A stretch of 64,000 bases of DNA from Dehalococcoidia bacterium (GTDB lineage Bacteria > Chloroflexota > Dehalococcoidia > Lucifugimonadales > UBA2985). Position numbers and translations under genes: made by a program. The stretch lies in assembly GCA_034421435.1 (NCBI GenBank), contig DAOUKJ010000069.1, forward strand, positions 22,013-86,012, in the 5' to 3' direction. This document shows, piece by piece, positions 1 to 64,000 of the stretch. The notes beneath the pieces were generated by a model. The model made no database searches, had not been told where the DNA came from, and saw only the letters and a program-made list of their open reading frames with translations. Within the stretch, counting starts at the first letter, position 1; every line of letters begins with the position of its first letter.

Positions 1-2
1 TC

Positions 3-740
3 GTGGCCATCATCCGCGAACGTGGCAGACGCACCTTCGATCTCGTGAACCGGCAGGCCACCGAGACGGTCGCCCGCGAGGCGCGGCTGGCCGGCGTGAG
101 GCACATGGTGCACGTCAGCGCGATAGGCGCACAGGAGAACCCCACATACCCGTATCTGCACTCCAAGTGGCAGGGCGAGCAGGCGGTACGGAGCAGCGGC
201 GTGACCTACACCATACTCCGTCCCTCGATTCTGTTCGGAGAGGGCGACGAGTTCATCAACACGCTGGCGGGAATGGTGAGGGCCTTCCCTATAGTGCCTG
301 TTGCCGGTGACGGCAAGGCGCTGCTTCAGCCCATAGCGGTGGAGGAGGTGGGCGCGGTAGTGGCGGAGGTGGCAGGCGACCTGCGCTACGGAGGCAGGAC
401 GATAGAGCTGGGCGGTCCACAGCGACTGACCTACGACGAAATCGTGGACGTGGTCAAGAGGACGCTGGGCGTTCGGCGCATCAAGGTGCACATTCCGTTG
501 TCGCTGATGTTCGCGGCCGTGCGCATCATGGAGGCGGTGATCCCCAACCCGCCGGCGACGACGAACCAGCTGCGGATGCTGGCGCTGGACAACGTGACGA
601 GCGAGCCGCCGGTGGAGGCTGTGTTCAGGATCAAGCCCCGCACGCTGGAGGGCAACGTGGGGTACATTCGCAGCATGTCATACCTGGAGGCCCTGAGGAC
701 TGCGCTCGGCTTCATGCCGGGGCGGATAAGGGGCGGTTAG
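3..740 (+). CDS. NAD(P)H-binding NmrA/NDUFA9-like atypical SDR, 5' end cut by window edge
   Basis: ORF track 3..740 with no start inside the window. The translation (…VHVSAIGA…YTILRPSILFGEGDEF…LTYDEIVDVV…) looks like the C-terminal two-thirds of an NmrA/complex-I NDUFA9-type Rossmann protein. Confidence 0.65.
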   Translation: MAIIRERGRRTFDLVNRQATETVAREARLAGVRHMVHVSAIGAQENPTYPYLHSKWQGEQAVRSSGVTYTILRPSILFGEGDEFINTLAGMVRAFPIVPVAGDGKALLQPIAVEEVGAVVAEVAGDLRYGGRTIELGGPQRLTYDEIVDVVKRTLGVRRIKVHIPLSLMFAAVRIMEAVIPNPPATTNQLRMLALDNVTSEPPVEAVFRIKPRTLEGNVGYIRSMSYLEALRTALGFMPGRIRGG

Positions 741-750
741 GGAGAGCAGG

Positions 751-2124
751 TTGAGGTACTCTGAGGCTATAGAGCGCATCATGGGCATGGTGGACTACGA
801 GCGGCCGGCCACCATTCCGGGCGGCCGCGCCCGTTACGACCTGGAGCGCATCGGTGCGCTGCTGGAGGCACTGGGCAATCCGCACTTGGGCGCGCCCACC
901 GTGCACGTTGCCGGCACAAAGGGCAAGGGCAGCACAACGGCAATGGTCGCGTCGATACTTGAGGCGGCCGGCTGCACAACGGGGCTGTTCACCTCGCCGC
1001 ACCTGCACACCTTTCGCGAGCGCATTCGGGTCGGTGGCAGGCCCATCTCTGAGGACGAGTTCGCCGGGCTGGTCGAGGCGCTGTGGCCTGCCGTCGAGGA
1101 GATTCGGCGCACGGGCCACGGCCGCGTGACCGTGTTCGAGCTGCTCACGGCGATGGCCTTCCGGTGCTTCCGCGAGCGAGGCGTCGGTGCGCAGGTCATC
1201 GAGGTTGGCCTGGGCGGCAGGCTGGACTCGACTAACGTGGTGCAGCCCCTGGCGTGCGGTATCACCTCGCTCGGGCTGGACCACACGGAGGTGCTCGGCG
1301 ATACGCTGGCGGAGATCGCGATGGAGAAGGCCGGCATCATCAAGCGAGGCGTGCCAGTGGTGTGCGCGCCGCAGAGGCCGGAAGCCCTGGAAGTGGTGAG
1401 GGAGGTCTGCGATGCGCAGGAGAGCAGCCTGACCCTTGCTGGTGAGGACATTCGCTGGTCGTCGGAGAGCGCCACGCTGGACGGCCAGACGTTCACGCTG
1501 GAGACCGCCAGGCGCACGTATCGCCTTTCAGTTCCGCTGCTTGGCGAGCACCAGATGGAGAACGCCGCGGTGGCCGTGGGACTGGTCGAGGCGCTCGCTG
1601 AGGGCGGCATCGACATTCCCCCCGAGGCAATCGAGGAGGGACTGCGTCGCGTGGAGTGGCCCTGCCGCCTGGAGGTGCTGCGCCGCGAGCCGCTGGTCAT
1701 AGCGGACGGCGCGCACAACCCGCACTCCGCCGGTCGCCTGGTCGAGGCCATGCGGTCGCTCATTCCCGGTCGGCGCCTCACGCTCGTGGTCGGCGTGTCC
1801 CGCAACAAGGACGTGGAGGGCGTGGCATACGAGCTCAGCCGGCTCTCGCCTGCGGACGTGGTGACCACGCGCTCCCGCCATCCAAGGTCCGCTCAGCCTG
1901 AGTTGCTGGCGCGGGAGTTCGAGCGGTACGGCGCCCTTGCGCACACTGCCGACTCCGTGGCGGAAGCCGTGGACGAGGTGGTCGCTTCGGCATCCCAGGA
2001 CGACGTTGTGCTGGTCACCGGATCGCTGTTCGTGGCCGCGGAGGCCAGGGAGCATGCGATGGGCATCGAGCCGGAGCTGTATCCGGTATTCGACGTGCTT
2101 GCGGCGCCGGCGCGCCATTCTTGA
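751..2124 (+). CDS. folC: Bifunctional folylpolyglutamate synthase / dihydrofolate synthase
   Basis: 457-aa ORF. Mur-ligase P-loop HVAGTKGKGST, then DSTNVV, LDHTEVLG and a C-terminal Mur ligase domain (IADGAHNPHS). TTG start is preceded by GGGAGAG. Confidence 0.9.
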   Translation: MRYSEAIERIMGMVDYERPATIPGGRARYDLERIGALLEALGNPHLGAPTVHVAGTKGKGSTTAMVASILEAAGCTTGLFTSPHLHTFRERIRVGGRPISEDEFAGLVEALWPAVEEIRRTGHGRVTVFELLTAMAFRCFRERGVGAQVIEVGLGGRLDSTNVVQPLACGITSLGLDHTEVLGDTLAEIAMEKAGIIKRGVPVVCAPQRPEALEVVREVCDAQESSLTLAGEDIRWSSESATLDGQTFTLETARRTYRLSVPLLGEHQMENAAVAVGLVEALAEGGIDIPPEAIEEGLRRVEWPCRLEVLRREPLVIADGAHNPHSAGRLVEAMRSLIPGRRLTLVVGVSRNKDVEGVAYELSRLSPADVVTTRSRHPRSAQPELLAREFERYGALAHTADSVAEAVDEVVASASQDDVVLVTGSLFVAAEAREHAMGIEPELYPVFDVLAAPARHS

Positions 2125-2139
2125 AACGAGAGGTTTCGC

Positions 2140-3390
2140 ATGAACACGGACAGAGCTAGAGTTGTGGTGACGGGAATGGGCGCCGTAACACCGCTGGGGT
2201 CGTCTGTGGAGCAGTTCTGGGACGGGCTGGTGGCCGGCCGCTCAGGCATCGGCCCAATCACGCTGTGCGACACCACGGGCTATCCCACGCGCATTGCGGG
2301 TGAGATTCCGGACTTCCAGCCGGACAAGTACATTAACTCTCGCGAGGCCCGAAGGATGGCGCGCTTCAGCCAGGTGTCGCTGGCGGCGGCGTACATGGCG
2401 ATGGAGGACGCATCGCTGGACCTGGAGCGGGAGGATGCTGAGCGAATCGGCGTGCTGCTGGGCAACGGCGCCGGCGGCCTCTCCACAACCCAGGACGCCT
2501 GCGCAGACATGACCGGCAAGGGCGTCATGCGCATCAACCCGTTCTTCATCCCCATGATGCTGCCCAACATGGCAGCGGCCAACGTTGCCAGGCTTGTGGG
2601 CGCCAAGGGGTACAACTCCACCGTGGTCACGGCCTGCGCCGCCTCCAACCAGGCCATCGGCGAGGCGGCTGAGGCCATTCGACGAGGCGCAGTGGACGTG
2701 GTGCTTGCAGGCGGCTCCGAGGCGAGCATCAGCGAGATCGGCCTGTCTGGCTTTTGCATCCTCAAGGCGCTGAGCACCCACAACGAGGAGCCGGAGAAGG
2801 CGAGCCGCCCGTTCGACGCCAACCGCGACGGCTTCGTGCCGGCGGAGGGCGCCGCAATCCTGATTCTGGAGAACCTGGAGCACGCACTGGAGCGAGGCGC
2901 GACCATCCTGGCGGAGGTGGCCGGCTACGGCGCATCGAGCGACGCCTTCCACGCCGTGCAGCCCGACGAGAACGGCGAGGGCGCAAGCCGTGCGATGCGA
3001 TGGGCCCTGGAGAACGCGGGCATCACCACGGAGGACGTCGACTACATCAACGCCCACGGCACGTCCACGCCGCTCAACGACGCGGTGGAAACGATGGCCA
3101 TCAAGAGCCTGTTCGGCTATAGGGCCTACTCGGTGCCCATCAGCTCCACCAAGTCGATGATCGGGCACGCGCTGGGCGGCGCGGGCGCGCTGGAGGCGGT
3201 GGCGTGCGTAAAGACGATCCTCGATGGGGTCATTCACCCGACGGTGAACCAGGAGAACCCGGACCCTGCCTGCGACCTTGACTACGTGCCTAACGTTGCG
3301 CGACGGCAGCCGGTGGACGTAGTGCTCTCGAACAGCTTTGGCTTCGGGGGCCAGAACACGTGCATAGTGCTACGCCGGTTTGAGGAGTAG
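2140..3390 (+). CDS. fabF: 3-oxoacyl-ACP synthase II
   Basis: 416-aa ORF with KAS II hallmarks: VVTACAASNQAIGEA (active-site Cys), INAHGTSTPLND, SSTKSMIGHALGGAG, NSFGFGGQN. Confidence 0.95.
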   Translation: MNTDRARVVVTGMGAVTPLGSSVEQFWDGLVAGRSGIGPITLCDTTGYPTRIAGEIPDFQPDKYINSREARRMARFSQVSLAAAYMAMEDASLDLEREDAERIGVLLGNGAGGLSTTQDACADMTGKGVMRINPFFIPMMLPNMAAANVARLVGAKGYNSTVVTACAASNQAIGEAAEAIRRGAVDVVLAGGSEASISEIGLSGFCILKALSTHNEEPEKASRPFDANRDGFVPAEGAAILILENLEHALERGATILAEVAGYGASSDAFHAVQPDENGEGASRAMRWALENAGITTEDVDYINAHGTSTPLNDAVETMAIKSLFGYRAYSVPISSTKSMIGHALGGAGALEAVACVKTILDGVIHPTVNQENPDPACDLDYVPNVARRQPVDVVLSNSFGFGGQNTCIVLRRFEE

Positions 3391-3408
3391 GGTGGTGGCG
3401 GCGGCGCG

Positions 3409-3494
3409 CCCGCTCACCCTGAGCCGGGTCGAAGGGCGTGAGCGGGCCGACCTACTTCCCGCTCATGGTGAGCATGTCGAACCAGTTGAGCGGG
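3409..3494. repeat. Two REP-like hairpin units (CCCGCTCA-N21-23-TGAGCGGG family)
   Basis: 3409..3446 is cccgctcaccctgagccgggtcgaagggcgtgagcggg. 3458..3494 is cccgctcatggtgagcatgtcgaaccagttgagcggg. Each has perfectly complementary termini, and the same two subtypes recur at 6 other loci in the window. Confidence 0.85.
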
Positions 3495-3507
3495 ATGCGA
3501 CCCGGTG

Positions 3508-3864
3508 CTACAGCATGATGAGTCTGGCGGGAACCAACCTTTGCCTGACCGGATCAACAGCCAGCCCCAGACCCTCCAACGTGTAGGCGCCGAGCACGGG
3601 CGGCGCGTTGTCCTCGCCGAACGCCACGAGGGTCACCTCGCTGTCCCCGTCGATCGTGGCCCACGCCCTGCCGATCTCCATGGTCATGCTGCTGCCGTCT
3701 GCGATGACGAATCTGCGGCTGTCTGTCGGTTCTACGCCGAGGTCGCGTAGCGTGCGAGCGGGCAGCATGGTCAAGAAGGCGCCAGTGTCCACCGTGGCCT
3801 CGATATCCAGGCTACGTTGGCCGTCCATGCTGGTTATGCGCAGCGGCCAAGTGAAGGTTCCCAT
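3508..3864 (-). CDS. Retropepsin-like (clan AA) aspartic protease, 118 aa
   Basis: Single-lobe aspartyl protease signature …IEATVDTGAFLTMLP… (D-T-G-A) in a ~120-aa protein. ATG is preceded by AGGAGG. Confidence 0.75.
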   Translation of the reverse strand: MGTFTWPLRITSMDGQRSLDIEATVDTGAFLTMLPARTLRDLGVEPTDSRRFVIADGSSMTMEIGRAWATIDGDSEVTLVAFGEDNAPPVLGAYTLEGLGLAVDPVRQRLVPARLIML

Positions 3865-3899
3865 TGCGGGTGCCTCCTAATCGGAGCAATCATGGGTAC

Positions 3900-3929
3900 A
3901 TTGTAGCCGATATTGGGCGCCTGTGTCAG
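3900..3929 (-). promoter_or_regulatory. Candidate sigma70-type promoter of the retropepsin gene (CTGACA-N18-TACAAT)
   Basis: Minus strand reads tttCTGACAcaggcgcccaatatcggcTACAATg, about 35 nt upstream of the ATG at 3864. Sequence match only. Confidence 0.4.
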
Positions 3930-4124
3930 AAATCAGGTCTGGTTCGGAGTATCGAGACCTCTAACTTAGGCCGATGTGGAGAGCGTGTAACGACGTTAGA
4001 CATCCCTTGTCAAGGGTCAAGCGCGGCAACAATAGCGACCTGGCTCTGGAATGTAGGTGAGTACGCAGTGATGCACTCCCAGATGTGCCCCTCTCGCGCT
4101 CGGCGGAGGTAGCAAAGCACTCGT

Positions 4125-4358
4125 TCAGCGCGAGCTCAGGTACGTCTGCGGCTCGTCCATCCAGTCCATCTCGTCGCACCCGTGGAACAGCGCCCAAAGG
4201 TCCTCCGGCGATTCTAGGGGCCTGACGCTGCGGCCTGCCTCCAAGCGCTGATTGGCAGCGGCCAGTAGCCACTCGCTGAGGGACTTGCCTTCACGGCGCG
4301 CCTGATCATCAAAGCGATCCTGTACCTCGTCAGGTATCACAAGTTCCACTCTGGCCAT
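4125..4358 (-). CDS. Ribbon-helix-helix (CopG/Arc-like) antitoxin-like protein, no adjacent toxin
   Basis: 77-aa ORF. N-terminus MARVELVIPDEVQDRFDDQARREGKSLSEWLLAAANQRL fits the beta-strand plus two-helix RHH pattern. SD-like GGTGAGGTG lies upstream. Confidence 0.55.
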   Translation of the reverse strand: MARVELVIPDEVQDRFDDQARREGKSLSEWLLAAANQRLEAGRSVRPLESPEDLWALFHGCDEMDWMDEPQTYLSSR

Positions 4359-4497
4359 GTTGTCACCTCACCTGCTGCGTTGAGAGTGTGCATCGACAGT
4401 AAATGCCATCACGTGTGAAGTCAACTTGTACGCTCCCCATCACGGCAACGCTGTGCGCAGAGCACGCGCCAGTTACAGCCCAACCAGCTCAGTGAGG

Positions 4498-4719
4498 CTA
4501 CAGAGTCTCGCAGAACTCGGATACGGTAAGGTCGGCAAGGCGTATCAGGCTCCGGAGTGTTCCTCTTGCTACAGTTGGGTGATTAGGCACCGACAGTGTT
4601 GCTAGGTGGCCCGGCTTCGTCATGATGATGTGACTGCCCCTCTGCCGTGCCACATTCCAGCCATGATTCTCAAAGGCACTTACTGTCTGCGCCCCGCTCA
4701 GCACGGGCAGAGGTGGCAC
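4498..4719 (-). CDS. hicA: HicA-family mRNA interferase toxin
   Basis: …FENHGWNVARQRGSHIIMTKPGH…TVARGTLRSLIRLADL… is the HicA/YcfA pattern. The ORF-track start (4791) lies inside hicB. A GTG at 4719..4717 overlaps the hicB TAG by 1 nt and gives a ~73-aa protein. Confidence 0.8.
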   Translation of the reverse strand: MPPLPVLSGAQTVSAFENHGWNVARQRGSHIIMTKPGHLATLSVPNHPTVARGTLRSLIRLADLTVSEFCETL

Positions 4720-4925
4720 TACAGCGTCACTTCTACTTGCTGCGTCTCGATTGTCAGAGGCAGACCCTGCTCGGCGCGCACCTCCATGCAAAGCGTGATG
4801 GCCTCACGGATGTTGGCCAGGGCCTGCTCCCTGGAATCACCCTGGCTGACGCAGCCTGGAATGGCTGGACACTCCACAATCCAAACACCGTCCTCGTCCC
4901 TGTCAATCGTCACCGAGAGCTTCAC
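4719..4925 (-). CDS. hicB: HicB-family antitoxin (UPF0150 fold)
   Basis: 68 aa, …DRDEDGVWIVECPAIPGCVSQGDSREQALANIREAI… is the classic HicB N-domain. GTG start with GGAGG 9 nt upstream. Confidence 0.8.
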   Translation of the reverse strand: MKLSVTIDRDEDGVWIVECPAIPGCVSQGDSREQALANIREAITLCMEVRAEQGLPLTIETQQVEVTL

Positions 4926-4946
4926 AGGCTTCTGCCTCCGTTGGAC

Positions 4947-4976
4947 GCTATACGTGGCGAATGTCTAGAGTATAGC
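4947..4976 (-). promoter_or_regulatory. hicBA promoter/operator: extended -10 (TGCTATACT) overlapped by a 7-bp inverted repeat GCTATAC-N16-GTATAGC
   Basis: Inverted-repeat arms at 4947..4953 and 4970..4976. The -10 TATACT (minus strand) is at 4969..4974, about 44 nt upstream of the hicB GTG. This is typical autoregulated TA architecture. Confidence 0.4.
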
Positions 4977-4996
4977 ATAGTGCAGTTTACTCCCCA

Positions 4997-6361
4997 TCAC
5001 CCCGCAGCCGCGCGCAGCGCACGCGCCAGCGGCTCTTCCTGGCCTGGGAGCACGGTGCGTGGGTCGACGACCACCCTGTCGCCTTCGATGCGTGCGACGA
5101 CTGGCGGCTCTCCGGCTCTCAGCCGCGCGGCAAGGGCCTGCGCGCCTCCCGGCGAATCGCCCGAATCTATGGCCAGCAGCCACGTTGGAAGCGTCTCGCC
5201 CGGCAGGCTGCCTCCGCCCACGGTCGACAGGCCGCGCTCGACGCGGCCGCAGCCTGCGGCTTCCTGCAGCCTGAGGGCCGCCGCCTCCATGTCGTCGAGC
5301 GGAGCGGCGATCATCCGCCACACGGGAATCGCCTCCACAGCCTCGCCCTTCAGGTAGTGGACGAGCGTGGCCGTGAGGGCAGCCAGGCTGAGCTTGTCGA
5401 TTCGCATGGCCCGCGCCAGCGGATGACCCGCCAGGCGCGACACGGCCTCACGCTTCCCTACGATGATGCCGGCCTGTGGACCGCCAAGGAGCTTGTCGCC
5501 GGAGAAGCAGGCCAGGTCTACGCCCGCGTCCACGCTCTCCTGCACCATCGGCTCGTGCGCCAGGCCGAAGCGGGCGGTGTCCAGCAGGCAGCCGCTGCCC
5601 AGGTCGTGAATCACCGGCACGCCGTGGCGCGCGCCCATCTTCACCAGCTCGCCGGTGGTCGTCTCGTGGGTGAAGCCGGTGATGACGAAGTTGCTTGAGT
5701 GGACCTTGAGGAGCGCGCCCGTTTCGGCGCAGATCGCGCCCTCGTAGTCGGCGGCGTAGGTGCGGTTGGTGGTGCCCACCTCGCGCAGGACGGCGCCGCT
5801 GCGACTCAGCACGTCCGGTATGCGAAACCCGCCGCCGATCTCGACGGCCTCGCCGCGGGACACGACGACCTCCCGGCCGTACGCGATGGCCGACAGCGCG
5901 AGCAGGACGGCGGAGGCGTTGTTGTTCACGACCAGCGCCGCCTCTGCGCCAGTCAGGCGGCGCAGGATGCTCGATACGTGGGCCTGCCGCGAACCGCGTG
6001 TGCCATCCTTCAGGTCAAGCTCCAGGTCGGAGTAGGACGCGGCTGCGCGCGCGACGGTCTCGGTAGCCGCGTCGCTGAGAGGCGCGCGGCCAAGGTTGGT
6101 GTGCAGCACGACGCCCGTTGCGTTGATGACAGGCGCAGGCGCGGGTGCTAGCAGCGCAGCGGCCATGGCGCACACGTCCTCCACCAGCGCATTGAGCGTG
6201 GGCGGTGCGACGCCGTCGGTCACGCCGCGGCGGGCGTCCTCCAGACGCTCGCGCGCCAGGTCGGCCACCGTATCGTGGGAGACCTCCGCCGCTAGGGTGC
6301 GCAACCGCTCATCGGAGAGGAGCCTATCGACGCTCGGTATGCGCCTGTAGCCGGTTGACAT
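4997..6361 (-). CDS. selA: L-seryl-tRNA(Sec) selenium transferase
   Basis: 454 aa. IPSVDRLL N-terminus, INATGVVLHTNLGRAP, VVNNNASAVLL, VVSRGEAVEIGGGFRIPDV, EVGTTNRT, FSGDKLLGGPQAGIIVGK (PLP-Lys) all match SelA. Confidence 0.9.
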   Translation of the reverse strand: MSTGYRRIPSVDRLLSDERLRTLAAEVSHDTVADLARERLEDARRGVTDGVAPPTLNALVEDVCAMAAALLAPAPAPVINATGVVLHTNLGRAPLSDAATETVARAAASYSDLELDLKDGTRGSRQAHVSSILRRLTGAEAALVVNNNASAVLLALSAIAYGREVVVSRGEAVEIGGGFRIPDVLSRSGAVLREVGTTNRTYAADYEGAICAETGALLKVHSSNFVITGFTHETTTGELVKMGARHGVPVIHDLGSGCLLDTARFGLAHEPMVQESVDAGVDLACFSGDKLLGGPQAGIIVGKREAVSRLAGHPLARAMRIDKLSLAALTATLVHYLKGEAVEAIPVWRMIAAPLDDMEAAALRLQEAAGCGRVERGLSTVGGGSLPGETLPTWLLAIDSGDSPGGAQALAARLRAGEPPVVARIEGDRVVVDPRTVLPGQEEPLARALRAAAG

Positions 6362-6380
6362 GGGCTGGTGAGGCGAGTGC

Positions 6381-7766
6381 CTAGCTCCCAGCGGAGCCGC
6401 GACGCTCGTCCTCGGCCTCGCGTGCCAGGGCCAGGATCTCCTCCGCCGAGAAGAAGGTGCGCCGCTGGCCTACCAGCGTGTCGCTGTCGCGGTCGTAGGC
6501 GCCGTCGTAGGATGCCTGGATGTGGTCGTAGACGTGCTTGACGGCGCGGCTCACGGTGGAGTAGGTGCCCTCTTCGCCGGTCTCCTCCTTGACCTTGCGA
6601 TTGAGGACGGAGACGATGCCGTCCATGCCTGAGAGCGCGCCGATGCGGTGCTGCTCGACGGCCTCGTCGCCCACAAGCGAGGCGTCGAACGGGAGGTAGA
6701 TGGGCCCGCCGCCTGCCTCGTCCGAGCGGCGCACGCCGGTCTGGTGTATGCCGGCCTGCGTGGAGAACACCTCGCCGATGATCGGCTGCTTGGGCGGGAT
6801 GGTGCACACCTCGGTCGTGATGAGGTCTCTGATGCGCCCGACCACGTCCAGCCTGAAGCCCGGATCGCCGTACTCGCGGATGTAGCCCGCCACCACCTGC
6901 TCCAGCGCGGTGTTGCCCGTCCGCTCACCCAGGCCCGCGAAGGCGACGTTGACGCGCCGGCAGCCGTAGCGCAGGGCGGCCATGCTGTTGGCCGTGGCCA
7001 TGCCGAAGTCGTTGTGGCCGTGAAACTCCAGCTCCGCGCCGGTCTCCTGCACCAGCGTGGAGATGAGGCGCGGGATGCCGACAGGCAGCGGCGCGTACGG
7101 GTCGGGCGAGCCCCAGCCGATGGTGTCGCAGATACGGAACTTGGCCCAGTTGTCGGTCTCGTCGAGCACGCGCTGCATGAACGGAATGACGAAGCCGTGG
7201 ATGTCGGCCTTGGTGGTGTCCTCAAGATGGATGCGCGGCCGGATGCCGTTCTCGCAGGCGGTGAGGATGGGCGCGAGGTACTTCTCGACGGCCTCGGCCT
7301 TGCTGCGGTACTTCAGCTTGTCGAAGATGTGGTGGTCGGAGCTGGAGGCGAGCATGCCCGTCTCCTTGATGGAGCCGCGGGACACGTCAACCAGGTCCCT
7401 GATGTCCTTGGGGATGGCCCTCGTCCAGGTGGTGACCTGCGGGAAGGCGTACTCACGCTCCAGGAGGCGCTCAAGCGCCCAGAGGTCGCGCTGCTGGTAG
7501 ATGAACACTTCGATCTGCTCGATGGTGCCGGTGCCGTTGTCCAGCTCGTGCAGCAGGTCGAAGTAGCGCAGGCGCGCGTCGACAGGGAAGAGCGCGAAGT
7601 GCGGGTCCTGCGCGCCGTCTCGCAGGGTGGTGTCGGTGATGAGCTTGCGGTGAGTCTTGTCCGTGACGGCCGGGATTGGCGCGGGTTCATCCTCCATGCG
7701 CAGGGGTGGGAACCTGCCCTGGTAGTTGTAGTAGCGTACCTCCGGGTCTATGTGATACTCCGCCAT
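6381..7766 (-). CDS. DRE-TIM metallolyase, homocitrate/2-isopropylmalate synthase-like (possible Re-citrate synthase)
   Basis: 461 aa. …ITDTTLRDGAQ… plus …EFHGHNDFGMATAN… are the HMGL-like metal/substrate motifs. There is no LeuA regulatory C-domain. Confidence 0.7.
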   Translation of the reverse strand: MAEYHIDPEVRYYNYQGRFPPLRMEDEPAPIPAVTDKTHRKLITDTTLRDGAQDPHFALFPVDARLRYFDLLHELDNGTGTIEQIEVFIYQQRDLWALERLLEREYAFPQVTTWTRAIPKDIRDLVDVSRGSIKETGMLASSSDHHIFDKLKYRSKAEAVEKYLAPILTACENGIRPRIHLEDTTKADIHGFVIPFMQRVLDETDNWAKFRICDTIGWGSPDPYAPLPVGIPRLISTLVQETGAELEFHGHNDFGMATANSMAALRYGCRRVNVAFAGLGERTGNTALEQVVAGYIREYGDPGFRLDVVGRIRDLITTEVCTIPPKQPIIGEVFSTQAGIHQTGVRRSDEAGGGPIYLPFDASLVGDEAVEQHRIGALSGMDGIVSVLNRKVKEETGEEGTYSTVSRAVKHVYDHIQASYDGAYDRDSDTLVGQRRTFFSAEEILALAREAEDERRGSAGS

Positions 7767-7828
7767 GTCATCCTCCTCCCTGGTTGTGCCTGGGCGCGGC
7801 GCCGAGTGCGACGCCTGCTGCGCCCAGC

Positions 7829-9583
<1,755 letters not shown>

Positions 9584-9678
9584 GTTGCCTCCTTGCACCG
9601 GAAGACGGGAGGAATGGGGCTGGTTCTATATTAGCCCAAAGCGAGCAGGCTAGACAATCCCTGGGGTGTTGGGGGGTG

Positions 9679-9715
9679 CCCGCTCAAATGGTTCGACACG
9701 CTCTCCATGAGCGGG
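9679..9715. repeat. REP-like hairpin unit (reverse orientation)
   Basis: cccgctcaaatggttcgacacgctctccatgagcggg, same family as 3458..3494. Confidence 0.8.
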
Positions 9716-9891
9716 CTTAGGCGTCTCGTCACTCACCAAAGTCCTAATGCTAGCGCCTTTTGCCGGCGCGTCCTGCAGTGCTACTCGGGGTCTCTCCAGT
9801 CTCCTGCGTCGTGAACAAGTGCATTCTATTGCTGGCATCCGCCGCGAAGCGGTAAAATGTCACTTGTAGGATTGTGCTTGGGAGGGGTCAA

Positions 9892-10182
9892 ATGAGAGGC
9901 ACTGGGACACCGGCCCACCAGCGTAGGCCCCGCAAGGAAGCGGTTCGCCTGGGTAAGGAAATATACCAGCGGCACATTCTGCCGCAGGTCGAATCCGAAC
10001 ACTTCGGTGAGTACGTCGCCATCGACGTTGAGACTGGGGACTGGGCCGTCGCCCACACCACCCGCATCGCGGTGGAACGTCTGCGGGCACGGAGGCCGGA
10101 CGCGATAGACGTCTTGTGCGAACGGGTCGGCTACCGAGCGCTCCGCAGCTTCGGGGCCGGCTCTCTGCGGAGAACTGGGTGA
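9892..10182 (+). CDS. Small DUF5678-like protein, upstream partner of the aspartic protease
   Basis: …FGEYVAIDVETGDWAVAHTT…RLRARRPDAIDVLCERVGY… ATG 9892 follows GGGAGGGG. The stop TGA 10180..10182 overlaps the next gene's GTG (GTGA). Confidence 0.55.
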   Translation: MRGTGTPAHQRRPRKEAVRLGKEIYQRHILPQVESEHFGEYVAIDVETGDWAVAHTTRIAVERLRARRPDAIDVLCERVGYRALRSFGAGSLRRTG

Positions 10183-10550
10183 TTCTAGGGGTGGTGAACG
10201 CCGCCCACGAAGCCGTCGTGACCCTTTCACTTCAGGACACTGATGGACGGACGCGGGATATCGAGGCTGTGGTGGACACCGGCTACAGCGGATTCCTGAC
10301 CTTGCCGCCTACTTTGGTTGATGAGTTAGGGCTTCCATTCGCCTACATGGGCCAGGCGTTTCTGGCCAATGATGCTGAAGTGGATTTCGACGTTCACTAC
10401 GTCACCGTGCTCTGGGACGGCCGGCCAAGAGACATTGAGGCCGACGCGACAGGCAGCACACCGCTTGTGGGCATGCTGCTGCTCGATAGGCACAACTTGA
10501 GCATTGAAGTCGAGACCGGAGGCAGCGTCGTTATACAGGCTAGGGCGTAG
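10179..10550 (+). CDS. Retropepsin-like (clan AA) aspartic protease, ~123 aa
   Basis: …IEAVVDTGYSGFLTLP… D-T-G signature and …TPLVGMLLL… flap/dimer-type C-terminus. An in-frame GTG at 10179 overlaps the upstream stop. Confidence 0.75.
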   Translation: MILGVVNAAHEAVVTLSLQDTDGRTRDIEAVVDTGYSGFLTLPPTLVDELGLPFAYMGQAFLANDAEVDFDVHYVTVLWDGRPRDIEADATGSTPLVGMLLLDRHNLSIEVETGGSVVIQARA

Positions 10551-10615
10551 CCTGGGAGACTACGGCCTACCGCCACCAGAACGCCAAGTCACAAGAGCTC
10601 TCGAAAGGCTACGAG

Positions 10616-10948
10616 ATGATCTCCCCTGAGCATTACACTTACAGAGTCACCTGGTCCTCCGAGGACGGCGAGTTCGTTGGGTTGTGCGCCGAGTTTCCCC
10701 TGCTGAGCTGGCTGGCGTCTTCCCAGGAAGACGCATTCTCCGGCATTCGGCAGTTGGTTGCGGATACAGTGGCGGATATGGAGTCCAACAACGAACGGCC
10801 CCCGGAGCCTTTGGCAGCCCGCGACTACAGCGGCAAGTTCATGGTCCGCGTGCCGCCGGAAACCCACCGCGCCCTTGCCATACGAGCCGCGGAGGAGGGC
10901 GTCAGCCTGAACCGGCTGGTGAGCGCCAAGCTCGCCAGCAGCCTGTAG
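10616..10948 (+). CDS. HicB-like antitoxin with C-terminal RHH domain (no hicA next to it)
   Basis: YTYRVTWSSEDGEFVGLCAEFPLLSWLASSQEDAFSGIRQLV… then …YSGKFMVRVPPETHRALAIRAAEEGVSLNRLVSAKLA, a highly characteristic HicB_lk plus RHH arrangement. Confidence 0.8.
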   Translation: MISPEHYTYRVTWSSEDGEFVGLCAEFPLLSWLASSQEDAFSGIRQLVADTVADMESNNERPPEPLAARDYSGKFMVRVPPETHRALAIRAAEEGVSLNRLVSAKLASSL

Positions 10949-11026
10949 CCCATGTCAGACTCCTCAACGCACCGCGATTCCTGTCAACGCCGGGACACGT
11001 CCGATAGTCAGGAGTGATTCATTTCC

Positions 11027-12904
11027 GTGAAGAGAGCACTATACGCCTTCCTCATTCTGGCGCTCATGGCCCAGCTGGCCTGCTCGGAACCGACGGCTGA
11101 CACGAGGGCAACCGCCACCCTAATACCCACTGGAACGCTGGAACCCACGAAGGCGTCCACTCAGATCCCAAGCGCTACACCTGCTCAGACGCCCAGCCCG
11201 ACACCGCCAGTCCCAACGGCAACCCCCGAATCAGCCAATAGTGCAACGGCGACCCCAACGCCCGCGGCGTCGGTCTCGCCCGGCGCTGATAGGGAGGCGC
11301 TGGTCGCCCTTTACCTGGCCACCGGTGGCCCCAACTGGAAACACCGTAGGAACTGGCTGAGTTCGGCAGAGATCGGAGACTGGTATGGGGTCACCGCCGA
11401 CGCCGATGGCCGTGTCATCGCGTTGGACCTCCGCAGCAACCTATTGGAGGGGGAGCTGCCGGCCGAACTGGGTGACCTCGACAACCTGGAGGAGCTGACT
11501 ATCCGGAAGAACCTGCTCAGTGGCGAGATACCACCCGAGTTGGGAGGCCTGTACAATCTGGAGGTCCTTGACCTCTACTCCAACGAGTTGAGCGGAGAGA
11601 TACCGGCGGAGCTGGGCCGCCTGACCAACCTGAGTAAGCTGGTACTGGGCTACAATTTCTTGAGCGGAGAGATACCGGCGGAGTTGGGGAATCTGACCAG
11701 GCTGGAAGAGCTCCACATCGGAGTGAACGAACTGACCGGCAAGATACCTCCTCAATTGGGAGACCTGGTCAATCTGCGAAGCATGGATCTCGGCGCCAAC
11801 CTGTTGGAAGGGGGGCTGCCATCCGAACTGGGCAACCTCGGCAACCTCGTGACGCTGGACATGGTCTCCAACCAGTTGACGGGTGAGATACCGCCTGAAC
11901 TGGGCAACCTGACAAGGGTCGAGGAACTGAAGCTCGACGGCAACCGGTTGACAGGCGGGATACCGCCGGAGTTGGGAAACCTTGTCTGGCTGCTGGAACT
12001 GGGCCTGAGCTGGAACGAGCTGAGCGGGTGCATACCGGACAGCCTGCGACTTCACTACTATCTCGCGGAAGAGCTCGATTTGGAGTTCTGTGCCCCAACG
12101 GAGGTTTCTCCCGCAGATGACAATAGAGACAAGGCCGATTACCTCGGACCAAGCGTCGAATACATTGATCCTGCGCTGGTTGCCCTGCTATATGATCACG
12201 CTGCCGGAGAGGCTACGCCGGCCACGGTCAGGCTGGCCCTTGGCTACTACCCCCATGAAGGTCTTGGGGGTCCCTCCTTGGAGGCATACATCGAGGAATC
12301 CGGAGGAACTCCTGAAGGCGAGCACATCTGGCTGATGCCCATCGGACTGGTTCCCTCGGTCATATGCCGCCCGGGCGTGTATTTCGCGGGCTTGGCAGAC
12401 CCCGACGGTATGCCGAGTCGTGAAAACCGGGAAACGCCGTACCAGAACCTGAACGCCGTCTTGAACGACGTCGTGGAGGCGCATCAGGGCGGTATGCCGG
12501 AAAGCCAGGCGGCGCTGTACGCCCTCTATATGCGCGGCAACTCCATAGCCGTCATCATTGAGGTTCCTGACGCCGAGATGGAGGGCAGAGTTCTCGACTG
12601 GCTTGTCCAGCGCGGCATCTACGCCATTCCCAATCCCTCGTCCACGGACGGGCTGTACTATGTGGGTGTCCTGCTCCCGGTGGGCCAGATTCTTCCTCTG
12701 GCGCAGCAATTCCCCGACGCATACCTGGATGCCTCAGATTTCAGGGGACAGGGCCTGCCCATGCTGCGGTCCCAGTGGCCAGCGGAGGCTCTCTATTTCG
12801 AGAAGTCCGTTACCCAGCCATTCCTTGACCCCGACTCCGACCCTGGTCGAATTGCGCCCGGCAGCGGCGTCATGCCCTGTTCTTCGGACACGGCAGGAAG
12901 GTAG
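11027..12904 (+). CDS. Lipoprotein with about 9 plant-specific-type leucine-rich repeats and an unknown C-terminal domain
   Basis: Signal peptide with lipobox (LMAQLA-C), P/T/A-rich linker, then 24-residue repeats LxxLxxLxLxxNxLxGEIPxELGx from about nt 11420 to 12050, followed by ~280 aa without motifs I recognise. Confidence 0.85.
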   Translation: MKRALYAFLILALMAQLACSEPTADTRATATLIPTGTLEPTKASTQIPSATPAQTPSPTPPVPTATPESANSATATPTPAASVSPGADREALVALYLATGGPNWKHRRNWLSSAEIGDWYGVTADADGRVIALDLRSNLLEGELPAELGDLDNLEELTIRKNLLSGEIPPELGGLYNLEVLDLYSNELSGEIPAELGRLTNLSKLVLGYNFLSGEIPAELGNLTRLEELHIGVNELTGKIPPQLGDLVNLRSMDLGANLLEGGLPSELGNLGNLVTLDMVSNQLTGEIPPELGNLTRVEELKLDGNRLTGGIPPELGNLVWLLELGLSWNELSGCIPDSLRLHYYLAEELDLEFCAPTEVSPADDNRDKADYLGPSVEYIDPALVALLYDHAAGEATPATVRLALGYYPHEGLGGPSLEAYIEESGGTPEGEHIWLMPIGLVPSVICRPGVYFAGLADPDGMPSRENRETPYQNLNAVLNDVVEAHQGGMPESQAALYALYMRGNSIAVIIEVPDAEMEGRVLDWLVQRGIYAIPNPSSTDGLYYVGVLLPVGQILPLAQQFPDAYLDASDFRGQGLPMLRSQWPAEALYFEKSVTQPFLDPDSDPGRIAPGSGVMPCSSDTAGR

Positions 12905-12975
12905 CGGAACGGATGGGTAGCTCCGCCGGTGAGCATTGCAGGGGTGTTGGAGGCGGAGACGGAAGTCGCTTGCCA

Positions 12976-13221
12976 CCCGCTCATATGGTTCGACAGGCTC
13001 ACCCCCGCATCGGGGTGCGGGGCAGGCTATGAGCGGGCCAACCCATCCCGCTCACCCCCGTATCAAGTACGGGGCAGGCTCTGAGCGGGCGAAGGGCTAG
13101 AGCGGGGTTTACCTTCCCGCTCAGATGGTTCGACACGCTCACCATGAGCGGGCTTTGGAGGCTCACCACAAGTAGCCCACCCATCCCGCTCACCCTGAGC
13201 ATGTCGAAGGGCGTGAACGGG
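12976..13221. repeat. Cluster of four REP-like hairpin units
   Basis: Units at 12976..13037 (composite with inner hairpin ccccgcatcggggtgcgggg), 13047..13089, 13116..13152 and 13184..13221. All are bounded by CCCGCTCA…TGA(G/A)CGGG. Confidence 0.85.
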
Positions 13222-13236
13222 CGTAGTCACGCACCC

Positions 13237-13800
13237 CTACTCCCCCGCAGCCAGCCCCAGCTGTCCCGCGACGGGCTTGAGCGACTCCACCACGAACTCG
13301 ATGAGGTCGTCCAGCTCAACGCCAAGGTCTGCGGCGCCCTCCACCAGGTCGTCGCGGTTCACGTTGCGGGCAAACGCCTTGTCCTTCATCTTGCGGCGCA
13401 CGGCGCGGGCGTCGGTGTCGGCCAGGCTCTTGGTCGGCCTCACTAGTGCCACGGCGGTCACGAAGCCCGACAGCTCGTCGACGGCGAAGAGCGCCTTCTC
13501 CATCAGGCTCTCGCGGGCGACGCCGGTGTGGTTGCCGTGGGACAGGACGGCGCGAACGATGACGTCCGGATAGCCGCGCTCCCGCAGGATGGCCGCGCCG
13601 AACTCCGGGTGCTGGTCATCCGATGGGCACGCGTCCCAGTCGAAGTCGTGGAGCATTCCAGCGATGCCCCACGTCTCCTCGTCCTCGCCCACGCTGCGGG
13701 CGTAGGCGCGCATCGACGCCTCAACCGCAATGCAGTGCTTGAGCAGCCGCTCGGACTGAGCGAACTCCTGGACCAGGGCCCATGCAGTGTCTCTATCCAT
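13237..13800 (-). CDS. HD-domain phosphohydrolase
   Basis: 187 aa. …LKHCIAVEASMRAYA… and …GMLHDFDWD… give the H…HD metal-binding pattern. Confidence 0.8.
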   Translation of the reverse strand: MDRDTAWALVQEFAQSERLLKHCIAVEASMRAYARSVGEDEETWGIAGMLHDFDWDACPSDDQHPEFGAAILRERGYPDVIVRAVLSHGNHTGVARESLMEKALFAVDELSGFVTAVALVRPTKSLADTDARAVRRKMKDKAFARNVNRDDLVEGAADLGVELDDLIEFVVESLKPVAGQLGLAAGE

Positions 13801-13837
13801 GTCATCCTCCTTGCGAGGGATTTGTGTACCTCAGAGT

Positions 13838-13935
13838 CCCTTCCCCCGTCTGCGGGGGAAGGTTAGGATGGGGGCCGCTTGAACGCCGCGCGGTTCACCC
13901 CCATCTCAATCTTCCCCCATCAAGGGGGAAGAGGG
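13838..13935. repeat. Second repeat family, two units in inverted orientation (CCCTTCCCCCG…CGGGGGAAGGTTAGGATGGGGG)
   Basis: 13838..13874 and 13898..13935 are reverse complements of one another (imperfect). A related unit occurs at 39091..39127. Confidence 0.7.
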
Positions 13936-13957
13936 TTCGGTGTCCGCCGGGCGCGGC

Positions 13958-14806
13958 TCAGTCGCCGGCGTCTTCACCGGCTGCCGGCTCCTCCTTCGGG
14001 TCGCACTTGCGCGCGGTGGTGATGAAGCCGGTGTGCGCGATCATCCGGTGCGCCGGCCTCACGCTGCGCCTCGTAACCGACCACGGTCTTGTGAGCACCT
14101 CCACGGTCTCCATCATCTCGAAGTTGGGGTTCTCGGCCAGCGCCTCGTAGAGCTGGTACACCTGGAGTATGGTCGGCAGGTAGCCGAGGAAGATGCCGCC
14201 GGGCGCCAGCGACACGGCCGCGTGCGGCACAACGTGCCACGGCTCCGGCACGTCCAGCACGATGCGGTCCAGCCCCGTCTCCTCGACGCCCTCGTACACG
14301 TCCTTCAACCTGACCTCCAGGTTGGCTGCCTGCGGGACCAGCGTGTGGATGTTGGCCTTTGCACCATCGAACAGCTCCGGCCTGATCTCGTAGGTGGTGA
14401 CGTGGCCGCGCTCGCCGACGGCCCTCAGCAGCGCGATGGTGAGCGCGCCGGAGCCCAGGCCCGCCTCCAGCACGCGCGCTCCGGGGAATATGTCGCCGTG
14501 CATCAGGATGGCGCCCAGGTCCTTGCCGTAGATCACCTGGGTCTGGTGTGGCATCTCCTCCACGAAGTCGCCGAGCGTGGGCGAGAAGGCCAGCAGCACA
14601 TGGCCGGTTGTGGTGTTCAGGCGTGCGCCCTGCGTGCGGCCTATCAGGTCGTTGTGGTCGATGGCGCCCACGTGCGTGTGGAACGACTTGTACCTCTCGA
14701 GCGTTATGAGGTAGCGCCTGCCGCGCCTGTCCACCAGGAGAGCGGGGTCGCCCTCGGCAAACGGGCGCGGCCCATTCAGGCCGTCAGGGCTATCGGCGGG
14801 TGCCAT
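13958..14806 (-). CDS. trmI: tRNA (adenine58-N1)-methyltransferase
   Basis: 282 aa. GCD14/TrmI N-domain (…RYLITLERYKSFHTHVGAIDHNDLIG…) and SAM motif VLEAGLGSGALT. Confidence 0.85.
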   Translation of the reverse strand: MAPADSPDGLNGPRPFAEGDPALLVDRRGRRYLITLERYKSFHTHVGAIDHNDLIGRTQGARLNTTTGHVLLAFSPTLGDFVEEMPHQTQVIYGKDLGAILMHGDIFPGARVLEAGLGSGALTIALLRAVGERGHVTTYEIRPELFDGAKANIHTLVPQAANLEVRLKDVYEGVEETGLDRIVLDVPEPWHVVPHAAVSLAPGGIFLGYLPTILQVYQLYEALAENPNFEMMETVEVLTRPWSVTRRSVRPAHRMIAHTGFITTARKCDPKEEPAAGEDAGD

Positions 14807-14827
14807 GCGAGAGCGCGGCGGAGTCGG

Positions 14828-15286
14828 CTAAAGCCGGTCCAGCTCCTCCAGGATCTCCTTGGGATCGGGCAGGCCCTGCGTGTAGACCCTCTTGTACCTG
14901 ATGACGCCCTCTTTGTCGATGATGATGACGGCGCGCATGGTGACGCCCCGCTCCTCGTTGTAGATGCCGAACAGCTGCGACACGTAGCCCTTGGGATGGA
15001 AGTCGGCCAGGAGTGGGTAGGGCAGGTTGCCCAGGCCCGTTGCGAAGGCCCTCTGCGTGGGTGCGCTGTCGACGCTCATGCCCAGAACCTGGGCATCCTT
15101 CTCCTCGAACCGGCGGTTCTCCAGCCGGAACCCGGAGCACTGGTGCGTTCAACCGCCTGTGAAGGACAGGACGTGCGTCTGAAGGACCACGATCTTCTGC
15201 CCGAGGTACTGGCTCAGGGTGACGTCCTCGCCCGTGTGGGAGCGGAGTGTAAAGTCGGGCGCCTTGTCTCCTACTTCTGCCGGCAT
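14828..15286 (-). CDS. Peroxiredoxin (AhpE/BCP-like) with in-frame UGA (Sec) at the peroxidatic position; 152 aa if UGA is decoded
   Basis: ORFs 15149..15478 (real ATG 15286, AGGAGG 6 nt upstream) and 14828..15079 are in one frame. They are separated only by TGA 15151..15149 and 23 open codons: …VLSFTGG-U-THQCSGFRLENRRFEEKDAQVLG-MSVDSAP…AVIIIDKEGVIRY…. Confidence 0.75.
15110..15143 (-). promoter_or_regulatory. Candidate bacterial SECIS hairpin downstream of the UGA
   Basis: The RNA after UGA can fold in two ways. One is CCAG(UGCU)CCGG-GUU-CCGG-CUGG (nt +9..+31). The other is CCGGC-UGGAGAACC-GCCGG (+24..+42). Both have G-containing apical loops about 18-27 nt from the UGA. Hand-folded only. 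Confidence 0.4.
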
Positions 15287-15398
15287 GGGAGACCTCCTGT
15301 AGGTGATGCGTGCATTATACCTGAATGGGCGAGGTCTTGCGATGCTGCGGCGGATGCAACCGTCCGTTAGCCTTAGGCGGCTGACGGATATCAGCCTT

Positions 15399-15839
15399 GG
15401 CCCGCTCATGGTGAGCCGGTCGAACCATATGGGCGGGCCATCGAGCAAATGCGGCTGTTCGCTCACTCCCTTCGACAAGCTCAGGGTGAGCGGACAATCT
15501 CGGCCCCCTCATGGTGGGCCTGTCGAACCATATGGGCGGGCCATCGAGCAAATGTGCCCGTCCGCTCACGCCCTTCGACAAGCTAAGGGTGAGCGGATAA
15601 TCTCGGCCCGCTCATGGTGAGCCTGTCGAACCATATGGGCGGGCCATCGAGCAAATGCGACCTTCCACTCACTCCCCTCGACAAGCTCATGGTGAGCGGT
15701 TAGTCTCGGCCCGCTCATTGCTGCATTCGCAAGCCCGCTCATGGTGAGCCCAGTCGAACCAGATGAGCGGGCGGGCGGGTGTGCTAGCCGGTACAGCACG
15801 CCCCGCTCACGCTGAGCTTGTCGAAGCGGGTGAGCGGGG
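15399..15839. repeat. Tandem array: 3 x 103-bp units (15399, 15502, 15605), each made of two REP-like hairpins, plus 2-3 further single units
   Basis: The unit start ggcccgctcatgg recurs at 15399, 15502, 15605 and 15708 (period 103). Additional units are at 15734..15770 and 15801..15839. Confidence 0.9.
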
Positions 15840-15868
15840 CGTTGCGTATGCCTCAGTTGAGCGCCTCG

Positions 15869-17107
15869 TTAGGAGGTGGATCGCTCGCTGCGCGGGTCCT
15901 TGGCCAAGCCCTGAGACGTGCGGTCGATGATGATGGCCAGGATGACGATGCCCAAGCCGGCCAGCAGGCCCTTGCCTAGCTCCAGCTGGGATATGCCGTC
16001 GAACACGGCCGTTCCCAGGCCAGGCGCGCCCACCAGTGCGGCTATCACCACCATCGCAAGCGCCATCATGATGGTCTGGTTGACCCCTGCCATGATGGTG
16101 GGCCTTGCCAGCGGAAGCTGGATCTTCACCAGAAGCTGCCACGGCGTGGTGCCGAACGACCTTGCGGCCTCCACCAGCTCTGGCGAGACCAGGCGTATGC
16201 CTAGGTTTGTGAGCCTCATGGCGGGAGGTATGGCGTAGACCATCGTCGCCATCACCGCAGGAGACTTGCCGATTCCCAGGAAGAATATGACCGGGATGAG
16301 GTACACGAATGCCGGCATCACCTGCATCAGGTCCAGCATGGGCCGCATGGCAGCCTGGAACCGGTCGCTCTTGGCCATCAGGATGCCCAGCGGGATGGCC
16401 ACCAGGACTGACATCCCGGTTGCGGTGCCGACCACGGCGATTGTTCGCATGGAGTCGTCCCACAGGTCGAAGATCATGATGCCGGCCAAGCCCACCACCG
16501 AGATGACGGCTATGCGCGTGCCGCTGGTCTTCCAGGCCACAAGGGAGACGCACGCAATGGTGAGCCACCAGGGCAGGGCAATTAGACCCCTCTCCAGCGG
16601 CACCAGTATCTTGTTCATGCCATTCCTGACCGACTGGAAGAACGGCCTCCATTGCTCCACCATCCAGTCGACCCTGTCGTCCAGCCAGTTGTCCAGCCCG
16701 CCGGGGCGGACCTCCAGACCCAGCACGTGCACCGAGAGGGGCTTCACGATGACCTCACGGTCGTTCACCTGCACCTCCTGGCCGGGGGCGCGGAACGGGA
16801 ACGAGTCCGCGGGGCCCATGACGGCAAGCAGGGTGAACAGCGCCACCACCAGGCCTCCGGCAACTCGCCACGGCCAAGAGTCCAGCGACTTGAGTGTGTG
16901 CCACACTATTGCCCCCATGGCAATGACAAAGAGCCAGAGAAACAGCCGTGGAAAGAAGTTGATTATTGTAGGTCCCTCCAGGTGGACCCAGAGGTCCCAA
17001 ATGAGAAAGGCTGCCACCACCGCGAAGCCGAATCGCAGGCCCCACTGCCGCAGGGATGCAACTCCGCCCAACGTGCGTACTGTGCTCATACTACGAGGAA
17101 TATCCAT
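15869..17107 (-). CDS. proW: Glycine betaine/proline-type ABC transporter permease
   Basis: 412 aa. Multi-TM with the EAA-type loop …LVEAARSFGTTPWQLLVKIQLPLARPTIMAGVNQ…, typical of ProW/OpuAB. Confidence 0.85.
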   Translation of the reverse strand: MDIPRSMSTVRTLGGVASLRQWGLRFGFAVVAAFLIWDLWVHLEGPTIINFFPRLFLWLFVIAMGAIVWHTLKSLDSWPWRVAGGLVVALFTLLAVMGPADSFPFRAPGQEVQVNDREVIVKPLSVHVLGLEVRPGGLDNWLDDRVDWMVEQWRPFFQSVRNGMNKILVPLERGLIALPWWLTIACVSLVAWKTSGTRIAVISVVGLAGIMIFDLWDDSMRTIAVVGTATGMSVLVAIPLGILMAKSDRFQAAMRPMLDLMQVMPAFVYLIPVIFFLGIGKSPAVMATMVYAIPPAMRLTNLGIRLVSPELVEAARSFGTTPWQLLVKIQLPLARPTIMAGVNQTIMMALAMVVIAALVGAPGLGTAVFDGISQLELGKGLLAGLGIVILAIIIDRTSQGLAKDPRSERSTS

Positions 17108-17178
17108 TACATCCTCCTTGCGCTGTCTCGCCGGGCCGTCCCGGTATTGATTTCGCGTTTGGGTCCGCTATGGCGTCC

Positions 17179-18462
17179 TCAACGTACCGCGCTCTCGCGG
17201 CTTGCTTCTGCCGTCTGATGGTTGCTGGCCAGGCTGGTCAGGAGGGCGGTCCTGGGTATGACGCCCAGTAGCCTGCCGTCCTCGTCCACAACCGAGATGG
17301 GATGCTCCGTCGCCGCCGCCAGCGGGACAAGGTCGTCGATGGAGGTCTCCGGCGGAACCCGCGGACTCGCCGGGGACTCCGGGTAGTCCAGGTCCTGCAG
17401 GCTTTCGACGCCGCGCCCGGCAGCCTCCGCCGCCTGCGCGGCGGTGATCATGCCCATGAATCCGTCCGCAGCGTCCACCACCGATGCTACCTCCGCACCC
17501 GTGCCTCGCATGGCGTCCAGCGCGGTAGACGGCGACTGGGTTGCGAGGGCCTTCACCGCTGGGTCCTCCATGATGCTGCCGGCACCCATGAGTCGCGTCT
17601 TGGAAACGTCCCGTATGAAGTCCTCAACGTAGGCGTCGGCAGGCCGCTCGACTATGTCCTCCGGTGCGCCCATCTGGATGATCTTGCCGTCTCTCATGAT
17701 GGCGATGCGAGTGCCAAGCTTCAGGGCCTCGTCGAGGTCATGGGTGATGAAGATGATCGTCTTCTGAATGCGCTGCTGAAGGTTGATCAGCTCGTCCTGC
17801 ATCTCACGGCGGATGAGCGGGTCCAGGGCGCTGAAGGGCTCGTCCATGAGCAGGATCTCGGGGTCGACGGTGAGGGCCCGAGCCAGACCCACGCGCTGCT
17901 GCATGCCGCCGCTGAGCTCCGTGGCAAAGGCGTTCTCCCAGCCCTGCAGGCCCACGATTTCCAGGGACTGCCGGGCGCGCTCATGGCGGTCGCGTCTGTT
18001 CATGCCCTGGACCTCGAGGCCCCATGCGGCGTTGTCGATTATGGTGCGATGCGGGAGCAGCCCGAAGTGCTGGAACACCATGGCGGACTTGCGTCGTCGG
18101 AACTGCGTGAGCTGCTTGTCGTTGTACTGGAGGACGTCTTCGCCGTCGATCCATATCTGGCCTGCGGTCGGCTCGATGAGGCGGATGAGGCACCGAATGA
18201 GCGTGGACTTGCCGCTGCCGGAGAGGCCCATCACCACGAAAGTCTCGCCAAGGCCTACGTCAAAGCTGACGTCCTGCAGCGCCACCACGCACCCCAGCTC
18301 GGCTTGTATGTCGGCCTTGGATTGGCCTTCGTACTCCCCCGTCATCACGCGCTCAGGCATTGGCCCGAACACCTTCCAGAGGTCACGTACCGAGATTCTG
18401 GTCCCGGTGACGTCGGGCGAAAGGGTAGCTGTACTCTGCTGAAGCCCGTTCTCCGTGCTCAA
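17179..18462 (-). CDS. proV: Glycine betaine/proline-type ABC transporter ATPase with C-terminal CBS pair
   Basis: Walker A GLSGSGKST, signature LSGGMQQRVGLARAL, Walker B ILLMDEPFSALD, then CBS-like repeats. A TTG at 18462 sits 6 nt after AGGAGG; the ORF-track start 18570 is probably too far upstream. Confidence 0.85.
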   Translation of the reverse strand: MSTENGLQQSTATLSPDVTGTRISVRDLWKVFGPMPERVMTGEYEGQSKADIQAELGCVVALQDVSFDVGLGETFVVMGLSGSGKSTLIRCLIRLIEPTAGQIWIDGEDVLQYNDKQLTQFRRRKSAMVFQHFGLLPHRTIIDNAAWGLEVQGMNRRDRHERARQSLEIVGLQGWENAFATELSGGMQQRVGLARALTVDPEILLMDEPFSALDPLIRREMQDELINLQQRIQKTIIFITHDLDEALKLGTRIAIMRDGKIIQMGAPEDIVERPADAYVEDFIRDVSKTRLMGAGSIMEDPAVKALATQSPSTALDAMRGTGAEVASVVDAADGFMGMITAAQAAEAAGRGVESLQDLDYPESPASPRVPPETSIDDLVPLAAATEHPISVVDEDGRLLGVIPRTALLTSLASNHQTAEASRESAVR

Positions 18463-18648
18463 TTTCAACCTCCTACCAGGTCTCGAGGGTTGACGAGCCC
18501 TCCGGGGCCGTCCCCTCGCCGCTCTATCGCTCCCTGCGACTGCCGAAACCGGTAATCCTGGCGGATCCATGCCTCCCGTGGAGTCTCCTCTGTGGTGCAG
18601 TCTGCATTGGCTGCCGCGAGGCGCTCCGGAGGCGGTATTGAGATGGAG

Positions 18649-19257
18649 TTATGCCTGAGAGGCAACTCCTCGCATGAAAATGCGCCACATCTCGGCGCGT
18701 CTCTCTGCCAGCCTGGGCAGGTAGCTGTTGAGGGCCCAGAGAGTAGCCGTGCTCTGCACAAGTCCCAGGAAGGCCGTGGCAGCCGCCTGGACGTCAACGT
18801 CCAGCCTGATGCTGCCCTCGCGCTTGCCATCCTCCAGGACCTCTTGCAGGAACTCCAGGTAGTGGGTGAGCATGAGCGCCACGCGGCTCTGCAGGCCGAT
18901 GCCGTCGAAGCCGGTGGCCTCCGCAATGATGATGAAGGATACGGCGCCCCGGCCCTCCACGTCGCTCAGGTGGGCCTCCAGGATGCGCTCCATGTTCTCC
19001 CTCGCGGGTGACTCTTCCATGCGTGCGCCGCGGAGCGTGCCCATGAGGCTCTCCTCAATGTCGTCAATGAGGGAGGACAGGATGGAGCGCTTGCTCTGGA
19101 AGTGGCGGTAGATCGCTCCCTCGGTAACCCCCACGGCTTCGGCAATGGCGTCGATCGTGACGCTCTCCATGCCCTTGGATGTGATGATGTCCCGCGCCGC
19201 GTCGATGATTTGACGCCGTCGAACGGTGGTGCTCTGTCTGTCTACTCGAATAGCCAT
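18649..19257 (-). CDS. TetR-family transcriptional regulator
   Basis: 202 aa. N-terminal HTH …RRRQIIDAARDIITSKGMESVTIDAIAEAVGVTEGAIYRHFQSK…. Confidence 0.85.
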   Translation of the reverse strand: MAIRVDRQSTTVRRRQIIDAARDIITSKGMESVTIDAIAEAVGVTEGAIYRHFQSKRSILSSLIDDIEESLMGTLRGARMEESPARENMERILEAHLSDVEGRGAVSFIIIAEATGFDGIGLQSRVALMLTHYLEFLQEVLEDGKREGSIRLDVDVQAAATAFLGLVQSTATLWALNSYLPRLAERRAEMWRIFMRGVASQA

Positions 19258-19269
19258 AAGCTGATGAAA

Positions 19270-19285
19270 GTAAGCGTTCGCTTAC
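19270..19285. promoter_or_regulatory. Candidate TetR operator, inverted repeat GTAAGCG-TT-CGCTTAC
   Basis: Perfect 7-bp arms, 13 nt upstream of the TetR ATG, in the divergent region shared with the Cache lipoprotein gene. Confidence 0.45.
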
Positions 19286-19481
19286 AAGATAAACGCCTGG
19301 CAAAATGTTGTCAACCCCTTGGGGTGAGAGCCCCGCTGGGAATTCGGCCATTCCGCTCCGCGGCGAAAGTTGACTACCCCCGTGACGCTCGTATATGCTT
19401 CCCATTGCGAATGGCGGCGGATTCGCTCCTGGTTTCAGGCGCCGCCACGTCTTGCACCGCAAACGTAAGGAGAGAGTTCTG

Positions 19482-20372
19482 ATGAACCGCGGTACAATCT
19501 CAGCCACCGCCGCCGCTGCACTGCTGCTGACACTCCTCGCCGTACTGGCCGCCTGCGATACCGGCGAGCCGGCGTCCGTTTCAGGCCCCGGCTCCGCGTC
19601 CGAACCGCCCCTCAGGTCGGACAACGACGCCTACACTCAGTACTTCGTCAGGCAGGCCATCGACATGTACGAGTCGAACGGCCTCGACTCCACGGTCGAA
19701 TACTACAACACCTCTGACAGCTTGGACGGGCAGTGGTACGTGTTCATCTATGACGAGAACGACGTGGGGCTGGCGCACGCGGTCAATCCGGACCTGGTGG
19801 GCCGTCACGCGTCGGAGGCGGTCGGCCCCAACGGCTACCCCGCAGGTGAAGCTCTGGAAGCCGTGGCTGACGAGGCCGGGTCGTGGTTCACCTACTCGTT
19901 CCTCAACCCGCAGACGGGCTCGCCGCAGACGAAGCACTCTTGGGTGGTGCGTCACGAAGGTCTGCTGTTCGGCTCCGGCTGGTACGAGCCGGGCACTCTC
20001 AAGTCCGACGCCCCAGCTTACACGCAGGACTTCGTTAGGAAGGCAATCGCGCTTTACGACGCACTCGGCCTTGACGCTACGGTCGAGTACTACAACACGG
20101 AGGCGAGCGTGGACGGGCAGTGGTACGTGTTCGTCGTCGGCGAGGACGGGCGAACGATTGCGCACTTCAACCCCGAGTTCATCGGCCGCGACCCGGACCA
20201 GCGCGTCGATTCCACAGGGTACTTCTACGGCGAGCCTCTGCTGGCCGCGACTGAGTCCGGCAGCTGGGTCAGCTACGTGCTGACGAACCCGGATCTTGGC
20301 ACGGAGCGCAAGAAGCACACCTGGGCCGTGCGCCACGACGGCCTGATCTTCGCCTCCGGATGGTACGAGTAG
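19482..20372 (+). CDS. Lipoprotein made of two tandem single-Cache(sCache_2)-like domains, no output domain
   Basis: ATG 19482 follows AAGGAGAG. Lipobox LAA-C. Two ~125-aa repeats have the pattern YTQ.FV..AI..Y…G….VEYYN…S.DGQWYVF…..G…AH..P…G……G………SW..Y…NP..G….K..W.V.H.GL.F.SGWYE. Confidence 0.65.
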   Translation: MNRGTISATAAAALLLTLLAVLAACDTGEPASVSGPGSASEPPLRSDNDAYTQYFVRQAIDMYESNGLDSTVEYYNTSDSLDGQWYVFIYDENDVGLAHAVNPDLVGRHASEAVGPNGYPAGEALEAVADEAGSWFTYSFLNPQTGSPQTKHSWVVRHEGLLFGSGWYEPGTLKSDAPAYTQDFVRKAIALYDALGLDATVEYYNTEASVDGQWYVFVVGEDGRTIAHFNPEFIGRDPDQRVDSTGYFYGEPLLAATESGSWVSYVLTNPDLGTERKKHTWAVRHDGLIFASGWYE

Positions 20373-20388
20373 CGCTTCTGGTGATGCA

Positions 20389-20889
20389 TTGACCCGCGCC
20401 TGGATTGCCATGCTGGTCGTGGTCGTAGTCGCGGGGCTTGCCGTGATGGCTGCCTGCAACTTCTCGCCCGCCCCCGTGCCGACGGCCACGCCCATCGGGC
20501 CACCACCGGGTCAAGAGACTTTCGCAACGGTCTGCGCGGCGTGCCACGGAGCCGCCGGCGAGGGCCAGCCCGACTGGCACATTCGCAAGGAGGACGGGAC
20601 ATTGCCCGCGCCGCCGCTGAATGGCACAGGCCACACCTGGCACCATGGCGACGGCCTCCTCTATCGCATAGTGAGCAAGGGCAGCGAGCTTTGGGTGGAT
20701 CCGAGCCTGCCCAATATCAAGGGCGGCATGCCCGGCTTTGAGATGCAGCTTACCCGCGAGGAGATCATTGCCGTGCTCCAATACGTCAAGAGTCTCTGGG
20801 TGGACAGGCAGGCCCGCGGCGTATCAATCGTGGAGCACCAGTCCCGCATCAGCGAGGCGGACCCGTTTCCGCCGCCTGAGGGTTCGTAG
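20389..20889 (+). CDS. Membrane/lipid-anchored monohaem c-type cytochrome
   Basis: One CXXCH (CAACHG), a distal Met region (…GGMPGF…), N-terminal hydrophobic segment ending …MAA-C. Start codon uncertain (TTG 20389 or ATG 20410). Confidence 0.75.
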   Translation: MTRAWIAMLVVVVVAGLAVMAACNFSPAPVPTATPIGPPPGQETFATVCAACHGAAGEGQPDWHIRKEDGTLPAPPLNGTGHTWHHGDGLLYRIVSKGSELWVDPSLPNIKGGMPGFEMQLTREEIIAVLQYVKSLWVDRQARGVSIVEHQSRISEADPFPPPEGS

Positions 20890-20977
20890 CTGCCAGGGCG
20901 GCAACCGGCCGCCCGCTACAATTGCGCCCGCCGCCGTCTGGAGGCACGCGTGCTGACTGAGGCGCGGCGGAGGACAG

Positions 20978-21766
20978 GTGACGGATAACAACATGCCGAA
21001 ACAGCGCGGACTTGCCCGCAGGGCGACTCAGGTCGCTCCGAAGCTGCACTCCATTCAACTGAACGGCGCCGCCACCATCCTGTTCGAGCTGCGGCGCAGC
21101 GCCCGGCGCACCAGGACAATCAACATCAGGGTGGAAGGCGACCGCGTTGTGGTCGCAGTGCCTCTACGCACGCCGCTGAGTGAGGTGGAGGACGTCATCC
21201 GCAGGCGTGAGCGCTGGATCCTGGAGCAGATGGCCAGGGCGCCTACGGAGCCTCCTCAGCTTCTGGTCGACGGCTGCGACTCCCTGCCGTTCATGGGTCG
21301 AAACGTTCCGGTGGTGGTCGAGCCGGCGATGGTGAAATCGGCTGCGGCGCGGCTGGTCGATGACGTTCTGCGTGTCGACGTGCCGGCAAGTCTTGATGAA
21401 GGACAGAGCAAGGAGGCGGCGAGACGGTCGGTCGTCGAGTGGCTGAGAGTGCAGGCAGCGGAACGGCTGCCGGTTGAAGTCGAGCGTTGGTGGCCCAAGC
21501 TGGGCCGAGGCGACGGGGCGCGCATTCGCATTGGCAACCAGCGCAGGCAGTGGGGCAACTGCTCCGTGGATGGCACCATACGCTTCAGTTGGCGGTTGAT
21601 GATGCTGGAGCCTGGGCTGATCGAGTACGTGGTGGTGCACGAGATGGCGCACCTCACGCGCATGGATCACTCGAAGGAGTTCTGGGCCCTCGTGGCGTGG
21701 GCGATGCCTGACTTGGCGGACAGGCGGCGTAGGCTTCGTGGGGTGCAGGACCAGCTGCCGCTGTGA
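20978..21766 (+). CDS. YgjP-like (DUF45/WLM) zinc metallopeptidase-fold protein
   Basis: 262 aa. …WGNCSVDGTIRFSWRLMMLEPGLIEYVVVHEMAHLTRMDHSKEFW… (HEXXH plus downstream H). Confidence 0.75.
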   Translation: MTDNNMPKQRGLARRATQVAPKLHSIQLNGAATILFELRRSARRTRTINIRVEGDRVVVAVPLRTPLSEVEDVIRRRERWILEQMARAPTEPPQLLVDGCDSLPFMGRNVPVVVEPAMVKSAAARLVDDVLRVDVPASLDEGQSKEAARRSVVEWLRVQAAERLPVEVERWWPKLGRGDGARIRIGNQRRQWGNCSVDGTIRFSWRLMMLEPGLIEYVVVHEMAHLTRMDHSKEFWALVAWAMPDLADRRRRLRGVQDQLPL

Positions 21767-21780
21767 TGCGGCGACGATGG

Positions 21781-22590
21781 TTAGCCGCTGTCTGACCGCG
21801 GATCAGGCACGCAGTACACCATCTCCATCGGCAACCCAAGCGCGTCATACTGCGGCTTCTCTGGCAGCGTCGCAAGTTTGCCCTTGCCGATGGCCGCAAG
21901 CCATCCGGTCACGGCCGCCGCAAGCGCGTCCAGAATGTCATCTTTGGCGACTTGGTTCGAGGGGAAGCATCTGGCCAGTCCCTCGTAGATGCTGGGCGTT
22001 TGAGTCAAGTGGCACTTGAGCACGTCAAGACGTTCCCGTTCTCCCTCGCGTATCTTCTTGTTGTGGCTCATCGGCTTGCAGCCGTTCAGTGCCCAGAAGC
22101 ATACCTCCGGGTGAACCTCTCGTATGGGCGGTCGCGGAACCTCAGTCTTGGCGGTCAAGAGGATGTCAACCTCCCCGATTTTGCGCGCGATGTAGAATGA
22201 CTGCCAGGTTAGTCCCTTTTGCGCTGTCTCGCACTCAACTTTGGAAGCCGCCGCGAAGTCTCTTTTTCTGTCAGTCTCGGTGGTAGGAAACGGGCGGCGC
22301 ATTACTTCCCGCACCGTCTGACGTGTGGGCGTCGGAAACACGCTTGAGCCGCGAGATCCCTCCAGTTTCTTCCGCGCCACCTTATCGCAGTCGCGGCCGC
22401 CTGGGCCGTCCGGCAACCCTATTGGCATATCCACGAGTATCAGATCGGCCTCGGAGTGGCACGCAAGCAGCTCACTGAATGTACCAAACACGCCGCTCTT
22501 GACTAGATTGCCTTCCTGGTCCAGCCCCACGCTGAACCAGCCGTAGCGGCAACCGTCTACGCCAACAAACTTGTACTGCGACATGTTCAA
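21781..22590 (-). CDS. DUF429-family protein (predicted RNase-H-fold nuclease)
   Basis: 269 aa. N-terminus …FVGVDGCRYGWF… and …LILVDMPIGLP… match the DUF429 pattern as I remember it. Confidence 0.65.
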   Translation of the reverse strand: MNMSQYKFVGVDGCRYGWFSVGLDQEGNLVKSGVFGTFSELLACHSEADLILVDMPIGLPDGPGGRDCDKVARKKLEGSRGSSVFPTPTRQTVREVMRRPFPTTETDRKRDFAAASKVECETAQKGLTWQSFYIARKIGEVDILLTAKTEVPRPPIREVHPEVCFWALNGCKPMSHNKKIREGERERLDVLKCHLTQTPSIYEGLARCFPSNQVAKDDILDALAAAVTGWLAAIGKGKLATLPEKPQYDALGLPMEMVYCVPDPRSDSG

Positions 22591-22768
22591 GCTCCTCCAA
22601 TATCAATCGCAGTCCGGCAACGGCCATCGTAGCACATTGCTGTCTATGACAGATTCCCAACTCGAATTGACGGCGGCAGTCTGCGCCGTTACAATGATGT
22701 ATCTCTCGTTGAACGGCTCGGCGCTGTGCCTGCACCGGTCGCACTGCTGCCGAGGGAACGGTTGAGGA

Positions 22769-23326
22769 ATGCGAATAGGACTGATATCGGACACGCACAC
22801 CCCGGGAACCGGCCAGGAACCGCCCCCGGAGGTGGCAGCAGCCTTCGAGGGAGTGGAGCACATCCTCCACGCCGGCGACATCTTCATCCCATCGTGCCTG
22901 GACTGGCTGGAGCGCATAGCCCCCGTGACTGCGGTTGAGCTTGGCTCCACCGCCCACTTCGGCGACGACCCCCGCGTCGAAGAGAAGCGCGTGTTCCAGA
23001 TGGGAGGCTACACTTTCGCAATGGTGCACGACCTCATCATCCCAGGCATGGGCGGCGAGGTCATGCAGGGCACCATCCCGCGGCAGTTCACCACGGATGG
23101 CGCACTGCGCAACTCTCTGAAGGGCGTCTTCGGGGACGACATAGACATTGTGGTATTCGGCCACACGCATTACGCAGTGGTGGAGAAGCACCAGGGCGTA
23201 CTGCTGGTCAATCCCGGCAGCCCCACGCTGCCAAAGCAGGTGCGCCGCTTGGGTCAGGTGGGCATTCTGGAGCTGCTGCCGGACGGGCCGGAGGCCACAA
23301 TAGTTGAGTTGTCGGACTACAGCTAG
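22769..23326 (+). CDS. YfcE/MJ0936-family metallophosphoesterase
   Basis: MRIGLISDTHTP…, ILHAGDI, VVFGHTHYAVV, LVNPGS. Confidence 0.8.
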   Translation: MRIGLISDTHTPGTGQEPPPEVAAAFEGVEHILHAGDIFIPSCLDWLERIAPVTAVELGSTAHFGDDPRVEEKRVFQMGGYTFAMVHDLIIPGMGGEVMQGTIPRQFTTDGALRNSLKGVFGDDIDIVVFGHTHYAVVEKHQGVLLVNPGSPTLPKQVRRLGQVGILELLPDGPEATIVELSDYS

Positions 23327-23457
23327 AATAGAGCACCGCAATTGCCCGGCCGGCTCCACCACCTCCTCAGCAGCCGGTCGGTCGGACGGCGAAGAATAGG
23401 CGAGACTCAGCCGCCAATCGATACCTGACATAGAACATCTCGACAGGAGGTGAGGGA

Positions 23458-26124
23458 ATGTTGGAGACCGAAACCAGGGTGGCAACCGTGCCAAGGGCGC
23501 TGGACGGCATCCGCGTCCTGGACTTCACGTGGGTCCGAGCAGGGCCTTGGTGCAACCGGTGGCTGGGCGCTCTTGGCGCCGAGGTCATCAAGGTGGAGTG
23601 GCCCCAGAGCCCCAACACCCGGGGCATAGGCGGGCAGCCCGTGCCGGGATTCGAGCCGACTCTGAACACCTCCGGCCACTTCAGCGACACCAACGCCAAC
23701 AAGCTCAGCATTACGCTGAACACCCGCACGCCGCGCGGCCAGGACCTGGTCAGGCAGCTCGTGTCCGTGTCCGACATCGTGATCGAGAACTTCGCCTACG
23801 GCGTGCTCGACCGGTGGGGCTTGGGCTATGAGGAGATGAAGAAGCTGCGGCCCGACATTATCTACCTGTCGATGTCCGGCTTCGGTCACACCGGCCGCGA
23901 CCGGGACTACCAAACGATGGGCCCCATAGCACAGGCGCTGTCCGGCCTGACGTACACGTCCGGCCTGCCGGGTGAGCAGCCCGCTGGCTGGGGCTGGTCG
24001 TACATGGACGACACCGGAGGCTACTTCGGCGCCATCTACGCGCTGAGCGCGCTGTATCACCGCAACGTGACGGGCGAGGGCCAGCACGTCGATCAGTCGC
24101 AGTGGATAACCGGCGTTCCCTTGAACGGCGCGGTGTTCCTGGACATGCAGGCAAACGAGCGCTCCTCGATCCGGGAGGGTTACCCGCCCGGCAACCGCGC
24201 CCACTGGCCTGGGACGCCCCTGCTGAACGCCTACCGCGAGCGCACGGTTGCGCCCCACAACGCCTATCGCACCAGCCCCGGCGGCTACAACGACTGGTGC
24301 ACCATCGTCTGCGTGACCGACCGCGAGTGGCAGAGCCTGGTTGAGGTCATGGGATCGCCGCCGTGGGCCAAGGACTCGAAGTTCGACACGCTGTCCGGCA
24401 GGCTGGCGAACCAGGAAGAGCTGGACGCAGGCATCGAGGCTTGGACGCAGACGCTGGACAAGTACGACATCATGGAGCGGTGCCAGAGGGCGGGCGTGCC
24501 CTCCATGCCCGTCCAGAGCAACGAGGACCGCTTCGAGAACGACGCGCAGCTTCAGGCACGCGAGATGTTCAAGGACATGACGCACCCCGTGCTCGGCACG
24601 TGGCCGTTGCAGAACTCGCCGTTCAAGATGTCGGAGACGCCCGTGTACAACCATCAGACCGGGCCGCTGGTCGGGCAGCACAACAAGGACGTGTTCGAGG
24701 GACTGCTGGGCATAAGCCACGAGGAGCTGGTGGACGGCTTTGGAGACGGCACCTTCTGGCCCAAGGACATGGATCGCTCTCCGTACCCGTACCTGCAGGA
24801 GATGATCGACGACGGGACGGCGCCGGAGTGGACGGGTCAACCCAAGGGCCCGATTGCAGCGCCCGCGCCCACACGCACGCCGGACGCGGAGACGAATGGG
24901 GCGTTCAGCGGCCTGCGCGTGCTGGAGCTCTCGGACGAGAAGGGGCAGTGGGCCGGCAAGCTCATGGGTGACCTGGGCGCCGACGTCATCAAGATCGAGC
25001 CTCCCGGAGGCCAGACTACGCGCACCATTGGGCCGTTCTACCAGGACATGCCCGACCGCGAGAAGAGCCTCTACTTCTGGCACTACAACACCTCCAAGCG
25101 CGGCATCACGCTGGACCTGGAGACGGAGGACGGCCGCTGTCTGTTCCGCAAGCTGGCGGAGGGCGCGGACGTGATACTGGAGACGTTCAACCCCGGCTAC
25201 ATGGCCTCGCTCGGCCTGGGCTACGACGACCTGAAGGAGTCCAACCCCGGCCTGATCATGTGCTCGCTAACCTCCTTCGGCCAGACGGGGCCGTGGAAGG
25301 ACTACGTGGGCAACGACCTGCTGCACCTTGCGGCGGGCGGCCAGATGGCCTGCTGCGGCTACTCGGACGAGGACCTGCCCGGAGCGCCTCCAATCGCGCC
25401 GGGCGGAGGCCAAGCGTGGCACACCGGCAGCCACTTCGCCTGCATCGGCATCATCTCTGCGCTGATGCACCGCACGCGCACGGGCAAGGGTCAGTACATC
25501 GACACCTCCGTGCACGAGTCGTGCGCGCTGACCACGGAGATGCACGTCAACACCTGGATCTACGGCAAGCAGGTTGTGCAGCGTCAGACGGGTCGTCACG
25601 CTGCCGCGCAGCCCAACCAGAAGTCCCAGCACATGTGCGGCGACGGCAAGTTCGTCAACGTGGGCGCACAGATCGTCACGCGCATCACCGGCGAGCAGCT
25701 CAAGGTGCTCCGCGGCTGGTACGAGGAGCTTGGCCTGCCCGTCGACCTGATCGACGAGAAGGAGCGAGACCCGGAGGTCATCACCGACAACGAGCTGTTC
25801 ATGATGCTGCTGGCCAGCGCCACCCGCGACCAGATCTACCACGGCGGGCAGAAGCGGGGCTTCAACCTGGGCGCAGTCCGCGCTCCCGACGAGGTGATGG
25901 AGGACCCGCACCTGGAGGACCGCGGCTTCTGGACAGCCGTGGAGCAGCCGCAGGTCGGCAAGAGCTTCCTTCATCCCGGACCAGCGGGCATCTTCAACGG
26001 TTCGCCGTGGCGCATCTCCCGGCGCGCTCCCATGGTCGGCGAGCACAATGAAGAGGTGCTGTGCGGAGAGCTTGGCCTCAGCCGCGCTGAGCTGGCCGTC
26101 CTGGCCGAGAGCGGAGCGGTCTAG
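23458..26124 (+). CDS. Fusion of two family-III (CaiB/BaiF/Frc-type) CoA-transferase modules, 888 aa
   Basis: Module 1 begins LDGIRVLDFTWVRAGPWCNRWLGALGAEVIKVE. Module 2 begins FSGLRVLELSDEKGQWAGKLMGDLGADVIKIE (about residue 478). Each continues through the …HR..TG.GQ.(V/I)D.S… segment. Confidence 0.85.
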   Translation: MLETETRVATVPRALDGIRVLDFTWVRAGPWCNRWLGALGAEVIKVEWPQSPNTRGIGGQPVPGFEPTLNTSGHFSDTNANKLSITLNTRTPRGQDLVRQLVSVSDIVIENFAYGVLDRWGLGYEEMKKLRPDIIYLSMSGFGHTGRDRDYQTMGPIAQALSGLTYTSGLPGEQPAGWGWSYMDDTGGYFGAIYALSALYHRNVTGEGQHVDQSQWITGVPLNGAVFLDMQANERSSIREGYPPGNRAHWPGTPLLNAYRERTVAPHNAYRTSPGGYNDWCTIVCVTDREWQSLVEVMGSPPWAKDSKFDTLSGRLANQEELDAGIEAWTQTLDKYDIMERCQRAGVPSMPVQSNEDRFENDAQLQAREMFKDMTHPVLGTWPLQNSPFKMSETPVYNHQTGPLVGQHNKDVFEGLLGISHEELVDGFGDGTFWPKDMDRSPYPYLQEMIDDGTAPEWTGQPKGPIAAPAPTRTPDAETNGAFSGLRVLELSDEKGQWAGKLMGDLGADVIKIEPPGGQTTRTIGPFYQDMPDREKSLYFWHYNTSKRGITLDLETEDGRCLFRKLAEGADVILETFNPGYMASLGLGYDDLKESNPGLIMCSLTSFGQTGPWKDYVGNDLLHLAAGGQMACCGYSDEDLPGAPPIAPGGGQAWHTGSHFACIGIISALMHRTRTGKGQYIDTSVHESCALTTEMHVNTWIYGKQVVQRQTGRHAAAQPNQKSQHMCGDGKFVNVGAQIVTRITGEQLKVLRGWYEELGLPVDLIDEKERDPEVITDNELFMMLLASATRDQIYHGGQKRGFNLGAVRAPDEVMEDPHLEDRGFWTAVEQPQVGKSFLHPGPAGIFNGSPWRISRRAPMVGEHNEEVLCGELGLSRAELAVLAESGAV

Positions 26125-26167
26125 GCAGCAACGCTTGCTCCATCGGAGCTTGGCATAGACTCGATGA

Positions 26168-26197
26168 GGCAGCCCCTCTCACCTGAGAGGGGCTGCC
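26168..26197 (+). terminator. Perfect 13-bp stem hairpin after the CoA-transferase gene
   Basis: GGCAGCCCCTCTC-acct-GAGAGGGGCTGCC, 44 nt after the stop. There is no U-tract, so terminator function is uncertain. Confidence 0.4.
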
Positions 26198-26252
26198 CGC
26201 GCGATTGGCGGGGTGTGACGCGCCGTAGATTGCGCCGTACAATGGTAGTGTC

Positions 26253-27254
26253 ATGGAGAGCGTGAACGTACTGGTTGGCTGGGCCTTGCCGCCGCCGCTG
26301 ATGGAGCGCATCGCGGCCGCCGACCCTCGCGTGCGCCTCCTCAACGACCCGCACCTGGATGTCCCAAGGCCGCCGGTGTGGCCGCCGTTTCCGTTCCCAG
26401 AGCAGCTTCTGCCGCTCTTTCCAAGTACCCACGTGGTCTTCACGTCCAGGCTGCCGCCGAATGCGCTGAGCCTTGCGCCCGGCCTCCGTTGGGTGCAGCT
26501 TCTCAGCGCGGGCGCGGACATGGCCATCAGCGACGACCCTGCCTGGGACCGGATAGCGGTGACCACAGCCAGGGGCGTGCAGGCCGTGCCGCTGTCGGAG
26601 TGGGTGGTGGGCGCGATGATCGCGCTGAGCAAGCAGTTCCCCGGCGCCGTCCGCGCCCAGGACCGCCGTGAGTTCTGGAAGATCATGGGCGGCGAGCTTG
26701 CCGGACGTACCGCCAGCATTCTCGGCATGGGCAGCATCGGAAGCAGGGTGGCGCGCCTGTGCAGGGCGCTGGACATGCGCGTCCTGGGCATGCGCCGCTC
26801 CGTGACGGCGGCGCAGGAGGGCCAGGGTGATGCCGACCTGATACTGCCGCCTGGCGACCTGCCGCTAATGCTACGCGAGAGCGACTTCCTCGTGCTAACC
26901 CTGCCCTTGACTCGCGAGACCGCGGGCCTGATTGGCGCGGCCGAGTTGCGTGAGATGAAGGAGGGGGCTTTCCTCATCAACGTGGCGCGTGGCGGGCTGG
27001 TGGACGAGGACGCGCTGGTCGATGCCGTTCGAACTGGTCGGCTTGCAGGCGCGGCGCTCGACGTGTTCACTCAGGAGCCGCTGCCGCCGGACAGCCCGCT
27101 CTGGGGCGAGCCCCGCATCATGCTGACCGCCCACAACGCCGCGCACTCGTACGAGTACGAGGGTCGGGCCACCGAGCTGTTCATCGAGAACCTGCGCAGG
27201 TTCCTTGACGGTCGGGAGTTGCTCAACGTACACGATCGCGAGCGCGGCTACTGA
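26253..27254 (+). CDS. D-isomer-specific 2-hydroxyacid dehydrogenase (NAD-binding)
   Basis: 333 aa. …GRTASILGMGSIGSRVA… Rossmann motif, …LINVARGGLVDE…, …LDVF..EPLP…, …TAHNA…. Confidence 0.85.
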   Translation: MESVNVLVGWALPPPLMERIAAADPRVRLLNDPHLDVPRPPVWPPFPFPEQLLPLFPSTHVVFTSRLPPNALSLAPGLRWVQLLSAGADMAISDDPAWDRIAVTTARGVQAVPLSEWVVGAMIALSKQFPGAVRAQDRREFWKIMGGELAGRTASILGMGSIGSRVARLCRALDMRVLGMRRSVTAAQEGQGDADLILPPGDLPLMLRESDFLVLTLPLTRETAGLIGAAELREMKEGAFLINVARGGLVDEDALVDAVRTGRLAGAALDVFTQEPLPPDSPLWGEPRIMLTAHNAAHSYEYEGRATELFIENLRRFLDGRELLNVHDRERGY

Positions 27255-27321
27255 CCACGGTTTCCGCATGCCAACCGGCCGTGCCAAGCACGCGGTTGCA
27301 CCAGAGTAGCGTTAACTGAAA

Positions 27322-27349
27322 GGGCCGGTGAGCTATTGCTCACCGGCCC
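27322..27349. terminator. Bidirectional intrinsic terminator between convergent genes
   Basis: GGGCCGGTGAGC-tatt-GCTCACCGGCCC (12-bp perfect stem), flanked by T-rich runs on both strands (tgttcatt / tttcagtt). Confidence 0.6.
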
Positions 27350-27374
27350 TGTTCATTCCCTATTGCTCTGGGCG

Positions 27375-28265
27375 CTAGTTCTGCTGCCTGTTCTGCCTGA
27401 TGTAGTAGCCACCGGCTGCCATCAGAACCAGGGCCACTGCCACCAGACCGATCATCAGACCGGAGGTGGGGGCTACGTCGCCGACCACGGGAGGCAGAGG
27501 CGTGGGCGTGGCCGTGGGCGGGCGGGTTGCCGTCGGCGGCCGCGTCGCGGTCGGAGTGGGCGTTACCGTTGGGATACCGGGCAGAGGCGTAGCCGTCTGT
27601 GTAGGCGTGGGCGTGGGGGGAGCGGGGAAGCCCACTACTGCAAATGAGCCAAGCCTGCTCGCGGAGGTCGAAATCGTATCGTTGACCACGTCGACCTCGG
27701 TGGTGAGAAGCGACCAGGTTTCGAACGCGCTGTCGTACTTGTAGATGGTCAGCCTGGTGGGGTTGCCGTCTCCCGCCGAGAGGTCCGCATCGGAGTAGGC
27801 AATCGTGATGCCTGCGGCGCTATCGAGGCTCAAGCTGGCCATGCTCTCGCCAGCCGCGTCGTAACCGGTCAACTCGAAGAGCGTATCACCGAACGAGCCG
27901 CCGTCCGGCGCCGGTGCAGGAGCGCCCCTGGTCCTCATCGGAGCATACAGCAGGTAGCCTGCGGCCTTGGGGCCTGATGCCGGGACGGAGACTGTAACCT
28001 TGCCGTCTGGGGAGGTCAGGGTTGCGGCCATGCCGGGTGTGAGCTCAACAATGGCTCCGCCTTCGGGCACGTCGATTTCCGGGGCTTCGGTGGGTTCGGC
28101 CTCTTCGGTGGCTTCTCCGTCCGTGGAAGTGGTGCCCGCATCCTGTGCGCTGGCACTCTGCGGGCTACCGGCCCAGGCGGTAAGGTAAAGCGATGCAACT
28201 AGTGCGAGGATCCCTACTACGATGAGGGTATAGAGCAACCCTTTCGATTCCCTTAGTGCAGGCAT
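27375..28265 (-). CDS. Hypothetical exported protein with P/T-rich stalk and C-terminal TM anchor
   Basis: 296 aa. N-terminal hydrophobic segment, central domain with no motifs I recognise, …PTPTPTQTATP…TATRPPTATRPPTATPTP… then …VAPTSG-LMIGLVAVALVLMAAGGYYI-RQNRQQN. Confidence 0.55.
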   Translation of the reverse strand: MPALRESKGLLYTLIVVGILALVASLYLTAWAGSPQSASAQDAGTTSTDGEATEEAEPTEAPEIDVPEGGAIVELTPGMAATLTSPDGKVTVSVPASGPKAAGYLLYAPMRTRGAPAPAPDGGSFGDTLFELTGYDAAGESMASLSLDSAAGITIAYSDADLSAGDGNPTRLTIYKYDSAFETWSLLTTEVDVVNDTISTSASRLGSFAVVGFPAPPTPTPTQTATPLPGIPTVTPTPTATRPPTATRPPTATPTPLPPVVGDVAPTSGLMIGLVAVALVLMAAGGYYIRQNRQQN

Positions 28266-28614
28266 TGTGCCCTCCTGGCGTCCATATCTGCTATCGACAA
28301 CTTGAGTCCGTCACCGGCAGGGAAGGCTCGCAGGTGCGCGGTACAACCTCTCCGCCGTCACTCTGGCGAAAGCTAGCGGTAAGCCTACTACAAGACCGCG
28401 CCTTAGTCAAGACGTAAGGAGTGCATTTGTGCAGAGTATGCGAATCCGGTAGAGCAATTGAGGTTCGTTGATACTCGCGGTTCGGCGGCCGTGCCGGTAC
28501 GCCCCATCGATATGTACGGCCGTCTGCCCCTGTGCTATGCTACGGCCCTGTCGCAGGCATGCCCAATCGGCGGCGGCTCTCCCGCCGCTCGACGCCTGCC
28601 GTTGTGAGACGAAA

Positions 28615-29547
28615 ATGACACCCACCAAGATTCTGGTCACAGGGGGCGCGGGGTTCATCGGTTCCCACGTGGTGGACCGGCTGCTGGAGCTTGGCCATGA
28701 AGTCGCTGTCATCGATGACCTCTCATCCGGTAGAGCGGCAAACCTCTCGCCTGCTGCCAAGCTCTACGATACGGACATCGCCGGACCGTCCCTGGACGAT
28801 GTGCTCCGCGCCGAAAGGCCGGAGGTGGTCTGCCACTACGCCGCCCAGATCAGCGTGCCTCAGTCCATGCGCGATCCCGTCGCGGACGCCGGCATCAACA
28901 TACTTGGCTCGCTGAACCTGCTACAGAGCTGCGTGCGAAACGGAGTCCGCAAGGTGGTCTACACGTCCAGCGGCGGCGCCATCTACGGCGAACCCCAGTA
29001 CCTGCCCTGCGACGAGGCCCACCCCGTGAACCCGCTGTCGTTCTACGGCGCTTCCAAGTACGCCGTCGAGAAGTACCTGTACGTCTACCGGCTGGAGCAC
29101 GGGCTGGACTACACGGCGCTGCGGCTCGGCAACGTCTACGGCCCGCGGCAAGACCCCACGGGAGAGGCAGGAGTGGTTGCCATCTTCGCGCAGGCGATGC
29201 TGCGGGGCAGGCCCCTGACCATCTACGGCACGGGCGAGCAGGAGCGGGATTTCGTCTACGTGCGAGACGTGGTTGAGGCCAGCGTCGCAGCCATCGAACA
29301 GGGCGGAGGCGAGTCGTACAACATCGCCACCGGCACAGGCACGTCGATCAACCGCATCTACTCGCTGCTGAAGGACGGCGCGGCGTACGCGGGAGAGGCA
29401 TCTTACGGGCCAGCGCGTCCCGGCGAGGTGTTCAGGATCTACCTGGACATTGCGAAGGCGCAGGATGGACTTGGGTGGGTGCCGCGCTACACGCTGGAGG
29501 ACGGGCTGCGGGAGACGCTGCAGTGGTTTGGGGAAGGTGGGGGGTAG
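28615..29547 (+). CDS. NAD-dependent sugar-nucleotide epimerase (UDP-glucose 4-epimerase family)
   Basis: ATG 28615 gives MTPTKILVTGGAGFIGSHVV. YGASKYAVE catalytic YxxxK. The ORF-track start 28468 is an upstream extension. Confidence 0.85.
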   Translation: MTPTKILVTGGAGFIGSHVVDRLLELGHEVAVIDDLSSGRAANLSPAAKLYDTDIAGPSLDDVLRAERPEVVCHYAAQISVPQSMRDPVADAGINILGSLNLLQSCVRNGVRKVVYTSSGGAIYGEPQYLPCDEAHPVNPLSFYGASKYAVEKYLYVYRLEHGLDYTALRLGNVYGPRQDPTGEAGVVAIFAQAMLRGRPLTIYGTGEQERDFVYVRDVVEASVAAIEQGGGESYNIATGTGTSINRIYSLLKDGAAYAGEASYGPARPGEVFRIYLDIAKAQDGLGWVPRYTLEDGLRETLQWFGEGGG

Positions 29548-29871
29548 GAGCGCACATTTCTGCGTTGTCTCACGATGAAGGAGGCTTCGAAGCTAGTTCT
29601 CCGCAAGTGCTGCGTAGGATGCTACTCGAAACCACTTTCCAAACGTTGGTAACCCGATGCGCATCCGTGCTAGAATTGTAATGGTCAGGAACAGAAGTTC
29701 CCAAGCCTGTTCAGCAAGTACAGAGCCCCAAATCCCCTGAACAACCCAGACGGCGGGGCCCTCGATAGGCAAGGTAGTGAGGGGAAAACCCGCAGGCTGG
29801 GGCAGCGCATTTCCAACCTGGCAGAAGAGTTCATCGCTAGGTGTTCATAGACGGCGGCACGGAGAATTGCA

Positions 29872-30495
29872 TTGAGTTCCAAGACAACGGGCCAGGAGAA
29901 GCGCATTCTCGAACAGTTGCGGGCCAAGCAACGCGATGACCCTGAGGGGTTCCGCAAGTACCTCCCTGGCGTGGAGGAGTTGCTACCGCCACTGCAACAG
30001 AGCAGCAAGAGCAGGTCTCCCTTCGGCCTCACGGAGCGTGAACGCGTCTGCCACGAGGATGGACTGGCGGCCGCCTTGGCCGCGCTCCGGCAGCGCGCCA
30101 TCGGCAGGGATGAAGCACTGAGGGCGCTCCAACACTGCGCGGAGTTGATCAGGGACGACAATCTGCCGGACGCTGTAGACCACGAAACCATGAAGAGCCT
30201 GCTCGCGGCTGCAATCGGCAAGTCGCCCGGCTCCATCAAGGCCAAGACCACCATACCGCTGGTTGACGACCCCAACGCGCCGATCCTGGAGACTGTATCC
30301 GCGATCCGCGGCGTCTACCTGAACCTCGGCAAAGGGCACCGGCTGGTATCCATCGGCGTCAACCCGACCAAGGTCAAGGAGTTCCGCGAGATGATGAAGA
30401 TCATCGGTATAGTCGGGGGCGTAGATACAGCCACGGATGTCGCGGCCCGGCACGACGACTACTTGGCGGCACAGGACCCACATGCCGGCCCCTGA
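29872..30495 (+). CDS. Hypothetical 207-aa protein overlapping the PIN gene (putative atypical antitoxin)
   Basis: TTG start 7 nt after GGAG. No motif I can name. The stop overlaps the PIN ATG by 14 nt. The C-terminal tail …DVAARHDDYLAAQ… resembles antitoxin tails (weak). Confidence 0.45.
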   Translation: MSSKTTGQEKRILEQLRAKQRDDPEGFRKYLPGVEELLPPLQQSSKSRSPFGLTERERVCHEDGLAAALAALRQRAIGRDEALRALQHCAELIRDDNLPDAVDHETMKSLLAAAIGKSPGSIKAKTTIPLVDDPNAPILETVSAIRGVYLNLGKGHRLVSIGVNPTKVKEFREMMKIIGIVGGVDTATDVAARHDDYLAAQDPHAGP

Positions 30496-30892
30496 GTCCG
30501 TCCTGCTGGATACCTCGGCGATTTTCGCCCTCTTCATTCCGAGCGACGCCTTCCATCAAAGGGCCATCGCCGCTTACGAGAGGCTCGCCGACAGGGAACC
30601 GGGTCTTTGGGTAACGTCATACACGCTGGTGGAGACCTTTGCCCTGATGCATCGCCGCCACGGATTTAAGGTCTTGTCTCGGCTGTCCGAGTGGCAGCGT
30701 TCGGCCCTCGAAATCTACTGGATTGGTCAAGCCGTCCACGATGAGGCCTGGCGGCAGCTCGCCGCGAATCAAGGGCGCGGCCTTAGCTTTGTAGACTGGT
30801 CGACTGTGGTCGTATCTCGCCGCTATCGCGCTCACGTCTTCACATTCGACCCAGGCTTCGCAACGCAGGGACTTTCCGTAGTTCCCCGATAA
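30482..30892 (+). CDS. PIN-domain ribonuclease (VapC-like toxin)
   Basis: …VLLDTSAIFALF… (first acidic residue), …TSYTLVETFALM…, …FVDWSTVVV…, …VFTFDPGF…. ATG 30482 is inside the upstream ORF's end. Confidence 0.75.
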   Translation: MPAPESVLLDTSAIFALFIPSDAFHQRAIAAYERLADREPGLWVTSYTLVETFALMHRRHGFKVLSRLSEWQRSALEIYWIGQAVHDEAWRQLAANQGRGLSFVDWSTVVVSRRYRAHVFTFDPGFATQGLSVVPR

Positions 30893-30982
30893 GAGTCGCC
30901 GCCCCCCACCGTTGAACCGGCCTTCCCGGCTGTTGTAACATAGGCGCGATAGCCACCACTCATTCCCATCGGCAGGTCGTGT

Positions 30983-33007
30983 ATGGACGACTTCAGGTAC
31001 TCTCGCTGGGACGGAACACAGCAGGTCTTCGAGCCGTCGGAAGAGGACGTGATGGAGGAGATCGCCGACGACCTCATGGGTCACGGCGACCTCATGCGCT
31101 CCCTTCGCAACCTGTTCCAGCGCGGCATGCAGGACCCGTCCGGCCAGCGCATGCAGGGACTGCGCGACATGCTTCAGCGCCTCCGCGAGAGGCGGCAGGA
31201 GCAGCTGGGACGCTACAACCTCGACTCCGTCCTGGACGACATCAAGGAACGCCTGAGCAACATCACAGACGCCGAGCGCCATGGCATCGACCGGCGCGTC
31301 GACGAGGCAAGGCAGCAGCAGGCGCAATCGCCGCCCGACGAGGCCGCGCAGCGCGAGCAGCTCATGCGCATGCTGGAGGAGCGGGCCGCTCGCAACCGCG
31401 AGCGTCTTGATAACCTGCCGGAAAGCCCCGCCGGCGCCATCCGCGAGCTCAACGACTACGAATTCATGGACCCGGAGGCGCAGCGCCAGTTCCAGGAGCT
31501 AATGGACCTGCTGAAGCAGCGAGTGCTGGAGAACACCTTCCAGGACATGCGGCAGCGCTTGCAGAACATGACGCCAGGGGACATGGCAGCAATGCGCCAG
31601 ATGCTCCGCGACCTGAACCAAATGCTGCAGGACCGGATGAGCGGGCAGGAGCCGGACTTCCAGGGCTTCATGGACCGGTACGGAAACCTGTTCGGGGACG
31701 AGCCGCCGCAGGACCTCGACGAGCTTCTGGAACAGTTGCAGAGCCGCATGGGTCAGGCTCAGTCGCTGATGAACAGCATGTCCTCTGAGATGCGGCAGGA
31801 GCTGCAACAGCTCATGGAGGAGGCGCTCGACGCGGAGACGATGAGCGAGATGGCGCAGCTAGCCGCGGCCATGAACCGTCTATACCCGCCGGACGAGATG
31901 GCCAACCGGTATCCGTTCCTCGGCGACGACTCGCTTACGTACGACGAGGCTATGGAGCTGATGGGCCAGCTACAGAACATGGACGAGCTTGAGGACCAGA
32001 TACGCGAGGCCACCCGCAGGGGCAACCTCGAGGACCTGGACCTGGATGAGGTGCAGGAGATACTCGGTGACGACGCACGGCGCGACCTGGAGCAGCTTCA
32101 GCGCATCGCCAAAATGCTGGAGGAGGCCGGCTACGTCACGCAGCGGGGCAACCGGCTGGAGCTGACGCCCAAGGGCATCCGGCGCATCGGCCAGAAGGCT
32201 ATGAAGGACATCTTCGCGCAGATCAAGCGCGACCGCATCGGCCAGCACCAGATGCACATGCGAGGCGCCGGCGGCGAGCGCTACGGCGACACCAAGCAGT
32301 ACGAGTTCGGCGACCCGTTCGACCTGCACCTGGAGCGCACCATCAGGAACGCTCTACTCAACCGCGGCGGCGGCACTCCGGTGAGGATCGCGCCGCAGGA
32401 CTTCGAGGTGCACGTGCCGGAGCACTCGTCGCAGGCGTCAACGGTGCTCCTGCTCGACCAGAGCCGCTCGATGGGCATGTACGGGAGCTTCCTTGCCGCC
32501 AAGAAAGTGGCGATGGCCCTTTCGACCCTGATTCGCACGCAGTTCCCGCGCGACAGGCTCTACATCGTTGGGTTCTCCGACTACGCCATCGAGATCAGCG
32601 AAGACGAGCTAGCGCAGGTGACCTGGAACGACTGGCAGTCCGGCACCAACATGCATCACGCGCTCATGCTGTCCCGCAAGCTGCTGGCCAAGGACAAGGG
32701 CGGCACCCGTCAGATCCTCATGGTCACGGACGGCGAGCCTACATGCCACCTGGAAGGCGATTACTCCTACTTCAGCTACCCGCCAAGCTACCAGACGATA
32801 CGCGAGACGTTGAAAGAAGTGCGAAGATGCACGCAGGAAGGCATCACCATCAACACCTTCATGCTGGAGAGCAGCGCCTACCTGGTGGACTTTGTGGACA
32901 AGATGATGCGAATCAACCGCGGCCGCGCATTCTACTCCGGCCCCGGCAGCCTGGGGCAGTACGTGCTGGTGGACTACATGTCGAACCGCAGGCGGCGCAT
33001 CGCCTGA
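30983..33007 (+). CDS. von Willebrand factor A (VWA) domain protein with long Q/E/M-rich helical N-terminal region
   Basis: 674 aa. C-terminal VWA with MIDAS-type …VLLLDQSRSMG… and …ILMVTDGEPT…. Confidence 0.8.
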   Translation: MDDFRYSRWDGTQQVFEPSEEDVMEEIADDLMGHGDLMRSLRNLFQRGMQDPSGQRMQGLRDMLQRLRERRQEQLGRYNLDSVLDDIKERLSNITDAERHGIDRRVDEARQQQAQSPPDEAAQREQLMRMLEERAARNRERLDNLPESPAGAIRELNDYEFMDPEAQRQFQELMDLLKQRVLENTFQDMRQRLQNMTPGDMAAMRQMLRDLNQMLQDRMSGQEPDFQGFMDRYGNLFGDEPPQDLDELLEQLQSRMGQAQSLMNSMSSEMRQELQQLMEEALDAETMSEMAQLAAAMNRLYPPDEMANRYPFLGDDSLTYDEAMELMGQLQNMDELEDQIREATRRGNLEDLDLDEVQEILGDDARRDLEQLQRIAKMLEEAGYVTQRGNRLELTPKGIRRIGQKAMKDIFAQIKRDRIGQHQMHMRGAGGERYGDTKQYEFGDPFDLHLERTIRNALLNRGGGTPVRIAPQDFEVHVPEHSSQASTVLLLDQSRSMGMYGSFLAAKKVAMALSTLIRTQFPRDRLYIVGFSDYAIEISEDELAQVTWNDWQSGTNMHHALMLSRKLLAKDKGGTRQILMVTDGEPTCHLEGDYSYFSYPPSYQTIRETLKEVRRCTQEGITINTFMLESSAYLVDFVDKMMRINRGRAFYSGPGSLGQYVLVDYMSNRRRRIA

Positions 33008-33022
33008 GGCTGCGCGCCCGCT

Positions 33023-33634
33023 CTACGTTCTGGCCAGGAAATCAAGCGCCACGCGGTTGAACTCGTCCGGCTGCTCGTTGTTGATGGTGTGGCCGCCCTC
33101 CAGCACCACAAGCTCTGCGTTGGGCATCTCCGCCGCCATCTCCTCGCCGTGCTCCGGCGGGAAGATGTGGTCGTCGGTGGCCTGCACCACCAGCACGGGC
33201 ACGGTGATGGCAGAAAGCTCGCCGAGGCGACGCGGGAAGTAGACCGATCCGGGGCGGTCGCCGTCTCGCCTCCTGGCCGTTGCGCTGACGATGAGCGCGG
33301 CGCGGCACATGCTCTGGTACCGCATGAGGAACTCGATGAGCAGCATTCCGCCGTACGACACGCCTCCAAGGTACGCCTGCTCCAAGCCCAGGCTGTCCAT
33401 CAGCTGCTTCATATCCTCCACCCACAGATACGACCTCTGCGGAACGTCAACGGGCGTGGAGCGGCCGCAGCCGCGGCGATCGTAGCGAATCACTCGGTAT
33501 TGGCGTGACAGCGCGTCGACCTGCGGGTCCCACTCCGTCACGTCGCTGAAACCGCCGTGCCCGAGCAGTATCGGGTAGCCGTCGCCCGTCTCCTCGTAGT
33601 ACAGCTCCACGTCCTTCAGCTTGGCGTATGGCAT
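33023..33634 (-). CDS. Alpha/beta-fold hydrolase
   Basis: 203 aa. …PILLGHGGFSD…, nucleophile elbow …GGVSYGG…, C-terminal …GGHTINNEQPDEF…. Confidence 0.8.
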   Translation of the reverse strand: MPYAKLKDVELYYEETGDGYPILLGHGGFSDVTEWDPQVDALSRQYRVIRYDRRGCGRSTPVDVPQRSYLWVEDMKQLMDSLGLEQAYLGGVSYGGMLLIEFLMRYQSMCRAALIVSATARRRDGDRPGSVYFPRRLGELSAITVPVLVVQATDDHIFPPEHGEEMAAEMPNAELVVLEGGHTINNEQPDEFNRVALDFLART

Positions 33635-33658
33635 GGCTTCTCACTCCTGCGCCGGCCT

Positions 33659-34381
33659 CTACAGCCCGGCAGTGATGCTCCTCTGCAAGTCGATGTGCTC
33701 CCGGATGCCCTTCTCTGCGAGAGAGAGAATGCCGTCCATCGCCTGCCTTGAGAATGCGCTTCCCTCAGCCGTGCCCTGGACTTCGATGAAGTCGCCGTCG
33801 CCGGTCATGACCACGTTGAAGTCCACGTCGGCGCGGGAGTCCTCGTCGTAGCACAGGTCTAGGATCGCCTCGCCGTCCACCAGCCCAACGCTCGTGGCCG
33901 CCACCGCGGTGGTGAGTGGCACGGACGAAATGGCGCCGGTCTTGACCAGGTACGCCAGCGCCTGGTACAGCGCGACGTAGGCGCCGGTGATGGCGGCCGT
34001 CCGCGTACCGCCGTCGGCTTGCAGCACGTCGCAGTCGATAGTCAGCGTGCGCTCGCCGAGCGCCTTCATCTCGACCACGGCCCTGAGGGAGCGGCCGATC
34101 AGGCGCTGGATCTCCTGAGTGCGGCCGTCCACACGGCCGGCCTCGCGCTCCCTGGCGCGCCGGGTGAGCGTGGAGCGAGGCAGCATGCCGTACTCCGCGG
34201 TGACCCACCCGCGGCCCTGGCCACGCAGGAAGGGCGGCACCCGCTCCTCCACGGAGGCCGTGCAGATCACGCGAGTTTCTCCAACCTCGATGAGTGCGGA
34301 GCCTTCGGGGAACGCCAGGTAGGAAGGCGTAATCCTGACCTCGCGCGGCTGGTCGTTGGCCCTGCCGTCAACCCTGAACAT
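33659..34381 (-). CDS. rph: Ribonuclease PH
   Basis: [17 protein letters not shown]…[17 protein letters not shown]…[11 protein letters not shown]…R….[11 protein letters not shown]…[21 protein letters not shown] 34381 follows AAGGAGG. Confidence 0.9.
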
Positions 34382-34430
34382 GCGGCGGTGTCCTCCTTGC
34401 GACTGCCAAGTATAGCACACCGGGCCTCTC

Positions 34431-36872
34431 CTACCGCTCTGTGTGGACGCTCAGGCTCACCCCGTCCGACACGATTTCAACGCTGCCGTGCTCATGGGTG
34501 CTGAACACGCGGTCGTTGCCGAGTGCCTCCGTCAGCGTCTCCACCACCTCAGGGTGAGGGTGCCCGAATCGGTTATCGGCGCCAACCGAAATGACGGCCA
34601 CCTGTGGCGACACCTCCCGCAGGAAGTCCGGCGTGGTCGACGTGCGACTGCCCTGGTGGCCCACCTTCAGCACCGTGCTGTCCAGGTGATGCGAGCGCCG
34701 CAGCAGGTAGTTTTCGGCGTCCCACTGGATGTCGCCCGCCAGCAGGAACGAGGTCTCGCCGTAGACCAGGCGTGTAACCACTGAGGAGTTGTTGAGGTCC
34801 GATGACGTGCCCACCAGCAACTCTTCCGGAGGGTACAGCACCTCCAGCAGCAGACCGTGATCGAGCTGTATGTGCTGCCCGGGCAGTGCCTGCACCACCG
34901 GCCCATCTCTCGCGCTCAGCACCGCCCGCCACGATGCGTACTCGGACGACGTATGTTCGACCTCTCGCTCCAGCACAAGCGCAGCATCGTACCGGCGCAG
35001 CGCTTCGATCAGACCTGCAGCATGGTCGGCGTGCGGATGAGTGAGCACCACCAGGTCCAGGCTGCGATCCCAGAACGGCATGCGCTCGCCGAGGAGGTTG
35101 AGCAGGAGCTTGGGGTCAGGCCCGCCGTCGATCAGCACCTGCCGGCCTCCCGGCGTAACGATGAATATCGAGTCCCCCTGGCCCACGTCCAGGTACGTGA
35201 CGTGCAGACGACCGTCGGGACGTTCGAGGGCTGCGGCCCACGTGGCCGCGGTTGCCAGCATCATCACCGCAATGATCGACCAGAGACCCAGGCCTCCGAA
35301 CCGGCCGCGATCGCCCGCCGCTCCCGGCATTGCCGGCAACTCTGGCCGAGAGGGAGCCGTGCGCCGCATCCCTGACAGCGGGCGCAGCATCATCGTTCCA
35401 GCCAGTGCCGCGTAGTAGGCCACAACGAGGGGCGCTCCCATCCAACCCACGCGGACGGCCGAGCCCGGTATGGCGTCGAACAGCTCCACCACCTGCTTCA
35501 GGTACGACAGGCACAGCCACGCGATCCAGGCCGCCGGCCGCGCTGCGCTCGCGTCCAACAAGCCAAGCGCCGACGTCAGGAGCGCGGAACCCAGGATGAG
35601 CGGCATCGCCGGCATGGCCAGCAGAGTGGCGGGAAGGCTCACCAACGACACGTAGTGGAAGTAGTAGGCCACCAACGGTAGCGTTGCCAGCGTGGCCGCC
35701 ACCGATGCCGCGACTGCAAAGGTGAGTTCACGGCTCCAGGGGCGCTCCGGGCCTGCGGGCAGCGCGAGCTGGAGCCGGCGCTCTATGGGCGGCGTGAGTA
35801 GCACTAGCCCGGCCATTGCAGCGAAGCTCAGCTGGAAGGAGACGCTGGTCAGAATCGCAGGGCTCAGCCCCACCATCACCGCGGCCGCCGCGGCGAGCGC
35901 GGGCATCCCGCTGTTCTGCCTGCCCAGGTACAGTCCAGCCAGATAGACGCTGCCCATGATCGCTGCCCTCTGCACCGAGGGCGACATGCCGGACAGGGCA
36001 GCGTACATCCAAACGGCGGCGAGCGGCGCTAGCACGTAGACCTGGCCCCGCGCTCCGAATACCCACCTGCTGGCCGCCAGGGAGAGGGCAAGAAACACTC
36101 CAACGTGCAGGCCGGAGATGGCCAGGAGATGGGACGTGCCGGTCTCCCGAAATGCGCGGACTAGGTCTGAGGGTATGGAGCTTCTGATTCCCAGCAGGAT
36201 TGCTTGCGCCATTGCCCCCTGCGGCTCGGAGAGAGACTGCGACAGGTTCTGCGACAGCCTGTGCCGCAGGCGGTAGATTCCTCCAAGCTGCTGGTTGCCC
36301 TCACCCTCGCCTGCCAGCGCCAGCCTTGGATACAGCATCACCGAGTGGATGCCCTGACGTGCCAGGTAGTCACGATAGTCGAAGTCCTGGAAGGACTCCG
36401 GCTGCTCGACTTTCCCGGTCACGACCAGCCGGTCGCCGTAACGCAGGAGCGGGTCGCGGCCCGTCTCGACCATCGCGGCCGGCGGCCTCGCGGTGACAAG
36501 CAGCCCGCCTTGGGACTCCTGCCAATCGTCTCCCAGCAGCACCCTTTCCACGTCGAGACGGAAGTGCCAGCCGGAGGAGCGGCGGTCCGGGTCGGCTACG
36601 ACCACTCCCTGCACCGATACGCTATCCTGGCCGTTGTAGTTTTGGATGGGCGGCGCAATCCCGTCATCCATCCCTGCGCCTGCTCTCAGCGCTCCAAGCG
36701 CAATGAGCGCTATCACCACGGCAGGCAGCACGGGCCGCGCTCGCAGCCTGAGCAGCAGAGCAAGGACGAGGGCTTCCACAAGCACCGCGAACATGCCGAT
36801 CGCGGGGATGTGTACCAGCGTGGCCAGGTAGATTCCAGCGGTCCAGCCTGCTGCGAGCAGGACCAACCGCAC
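34431..36872 (-). CDS. comEC: DNA internalisation competence protein ComEC/Rec2 (with C-terminal MBL domain)
   Basis: 813 aa. Polytopic competence domain (…[12 protein letters not shown]…) and C-terminal metallo-beta-lactamase region (…[12 protein letters not shown]…). Confidence 0.85.
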
Positions 36873-36874
36873 GG

Positions 36875-37486
36875 CTACTCTACCGTCGCGAAGTCTAGAA
36901 GGCTGTCCACGGTCTTGGGGCCAAGGCCGGGTACCAGCAGCAGATCCTCTGCCCGGGAGAACGGGCCTACCGCAGTTCGGTACGCGATGATGTCGTCAGC
37001 CCTTCCTGGCCCGATACCGGGAAGCTTCTGCAGCTCCTCGGCCGTCGCAGTGTTGATGTTGACCCCGGCCGATGCCGGCGACGCATCGGGCGAATCGACC
37101 TTCTCTCCGATGCCGGGTATGTAGAAGTGGTCCTCGTCTCTGGCGCGCAGCGAGGGGTTGACTCTCCTAGTGTCGGCGTCACCTGTGAGTCCTCCTGCCA
37201 TCTCCAGCACGTCTTCCAGCCTGTCGCCCGGCTGTACGGAGTAGACGCCCGGACGGTTCACCGCGCCGTTGACGTATACCTTGAGCTCAGGCTGCGGCGT
37301 GGCAGTGGGAAGCGTCACCACGATCGGGCCGGGAGAGGGCTGTAGCAACAGCACGGTTGCTCCCACTCCAAGGGCGGCCAGGCAGAGAAACAGGAGGACG
37401 AGCTGAATGGACGGTTTCAATAGGGAACTCACACCGGGGACAGGGCCACTATAGGCGACGCATATATGGGTGTCAAGAAACCTCAT
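36875..37486 (-). CDS. comEA: ComEA-type DNA receptor (SLBB plus helix-hairpin-helix)
   Basis: N-terminal TM, …VYVNGAVNRPGVYSV…GDRLEDVL…, C-terminal …INTATAEELQKLPGIGPGRADDIIAYR…. Ends 3 nt before comEC. Confidence 0.8.
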   Translation of the reverse strand: MRFLDTHICVAYSGPVPGVSSLLKPSIQLVLLFLCLAALGVGATVLLLQPSPGPIVVTLPTATPQPELKVYVNGAVNRPGVYSVQPGDRLEDVLEMAGGLTGDADTRRVNPSLRARDEDHFYIPGIGEKVDSPDASPASAGVNINTATAEELQKLPGIGPGRADDIIAYRTAVGPFSRAEDLLLVPGLGPKTVDSLLDFATVE

Positions 37487-37534
37487 GAACCGTCGTCTGG
37501 ACTCACACCGGCAGGCGAAAGTGAGATATTACAA

Positions 37535-37564
37535 TTGACGCAAGCCTGAGTGTTGTGCTATATT
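37535..37564 (+). promoter_or_regulatory. Near-consensus promoter of the infC-rpmI-rplT operon (TTGACG-N18-TATATT)
   Basis: aaTTGACGcaagcctgagtgttgtgcTATATTctg, about 40 nt upstream of the proposed infC start. Confidence 0.5.
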
Positions 37565-37604
37565 CTGCGTCACTAATTCCAGAACCAACGGCGGGGGGAA
37601 GGGC

Positions 37605-38186
37605 ATACCAAGGGAGTACAGGACCAACCAGCGTATCAGAGTGCCTGAGGTGCTTGTCGTCGACGAGCAGGGCGAGCAGCTTGGCACTATGCCCACGCTC
37701 CAGGCCATTCAGCTTGCACAGGAGAGAGGCCTGGACCTGGTGGAGGTAGCCCCTGCGGCCCAACCGCCCGTGTGCCGCCTTCTCGACTATGGGAAGTTCC
37801 GCTACATCCAGACCAAGAAGGAGCGCGAGGGCCGCAAGACACAGAAGGTGAACCTGCTGCGCGAGGTCCGGTTCCGGCCCCGCATCGGTGAGCACGACAT
37901 GGCGGCCAAGCGCCGGATAGTCAAGAAGCTGCTCGACGAAGGCTCCAAGGTCAAGCTGACCGTCATGTTCAGAGGCAGAGAGATTACGCATCAAGACTTG
38001 GGAGTCGAGCTCCTGCGAAGGACGGCAGAGGCCTTCAAGGATGAGGCCAAGCTGGAGAAGGCTCCCACCATGGAGGGGCGCAGGTTGAGCATAGTGATAG
38101 CTCCGCTCGGCCAGCAGCGCGCCAAGGTCGAGAAGGAACAGGACGCCAAGGACAGGAGAGAACAGGAGGCGGTGGCGAATGCCTAA
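37605..38186 (+). CDS. infC: Translation initiation factor IF-3, probable non-canonical AUA start
   Basis: …[13 protein letters not shown]…, …[14 protein letters not shown]…, …[13 protein letters not shown]…. The conserved N-terminal …[10 protein letters not shown]… extends upstream of the ORF-track GTG (37641). The only start-like in-frame codon after the promoter is ATA 37605, behind a G-rich SD. Confidence 0.8.
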
Positions 38187-38376
38187 GCTGAAGACGCACA
38201 AGGGGGCGAAGGCCAGGTTCCACGTGACGGGCACCGGCAAGGTGTTGCGCATGAAGGGCCACCGAAGCCACCTGCGCCGGAAGAAGCCCGCCAGGGTGCA
38301 CCGGCTGTATCACAAGAAGCACGAGGTCAGCTCCTCGGATCTGAACAGGATCCACAAGGTGCTGCCGTACCTGTAG
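38179..38376 (+). CDS. rpmI: 50S ribosomal protein L35
   Basis: [27 protein letters not shown]…; overlaps the infC stop by 8 nt. Confidence 0.9.
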
Positions 38377-38394
38377 ACCGCACGGAGACTAATC

Positions 38395-38769
38395 GTGGCC
38401 AGAATCAAGCGCGGCGTGGCCGCAAGGCAACGGCACAAGAAGCTGCTCAAGATGACCAAGGGCCATCGCGGCGGCCGTCACAACCTCTACCGGCAGGCCA
38501 AGGAGTCGATGCTGAGCGCGCTCAGCCACGCCTACAACCATCGCCGGGAGCGCAAGGGCGACATGCGGCGCCTGTGGATCACACGCATCAACGCCGCGGC
38601 TCGCGAGCACGGGCTGTCCTACAGCCGGCTGGTCTACGGACTGGGCCTGGCTCAGGTGGCGGTCGACCGCAAGATGCTGGCCGACCTCGCGGTAAGGGAT
38701 CCCGCCGCCTTCGCGCAGCTCGCAGCCATGGCCAAAGAGGCCGCGGCTCCGGCGGTTGCCTCCGCCTGA
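38395..38769 (+). CDS. rplT: 50S ribosomal protein L20
   Basis: MARIKRGVAARQRHKKLLKMTKGHRG…RINAAAREHGLSYSRLV…. Confidence 0.95.
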   Translation: MARIKRGVAARQRHKKLLKMTKGHRGGRHNLYRQAKESMLSALSHAYNHRRERKGDMRRLWITRINAAAREHGLSYSRLVYGLGLAQVAVDRKMLADLAVRDPAAFAQLAAMAKEAAAPAVASA

Positions 38770-39007
38770 CGCAGACCCGTTTCACTGCGGCGCAAGGCAG
38801 CCTTCAGCACACCACCTTCGCCGATAGACCGCGTTTCTTGCTACCCATCTAATTCATCCGAGGGCGTTCAACTTGTGCCACGCTCATATGCCCGGAGTGG
38901 TTGGAAGCGCGAGACGAGTCCGCCGCGGCCAGGGGCCTTCTATTGTCCAAGGCAACTGACTCGGGGTATTGCTTTGAAGGCAAGCAGTTCAGTATTTAGC
39001 CCGCGTA

Positions 39008-39206
39008 CCCGCTCACGCTGAGCCTGTCGAAGCGCGAGCGGGGGCAACTACCCCCTCTCTGACTCTCCCCCTCGGAAGGGGGAGGGAAATCCCTTCCCCG
39101 GTCTACGGGGGAAGGTCAGGATGGGGGCATCCCCTGCGCTCACCGCTCAATGGGTTCGACATGCTCCCCCCCCCCCCATCGGCGTGCGGGGCGGGCTATG
39201 AGCTGG
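39008..39206. repeat. Mixed repeat cluster: REP-like unit, family-2 units, degenerate composite REP unit carrying a C12 tract
   Basis: 39008..39042 is cccgctcacgctgagcctgtcgaagcgcgagcggg. 39091..39127 is cccttccccggtctacgggggaaggtcaggatggggg. About 39137..39206 is homologous to 12976..13037 but has 12 consecutive C (39166..39177). Confidence 0.75.
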
Positions 39207-39297
39207 AAGATCGGCTCGCCGGCTATAGTCTAAAGTACCTGCGCCGCCGTCGCACACAGGTTGAGCGCGTCCTCGTGATGCCTTAAGCTGAGACCAG

Positions 39298-40560
39298 GTG
39301 ATGCCCATGCGAGTAGCCAGGCCAGCGCTCCGCTACGTCATGTTTGCGCTTGTTGCGCTGCTGCTGCTCACGAGCAGGGGCTCACTGAACCTGTCGCCCG
39401 TTGGCGAGCTGGCCGCGCCCCATAGCTACTCCCTGGTTCAGTGGGAGCTTGCCACCTTTCCGGAGAAGTGGCTGTACAGGCTCGGACTGGCTCTTCCCGG
39501 CAATGCGCTAGACAGGCATGGCGAAGAGGAACTTGTTTGGGAGTTCTTCGAGCTGGCAGACCAGCGGCGCAGCCTTGAAGCGGCGATCACGGATGCAAGC
39601 GCAGGCGCCGGGACTGGCAGCCTCGAATCTCTGCAGGCAGAGCTGGCGACGGTGGAGGCTGACCAGGCTGCCATTCGCAACAGGGCGGAGGAAATCATGG
39701 AGGGGGAGATCGATTCGATTGTGTTCCGGGAGGGGCTGCACGTGGGTGGGCCGCTCAGCGCGATCGGGGTGCACTTCCCGCCCGTAGACTTCCGGATTCA
39801 GGCATCACCGCCCGTGACCGTGGTCTCTCCGCGCGACCGTATCGAGAGGCTTGAGGACGTGCTGCTCAGGCCCGAGACTCCAATCGAGGAGAGGGAAGCG
39901 TTGGAGCAGGCGATTCTCGATGAGCGCAATCTGTCCGCGCTGGTGCAACCCACAGGAGGGGTGGCCACCGTCCCCGCGGTGATCTCGCCAAACTTCTCCT
40001 TGCACGGCACGCTGGTGACCGCAGCCCACGAGTGGATGCACCACTACCTCTTCTTCCATCCGCTAGGCCAGGGCTACGGCAGGACCGACGAGCTCACGAC
40101 TCTCAACGAGACCGTCGCCAACATCGTCGGCGATGAGGTTGGCAACCTCGCGTACGAGCGGTTCAGGCCGCCGCAGGAGATCTCGCCTCCCACACCTGAG
40201 AATACCCCGCCTCCCCCTGAGGAGGAGCCGTTCGATTATCGAGCGGAGATGCGCGCCACCCGGCTGAGGACGGAGGAGCTGCTTGCGGAAGGTCGGATCG
40301 ACGAGGCGGAGCGCTACATGGAGGAGCGCAGGCTGTTCCTGGCCGATAACGGCTACCACATCCGCAAGCTCAACCAGGCGTACTTCGCGTTCCACGGTAG
40401 CTACGCCGACAGCGCGGCGTCGGTAAGCCCGATTGACGGGCAGCTCAAGGCGCTGCGGGAAGCAAGCGACTCGCTCGGCGATTTCGTGCGGACGGTGGCG
40501 GTCGTCTCAAGCTACGACGAGTTCCTGCAACTGCTGGCGGAGCTTGGCATAGAGAACTGA
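39298..40560 (+). CDS. Membrane-anchored hypothetical protein with HExxH motif (putative zinc peptidase)
   Basis: 420 aa. N-terminal TM (…VMFALVALLLLT…) and a single …TAAHEWMHHYLFF… motif. Family not recognised. Confidence 0.5.
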   Translation: MMPMRVARPALRYVMFALVALLLLTSRGSLNLSPVGELAAPHSYSLVQWELATFPEKWLYRLGLALPGNALDRHGEEELVWEFFELADQRRSLEAAITDASAGAGTGSLESLQAELATVEADQAAIRNRAEEIMEGEIDSIVFREGLHVGGPLSAIGVHFPPVDFRIQASPPVTVVSPRDRIERLEDVLLRPETPIEEREALEQAILDERNLSALVQPTGGVATVPAVISPNFSLHGTLVTAAHEWMHHYLFFHPLGQGYGRTDELTTLNETVANIVGDEVGNLAYERFRPPQEISPPTPENTPPPPEEEPFDYRAEMRATRLRTEELLAEGRIDEAERYMEERRLFLADNGYHIRKLNQAYFAFHGSYADSAASVSPIDGQLKALREASDSLGDFVRTVAVVSSYDEFLQLLAELGIEN

Positions 40561-40610
40561 GGCGGTCGGTCGCCGGGCGTAACAGGCGGCAGGCCCCGCA
40601 GACCACAGCC

Positions 40611-41414
40611 CTAGCCGGAGCCGTCGCGCTTGTCCCCGGTCTCCTCCGCGGCGGGAGCAGCGCTCCCAGGCTCACGCGGCACCGGCTGGAGGTCGCCGTA
40701 CCGGCCCCTGGCAGAGTTCCACCTCACGGATAGCAGGTCTCTCAGCATCAGGAAGCTGTCCCTGACAGGCTTTACCTTGCTGCCCTCCATGAAGTACCAG
40801 TCTATCGGCACCTCCCGGATGCGCATGCCCATCCTGCGCGCTAGGAAGAGCACCTCCACGTCGAAGCCGAAGCCAAGGGCGCGCTGGAGCGGAAAGAGGG
40901 CCTCGGCTGCTCCGGCAGCAAAGCACTTGAAGCCGCATTGCGTGTCGGAGAGACCTGGCACGGCGAGCAGCCTCACCATGCCGTTGTAGGCGCGGCCCAT
41001 CGCGTGCCGCGATGCCGGCTCGCCGATGCGCCGGGCGCCGGGCGCCTCGCGTGAGCCTATCGCCACCTCGAAGTTAACCATCTGCGGCGGCAGGAACCGC
41101 TCCACCTGCTCAATGGGCATCGACAGGTCGGCATCGGCCAGGAAGCGGAACTCGCCGCGGGCCTCCAGCATGCCAGTCCGTACCGCTGAGCCCTTGCCTC
41201 CGTGGGCCAGCCTCACAAGCCGTATCTCGCCGTGCTCGCGGGCGGCCGCTTCCACCAAAGCCGCTGTGCCGTCTACGCTGCCGTCGTCCGCGACTACCAC
41301 CTCCCACGAGTAGTCCTGCGAACCCGCGTAGGCGGCGACGGTGTCCAGGGTCTGGGCAATCCGTGCCTCCTCGTTGTACGCAGGAATCACGATGGAGAGG
41401 AAGGGCTGCGCCAA
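40611..41414 (-). CDS. Family-2 glycosyltransferase (polyprenol-phosphate glycosyltransferase-like)
   Basis: …LSIVIPAYNEE…, …VVVADDGSVDGT…, …LADADLSMP…, …QCGFKCF…. Confidence 0.8.
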   Translation of the reverse strand: MAQPFLSIVIPAYNEEARIAQTLDTVAAYAGSQDYSWEVVVADDGSVDGTAALVEAAAREHGEIRLVRLAHGGKGSAVRTGMLEARGEFRFLADADLSMPIEQVERFLPPQMVNFEVAIGSREAPGARRIGEPASRHAMGRAYNGMVRLLAVPGLSDTQCGFKCFAAGAAEALFPLQRALGFGFDVEVLFLARRMGMRIREVPIDWYFMEGSKVKPVRDSFLMLRDLLSVRWNSARGRYGDLQPVPREPGSAAPAAEETGDKRDGSG

Positions 41415-41430
41415 GGAACCAGCTCCCTGC

Positions 41431-41916
41431 TCAGTCCACCTGGTCCAGGCGGAAGGCCGCGTGCAGGGCGCGGACTGCGTCCTCCACCCTGTCTTCGGCC
41501 ACGATGCAGGTGATGCGTATCTCCGAGGTGGTGATCATCTCGATGTTCACGTCGGCCTCGTACAGGGCGCGAAACATGCGCGCCGCGTATCCGGGGTTGT
41601 GCTGCATGCCCGTGCCCACGATGCTGACGTTGCCCAGGTTGGCGTCGCTGACGCAGCCGCGGGCGCCCATGCCCTCGGCCACGGGCTGCACAATCTCCAT
41701 TGAGGCCGCCAGGTCGGCGCGTGCGACCGTGAAGGTGAGGTCGGTTATGCGCTCCACGCTCGCGTTCTGGACGATGGTGTCCACGCTGATGCCCTTCTCC
41801 GCCAGCGGCTCGAACAGTGAGGCCGAGATGCCTGGACGGTCGGGCACCCCCAGCACGGTGATCTTGGCCACGTTCTTGTTGTGGGCTATGCCGCTAACCC
41901 GGTTACGCGTCTCCAT
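41431..41916 (-). CDS. lysC: Aspartokinase regulatory (ACT-ACT) polypeptide, equivalent to the LysC beta subunit
   Basis: METRNRVSGIAHNKNVAKITVLGVPDRPGISASLFEPLAEKGISVDTIVQN… ATG 41916 follows GAGAGGAA. It is in the same frame as the kinase ORF upstream. Confidence 0.8.
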   Translation of the reverse strand: METRNRVSGIAHNKNVAKITVLGVPDRPGISASLFEPLAEKGISVDTIVQNASVERITDLTFTVARADLAASMEIVQPVAEGMGARGCVSDANLGNVSIVGTGMQHNPGYAARMFRALYEADVNIEMITTSEIRITCIVAEDRVEDAVRALHAAFRLDQVD

Positions 41917-41925
41917 AAGTTCCTC

Positions 41926-42651
41926 TCAGTGTATGAGTGTACCCGGCACGTCCTTGAAGCTGGACGTGACCAGGATGGGTATGTTGTACATGGCTCCAAG
42001 CTCTATCGAGCGAGGATGCATCTTGGCGCCGTAGCTCGCCAGCTCCAGCATCTCCTCGTATGTGAGGCTCTCCAGGACCCTGGCGTCCGACACCACCCTT
42101 GGGTCGGCGGTGAAGATGCCGTCCACGTCGGTGTAGATCTCGCAGACCCTCGCCTCCAGTGCCGCTGCAAGCGCCACGGCCGTGGTGTCCGACGCTCCGC
42201 GGCCAAGCGTCGTGATCTCGCTGTCCTCCGTGGCGCCCTGGAAGCCGGCCACCACCACTATCCGGTCCTCGCGCAGCTCCGCGAGGATGCGGCTGGGGTC
42301 GATGCCCACGATTCGGGCCCGCGTGTAGTCGGTGTCGGTCTGGATTCCGGCCTGGCCGCCGCTCAGCCCGATGGCGGAGTAACCCAGCGCGCGTAGGGCC
42401 ATCGTTACGAGCGTACACGACACGATCTCGCCGGTGGAGAGGAGCAGCGCAAGCTCCCGCGGGTCCGGGCTGTCGGTTACCGTGTGGGCTTGCTTGATGA
42501 GGTCGTCTGTCGTATCGCCCATCGCCGAGACCACGGCCACCACCTGGTTGCCGTCCTCCCTGGAGCGGGCGATGCGCCTGGCCGCCGACTTGATGCGGTC
42601 GGCATTCGCAAGCGAGCTTCCGCCGTACTTCTGGACAATGAGGCTGTTCAT
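41926..42651 (-). CDS. lysC: Aspartokinase catalytic domain only (241 aa), ends at in-frame TGA
   Basis: MNSLIVQKYGGSSLA…VVAVVSAMGDTTDDL…ITTLGRGASDTTAVALA…TDVDGIFTADPRVV…YGAKMHPRSIE…; stop TGA 41928..41926. Confidence 0.85.
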   Translation of the reverse strand: MNSLIVQKYGGSSLANADRIKSAARRIARSREDGNQVVAVVSAMGDTTDDLIKQAHTVTDSPDPRELALLLSTGEIVSCTLVTMALRALGYSAIGLSGGQAGIQTDTDYTRARIVGIDPSRILAELREDRIVVVAGFQGATEDSEITTLGRGASDTTAVALAAALEARVCEIYTDVDGIFTADPRVVSDARVLESLTYEEMLELASYGAKMHPRSIELGAMYNIPILVTSSFKDVPGTLIH

Positions 42652-42670
42652 GGTTCGCTCCGTATCTCCG

Positions 42671-43582
42671 TCAGTTGCAGTTCACCACGTGCGCCCCCAG
42701 GGCCGAGGGCGTCGTGATCCTGATGCTTGCCTGGAACCCCAGCTTGTCGGCTGCGTCCGCCATCTCGAAGCCGATGGTCATGAACCGGGATGCGGCCAGC
42801 GCCAGCACGCTCGATCCTCCGCCGGAAAGGAAGGCACACAGTGCGCCGGCACTCTCGGCGGCGCGGATGACGTACTTCATGGCCGGGAATATCGCTGCAC
42901 GCGCGGGCTGGTGCAGCCGGTCCTGAGTGGCCACGCGCAGGTTCTCCCCGCGACCCTGTGCGAGTGCGTTCACCAGCAGAGCCACTCTACCGATATTGTA
43001 CACGGCGTCCTCACGCGTGACCTCGTTGGAGAGCACGGCTCTTGCCTGCCTGGTGGGCATCGGCACGTCCGGCACGAGGACTATGGCTCTGATCTCTGGC
43101 GGCGTGGGCACCTCGTCCGCGATTATCGAGTCGCCGTCGCGCACCACCACGCGGCAGCCTCCGAGCAGGGCAGGGGCGACGTTGTCGGCGTGGCCCTCCA
43201 TCCGCGCTGCCAGCTGCAGGAGGCACGCCTCGTCGAGCGGGCTCTCGCAGAGTGCGTTGGCCGCCACCAGCCCGCCGACGATTGCGGCGGCGCTGCTACC
43301 CAGGCCGCGGGCCAGGGGTATGCGGTTCTCGCAGGTGACGGAGAGGTGCGGCGGCTCCTCTCCCGCCTCGCGGAAGAGGGCCTGCGCCGCGCGGTAGACC
43401 AGGTTTCCCTCCGAGTTGCTCAGGGTGTCTGCGCCCTCGCCGAGGGCGCGCACGTGAGGCGTTGTGGAAAGCTCCACGTGCACGTCGTTCCACCAGTCCA
43501 GTGCCATGCCAAGGCAGTCGAAACCGGGGCCAAGGTTAGCCGTGGTGGCGGGCACTCGCACGCTGACGCTTCGTGAACGCAT
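42671..43582 (-). CDS. thrB: Homoserine kinase
   Basis: …VRVPATTANLGPGFDCLGMAL… and GHMP motif …PLARGLGSSAAAIV…. The ATG at 43582 (MRSRSVSV…) is preferred over the ORF-track start 43618. Confidence 0.85.
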   Translation of the reverse strand: MRSRSVSVRVPATTANLGPGFDCLGMALDWWNDVHVELSTTPHVRALGEGADTLSNSEGNLVYRAAQALFREAGEEPPHLSVTCENRIPLARGLGSSAAAIVGGLVAANALCESPLDEACLLQLAARMEGHADNVAPALLGGCRVVVRDGDSIIADEVPTPPEIRAIVLVPDVPMPTRQARAVLSNEVTREDAVYNIGRVALLVNALAQGRGENLRVATQDRLHQPARAAIFPAMKYVIRAAESAGALCAFLSGGGSSVLALAASRFMTIGFEMADAADKLGFQASIRITTPSALGAHVVNCN

Positions 43583-43749
43583 AGCACGAGTATACAGGGC
43601 GAAACGGCGCGGATTCAAGGAACCGCGATCTGAGGGCGCACAGCTTACGAATCTTACATTTTGCGGCGGGTACTACCACAACCCGTCTCACTGCGTTACA
43701 ATGAACGGCGGAAGCGACTCAGGGGCACACACTGGGTGTCCCCAAGGAG

Positions 43750-44253
43750 GTGGAGATGACGACCTACAGCCGAACCGGTTCTGGCGCACTACACGCGCCG
43801 CGGGCTACCCAAAAGGCCCTTGAGCAGGAGGTCATCGACCGCTTCCTTGCGCGTGCTTCGGCGCTGGGCATGACGCCCACGCCGCTGAACATCAAGCTGC
43901 TTGGCGGAGGCTTGATGGGCCTCTGGGAGACGGCCGGCACGTATCGCGTGTCTTGGCGAGAGGCGGTGAGCGTGGGCATCCCGGGCGTCGCAAGCATCTC
44001 GATGCGCCTGCCCCGCAGCGGCGTGTTCACAAAGTACAACGCGGACAAGGTGCTGATGAGCGTGGAGGCGGAGGCCTACCGCCTGCCCTTGTCCACCCTC
44101 AACGAGATCGAGGAGACGGCGGTGCTGGCGGAGGAGGTTGATCCCATCCTGGCGGTGAGAGTGGCCGGCCGCTGGTTCGAGGTTTACCGCTGGCTCAAGC
44201 GGCCCTACGTGCTCTCGGACGACGAGGCGCGGCACATGGCCGCGATCCGGTAG
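43750..44253 (+). CDS. Hypothetical protein, 167 aa
   Basis: Good SD (AAGGAGG) and a terminator downstream. No recognisable motifs. Confidence 0.5.
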   Translation: MEMTTYSRTGSGALHAPRATQKALEQEVIDRFLARASALGMTPTPLNIKLLGGGLMGLWETAGTYRVSWREAVSVGIPGVASISMRLPRSGVFTKYNADKVLMSVEAEAYRLPLSTLNEIEETAVLAEEVDPILAVRVAGRWFEVYRWLKRPYVLSDDEARHMAAIR

Positions 44254-44279
44254 CGGAACGAAACACAGTGTGATTGATG

Positions 44280-44307
44280 GAGTGGGCTGACGCTAGTCAG
44301 CCCACTC
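44280..44307. terminator. Intrinsic terminator between convergent genes
   Basis: GAGTGGGCTGAC-gcta-GTCAGCCCACTC followed by TTGTTATGGTTGTTT. Confidence 0.65.
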
Positions 44308-44333
44308 TTGTTATGGTTGTTTCGCCGCCCCCC

Positions 44334-45530
44334 TCAACCCCCCAACCCCATCACCGTGTCCACGTCCTTGTCGCCGCGGCCGCTCAGGCACATCACCACC
44401 ACCGCGTCCGCGGGCAGCGTCGGCGCAAGGCGGCTCACGTAGTACACCGCGTGCGCAGGCTCAAGCGCCGGTATGATGCCCTCCGCCGTCGAGAGCAGGT
44501 GGAAACCCTCAAGCGCCTGCGTGTCCGTCACGGCGACGTACTCCGCCCGGCCCGTGTCCTTCAGGTAGCTGTGCTCCGGCCCGACGCCCGGGTAGTCCAG
44601 TCCCGCCGATATGCTGTGCGTCTCCCTCACCTGTCCGTGCTCGTCCTGCAGCAGATACGACATGGCGCCGTGCAGCACGCCCGGCCTGCCCGCCACGAGA
44701 GTCGCAGCGTGCTTCGCCGACTCGGTGCCCTCGCCGCCGGCCTCCACGCCCACGAGCCTCACCGACTCGTCGCCGATCATCGGGTGGAACAGGCCTATCG
44801 AGTTGCTGCCTCCGCCCACGCATGCCACGGCGTAGTCCGGCAGCCGGCCCTCCGCCTCGATCGCCTGACTGCGCGCCTCCTCGCCGATGACCGACTGGAA
44901 GTCTCGTACCATCATGGGGTAGGGATGCGGGCCCACTGCGCTTCCGAGCAGGTAGTAGGTGGTGCGCACATTCGTCACCCAGTCCCGAATGGCCTCGTTG
45001 ATGGCGTCCTTGAGCGTGCGGCTGCCCGACGTCACGCCGCGCACCTCCGCGCCAAGCAGGCGCATGCGGTACACGTTGATGGCCTGCCTGCGCATGTCCT
45101 CCTCGCCCATGTACACCAGGCACTCCAGCCCCAGCATGGCACAGGCCGTCGCGGTGGCGACGCCGTGCTGTCCGGCGCCCGTCTCGGCGATGATGCGCTG
45201 CTTGCCCATTCGCACGGCTAGCAGCGCCTGTCCGAGCGCGCTGTTGATCTTGTGCGCGCCGGTGTGCGCCAGGTCCTCGCGCTTCAGATAGATGCGAGCG
45301 CCGCCCAGCCTGCGCGACAGGTTCTCCGCGAAGTACAGCGGCGTGGGCCGGCCAACGTACGTGCTCAGATAGTGCGACAGCTGCGCCCGAAATCCCGCGT
45401 CTTCGCGAGTGGCGTGATACGCGGACACCAGCTCCTCAAGGGCGGTCATCAGCGTTTCCGGTACGTACCGGCCGCCGTGCGCGCCGTAGCGGCCCCAGGG
45501 GTCCGGCAGATTTTCGAAGCTGAGGCTCAT
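44334..45530 (-). CDS. trpB: Tryptophan synthase beta chain (TrpB1 type)
   Basis: …GGRYVPETL…, …[15 protein letters not shown]… (PLP Lys), …[10 protein letters not shown]…, …GGGSNSIG…. ATG 45530 overlaps the trpF stop (ATGA). The ORF-track start 45920 is a spurious extension through trpF. Confidence 0.9.
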
Positions 45531-46216
45531 ACCGCGGCCTCGCCGCCGGGCGACAGCTCCCTGTCGGTGCGCTGCACCTGCTCGATGAACCGCGCGATCT
45601 TCGCCGCATCCTTCCGGCCGTCCGTCTCCACGCCGCTTGACACGTCCAGGCCCCAAGGCCTCACGCGCTGCATCGCCTCCGTGACGTTCTCCGCGCTCAG
45701 GCCGCCGGCCAGCACGAACGGGTGGCTGCGAGCCAGCTCCCGGCCCACGTCCCAGTTGAACGCCTGCCCGGTGCCGCCCAGCACTCCCTCCTTGTAGGTG
45801 TCGAGCATCAACGTGCACCCGCCGTCGCGATAGGCGGTCACTGTCTCCTGAATGTCCTTCAGCACGTCCGCCTGCGGGGCGTCGCTGCGCACGTGCACCA
45901 CCTTGACGACGGGTCGGCAAACCTGCGCGCAGTAGTCCATCGACTCATGGCCGGAAAGCTGGGCCAGGTCCATGTCGCAGTGGGTCAGCAGCCGGTTGAC
46001 CTCCTCCAGCGGCTGGTTGGCGAACACACCCACCCACTGAGGCGCGCTGCCATGCCATCGCTCGCGGAACGCACGCACCAGATCGCGTGCGTCGTCCTCG
46101 TCCAGGCGTCTCCGGCTGCGCGGCTCGAAGAGTATGCCGAGGTAGTCGGCTCCCGCCTCCGCCGCGGCCAGGGCGTCGTCCAGCTTGCTGAGGCCGCAAA
46201 TCTTGACTCTGGTCAT
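45527..46216 (-). CDS. trpF: Phosphoribosylanthranilate isomerase
   Basis: [10 protein letters not shown]…[10 protein letters not shown]…, …GGTGQAFNW…, …[10 protein letters not shown]…. Confidence 0.85.
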
Positions 46217-46238
46217 GCCTGATCCTCGCTTTCGCCGG

Positions 46239-47705
46239 CTAGCCCAGGAAGTGGCGGAGCTGCGCGGCCTCCTCGACGTAGCGGAATACGTTGACGGCGG
46301 CGTCCCCCCTGTCCAGGCCGGCCCAGACGGCGCTGGTCAGCCCCTCGTGGACGCGGTCGATGTCGTCTGCGAACTGCGCCACCAGGCTCACGTACTTCTC
46401 GCCCAGCAGCTCTCGCACGCGCTGCTCGTTCGTGAAGCGTAGGGCGGCGCGCAGGTCGCCGTCCAGGCTCGGATACACCTCTCGCACGAACTCCAGGTCG
46501 TTGGGGCTGAGGCCGGCCATGCCCAGCAGCTCCGGCGGCACGCCGATGGAGTAGAGCGCCGCGGAGAACCCGATGGCCCTTGGGAGCGTCACGCCGCCGC
46601 CCAGCGTGCGTCCATAGCCGAACAGCCCGACGTGCATCCTGCGCTCCCGGCGCCTGGGCACGTATGCCGCTACGTTCGAGATGAAGCTGGCCAGCAGCTG
46701 CACCTGCGACTGGTACTCGGCCCTTGCCTTGTCGATGACCTCGCGGGCGCGGCGCTCGTCGACGGGCACGGGTTCGCTCTTTTCGTGCGCCAGAATCTCG
46801 GCGATTCCGCGCTGGACTTCGTCCCTGGAGTAGTCGTACTTGAAAGCGGACTGGACGGTCAGCGTGTGCGCGCTGGGGTACTCGGTGAAGGCGCGGCCGA
46901 CGTTGAGTGGCGTCAGGTGGCCGCGGAAGGGCACGCTGCCTGCGCCGATTATCGGGAAGATGCCCAGGCCGATGCGCTGCTCAAGCTCGTGCAGCCGTTG
47001 TAGCGCCACCTTCAGGACAAGCTCGGCGGTGACCACGCCGTAGTTGAGGGCGGGATCGCTCCGGGCCAGGAACACTCGCTGGAACGGCAGGTCCCGGTTG
47101 CGCACGTACTCCTCCACGATGCTGTCGCAGGTGAGCATGCTTTCCAGGTCCTCGACGAGCGGGACCACCCTGAGCTCCTTGGGGCAGAACTCGCCGACCC
47201 AGTCCTTGACGATCTGATCGCCCAGGAGTGCGCTCTCCTCCTGCTCCACAATCACCTTCCGGTAGTACGCTTCTACCATCGCTAGCTCCCACGCCGACGT
47301 GGTCAGAGGCAGGATCACCTCCTGGATTGGGGCGTCGGCCTCCTCACCGTAGAAGGTGGTGGCGGTGTCCCATGCGGAGGGAATGCTCTGAAGCGCCTCC
47401 ACCATGGACTTTCGCATGTTCCGCTCCACGCTTGGGTTGGGAACGCGCAGGGTCAGGGCGACGTCCCGGCCCAGGCGCAGGCCGTCGAAGACGCGGGAGT
47501 AGCCGGTGAGGAGCTTGCGCACGACGTGGTTGTCGGCCTCCTTGCCCTCGGAGTCCCACATCTGCTCGTCGCAGCCCAGCGCGAAGACGTCGACAGCCTC
47601 GTCGACCTCGCCCTCACCCTTCACGACGCCGTCGGCATCGGCGAAGGGCGCAGGCCTTGCGTTGTCCGGGTGCTGCGTGCTCATCACCTTTGGAATCAGT
47701 GCCAC
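46239..47705 (-). CDS. ppcA: Archaeal-type phosphoenolpyruvate carboxylase
   Basis: 488 aa (far shorter than bacterial Ppc). …MSTQHPDN…, …VPLVEDLES…, …LARSDPALNYG…, …GAGSVPFRGH…, …TVQSAFKYD… are the atPEPC signature blocks. Confidence 0.8.
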   Translation of the reverse strand: MALIPKVMSTQHPDNARPAPFADADGVVKGEGEVDEAVDVFALGCDEQMWDSEGKEADNHVVRKLLTGYSRVFDGLRLGRDVALTLRVPNPSVERNMRKSMVEALQSIPSAWDTATTFYGEEADAPIQEVILPLTTSAWELAMVEAYYRKVIVEQEESALLGDQIVKDWVGEFCPKELRVVPLVEDLESMLTCDSIVEEYVRNRDLPFQRVFLARSDPALNYGVVTAELVLKVALQRLHELEQRIGLGIFPIIGAGSVPFRGHLTPLNVGRAFTEYPSAHTLTVQSAFKYDYSRDEVQRGIAEILAHEKSEPVPVDERRAREVIDKARAEYQSQVQLLASFISNVAAYVPRRRERRMHVGLFGYGRTLGGGVTLPRAIGFSAALYSIGVPPELLGMAGLSPNDLEFVREVYPSLDGDLRAALRFTNEQRVRELLGEKYVSLVAQFADDIDRVHEGLTSAVWAGLDRGDAAVNVFRYVEEAAQLRHFLG

Positions 47706-47826
47706 TGCGAACCTCCCGCGGGGCCGGCGACATGGAATGCGGCCGCGGCCGCCGGTTCCGACCCTCGCCCCATTATACGCGAATGTTGCAAGGCGGCTGA
47801 ACCCCTGTGGGGGAGAGGTTTCCCCG

Positions 47827-47940
47827 CCCGCTCATGGTGAGATTGTCGAACCATTTGAGCGGGCAGTCCTCCACCGACGTCCGCTCACTTCCTTCGACAG
47901 GCTCAGAGCCTGCCCCGTACTTGATACGGGGATGAGCGGA
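47827..47940. repeat. Two REP-like hairpin units
   Basis: 47827..47863 is cccgctcatggtgagattgtcgaaccatttgagcggg. 47880..47940 is a composite unit with inner hairpin ccccgtacttgatacgggg. Confidence 0.8.
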
Positions 47941-48108
47941 CTGCATGCGCCACACTCCGATACGGGGCCGCAATCCAGCGGATAGGGATAGACCCCTGCC
48001 TACGCTGGGGTGATCTGGTAGTGGCAGTCGTGGTAACGCGGCCCGCAATGGCCGGGAGCCGCTTGGCGTTGCTCCGGCGGTCGTCGGGAGCCCCGAGGGC
48101 TTACGCGG

Positions 48109-49518
48109 CTATTGGGAGCTCCGCAGGCGGTGTCTCGCAACGCGGGACGCCTCCCAGGGCTGACGAGTGAGGCGGCCTCCCATGCTCCGGTTGATCTCGC
48201 GCCACTTCGGCTCTTCATCCGGCGTGATGAACGTCACGGCCACACCGGCACGGCCCATGCGCCCCGTCCGCCCGACCCTGTGGGTGAACAGCAGGTCGGA
48301 ATCCGGCAGGTCATAGTTGATCACCTGACCAATGCCATCGATATCCAGCCCGCGGGCCGCTACGTTGGTCGCCACGAGTATGGGCATGGCGCCGGAACGG
48401 AAGTCAGCCATCACGCGCTCTCGTGCGTTCTGGCTGAGATTCCCCTGCAGTGCGCCGGCCGGGTATCCCCTCTCTCCCAGTTGTGAGGCCAGCTTCTTCA
48501 CGCCGCGCTTGGTCTTGCCGAAGACGATGACAGCCTCGCCGTCACGCCGGTCCAGCAGGGTTCGGAGCGCACCCATCTTGTCGGACTTCTCGATGTTGTA
48601 GACTAGGTGCTTCACTGCCGGCAGAGACTTCAGGTCTGCGTCCACCTCCACCGTGGCCGGGTCGCGCATGTACTTCGAGGCGGTCCTGGACACCCATTCC
48701 GGCATGGTCGCCGACAGGAGTGCTGTCTGCCGGCCAGATGGCGTCCTGCTCAGGATGGCCTCAACGTCGTGCGCGAACCCCCTGTCCAGCATCTCATCCG
48801 CCTCGTCCAGCACCATGAAGCGAACCGATTGCAGGTCAAGTGTGCCTTGCCGGATGTGGTCCAGCGTCCGGCCGGGGGTACCAATGATGATCTGGGCGCC
48901 GGCCTTCAGCGCAGCGTATTCCGGCCTGTACGACCGGCCGCCGTATAGCAGAGTGCAGCGCAGCGAGCGCGGCGACGCCATTGCCTCCGTTATCCCGGCC
49001 ACCTGTATGGCCAGCTCGCGCGTGGGAACCAGGACCAGTGCCTGGACGCGCCGGTCCGATGGGTTGCACTGTTCTGCCAGTGGTACAGCGAATGCCAGGG
49101 TCTTTCCCGACCCCGTGCGCGCCTGCCCAATCACGTCCCGGCCCGCCAGAAGAAGGGGGATGGTCTTTTCCTGGATTGGCGTGGGCTCCGATATGTCCAT
49201 GCGAGAAAGCGCCTCCCTCGTGGAGGCCTGCAATGCCATTGCAGCAAACACCGGGGCGCGGGAGACGGATGGGGCATCGCGCAGGGTTGGAGCCGCCTGG
49301 GCAAGCTGAGCTGCGGCGAACGGCCCCTCGGGTCGTGTGACTGACCGTGTCGCGGAGTTGCTGCGCCGCGTCTTGAAGCACGGAGAGCAGTATACCGGGC
49401 GGTCCTGGCTTGGCCGGAACGGGATCGTGGTGGACGTGCCGCATAAGGCGCATAAGGCCTGATGACGGCGCCTATAGCCGGCGTTAACACGCCGGACAGT
49501 GGTGGACTGTATTGCCAT
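48109..49518 (-). CDS. DEAD-box ATP-dependent RNA helicase with N-terminal CxxC…CxxC zinc ribbon
   Basis: Q-motif …F..M.I.E.PTPIQ…, AQTGSGKT, DEAD (VLDEADEM), SAT, HRVGRTGR. N-terminus …CALCGTSTTIPFRPSQDRPVYCSPCF…. Confidence 0.9.
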   Translation of the reverse strand: MAIQSTTVRRVNAGYRRRHQALCALCGTSTTIPFRPSQDRPVYCSPCFKTRRSNSATRSVTRPEGPFAAAQLAQAAPTLRDAPSVSRAPVFAAMALQASTREALSRMDISEPTPIQEKTIPLLLAGRDVIGQARTGSGKTLAFAVPLAEQCNPSDRRVQALVLVPTRELAIQVAGITEAMASPRSLRCTLLYGGRSYRPEYAALKAGAQIIIGTPGRTLDHIRQGTLDLQSVRFMVLDEADEMLDRGFAHDVEAILSRTPSGRQTALLSATMPEWVSRTASKYMRDPATVEVDADLKSLPAVKHLVYNIEKSDKMGALRTLLDRRDGEAVIVFGKTKRGVKKLASQLGERGYPAGALQGNLSQNARERVMADFRSGAMPILVATNVAARGLDIDGIGQVINYDLPDSDLLFTHRVGRTGRMGRAGVAVTFITPDEEPKWREINRSMGGRLTRQPWEASRVARHRLRSSQ

Positions 49519-49743
49519 GAGGAAACGGACTCCTTATCCCAAAGGGCCACAAAAGCGAAAGACGGGATTAGTCCGTTATCCTGTGTGTAGCCTTGGTGCG
49601 AAATTATGGTATTGGCCCATTCTAACAGAAAACGCACAAGATAGCTCCCTTTCGTCAGGGCAGACCAGCCGTAGCCGGCGGAATGGTTGCGCACTCACCC
49701 CCGCATTGCGGGCGCAAGAGGCGCGTGATTTAATTGGGCCGTT

Positions 49744-51768
49744 GTGACGAATGCCGCGAACAGGCTTTGGATCGCCGCCGCGCTCGCCGCGCTGCTGCTC
49801 CTCGTGGCGGCTGCCTGCGGGCACAGGATGGTGGAGCCGGGCGCCTCGCCGCAGCCCGCGGGGCCGCCGTGCGGCGAGCACGCCTCCATCGAGCGCGTGC
49901 CCGTCGCTGAAGGCGTGTACGCGTACCCCGCGGAGGCGCTCGACCCGCCGTGGCTGGACGACCGCAGGTCGGACCAGATCGCCGATGCTGACCGCCTGGA
50001 CGTGTTCTGCGACTTCCGGTTCGTCGATCTCGTTGAGGAGAGCGGCATCACCTTCCGGCACCGGCCGGTTGACGACGCAGCCCGCACCTACAAGGCCGTC
50101 CACTACGACCATGGCAACGGTCTGGCCGTCGCTGACGTGGACGGCGACGGCCTCCACGACATCTACTTCGTGAACCAGATTGGCGCGAATCAGCTGTGGC
50201 GCAACCTGGGCGGCGGCCGCTTCGATGACGTGACGGCGGCCGCAGGCGTGGCGGTCGATGACCGCGTGAGCGTGAGCGCGTCCTTTGCGGACATCGACAA
50301 CGACGGCGACCCAGACCTGTACGTCACCGCCGTCCGCGCCGGCAACCTGATGTTCGAGAACGACGGCGCTGGCAGATTCCGCGACGTCACCGCTCAGTCC
50401 GGCACGGGCTACGCGGGCCACTCATCCGGCGCCGTGTTCTTCGACTACGACGCGGACGGCTTGCTCGATCTCTACGTCGCCAACGTGGGTCGGTACACGT
50501 CCGAGAGGCTGCGGCAGATGACGCTAGATGCGCCCGTCACAGAGTACGAGTCCGGCAGCTACGAGTTCCCCAACGGCCTGGAGGACGCTTTCGAGGGTCA
50601 TCTGTACCCCGACCGCTCGGAGAGCAGCGTGCTGTACCGCAACCTGGGCGGCGGCCGGTTCGCGGACGTTACGGAGGAGGCCGGCCTGGCGGACGCTGCC
50701 TGGTCTGGCGATGCCACACCCCTGGACGCCAACGGCGATGGTCTGCCGGACCTGTACGTGCTCAACATGCAGGGCCACGACAGGCTCTACGACAACGTAG
50801 GAGGCCGCTTTGTGCTGCGGGAGGACGCATTCCCCCGCACGCCCTGGGGCGCGATGGGCGTCAAGGCGTTCGACTACGACAACGACGGCGACGTTGACAT
50901 TTTCGTGACCGACATGCACTCGGACATGAGCGAGGACATAGGGCCGGAGAGGGAGAAGGCGAAGTCCAGGATACAGTGGCCGGAGAGCTTCGTGCAGAGC
51001 GACGGGCGCAGCATCTACGGCAACGCATTCTACGAAAACCAAGGTGACGGCACCTACCGGGAGGTATCCGACGATCTGGGCGTGGAGACCTACTGGCCCT
51101 GGGGCCTGAGTGTGGGCGACCTCAACGCAGACGGCTACCAGGACGCGTTCGTCACGGGCAGCATGAGCTTCCCGTTCCGCTATGCCGTCAACTCGCTGCT
51201 GCTCAACAACCGCGGCGAAGGCTTTGTGGACAGCGAGTTCATTCTGGGCGCGGAGCCGCGACGCGACGGGCGAACGGCCTCCCCAGCGTTCGAGATCGAC
51301 TGCGCGGGCGTCGACCGTCTACACCGCCTGTGCACGGAGGAAGGATTGACCGGCCGCGTCGAGGTGTGGGGCGCCATCGGCTCCCGCTCGTCCGCGGTGT
51401 TCGACATTGACGGTGACGGTGACCTGGACATCGTGACGAGCGACTTCAACGCAGGGCCTCAGCTGCTGGTGAGCAGCCTTTCGGAGTCTCTGGACACGCT
51501 CAGCTACGTGAAGGTTGCGCTGGAGGGCACGGAGTCCAACCGCGACGGGCTGGGCGCAACCGTGACCGTCCACGCAGGCGGCAGCACGTACATCCGCGTC
51601 CACGACGGCAAGTCAGGCTACCTGTCGCAGAGCCTGCTGCCGCTGTACTTCGGGCTGGGCGACGCTGAGACAGTCGAGAGCATTGAGGTGGAGTGGCCGT
51701 CGGGGCGGCGGCAGAGCGTGTCAGGTCCGCTGGACGTGAACCAACTGGTGCACGTGCGAGAGGAGTAG
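49744..51768 (+). CDS. CRTAC1-family lipoprotein (FG-GAP/VCBS repeats plus ASPIC/UnbV C-domain)
   Basis: Lipobox …VAAA-C. Repeated …D.DGDG..D.Y… motifs. C-terminal …NRDGLGATVTVHAGGSTYIRVHDGKSGYLSQSLLPLYFGLG…VEWPSG…. Confidence 0.8.
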   Translation: MTNAANRLWIAAALAALLLLVAAACGHRMVEPGASPQPAGPPCGEHASIERVPVAEGVYAYPAEALDPPWLDDRRSDQIADADRLDVFCDFRFVDLVEESGITFRHRPVDDAARTYKAVHYDHGNGLAVADVDGDGLHDIYFVNQIGANQLWRNLGGGRFDDVTAAAGVAVDDRVSVSASFADIDNDGDPDLYVTAVRAGNLMFENDGAGRFRDVTAQSGTGYAGHSSGAVFFDYDADGLLDLYVANVGRYTSERLRQMTLDAPVTEYESGSYEFPNGLEDAFEGHLYPDRSESSVLYRNLGGGRFADVTEEAGLADAAWSGDATPLDANGDGLPDLYVLNMQGHDRLYDNVGGRFVLREDAFPRTPWGAMGVKAFDYDNDGDVDIFVTDMHSDMSEDIGPEREKAKSRIQWPESFVQSDGRSIYGNAFYENQGDGTYREVSDDLGVETYWPWGLSVGDLNADGYQDAFVTGSMSFPFRYAVNSLLLNNRGEGFVDSEFILGAEPRRDGRTASPAFEIDCAGVDRLHRLCTEEGLTGRVEVWGAIGSRSSAVFDIDGDGDLDIVTSDFNAGPQLLVSSLSESLDTLSYVKVALEGTESNRDGLGATVTVHAGGSTYIRVHDGKSGYLSQSLLPLYFGLGDAETVESIEVEWPSGRRQSVSGPLDVNQLVHVREE

Positions 51769-51785
51769 GGCTGCTGCGGCCGGAG

Positions 51786-51960
51786 TCCGCTCACGCCCTT
51801 CGACACGCTCAGGGTGAGCGGACGGGCGATTAACCCGCCCATAGCCTGCCCCATACTTGATGCGGGGGTGAGCGGGCGCGCGATAAGCTCGCTCACGGTG
51901 AAGATTAGCGGACGCGTTAGGGGCCCGCTCATGGTGAGCCTGTCGAACCATTTGAGCGGG
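51786..51960. repeat. Three REP-like hairpin units
   Basis: 51786..51822, 51834..51876 (inner ccccatacttgatgcggggg) and 51924..51960 (cccgctcatggtgagcctgtcgaaccatttgagcggg). Confidence 0.8.
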
Positions 51961-52025
51961 CCAGAGTCCACGGGACACAGCCTCCGCCCGTTGTCCGGCC
52001 TGCAGCAACCCGCTAGACTTGTGCC

Positions 52026-53498
52026 ATGAGCCTGCTCCCACCCAGCCCGCGAATGCCGTCCTTCGCCCTCGTGAGGCGTGCGCTGGTGCCGGCCGCCGCG
52101 ATGGCAGCCGCGGCACTGTCGGTCATCGGCTGCGCGCCCGCTGAGCCAACGACCCTTCCGACGCTGGACGGCGCGTCTCCGGATATCATCCTCCACGGCG
52201 GCCGCGTGATCACGATGGAGCCGGACATGCCTCGCGCGGAGGCGATAGCCGTGCGCGGCGATGAGATCGTCGCCGTCGGAGGCAGCGAGCAGCTGCTAGC
52301 GCTGGCCGGGCCGTCCACGCAGGTCGTCGACCTGGAAGGGAGGGCGCTGCTGCCGGGCTTCATCGACGCCCACAACCACATCTTCAGCGAGGCGATTCGC
52401 TCGGGAAATCCCTCGCTCCAGGAAGCTCAAGACTATGCTCTAAGCCTGGGCATCACCGCGATGGCCGACATGTCCGTGGAGCCGTCCGTACTCCTCGCGC
52501 TGCGCAACTTCCACGATTCGGGCAGGCTGCGCGTCCGCACGAGCGTCTACCCGCCGTACAACCTCCACTGTGGCGAGTTGCTCGGTCACTGGTACTCCGA
52601 GTTTCCGCCGGAGCGCGACCCGGACGCCATGCTCCGAATCCTTGGCGCAAAGGTCTTCACCGACGGCTGGACGTGCGACCTGCTGCCGGCCTTCAGCTTT
52701 GAGCTGCGCGACGCCCCCGACACAGAGAGTAGCCGCGGCCACCTGCTCGTCGGGCCGGACGAGCTTGCCCGCGTGCTCGCGGAGTTGGAGGCGATGGGCT
52801 ATCAGGCGGCTGTGCACGCGCTCGGCGACCGCGCAGTCGAGAACGCCCTGAACGCCATCGAGAGTGTGCTCGCTGGCTCGCCGAACGACCTGCGCCATCG
52901 CATCGAGCACAACATGTTCATACGCCCTGAGCTGATGGGCCGCTATGGTGAGACTGGCGCGGTGCCAGTGGTCTGGGGCTCGGAGGCGTGCCACATCCGG
53001 AACACGTCCCAGCGCGACTCGGATGGCCGGCTTACGCATCGCTGGGGCGGGCCGGAGACCCACCCGTGGATCAACCCCTGGCGCTCGCTGCTGGACGCCA
53101 ACCCCGGCCTGCCTGTTGCTTTCCACAGCGACATGTCGTGGGGCGAGCCGGGCCCTCTGGCCTATCTCTACAGCCTGGTCACACGCAACGAGGTGTTCCT
53201 AGACGGTTCGCCCATATGCGAGGCGCCGGAGTGGTTGAAGCACGAGGCCGTTGACGTCGAAGACGCGCTGCGCATGATGACCACCGGCGCGGCCTACGCG
53301 CTGCACATGGAGGAGAGGACCGGCTCGCTCAGGCCCGGCAAGCTCGCCGACCTGGTCGTGCTGTCGGACGACCCGCTGGAGGTCGACCCGGAGTCGCTGC
53401 ACCTGCTGAAGGTGCTGGTGACGATGGTCGGCGGGCGCGTGGAGCACTGCGCGGCGGAGGCTCAGTCGCTGTGCCCCGGATTCGCAGAAGGCGGCTAG
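52026..53498 (+). CDS. Amidohydrolase-family (amidohydrolase_3-like) metal-dependent hydrolase, probable lipoprotein
   Basis: Lipobox …VIG-C. …LLPGFIDAHNHIF… (HxH), …AVHALGDRA…, …RIEHN…, …FHSDM…. Confidence 0.8.
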   Translation: MSLLPPSPRMPSFALVRRALVPAAAMAAAALSVIGCAPAEPTTLPTLDGASPDIILHGGRVITMEPDMPRAEAIAVRGDEIVAVGGSEQLLALAGPSTQVVDLEGRALLPGFIDAHNHIFSEAIRSGNPSLQEAQDYALSLGITAMADMSVEPSVLLALRNFHDSGRLRVRTSVYPPYNLHCGELLGHWYSEFPPERDPDAMLRILGAKVFTDGWTCDLLPAFSFELRDAPDTESSRGHLLVGPDELARVLAELEAMGYQAAVHALGDRAVENALNAIESVLAGSPNDLRHRIEHNMFIRPELMGRYGETGAVPVVWGSEACHIRNTSQRDSDGRLTHRWGGPETHPWINPWRSLLDANPGLPVAFHSDMSWGEPGPLAYLYSLVTRNEVFLDGSPICEAPEWLKHEAVDVEDALRMMTTGAAYALHMEERTGSLRPGKLADLVVLSDDPLEVDPESLHLLKVLVTMVGGRVEHCAAEAQSLCPGFAEGG

Positions 53499-54709
53499 GC
53501 CTGCAGGGCGCGCGTCGCCCTGCGTCTGCCTTGGCTCCAGGTGATCATGAAGGCCATCACTCCCACGGCTATCACCAGCCCGGATGCGCGGAACACGTCC
53601 TCGATGCTGCCGCCGCTCTCGATGAGGCTGCCGCCCACGGAGCCGGTGAGCACGCCCATGATGAGCACGGCGTTGGTGAAGCCGATCAGGGTGCCGTAGC
53701 CGTAGATCCTGCCCAGGTCTGTGGTGATGGCCAGCGAAGATGGAAGGGCGGCGCTTTCCGAAAGCCCCAGCAGCAGGAACAGCACCAGCAGCACCATGAC
53801 AGTGCTCGCGAGGGGGAGCGCCTCCGTGCCTGCGGCCATCAGCAGTCCTCCGCCGACGACCAGCAGGCTGCGCGGTACGTGGTCGGCCAGGCGACCGAAC
53901 AGCGGCTGAAATATGCTCGAAATGATGGCGCGCGAGCCGATCACCAGGCCAACAAGCGTCGCGCTGGCCAGAAGCGATTCGGTCATGAATATGGCAATGA
54001 AGGTGAACACGGAACCCATGCCCAGGCCAAAGGTGTAGTTGAAGATCATCAGCGACCACACGCGCAGGTCGCCGGCCATCTCGCGGAAGCTGGGCACCAC
54101 CACATCATCCTCTCTTCTCCCGCCTGATGTATCCGGCAGCAGGAACGTCACCATGAGCACGGCCACCACCGCGGCGGCGGCCAGCGTGAGGAACGTGGCG
54201 TCCACGCCGAAGTTGTCCTTGAGCACTCCGCCAACCAGCGGCCCGGCGCCGAACCCTGCCGTGAACGACACCATGAACATGCCCATGTAGCGCCCCTCAT
54301 GGCCCCTGGGCGAAAGCTCTCCGACCATTGCGAGCGCGGACGGGAACATGCAAGCTGCGCCGATACCCATGCCCATGCGCAGGAGCGTGACGATCTGGTA
54401 CGAGTCGGCCATGGAGAGTCCGATGCCGATGAACACGTACACGGAGAGCCCGGCGAGGATGAATCGACGCCTGCCAAGTCGGTCGCCCAGCCTTCCGACG
54501 ATCGGAGTGAGGGGTGTCTGCGTGATCGCAAAGCCTGAGAACGCCAGGCCCAGCCACACACCCGAAGCGCCCAGGTCTCGTACGAACACGGGCAGAATGG
54601 GCACCACCATGCCCAGCCCGCTGGCCATCACGAACATGGAGAACCACAGGATAGCAAAAGCCCGCCATCGGCGGGCCGTCGAGGTGGACTCTAGAGCCGG
54701 GGTGTTCAC
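53495..54709 (-). CDS. MFS transporter
   Basis: 404 aa, ~12 TM. MFS loop motif …GRLGDRLGRRRF…. GTG start. Confidence 0.85.
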   Translation of the reverse strand: MNTPALESTSTARRWRAFAILWFSMFVMASGLGMVVPILPVFVRDLGASGVWLGLAFSGFAITQTPLTPIVGRLGDRLGRRRFILAGLSVYVFIGIGLSMADSYQIVTLLRMGMGIGAACMFPSALAMVGELSPRGHEGRYMGMFMVSFTAGFGAGPLVGGVLKDNFGVDATFLTLAAAAVVAVLMVTFLLPDTSGGRREDDVVVPSFREMAGDLRVWSLMIFNYTFGLGMGSVFTFIAIFMTESLLASATLVGLVIGSRAIISSIFQPLFGRLADHVPRSLLVVGGGLLMAAGTEALPLASTVMVLLVLFLLLGLSESAALPSSLAITTDLGRIYGYGTLIGFTNAVLIMGVLTGSVGGSLIESGGSIEDVFRASGLVIAVGVMAFMITWSQGRRRATRALQA

Positions 54710-54992
54710 TTCGGGTGCCTGACCGCGATTGTATCACTCGGTACGCCTACCGCACAACAGGCAGGAATTGGTACGGCGGCGTGCTAGAACTAATCGTTAT
54801 GAGACTCTGGGCGGTAGGCGCGTATTTCGGCCCTTACGCTGCTCGCGTGAATGTGTGGGTAGTCACCACGAACTGATAGGCGCTACGCCGGTGAGTGCAT
54901 GGCTCAAACCCCGCGCGAGTGCGCAAGCAGGTGCCCAACGTGGCAAGCAGCTGCCAGGGCCGTGATTCTCGGACGTGGCGGAAGCCGGCCCC

Positions 54993-55820
54993 CTAGACTG
55001 CTCTGCGCACCGTGCGGCCGCGCGTAAGCACCGCGGCCGCAGCGAATAGCGTCGTGGCCACCAGCGCCATCGCCGGCCCGGACGGCAGGTCGACGTAGTA
55101 CGACAAGTATAGGCCGGTTACCGCCGACGCCGCTCCAAGAAACGCACCTAACGCCATGACCTCCACGAACCTCTTTACGAGCAGGTATGCAGTGGCCGCG
55201 GGTGTTATCAACATCGCCATGACCAGTACAATGCCCGCCGCCTGTATGCCAATGACGATAACCAGCGCGAGAAGAGCAAGCAGCACGTACTCCAACAGAC
55301 TCGTGTTGATACCGACTACGGATGCGCCAACTTCGTCGAATGTCGTGTATACAAGCTGGCGGTGAAAGCCGTAGAGCCCAGCCAGCACTACGGCCGTCAT
55401 ACCAAGGGAAACGAACACGTCTGTCTGCGATACGCCCAGCACCTGCCCGAGCAGCAGGTCCTCTATGTCCACGCTGATACCGTCGGCCCTGGCCAGCAAC
55501 ACGAGGCCCAGAGCAAACGTGCCGGCGAAGATGATGCCAATGGACGTATCCTCGCTGATGCCCGTGCGCCTGCTAACTAAGCCTATTAGCACTGCAACCG
55601 CTATTCCTGCGGGAACCGCGGCGAAGAACGGGCTTACGCCCAGCAGGAATGCCACTACCATGCCCGGCAGGACGGCATGAGCGAGCGCGTCGCCCATGAA
55701 GGCGCGCCCGCGGGTGATGACGTATGCGCCCACCAGAGGACACATCACGCCGACCAGCACGGAGACGATCATGGCCCGCACCATGAAGCTGTACTGGAAG
55801 GGGTCCAGAACGTAGTCCAC
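54993..55820 (-). CDS. Metal (Zn/Mn-type, ABC-3 family) ABC transporter permease
   Basis: 275 aa. …FMVRAMI…, …RGRAFMGDALAHAVLPG… typical of ZnuB/MntB-type permeases. Confidence 0.85.
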   Translation of the reverse strand: MDYVLDPFQYSFMVRAMIVSVLVGVMCPLVGAYVITRGRAFMGDALAHAVLPGMVVAFLLGVSPFFAAVPAGIAVAVLIGLVSRRTGISEDTSIGIIFAGTFALGLVLLARADGISVDIEDLLLGQVLGVSQTDVFVSLGMTAVVLAGLYGFHRQLVYTTFDEVGASVVGINTSLLEYVLLALLALVIVIGIQAAGIVLVMAMLITPAATAYLLVKRFVEVMALGAFLGAASAVTGLYLSYYVDLPSGPAMALVATTLFAAAAVLTRGRTVRRAV

Positions 55821-56584
55821 TACGCAGTCCCGCTCCCGGAGGTGAAGTGGCCCGGAGCAAACTCTATGCTGTGGGAGCCGTACAACTCCTCCAGCACCTC
55901 CGTCGTGAATGCCTCGTTAGGGGGGCCGTAGGCGCAGACGTGGTGGTTGATGCACAGCACCAGGTCGAATCGCTGAGACAGGTTCGTCAGGTCGTGTGTT
56001 GCCAGCAGCACGATCTTGCCCTCGTCACGAAGCGTCTGCAACACCTCTACGATGCCCTCCTGGCCGCTCACGTCCACTCCGCTGAATGCCTCGTCAAGGA
56101 GCACGCAGCAGGCCTCCTGCGCCAGAGCACGAGCGATGAACACGCGTTGGCGCTGCCCGCCGGAGAGCTCCGTTATAAGGGAAGAGCGCTGCTCCCACAT
56201 CCCCACGCGCTCCAGGCAATTCCTCACCGCATCGCGGTCCCGGCGGCCGAGCTGCCGGAACAGGCCCAGTTTCCAGGTACGTCCCATTGTGACCACGTCA
56301 GTCACAGTGGCGGGAAAGGCCCAGTTGATGCTGTCTCGCTGTGGCACGTAAGCCAGGGCGCCCCTCGCGGACGCCGCCCCAAGCAGCTTGATGTTGCCCT
56401 GCGCCACGGGTAGCGTTCCGGCAATGGCGCCGAAGAGAGTGCTCTTGCCGGCTCCGTTGGGTCCCAGGACGCCCGTTAGGGTGCCGGGCCCCACAGAGAA
56501 TGAAACGTCGGCTATTGCGGTGTGCCCGCCGCGAACAACACAGAGTCCCTCGCAGACAATTCCGGGATCGACAGTCTCCCTCAT
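55820..56584 (-). CDS. Metal ABC transporter ATP-binding protein
   Basis: Walker A GPNGAGKST, signature LSGGQRQRVFIARAL, Walker B VLLDEAFSGVD. ATG 56584 follows GGAGAGG (ORF-track start 56599). Confidence 0.85.
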   Translation of the reverse strand: MRETVDPGIVCEGLCVVRGGHTAIADVSFSVGPGTLTGVLGPNGAGKSTLFGAIAGTLPVAQGNIKLLGAASARGALAYVPQRDSINWAFPATVTDVVTMGRTWKLGLFRQLGRRDRDAVRNCLERVGMWEQRSSLITELSGGQRQRVFIARALAQEACCVLLDEAFSGVDVSGQEGIVEVLQTLRDEGKIVLLATHDLTNLSQRFDLVLCINHHVCAYGPPNEAFTTEVLEELYGSHSIEFAPGHFTSGSGTA

Positions 56585-56780
56585 TTGGCCTCTCCACATG
56601 CGGTTGAGGCGCGAGGAAGCCCACGCGCCCGGCGGGTTTCCCTGAAGTGGCTGAAACCTGGTATCAATACCTCAGTTGGACTAGCGTCGTTCCGCTGAAG
56701 CATGGATTCTGAGTCAACCCCGAATGGGTATTGCGCAGGTATGCGCTCATGAGTGACCATCTGGTAGAATAGCATATCCG

Positions 56781-57458
56781 ATGCGGGATATCAAGCGTGG
56801 GGAGCGTCACCAGGTAATAGTAGTACGAGTTGTAGATGGAGATACTCTCAACGTTCAGAGCACACAGGGCAGTCAAGTATGGTCGGTGCGCCTTTACGCC
56901 ATAGACGCTCCTGAACGAGGGCAACCGCACAGTCGCGCAGCTACAACATACCTCAGACGCATCGCCCGGGACAGACTCTTCACGCTTGAGGTTGTTGAAC
57001 GCTACGACCGTTATGGCCGCATCATAGGCATTTTACGCTTCGGGGATCATCCCTGGCACACTCTCAATCATCTGATGGTTGCAAAGGGACTTGCCTTCGC
57101 GTTGAACCGATATGGAACGTTGGATGGCATCAATGATGCACAGGAACTCGCCCAAGCCGAGAGAATAGGAATGTGGGCTACAGATGGAGTTTTGATACGC
57201 CCGTGGGACTACAGGGACAAAGAACGACGAGAAGAATTGGCCTTGTACCGAAGGCGGGAGCGAGAAGCCGCAGCAAGACTAGCAGAAAGAATATCTGCCC
57301 CTACACCCCCGGCAAGGCCAGTGATCGTTGAAGCCCTAGAGATACTGGGCGGCTGTGGCTACCTTATAGTAGTATTGCTGTTAGTCGTCGGAGGGATATT
57401 GCTATTTTTCACACTTATCGACCTCGCGTGGGAGACCCTAGCAAATCTCTGGGGCTAG
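56781..57458 (+). CDS. Staphylococcal-nuclease (thermonuclease) homologue with C-terminal TM helix and no signal peptide
   Basis: …VVDGDTL…VRLYAIDAPE…DRYGRIIG…AKGLA…ERIGMW… (SNase Ca/catalytic pattern). Then a charged coiled stretch and …GCGYLIVVLLLVVGGILLFFTLI…. Lies in a visibly lower-GC patch. Confidence 0.75.
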   Translation: MRDIKRGERHQVIVVRVVDGDTLNVQSTQGSQVWSVRLYAIDAPERGQPHSRAATTYLRRIARDRLFTLEVVERYDRYGRIIGILRFGDHPWHTLNHLMVAKGLAFALNRYGTLDGINDAQELAQAERIGMWATDGVLIRPWDYRDKERREELALYRRREREAAARLAERISAPTPPARPVIVEALEILGGCGYLIVVLLLVVGGILLFFTLIDLAWETLANLWG

Positions 57459-57484
57459 GAATCTTGGAAGCGAAAGGAGCAACG

Positions 57485-57730
57485 ATGCTACAAGAGGACC
57501 GCGACTTCATTGAAGCCTTCAACCTCTTTCATCTGGCGATTGCGACAACGGTACATGCCCTTGATCAAGGCTTATACCAGCGAGATACGCTACCCAAGCG
57601 TTTCTCTGCCGCTCTCGAATTAGTTGTGTCCGAACTAGAGCCTCGTCTACGAGCTTCCGCACGAGATCCTTATCGCCAACTGCATCGTGACTTTCTTGAG
57701 ATGTTTGAACATCCATCCGGCACCTCCTAG
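57485..57730 (+). CDS. Small hypothetical protein (81 aa) downstream of the nuclease
   Basis: ATG 57485 follows AAGGAG (5-nt spacer), 26 nt after the nuclease stop. Helical-looking with no motifs. The ORF-track start 57428 overlaps the nuclease. Confidence 0.45.
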   Translation: MLQEDRDFIEAFNLFHLAIATTVHALDQGLYQRDTLPKRFSAALELVVSELEPRLRASARDPYRQLHRDFLEMFEHPSGTS

Positions 57731-57870
57731 TCAAACTGCGGCACTACCGGGTGCTCCCATGGATGTCCCGGACCCGCTCAAAGAGGGCGGTGCGAGTCGG
57801 ACCGGCAACTGCCTGGAGTTCTCAATGATCTCGGGCCATCGACCGTGAGACTGAGACCGGAGGTCAGAAA

Positions 57871-58017
57871 ATGGCGCCGTCGGTTAGAGCTTTCCTCAGG
57901 AACCTGAGAGTGCCTATGCCGTGGCGGCTCCGGTCCAAGTTGGCCGCGCTCAACAACATCAGGAAGGTGACGAGAGCGCGGTGGTGCTGCGGCAATACGG
58001 GCCAACCTGGCTGTTGA
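57871..58017 (+). CDS. Possible unannotated 48-aa Arg-rich ORF ending …RWCCGNTGQPGC
   Basis: Below the ORF-track size cutoff. ATG 57871 lies 7 nt after GGAGG. Translation: MAPSVRAFLRNLRVPMPWRLRSKLAALNNIRKVTRARWCCGNTGQPGC. No family recognised, and it could be non-coding. Confidence 0.3.
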   Translation: MAPSVRAFLRNLRVPMPWRLRSKLAALNNIRKVTRARWCCGNTGQPGC

Positions 58018-58081
58018 GAGTGAGTGGAGGCTCCCGGAGGGAGTCACACGAAAGCAGGTTTACCCGGATTCTGAATCGCCG

Positions 58082-60616
58082 CTAGAGAGCTCGGACGGCC
58101 TCCTCAATGGCGTTAGTAGCTTCCTGGTAGGCAGTTCTCGGCGGAAACACCAGAGGCTCTCCGAAGTGGACCTCCACCGAACCGCGCCTCAAGATTGGGT
58201 ACTTGGCCGGGCTGCCAAATCGTTTGATCTGCAGCTTCATGGGCACAACCGGCAGACGTCCCTCCACGGCAACAAGACCGGTGCCGTTCTTGAACGGAAG
58301 AATCGGGCCTCCGACCGTCAGCTTACCCTCGGGGTAGATCAGCACCGACCAGCCGCTGTCCAGTATTTTGCCCATGTTTTCGAGGCTGGGGCGTATGGGG
58401 CCATCCTGCGCCAGTGGGAAGCCGTTGCCCAGAAGAGGGTTGAGCACCGAGCGTACAGGGTTTCGCCACAGCTTCGCGGCGGCGGCAATGGCCAACCGGC
58501 GTCGCCACGTCTGCGGAATGGCCTTGATGATGAGCGGGTTGTCCAGGCCAAGGTGATGGTTTGACGCGAACAACACCGGGCCCTGAATGCCCTGCAGCCT
58601 GTCCTGTCCATGCACACTCAGGCTATAGGGCGCCAGCACGACCGGGAACAACATGGTGCGCTGCAGGAACCCCCGCGCCATCCGGCACCACCAGCGCATT
58701 CCCCAAGCGGGGAACCGGTTCATAACAGGATTGGCCGCGCTTTCGTCAAGCATCCGCTGGAGCCGGCCCACGGTCGTTTCCTCGTCAACCTGGCTCTCGT
58801 CGAGGTAGACGCCCAGGTTTGATTCCACGGCGGACAGCAGCTCGACTCTTCCGAGCGAGTCCAGGCCCAGGTCGTTTCCGAGGGTCATGGCGTGGGTCAC
58901 TTCCTTCGCATCCACAGGCGCCACCTCGGCGATGATCTCCGCGAGGCTCGGCGCGCCGTCCCGCCGACGTGCTGAGGCCGCATCCTGCCGATTGGGCGCA
59001 GCCGCCGGGGTTCTCAACTGTCCGCTTTCGGCTATGCCGGTCAGAGTCTCGATCAGGGCAGGCTTCCTCACCTTTAGCGTGTGGGTACGCGGAAAGTCCT
59101 CCTCGGGCCACACGGTGAAGCCGCGTACGTGCTGTTGTTCCGCAAGCTGCGCGTTTGCCCACGAGACGATAGCTTCGGGATCGTGGTCGTCCGCGAGAAT
59201 GAGCGCCGCATGGACCTCAACGCTCCCATTGCGCGGCAGGCCAACCACCGACGAATCAGTCACGCCCGGGTGCCGGTTGAGCACCGCTTGAATGTCGTCG
59301 GGGTAGACGTTCTGGCCGCTGGGCAGGACTATCATGTCCTTCAAGCGTCCGCGTATGTGCAGGAAACCCTGCTGATCAAAGTGGCCCAGATCACCGGTCC
59401 TGTACCAGCCGTCCACGAATGCTGCCGCCGTCTGATCTGGTGCATTGTAGTAGCCGGGGGAGATGCTCTCTCCGCGCGCCAGGATTTCGCCCTCGCTGCT
59501 GATTGCCACTTCGACGTTGGGCAGCGGACGCCCCACTGAGCCGGGTCTGCGGTCCTCCAGCGTGTGGTTGCTTATGACGGGCGATGCCTCGGTGGCGCCG
59601 TAGCCCTGGACGATCTTCACACCCATCAGTTCCCACTTACGGCCCAAATCCGGATCCAGCGCAGCGCCGCCTGAGACTATGAAGTCCAGCTTCCCGCCGA
59701 ACTGCCGGTGGACTCGCCCGAACAGGCGCCTCCGCAGACGGAACGGAGTCTTTTCCGCCAGCTTCATCAGCTTGCCCCAAAGTGCCCCTTTGCCCTGACG
59801 CCGCACCTCTCGCTCTATGCCGTTCATCAGCAGTTCAAGTCCCTGGGGCACCAGCAGCAGGGTGGTAATACGGCGCTCACGCATCGTGCGGGCAAGCACC
59901 GCCGGTTGGCGGCTGGTGGGGTATGTTACGCTGGCGCCAAAGTGGAGCACAGCTAGGAGGCCGCCCATCTGCTCATACATGTGGCTCAGGGGCAGGATTG
60001 ACAGGAGCCGGCTGGAGGTATCGCAGGTGATGTACTGTGTAATGCCCTCGATATTGGCGGTCAGGTTGCGATGAGTCAGCATGACGCCCTTGGGGTCTCC
60101 CGTTGTGCCTGAGGTGAACATGATTTCGACGAGGTCGTCAGGGTGGATATCCACCGGTTCCGGATCCGGAAGCCCGTATATTGCGCTCTCCATCTCCTCG
60201 AAAGTGATTTCCGGCACTCCGAGGTCAGCGTCGCCCTTGGGCGTATAGCGGGAGGTGAAGGCCAACCTCGGCGAGGTGCGGGCTATCACTCGGCTCACGT
60301 AGTCTGGGGCGCTGCGAAGGTCCAGGGGTATTACCACCACGCCTGCTCTCACACATCCCAGGAACGCCAGCACCCACTGCGGGGAGTTCGGTCCCCACAG
60401 CACCACCTGGTCGCCCTTGGACAGCCCGCGGGACTGGAGCAACGAGGCCACCTGGCCGGACTCGCTCCAGAGCCTGCTGTAGCTCCAACGCAGGAATCGG
60501 AAGCCGGGCTTGAACAACAGGGCGTCGCGCTGGCCGTAGCGGCGGGCCCTGCTCTGCAGGAAGTCAACCAGCGTTCTCTCCATGGCGGAGTCAGTTCTAT
60601 AAGCCGCTCGATCCAT
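58082..60616 (-). CDS. Tri-domain fusion: acyl-AMP/CoA ligase, carrier protein (PP-binding) and PlsC-type acyltransferase
   Basis: AMP motif FTSGTTGDPKGV, …YRTGDLG…. Carrier motif …LGLDSLGRVELL…. Acyltransferase HX4D (NHHLGLD) and …IYPEGK…. ATG 60616 follows GGGAGGA; the ORF-track start 60745 runs into the MBL gene. Confidence 0.8.
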   Translation of the reverse strand: MDRAAYRTDSAMERTLVDFLQSRARRYGQRDALLFKPGFRFLRWSYSRLWSESGQVASLLQSRGLSKGDQVVLWGPNSPQWVLAFLGCVRAGVVVIPLDLRSAPDYVSRVIARTSPRLAFTSRYTPKGDADLGVPEITFEEMESAIYGLPDPEPVDIHPDDLVEIMFTSGTTGDPKGVMLTHRNLTANIEGITQYITCDTSSRLLSILPLSHMYEQMGGLLAVLHFGASVTYPTSRQPAVLARTMRERRITTLLLVPQGLELLMNGIEREVRRQGKGALWGKLMKLAEKTPFRLRRRLFGRVHRQFGGKLDFIVSGGAALDPDLGRKWELMGVKIVQGYGATEASPVISNHTLEDRRPGSVGRPLPNVEVAISSEGEILARGESISPGYYNAPDQTAAAFVDGWYRTGDLGHFDQQGFLHIRGRLKDMIVLPSGQNVYPDDIQAVLNRHPGVTDSSVVGLPRNGSVEVHAALILADDHDPEAIVSWANAQLAEQQHVRGFTVWPEEDFPRTHTLKVRKPALIETLTGIAESGQLRTPAAAPNRQDAASARRRDGAPSLAEIIAEVAPVDAKEVTHAMTLGNDLGLDSLGRVELLSAVESNLGVYLDESQVDEETTVGRLQRMLDESAANPVMNRFPAWGMRWWCRMARGFLQRTMLFPVVLAPYSLSVHGQDRLQGIQGPVLFASNHHLGLDNPLIIKAIPQTWRRRLAIAAAAKLWRNPVRSVLNPLLGNGFPLAQDGPIRPSLENMGKILDSGWSVLIYPEGKLTVGGPILPFKNGTGLVAVEGRLPVVPMKLQIKRFGSPAKYPILRRGSVEVHFGEPLVFPPRTAYQEATNAIEEAVRAL

Positions 60617-61364
60617 CCAGTCCTCCCGTCGGCAACTCGACGGCGCGCGAGTATGACATGTGCTCGTCCAGCATCGCCCGGAGCGCGGCTTTCGCTCCGG
60701 TGCGCATTGGAGGAAAGTGAGCGAAGCAGATGGCATCGAAATCAATACGCAGCAGCTTCTCTAAAGAGGCCAAGGCCTGCACAGGATCCTCGCTGACTGC
60801 TGCGGCCGGCGGGCTGAGCCGCCAGCCCATCCTGTACTGCAGCGAGTCCCCAGTGATGACGAGACCACGGTCCGGCACGTATAGCGCAATGCTGCCGGCG
60901 GTGTGCCCGGGCAGGTGCACCGCACGCACCGGCAGGGTAAACGGCACCTCGTCTCCGTCCTCCAGCTCCACGTCCACTGGGATAGGCCCTCCGCTAATCC
61001 TGTGAAGAACGGGCGGGGCAAAGCGCGCAACCAGCGGCCCGCGGATTGGGCTGGACTGAACGTACCGACCGGTCAGCACGGCTGAATCCAGGCGGTGAGC
61101 CATCACCGAGATGCTCCTTCCCGCCACCAGTTCCGTGACGCCGGATGCGTGGTCAGGATGGTGGTGAGTGAGTACCAATGAGCGAACCGCTTCCATGGAG
61201 ATGCCAAGGGCATCCAGGCCTCTGGCGATGATGCCTGAGCTACCGCGCATTCCCGCGTCGACGAGGAGGGCTTGGCCGCCCGCGATGAGCAGCGTGACCC
61301 TCGCACCGAGGGCGCGAATTTGGTACACGCCATCAGCAACCCGAATAGGATTGCCCAGCTTCAC
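60597..61364 (-). CDS. MBL-fold metallo-hydrolase
   Basis: …LTHHHPDHASG…, …LPGHTAGS…. GTG 61364 lies 7 nt after AGGGAGG (ORF-track start 61457). The 3' end overlaps the next gene by 20 nt. Confidence 0.8.
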   Translation of the reverse strand: MKLGNPIRVADGVYQIRALGARVTLLIAGGQALLVDAGMRGSSGIIARGLDALGISMEAVRSLVLTHHHPDHASGVTELVAGRSISVMAHRLDSAVLTGRYVQSSPIRGPLVARFAPPVLHRISGGPIPVDVELEDGDEVPFTLPVRAVHLPGHTAGSIALYVPDRGLVITGDSLQYRMGWRLSPPAAAVSEDPVQALASLEKLLRIDFDAICFAHFPPMRTGAKAALRAMLDEHMSYSRAVELPTGGLDGSSGL

Positions 61365-61531
61365 CTGCCAGCCTCCCTTGAGCAACACATGGCCCAGCCC
61401 CTCCGTTGACCTTGGGCTCCAGAGGCAAAGTATGCCATTTGCCTCCAGCCAAATCAAGACAGCACTGCTTTCGACGGCCGAAGCCGATTCGAGGCCAATG
61501 CGCCTTCTCTCACCGAATTTGGCGCGCGGTA

Positions 61532-61561
61532 TTGACGCATGCCGTATGAGTAGGATATACT
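61532..61561 (+). promoter_or_regulatory. Promoter P1 of the vapB locus (TTGACG-N18-TATACT), ATG 6 nt after the -10 (leaderless-type)
   Basis: aTTGACGcatgccgtatgagtaggaTATACTacaggcATG, with no SD. Confidence 0.45.
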
Positions 61562-61567
61562 ACAGGC

Positions 61568-62014
61568 ATGACAAAGCGACTGCAGGTGATGCTGAACCAT
61601 GAGGAATACGGCGAGATAGAGGCCCACGCCCGAGGCAATAGAATGACCGTAGCGGAGTGGGTACGGCAAGCACTGCGCAGAGCCAGGCAGGGCCCAGCCG
61701 GAAGCTTAGTGAGGGAAAGTCCGGCTACATACTTTACTCAGAGAGGATTAGTATATTATACTACAGATATGACAAAGAGACTGCAAGTGCTGCTGGATGA
61801 AAAGGAACTTGGAGAGATTCAGGACGTTGCCCGCGGGCAACGCCTGACTGTCGCGGAGTGGGTGCGCCACTCCCTGCGCCAGGCCCGGCAGGAACAGCCC
61901 GGCGCTCAGGACGTAAAGCTACGCGCCATCGCCGAGGCATATCGCCACTCCTATCCAACCGGTGACATGGACGCCATGCTTGAAGAGATTGAAGCTGGCC
62001 GGCAGCTGCAGTGA
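61568..62014 (+). CDS. vapB: VapB-type RHH antitoxin with an in-frame N-terminal duplicate RHH module (148 aa; nested 81-aa form from ATG 61769)
   Basis: MTKRLQVMLNHEEYGEIEAHARGNRMTVAEWVRQALRRARQ… and, 67 codons later, MTKRLQVLLDEKELGEIQDVARGQRLTVAEWVRHSLRQARQ… plus a C-terminal tail. The stop overlaps the vapC GTG (GTGA). Confidence 0.7.
   Translation: MTKRLQVMLNHEEYGEIEAHARGNRMTVAEWVRQALRRARQGPAGSLVRESPATYFTQRGLVYYTTDMTKRLQVLLDEKELGEIQDVARGQRLTVAEWVRHSLRQARQEQPGAQDVKLRAIAEAYRHSYPTGDMDAMLEEIEAGRQLQ
61733..61762 (+). promoter_or_regulatory. Internal promoter-like P2 (TTTACT-N18-TATACT), again 6 nt before the second ATG
   Basis: The duplicated copy of the P1 -10/start arrangement lies inside the linker of the tandem-RHH ORF: TATACTacagatATG. 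Confidence 0.35.
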
Positions 62015-62406
62015 TCTTCATAGACTCCAACATACCCATGTACCTTGTTGGCGCACCCCACGCCAACAAAGACCGCACCCTGGCGCTTCTCACCAAGCTG
62101 ATTGGGGACGGAGAACGTCTGGTCACAAGCGTGGAGGTGTACCAGGAGATAATCCACAGGTACACCGGGCTCAAGCGTCCGGATGCAATAGACCCAGCGT
62201 TCCGAGCGCTCGACGACGTAGCCGATGAAGTGCTGTCGTTTGGTATGCCTGAGGTGCGCGCCGCCAGGGAGTTGATTCGAACGGGCGGCGGACTGTCCTC
62301 CCGCGACGCGCTCCACGTGGCCGTGATGCGCAGCGCCGGCACCAACCGCATTCTGAGCTTCGACGCGGGATTCGACGAGTGCCCGGGGGTAGAGCGTCTG
62401 GCATGA
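62011..62406 (+). CDS. vapC: PIN-domain toxin VapC
   Basis: MIFIDSNIPMYL… (Asp5), …EVYQEIIHRY…, …SSRDALHVAVM…, …ILSFDAGFD…. Confidence 0.8.
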   Translation: MIFIDSNIPMYLVGAPHANKDRTLALLTKLIGDGERLVTSVEVYQEIIHRYTGLKRPDAIDPAFRALDDVADEVLSFGMPEVRAARELIRTGGGLSSRDALHVAVMRSAGTNRILSFDAGFDECPGVERLA

Positions 62407-62441
62407 GACGTGAGCACCCGCCATGGCGCGCAGCCTCGTCT

Positions 62442-63701
62442 CTATTCGATGGCGCCTGACAAGGCGGACGCCGCGCTCTCCAGCGGGACCTCGCGCTGCT
62501 CCGCGCGGGACATGTCGCGGAGCACAACCACGCCGCGGCTGAGCTCGTCATCGCCGAGTATCAGCGCGTACGATACGCCTATGGAGTTTGCGTAGCGCAA
62601 CTGCGCCCTCAGGCTGCGACCGGCCGGGGCAAGGACCGCTCCTAACCCGGCGCTCCTCAGCTCCGATGCCAGAGCCACCGCCCGATTGGTTGCCGAGTCC
62701 CCCAGGTGGACCACCACTACTCTCAGCGACTCTCCGCCGGGGACCGGCACGCCCTGCCGCTTCAGGTTGAGGATTATGCGCTCCAGCCCGGCCCCGAACC
62801 CGATGCCGGGTGTGGGCGGCCCATCCAGCTGCTCCATCAGCCCGTCGTAGCGGCCACCGCCGCAGATGTTGGTCTGCCCGCCTTCCTCTGGCGGCTGAAT
62901 CTCGAAGACCGTCCTTGAGTAGTAGTCCAGGCCGCGTACCAATCGGGGTTCCACCCGGAAGGGAATGCCCAGTGCGCTCAGGTAACCCAGCAGTCGCTCC
63001 CAGTGCTCACGACTTTCCGGGCAGAGGTGCTCATCAGTGCGCGGCGCTTCGAGAGCCATTTCGATACAAACCGGCTGCTTGCAATCCAGCAGGCGGAGTG
63101 GATTGCGATCAAACCTCAGCTTGCAGTCGTTGCAGAGGTGTTCGCTGCGGGGGGTGAAGTGTTCGCGAAGTCGCTGGAGGTAGGCCGGCCTGCTGTCGGA
63201 GTCGCCGATTGAGTTCACGAGCAGAGAGAGATCCCTGAGGCCGAGCTCACTTAGGAAGCTCCATGCCAGCTCTATGACCTCGGCGTCCACGGACGGGTCA
63301 GCGTCGCCTATAGCCTCCACCCCGAACTGGTGGTGCTGACGGTACCGGCCGGCCTGCGGACGGTCGTAGCGGAAGATCGGGCAGAAGTAGAAGAGGCGCA
63401 CCGGTTGAGGAAGGTTGCGCATGCCATGCTCCAGGTATGCGCGGCAGACGGGGGCTGTGCCCTCAGGTCGAAGGGCGACGTGGTCACCGCCTCGGTCTTC
63501 AAACGTGTACATCTCCTTCTCGACGATGTCGGTTACCTGGCCCACGCCGCGCACGAAGAGGCCGCTGCTCTCGAACACAGGCGTGTCCAATTGGCCATAT
63601 CCGAAGCGGCGCGCGATGTCGCGGGCAACGCCCTCCACGTAGCGCCAGTAAGGCTGATCCTGGGGCAGGATGTCCGCCGTGCCTCTTGGGGCGCGATACA
63701 A
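62442..63701 (-). CDS. hisS: Histidine--tRNA ligase
   Basis: …APRGTADILP…, …YFCPIFRYDRPQAGRYRQHHQFGVE… (class II motif 2), …GGGRYDGL…GFG.GLERI… (motif 3). A TTG at 63701 lies 5 nt after GGGAGGG; the ORF-track start 63824 is an extension. Confidence 0.9.
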   Translation of the reverse strand: MYRAPRGTADILPQDQPYWRYVEGVARDIARRFGYGQLDTPVFESSGLFVRGVGQVTDIVEKEMYTFEDRGGDHVALRPEGTAPVCRAYLEHGMRNLPQPVRLFYFCPIFRYDRPQAGRYRQHHQFGVEAIGDADPSVDAEVIELAWSFLSELGLRDLSLLVNSIGDSDSRPAYLQRLREHFTPRSEHLCNDCKLRFDRNPLRLLDCKQPVCIEMALEAPRTDEHLCPESREHWERLLGYLSALGIPFRVEPRLVRGLDYYSRTVFEIQPPEEGGQTNICGGGRYDGLMEQLDGPPTPGIGFGAGLERIILNLKRQGVPVPGGESLRVVVVHLGDSATNRAVALASELRSAGLGAVLAPAGRSLRAQLRYANSIGVSYALILGDDELSRGVVVLRDMSRAEQREVPLESAASALSGAIE

Positions 63702-63887
63702 TTGAGCCCTCCCAAACCTCGAATTCGTCAGATTGAAGGATAGTGCAATTAGGCGGGGTTTGCCAAGGTGGAGTCCACGCCGCTTGCTGGCACCGCACAC
63801 TTGGAATACAATGGGTGCAGCCATCTACCCCAAGCCACTCGCGGTTGGGAGAATGGCGAATTCCGCCACTTGGCGGTCGTTCACAAT

Positions 63888-63962
63888 GCGCTTGTAGCTC
63901 AGATTGGATAGAGCGCAGCCCTGCGAAGGCTGAGGCCGTGGGTTCAAGTCCCGCCAAGCGCA
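63888..63962 (+). tRNA. tRNA-Arg (anticodon GCG)
   Basis: Hand-folded cloverleaf. Acceptor GCGCTTG/CAAGCGC, D arm GCTC-AGATTGGATA-GAGC, anticodon arm CAGCC-CTGCGAA-GGCTG, variable loop AGGCC, T arm GTGGG-TTCAAGT-CCCGC, discriminator A. CCA is not encoded. Confidence 0.85.
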
Positions 63963-64000
63963 CTATCTCCGTTCGACTGCGGTCGGGTCTGGCCGATGAA

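Follow-up and report, generated by a model that had tools for sequence, protein, structure and literature searches.

On the minus strand of the 64,000-nt stretch of Dehalococcoidia DNA analysed here (the window), two short open reading frames (ORFs) lie one behind the other, separated by a UGA codon, and each of them resembles only part of a peroxiredoxin. The question raised by this locus is whether the UGA ends translation, is a defect in a dead or badly assembled gene, or is decoded as an amino acid and, if so, which one. The analysis described below leads to the view that the two called ORFs are very probably one gene (prx) for an AhpE-like (1-Cys-type) peroxiredoxin, in which a peroxidatic selenocysteine (Sec) would be inserted co-translationally at UGA codon 46.

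One frame and its product

Translation of the minus strand from 15286 to 14828 gives 152 codons followed by TAG, with the TGA at 15151..15149 as the sole internal stop. Around this codon the frame reads VLSFTGG*THQCSGFRLENRRFEEKDAQVLGM, and the residues on either side of it are MPAEVGDKAPDFTLRSHTGEDVTLSQYLGQKIVVLQTHVLSFTGG*THQCSGFRLENRRFEEKDAQVLGMSVDS. A mechanical ORF list breaks the frame in two, with one ORF that ends at 15149 and an 83-aa ORF (14828..15079) in the same frame. The first-pass annotation had proposed that the two ORFs are one interrupted frame, that the codons leading from the TGA into the ATG of the second ORF are free of stops, and that an AGGAGG lies 6 nt 5' of the ATG at 15286; the translation and the upstream sequence bear out all of this (Table 1). 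In the orthologues translation would begin with the same Met, which in several of them is closely preceded by stop codons. A TATAAT hexamer is present upstream of prx at 15319..15314, while scans for consensus promoters and terminators around the gene returned nothing and did not call the hexamer as a promoter.

When Cys is substituted for the internal stop, the read-through product is recognized over nearly its whole length as the AhpC/TSA protein that had been predicted. Pfam AhpC-TSA (PF00578) spans the UGA, covering aa 5-131 of 152 (E 1.8e-31; 109 bits, cutoff 26), and the closest solved structure in a PDB search is AhpE of M. tuberculosis (E 5e-26 over 133 residues). All top seven PDB matches are AhpE-type chains (E 3e-27 to 3e-25), six of them entries of M. 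tuberculosis AhpE (Rv2238c) and the seventh, 4xih, labelled only 'AhpC/TSA family protein'; the next-best peroxiredoxin classes follow at E values of at least 8e-19. Since ...lsftggCthq... of the window aligns over ...laftgiCqge... of AhpE, residue 46 comes to stand opposite the peroxidatic Cys45. It is also opposite a Cys in three full-length homologues (P0002, P0004 and P0040, codon TGC or TGT) and in 10 genomic loci, and the UGA is therefore placed where it had been supposed to lie, at the peroxidatic position. Thr43 and Arg118 are both found in the alignments, including that with AhpE.

The active site has some peculiarities. The Pro of the PxxxTxxC/U motif is Val39 in the window (15170-15172), and Val or Ile replaces it in much of the window's clade (L001-L041), in Sec and Cys forms alike, according to the pattern [HY]-[VI]-x-x-F-T-G-G-U. 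The Sec forms of Thermoanaerobaculia retain the Pro. As for the Cys four residues after U to which attention had been drawn, it is indeed present in the window (Cys50) but belongs to a single subclade and is not a feature of the family: the sequence THQC is restricted to the closest relatives (L001-L009, L026 and L081), and in other clades its place is taken by V, A, L or M. No resolving Cys is conserved across the whole family and, with Cys50 lacking outside this subclade, its members in general would be 1-Cys enzymes of the AhpE type. In two TGA forms (L011 and L013) a Cys immediately follows the Sec codon, F-T-G-G-U-C-D-Q, unlike the U-x3-C of the window, and a comparison of these sequences suggests that resolving residues may have evolved separately.

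Table 1. Positions of prx, its predicted RNA element and other features of the window
Feature	Position	Strand	Remarks
Predicted Sec-peroxiredoxin gene, 152 aa	14828..15286	-	ATG 15286..15284; stop TAG 14830..14828; Sec = residue 46
UGA codon 46, peroxidatic position, F-T-G-G-U (TxxU)	15149..15151	-	Predicted to be read as Sec
Cys50 codon (U-T-H-Q-C)	15137..15139	-	Possible resolving Cys, window's subclade only
Arg118 codon, conserved peroxiredoxin active-site Arg	14933..14935	-	Invariant in alignment A1; aligns with AhpE Arg
Thr43 codon	15160..15158	-	Conserved catalytic residue
Shine-Dalgarno AGGAGG	15293..15298	-	6 nt before ATG 15286; assigned from sequence
SECIS-like stem-loop within the coding sequence	15101..15137	-	MFE -18.1 kcal/mol; 12-48 nt downstream of UGA
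Lower stem CUCC/GGAG	15137..15134 with 15104..15101	-	
Upper stem CCGGC(U)GG/CCGCCGG	15128..15121 with 15116..15110	-	7 bp, one bulged U
Apical loop AGAA	15120..15117	-	4 nt, G second, 28 nt after UGA
TrmI/GCD14-like methyltransferase	13958..14806	-	21 nt past prx stop; conserved neighbour
selA, L-seryl-tRNA(Sec) selenium transferase	4997..6361	-	NCBIfam TIGR00474 equivalog, 551.5 bits (cutoff 267.9), full length
Palindromic core, six copies	13186-13220, 15459-15493, 15562-15596, 15665-15699, 15803-15837, 51787-51821		

The prx gene and the methyltransferase gene behind it are probably part of one operon; the order prx, methyltransferase, HD-domain gene is found in many Dehalococcoidia loci, including those with the Cys form (L084-L086). 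The intergenic region upstream of prx (15396-15772) contains a 103-nt repeat in 3-4 tandem copies, each of which holds a 35-nt palindromic core (CCGCTCAC..TTCGACAAGCT..GTGAGCGG). This core occurs six times in the window, where none would be expected by chance, apparently mostly between genes, and it looks like a REP-like intergenic element. The repeat also yields spurious ORFs (...FDRLTMSGPRLSAHPELVEGSE...). On the plus strand, a 476-aa ORF with a GTG start (13940-15370) runs antisense to prx and the methyltransferase gene and could mislead gene callers; GC-rich DNA often has spurious antisense ORFs, and this is almost certainly one of them. Elsewhere in the window, an 888-aa ORF (23458-26124, plus strand) comprises two stretches matched by CoA-transferase family III (PF02515, E 6e-177), as if two such enzymes had been fused in tandem.

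The catalytic codon and the RNA that follows it

The protein search returned 2,914 relatives of the window prx, and a genomic scan restricted to one genome per species yielded 80 related loci. At the catalytic codon 70 of these loci have TGA, as does the window itself, and the other 10 have TGC; TAA or TAG never occurs. An in-frame TGA that is found at the same codon in 70/80 loci, and never as another stop, is not there by chance. The TGA forms stem from Dehalococcoidia/SAR202, Anaerolineae, Armatimonadota, Thermoanaerobaculia and other Acidobacteriota, and Planctomycetota. Residues 6-45, before the TGA, are 51% identical to the window in the 70 TGA loci and residues 47-106, after it, 54%, and neither segment contains a single further stop codon. 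The two flanks of the UGA are thus conserved to an equal degree as protein. The closest locus (L001, from the Dehalococcoidia MAG contig DAOUJC010000006.1) has about 95% DNA identity, and L001, L002, L003 and L026 carry the same TGA with an identical stretch of 63 nt downstream. Altogether the homologue set consists of about 70 TGA and 13 Cys-codon (TGC/TGT) forms.

SECIS-like hairpins had been suggested 3' of the UGA, with loops about 18-27 nt away from it. Window positions 15137..15101 have ((((..(..(((((.((....)))))))..)..)))) as their minimum-energy fold, with the energy given in Table 1. Compared with dinucleotide shuffles, the z value of the window sequence is -1.88 for this 37-nt element and -2.69 for its 19-nt upper hairpin. 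Longer post-UGA segments of the window alone have no excess stability over such shuffles (z -0.16 for 71 nt and -0.95 for 57 nt) and, since these single-sequence folds are indistinguishable from shuffled ones, the case for a stem-loop rests on comparative tests.

One of these tests is based on a null model in which synonymous codons are permuted within the gene so that protein, codon usage and GC content stay unchanged, applied to the 48 nt from +10 to +57. Among the TGA genes (63 unique sequences) the mean z is -2.05 and 65% have z < -1.64, as against -0.25 and 20% among the TGC genes (10 unique sequences; Mann-Whitney p 4e-4 for TGA vs TGC). The window prx itself has a z of -2.04. Folded clade by clade, every TGA clade has a consensus stem-loop with an alifold energy of -7 to -12 kcal/mol, which the TGC set practically lacks (-0.4). 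When one fixed pairing register is laid over all 63 unique TGA sequences, 50% of the positions pair; different stem-loops are used by the clades, and the structure was therefore analysed for each clade separately.

In a gapless alignment of 25 sequences from the window's clade and its sister clade, a 13-pair structure is 76.6% paired vs 37-53% with slid partners. Both-sided changes affect 7 of the pairs (for instance CCGG/CCGG -> CAGG/CCUG), and the covariation was reached by 0/500 column shuffles. In Thermoanaerobaculia, pairing of the apical helix reaches 100%, and five pairs have been swapped from CG to GC and one from GC to AU; the first two loop nucleotides, 27 nt past the UGA, are always GA. 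Compensatory base changes are thus found in two independent clades, that of the window and Thermoanaerobaculia. A conserved hairpin at the orthologous loci, the absence of which had been listed as an argument against Sec, does exist in the TGA forms and covaries. What did not survive of the original suggestion is the identity of the hairpin and the position of its loop: the element with comparative support is longer, and its apical loop is 28 nt from the UGA. In silico, the window element (15137..15101) has all four properties that PMC13188914 gives as requirements of a bSECIS. A home-made scan for the bSECIS pattern with a limit of -7.5 kcal/mol, passed by 17% of the TGA and 8% of the TGC/TGT loci, separates the two groups weakly; it is too crude and was given no weight.

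A smaller hairpin, CCGG-GUU-CCGG, whose loop is some 17 nt away from the UGA and which is probably the one meant in the first-pass annotation, was considered and rejected: it is 61% paired, 69/500 shuffles score as high, and it has no covariation support. Among the TGC forms, L083 (5001-5462; P0004) keeps the stem-loop of its TGA relatives, with a synonymous-permutation z of -3.7. Judged from its sequence, this stem-loop looks like a fossil SECIS that a recent Sec-to-Cys switch may have left behind.

Rival readings, annotation errors and a possible mechanism

In the databases, relatives of prx are misrepresented in two ways. The first is truncation: 41 of the best 120 of the 2,914 relatives are C-terminal fragments of 83-102 aa from Chloroflexi/SAR202 metagenome bins, named 'redoxin domain-containing protein' or 'AhpC' in their sources, in agreement with the initial expectation that standard callers would split the gene. 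The second is mistranslation. Five full-length relatives (P0001, P0003, P0005, P0006 and P0011) have Trp at the catalytic column, and the DNA of P0001 (L081 424-978) reveals that its 'W' is a TGA read by translation table 4; this call also runs past the true TGA stop of the gene, which adds a false 30-aa tail. Table-4 Trp calls are a second type of mis-annotation besides truncation.

A pseudogene in which a former Cys codon has turned into nonsense and neither half is functional, or a TGA owed to faulty sequencing or assembly, would need no more than a single-base change from TGC, the codon that 10/80 relatives do have. However, TGA recurs here in 70 assemblies that are independent of each other and cover several phyla, TAA and TAG do not occur at all, both halves are under protein-level conservation without further stops, and a structured RNA accompanies the TGA forms. 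Recurrence of TGA only, combined with conservation of both halves, leaves this explanation practically excluded. It is also extremely improbable that the gene callers are right and that two separate short proteins are made, an N-terminal one of 45 aa and a C-terminal one of 83 aa restarted at the ATG at 15079, even though the callers output exactly such pieces and fragments of this kind abound among the best matches. The artificial starts chosen by the callers vary, giving 83, 85, 98 or 99 aa; the Met of the 83-aa ORF (Met70) is Ile or Leu in most orthologues (GISVD) and is therefore not a conserved start; and the 23 codons between the TGA and this ATG are conserved in frame. Moreover, neither fragment has a complete peroxiredoxin active site because T43 and U46 lie in one half and R118 in the other, which agrees with the early judgement that neither half alone is a plausible peroxiredoxin.

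There remains the manner in which the UGA is read. It could be decoded without Sec, either because the code is reassigned (TGA = Trp or Gly) or because near-cognate tRNAs suppress the stop (Trp/Cys/Arg), and Cys at this place would give a sulfur enzyme. The public calls with W at the UGA seem to favour such a reading, but they are accounted for by table 4. A further point is that the Sec machinery is incomplete in the 64-kb window: ARAGORN and Rfam gave only tRNA-Arg and no tRNA-Sec (selC), and Pfam and NCBIfam scans of the ~45 long ORFs found neither selB nor selD. One component, selA, is present about 8.5 kb from prx, as the first-pass annotation had stated, and is an equivalog of its family (Table 1). 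The stop codons of the 45 long ORFs are TAG in 30 cases, TGA in 12 and TAA in 3 and, since the TGA group includes selA and folC, the genetic code is not reassigned. Against decoding without Sec there is also the fact that Cys is the only sense codon at the site, which makes a classic Sec/Cys pair, and the conserved RNA structure is specific to the TGA forms. All this makes a read-through without Sec very unlikely.

Some further observations concern the surroundings of selA and the stop codons of the window. No selB is located next to selA; small ORFs follow directly downstream instead (3508-4925, minus strand), in which a HicA/HicB-type toxin-antitoxin-like pair (4498-4791 and 4719-4925), a small antitoxin-like ORF (4125-4358) and a retropepsin-like ORF (3508-3864) can be made out by eye. 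The GC content of the window is 64.5%; TAG as the commonest stop seems unusual for a genome of this composition and may be connected with the use of UGA for Sec. When the window was searched blindly for further ORFs interrupted by TGA, the outcome was 328 candidates, a noisy result at such a GC content, and none was obviously real besides prx.

The comparative evidence, that is, the 70 TGA and 10 TGC loci, the conservation of both halves and the UGA-linked RNA, speaks very strongly for a reading of codon 46 as Sec. By analogy with the known bacterial pathway we infer for the window prx the insertion of Sec, the binding of SelB, a role for Cys50 and the nature of the reductant. In the proposed pathway, SelA would convert Ser-tRNA(Sec) to Sec-tRNA(Sec), and SelB would bind the mRNA stem-loop 12-48 nt past the UGA and bring Sec-tRNA(Sec) to the ribosome, where UGA46 would be decoded. 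In the finished enzyme Thr43 and Arg118 would activate the selenolate of U46, which would reduce hydroperoxides and become a selenenic acid, possibly resolved in the window's subclade as a selenenylsulfide with Cys50. Final recycling of U46 would fall to a thioredoxin- or glutaredoxin-type reductant. AhpE is recycled by mycoredoxin/mycothiol, and mycoredoxin is the JGI name given to some homologues; no reductant partner of prx was identified in the 64-kb window.

The prx gene reveals no new mechanism: it is biologically ordinary and useful as an annotation correction, being a clean and well-supported case in which standard annotation cuts up or mistranslates a selenoprotein. Its correct annotation would mark this Dehalococcoidia lineage as selenium-using, which bears on trace-element ecology and on oxidative-stress defence. 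In addition, the TGA and TGC/TGT homologues with their clade-specific candidate SECIS elements should help in the training of SECIS and selenoprotein predictors and in work on the exchange of Sec and Cys.

Relation to known Sec-peroxiredoxins

The occurrence of Sec in peroxiredoxins (Prx) is not new, a point on which the first-pass annotation was correct. A Sec-peroxiredoxin was first shown biochemically with PrxU of Eubacterium acidaminophilum (Sohling et al. 2001, as cited in PMC13188914, reference 83), and Sec-Prx with a TxxU site have been found by comparative genomics in many bacteria and in marine metagenomes, where they are abundant (PMC1088965, PMC1794560). The survey of PMC1794560 catalogues the family across bacterial phyla and records selenoproteins, of families that it leaves unspecified, in Chloroflexi and Acidobacteria. 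The TxxU family can thus be regarded as established (PMC1088965, PMC1794560, PMC13188914). A literature search on AhpE and selenocysteine and on SAR202 and selenoproteins found nothing specific to an AhpE-like Sec branch.

With the known family the window prx has in common the AhpC/TSA fold, the T-x-x-U site, widespread Cys homologues and a stem-loop inside the ORF after the UGA. It differs from known Sec-Prx in that it represents a short, AhpE-like branch in which the Pro of PxxxTxxU is Val or Ile in its clade, and it is no orthologue of PrxU (NCBIfam NF040737, 62.2 bits vs a cutoff of 270). It is likewise far from the thiol peroxidase selenoprotein Prx-SUH (NCBIfam NF045827, 33.8 bits vs a cutoff of 298). 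Prx-SUH and the Prx-like UxxC selenoproteins, which are thiol:disulfide oxidoreductases, resemble it in being peroxidases of the thioredoxin-fold type that standard gene callers miss, but the Prx-like proteins have a thioredoxin-type UxxC site whereas the window prx has TxxU at the Prx peroxidatic position (PMC1088965). The 1-Cys enzyme AhpE of M. tuberculosis (Rv2238c; PDB 1XXU, 1XVW) is similar in length (~153 aa) and in the active-site Thr and Arg, which are kept. It uses Cys, whereas the window prx, of Dehalococcoidia origin, would use Sec and has an extra Cys four residues on.

There is about an even chance that these genes make up a distinct AhpE-like branch of Sec-peroxiredoxins that has had no separate description. 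Such a branch would be characterized by a [HY]-[VIP]-x-x-F-T-G-G-U site, with the Pro often lost, and by U-x3-C in one subclade, and would extend over Chloroflexota (including SAR202), Acidobacteriota, Armatimonadota and Planctomycetota. The SECIS would have evolved a shape of its own in each clade, Sec and Cys would have been exchanged repeatedly, as the putative fossil SECIS of L083 illustrates, and the branch would lie outside the current NCBIfam selenoprotein models, so that hundreds of database entries would be truncated or mistranslated.

As for the RNA, the element of the window conforms to the E. coli fdhF-type SECIS and to the bSECIS model of Zhang and Gladyshev, as these are presented in PMC13188914, in that its stem-loop lies inside the ORF past the UGA. 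It has no sequence similarity to the E. coli SECIS elements, and shape and register vary between the clades of the Prx family to which the window gene belongs. The window prx is a new member, from the AhpE-like branch, of the established Sec-peroxiredoxin family.
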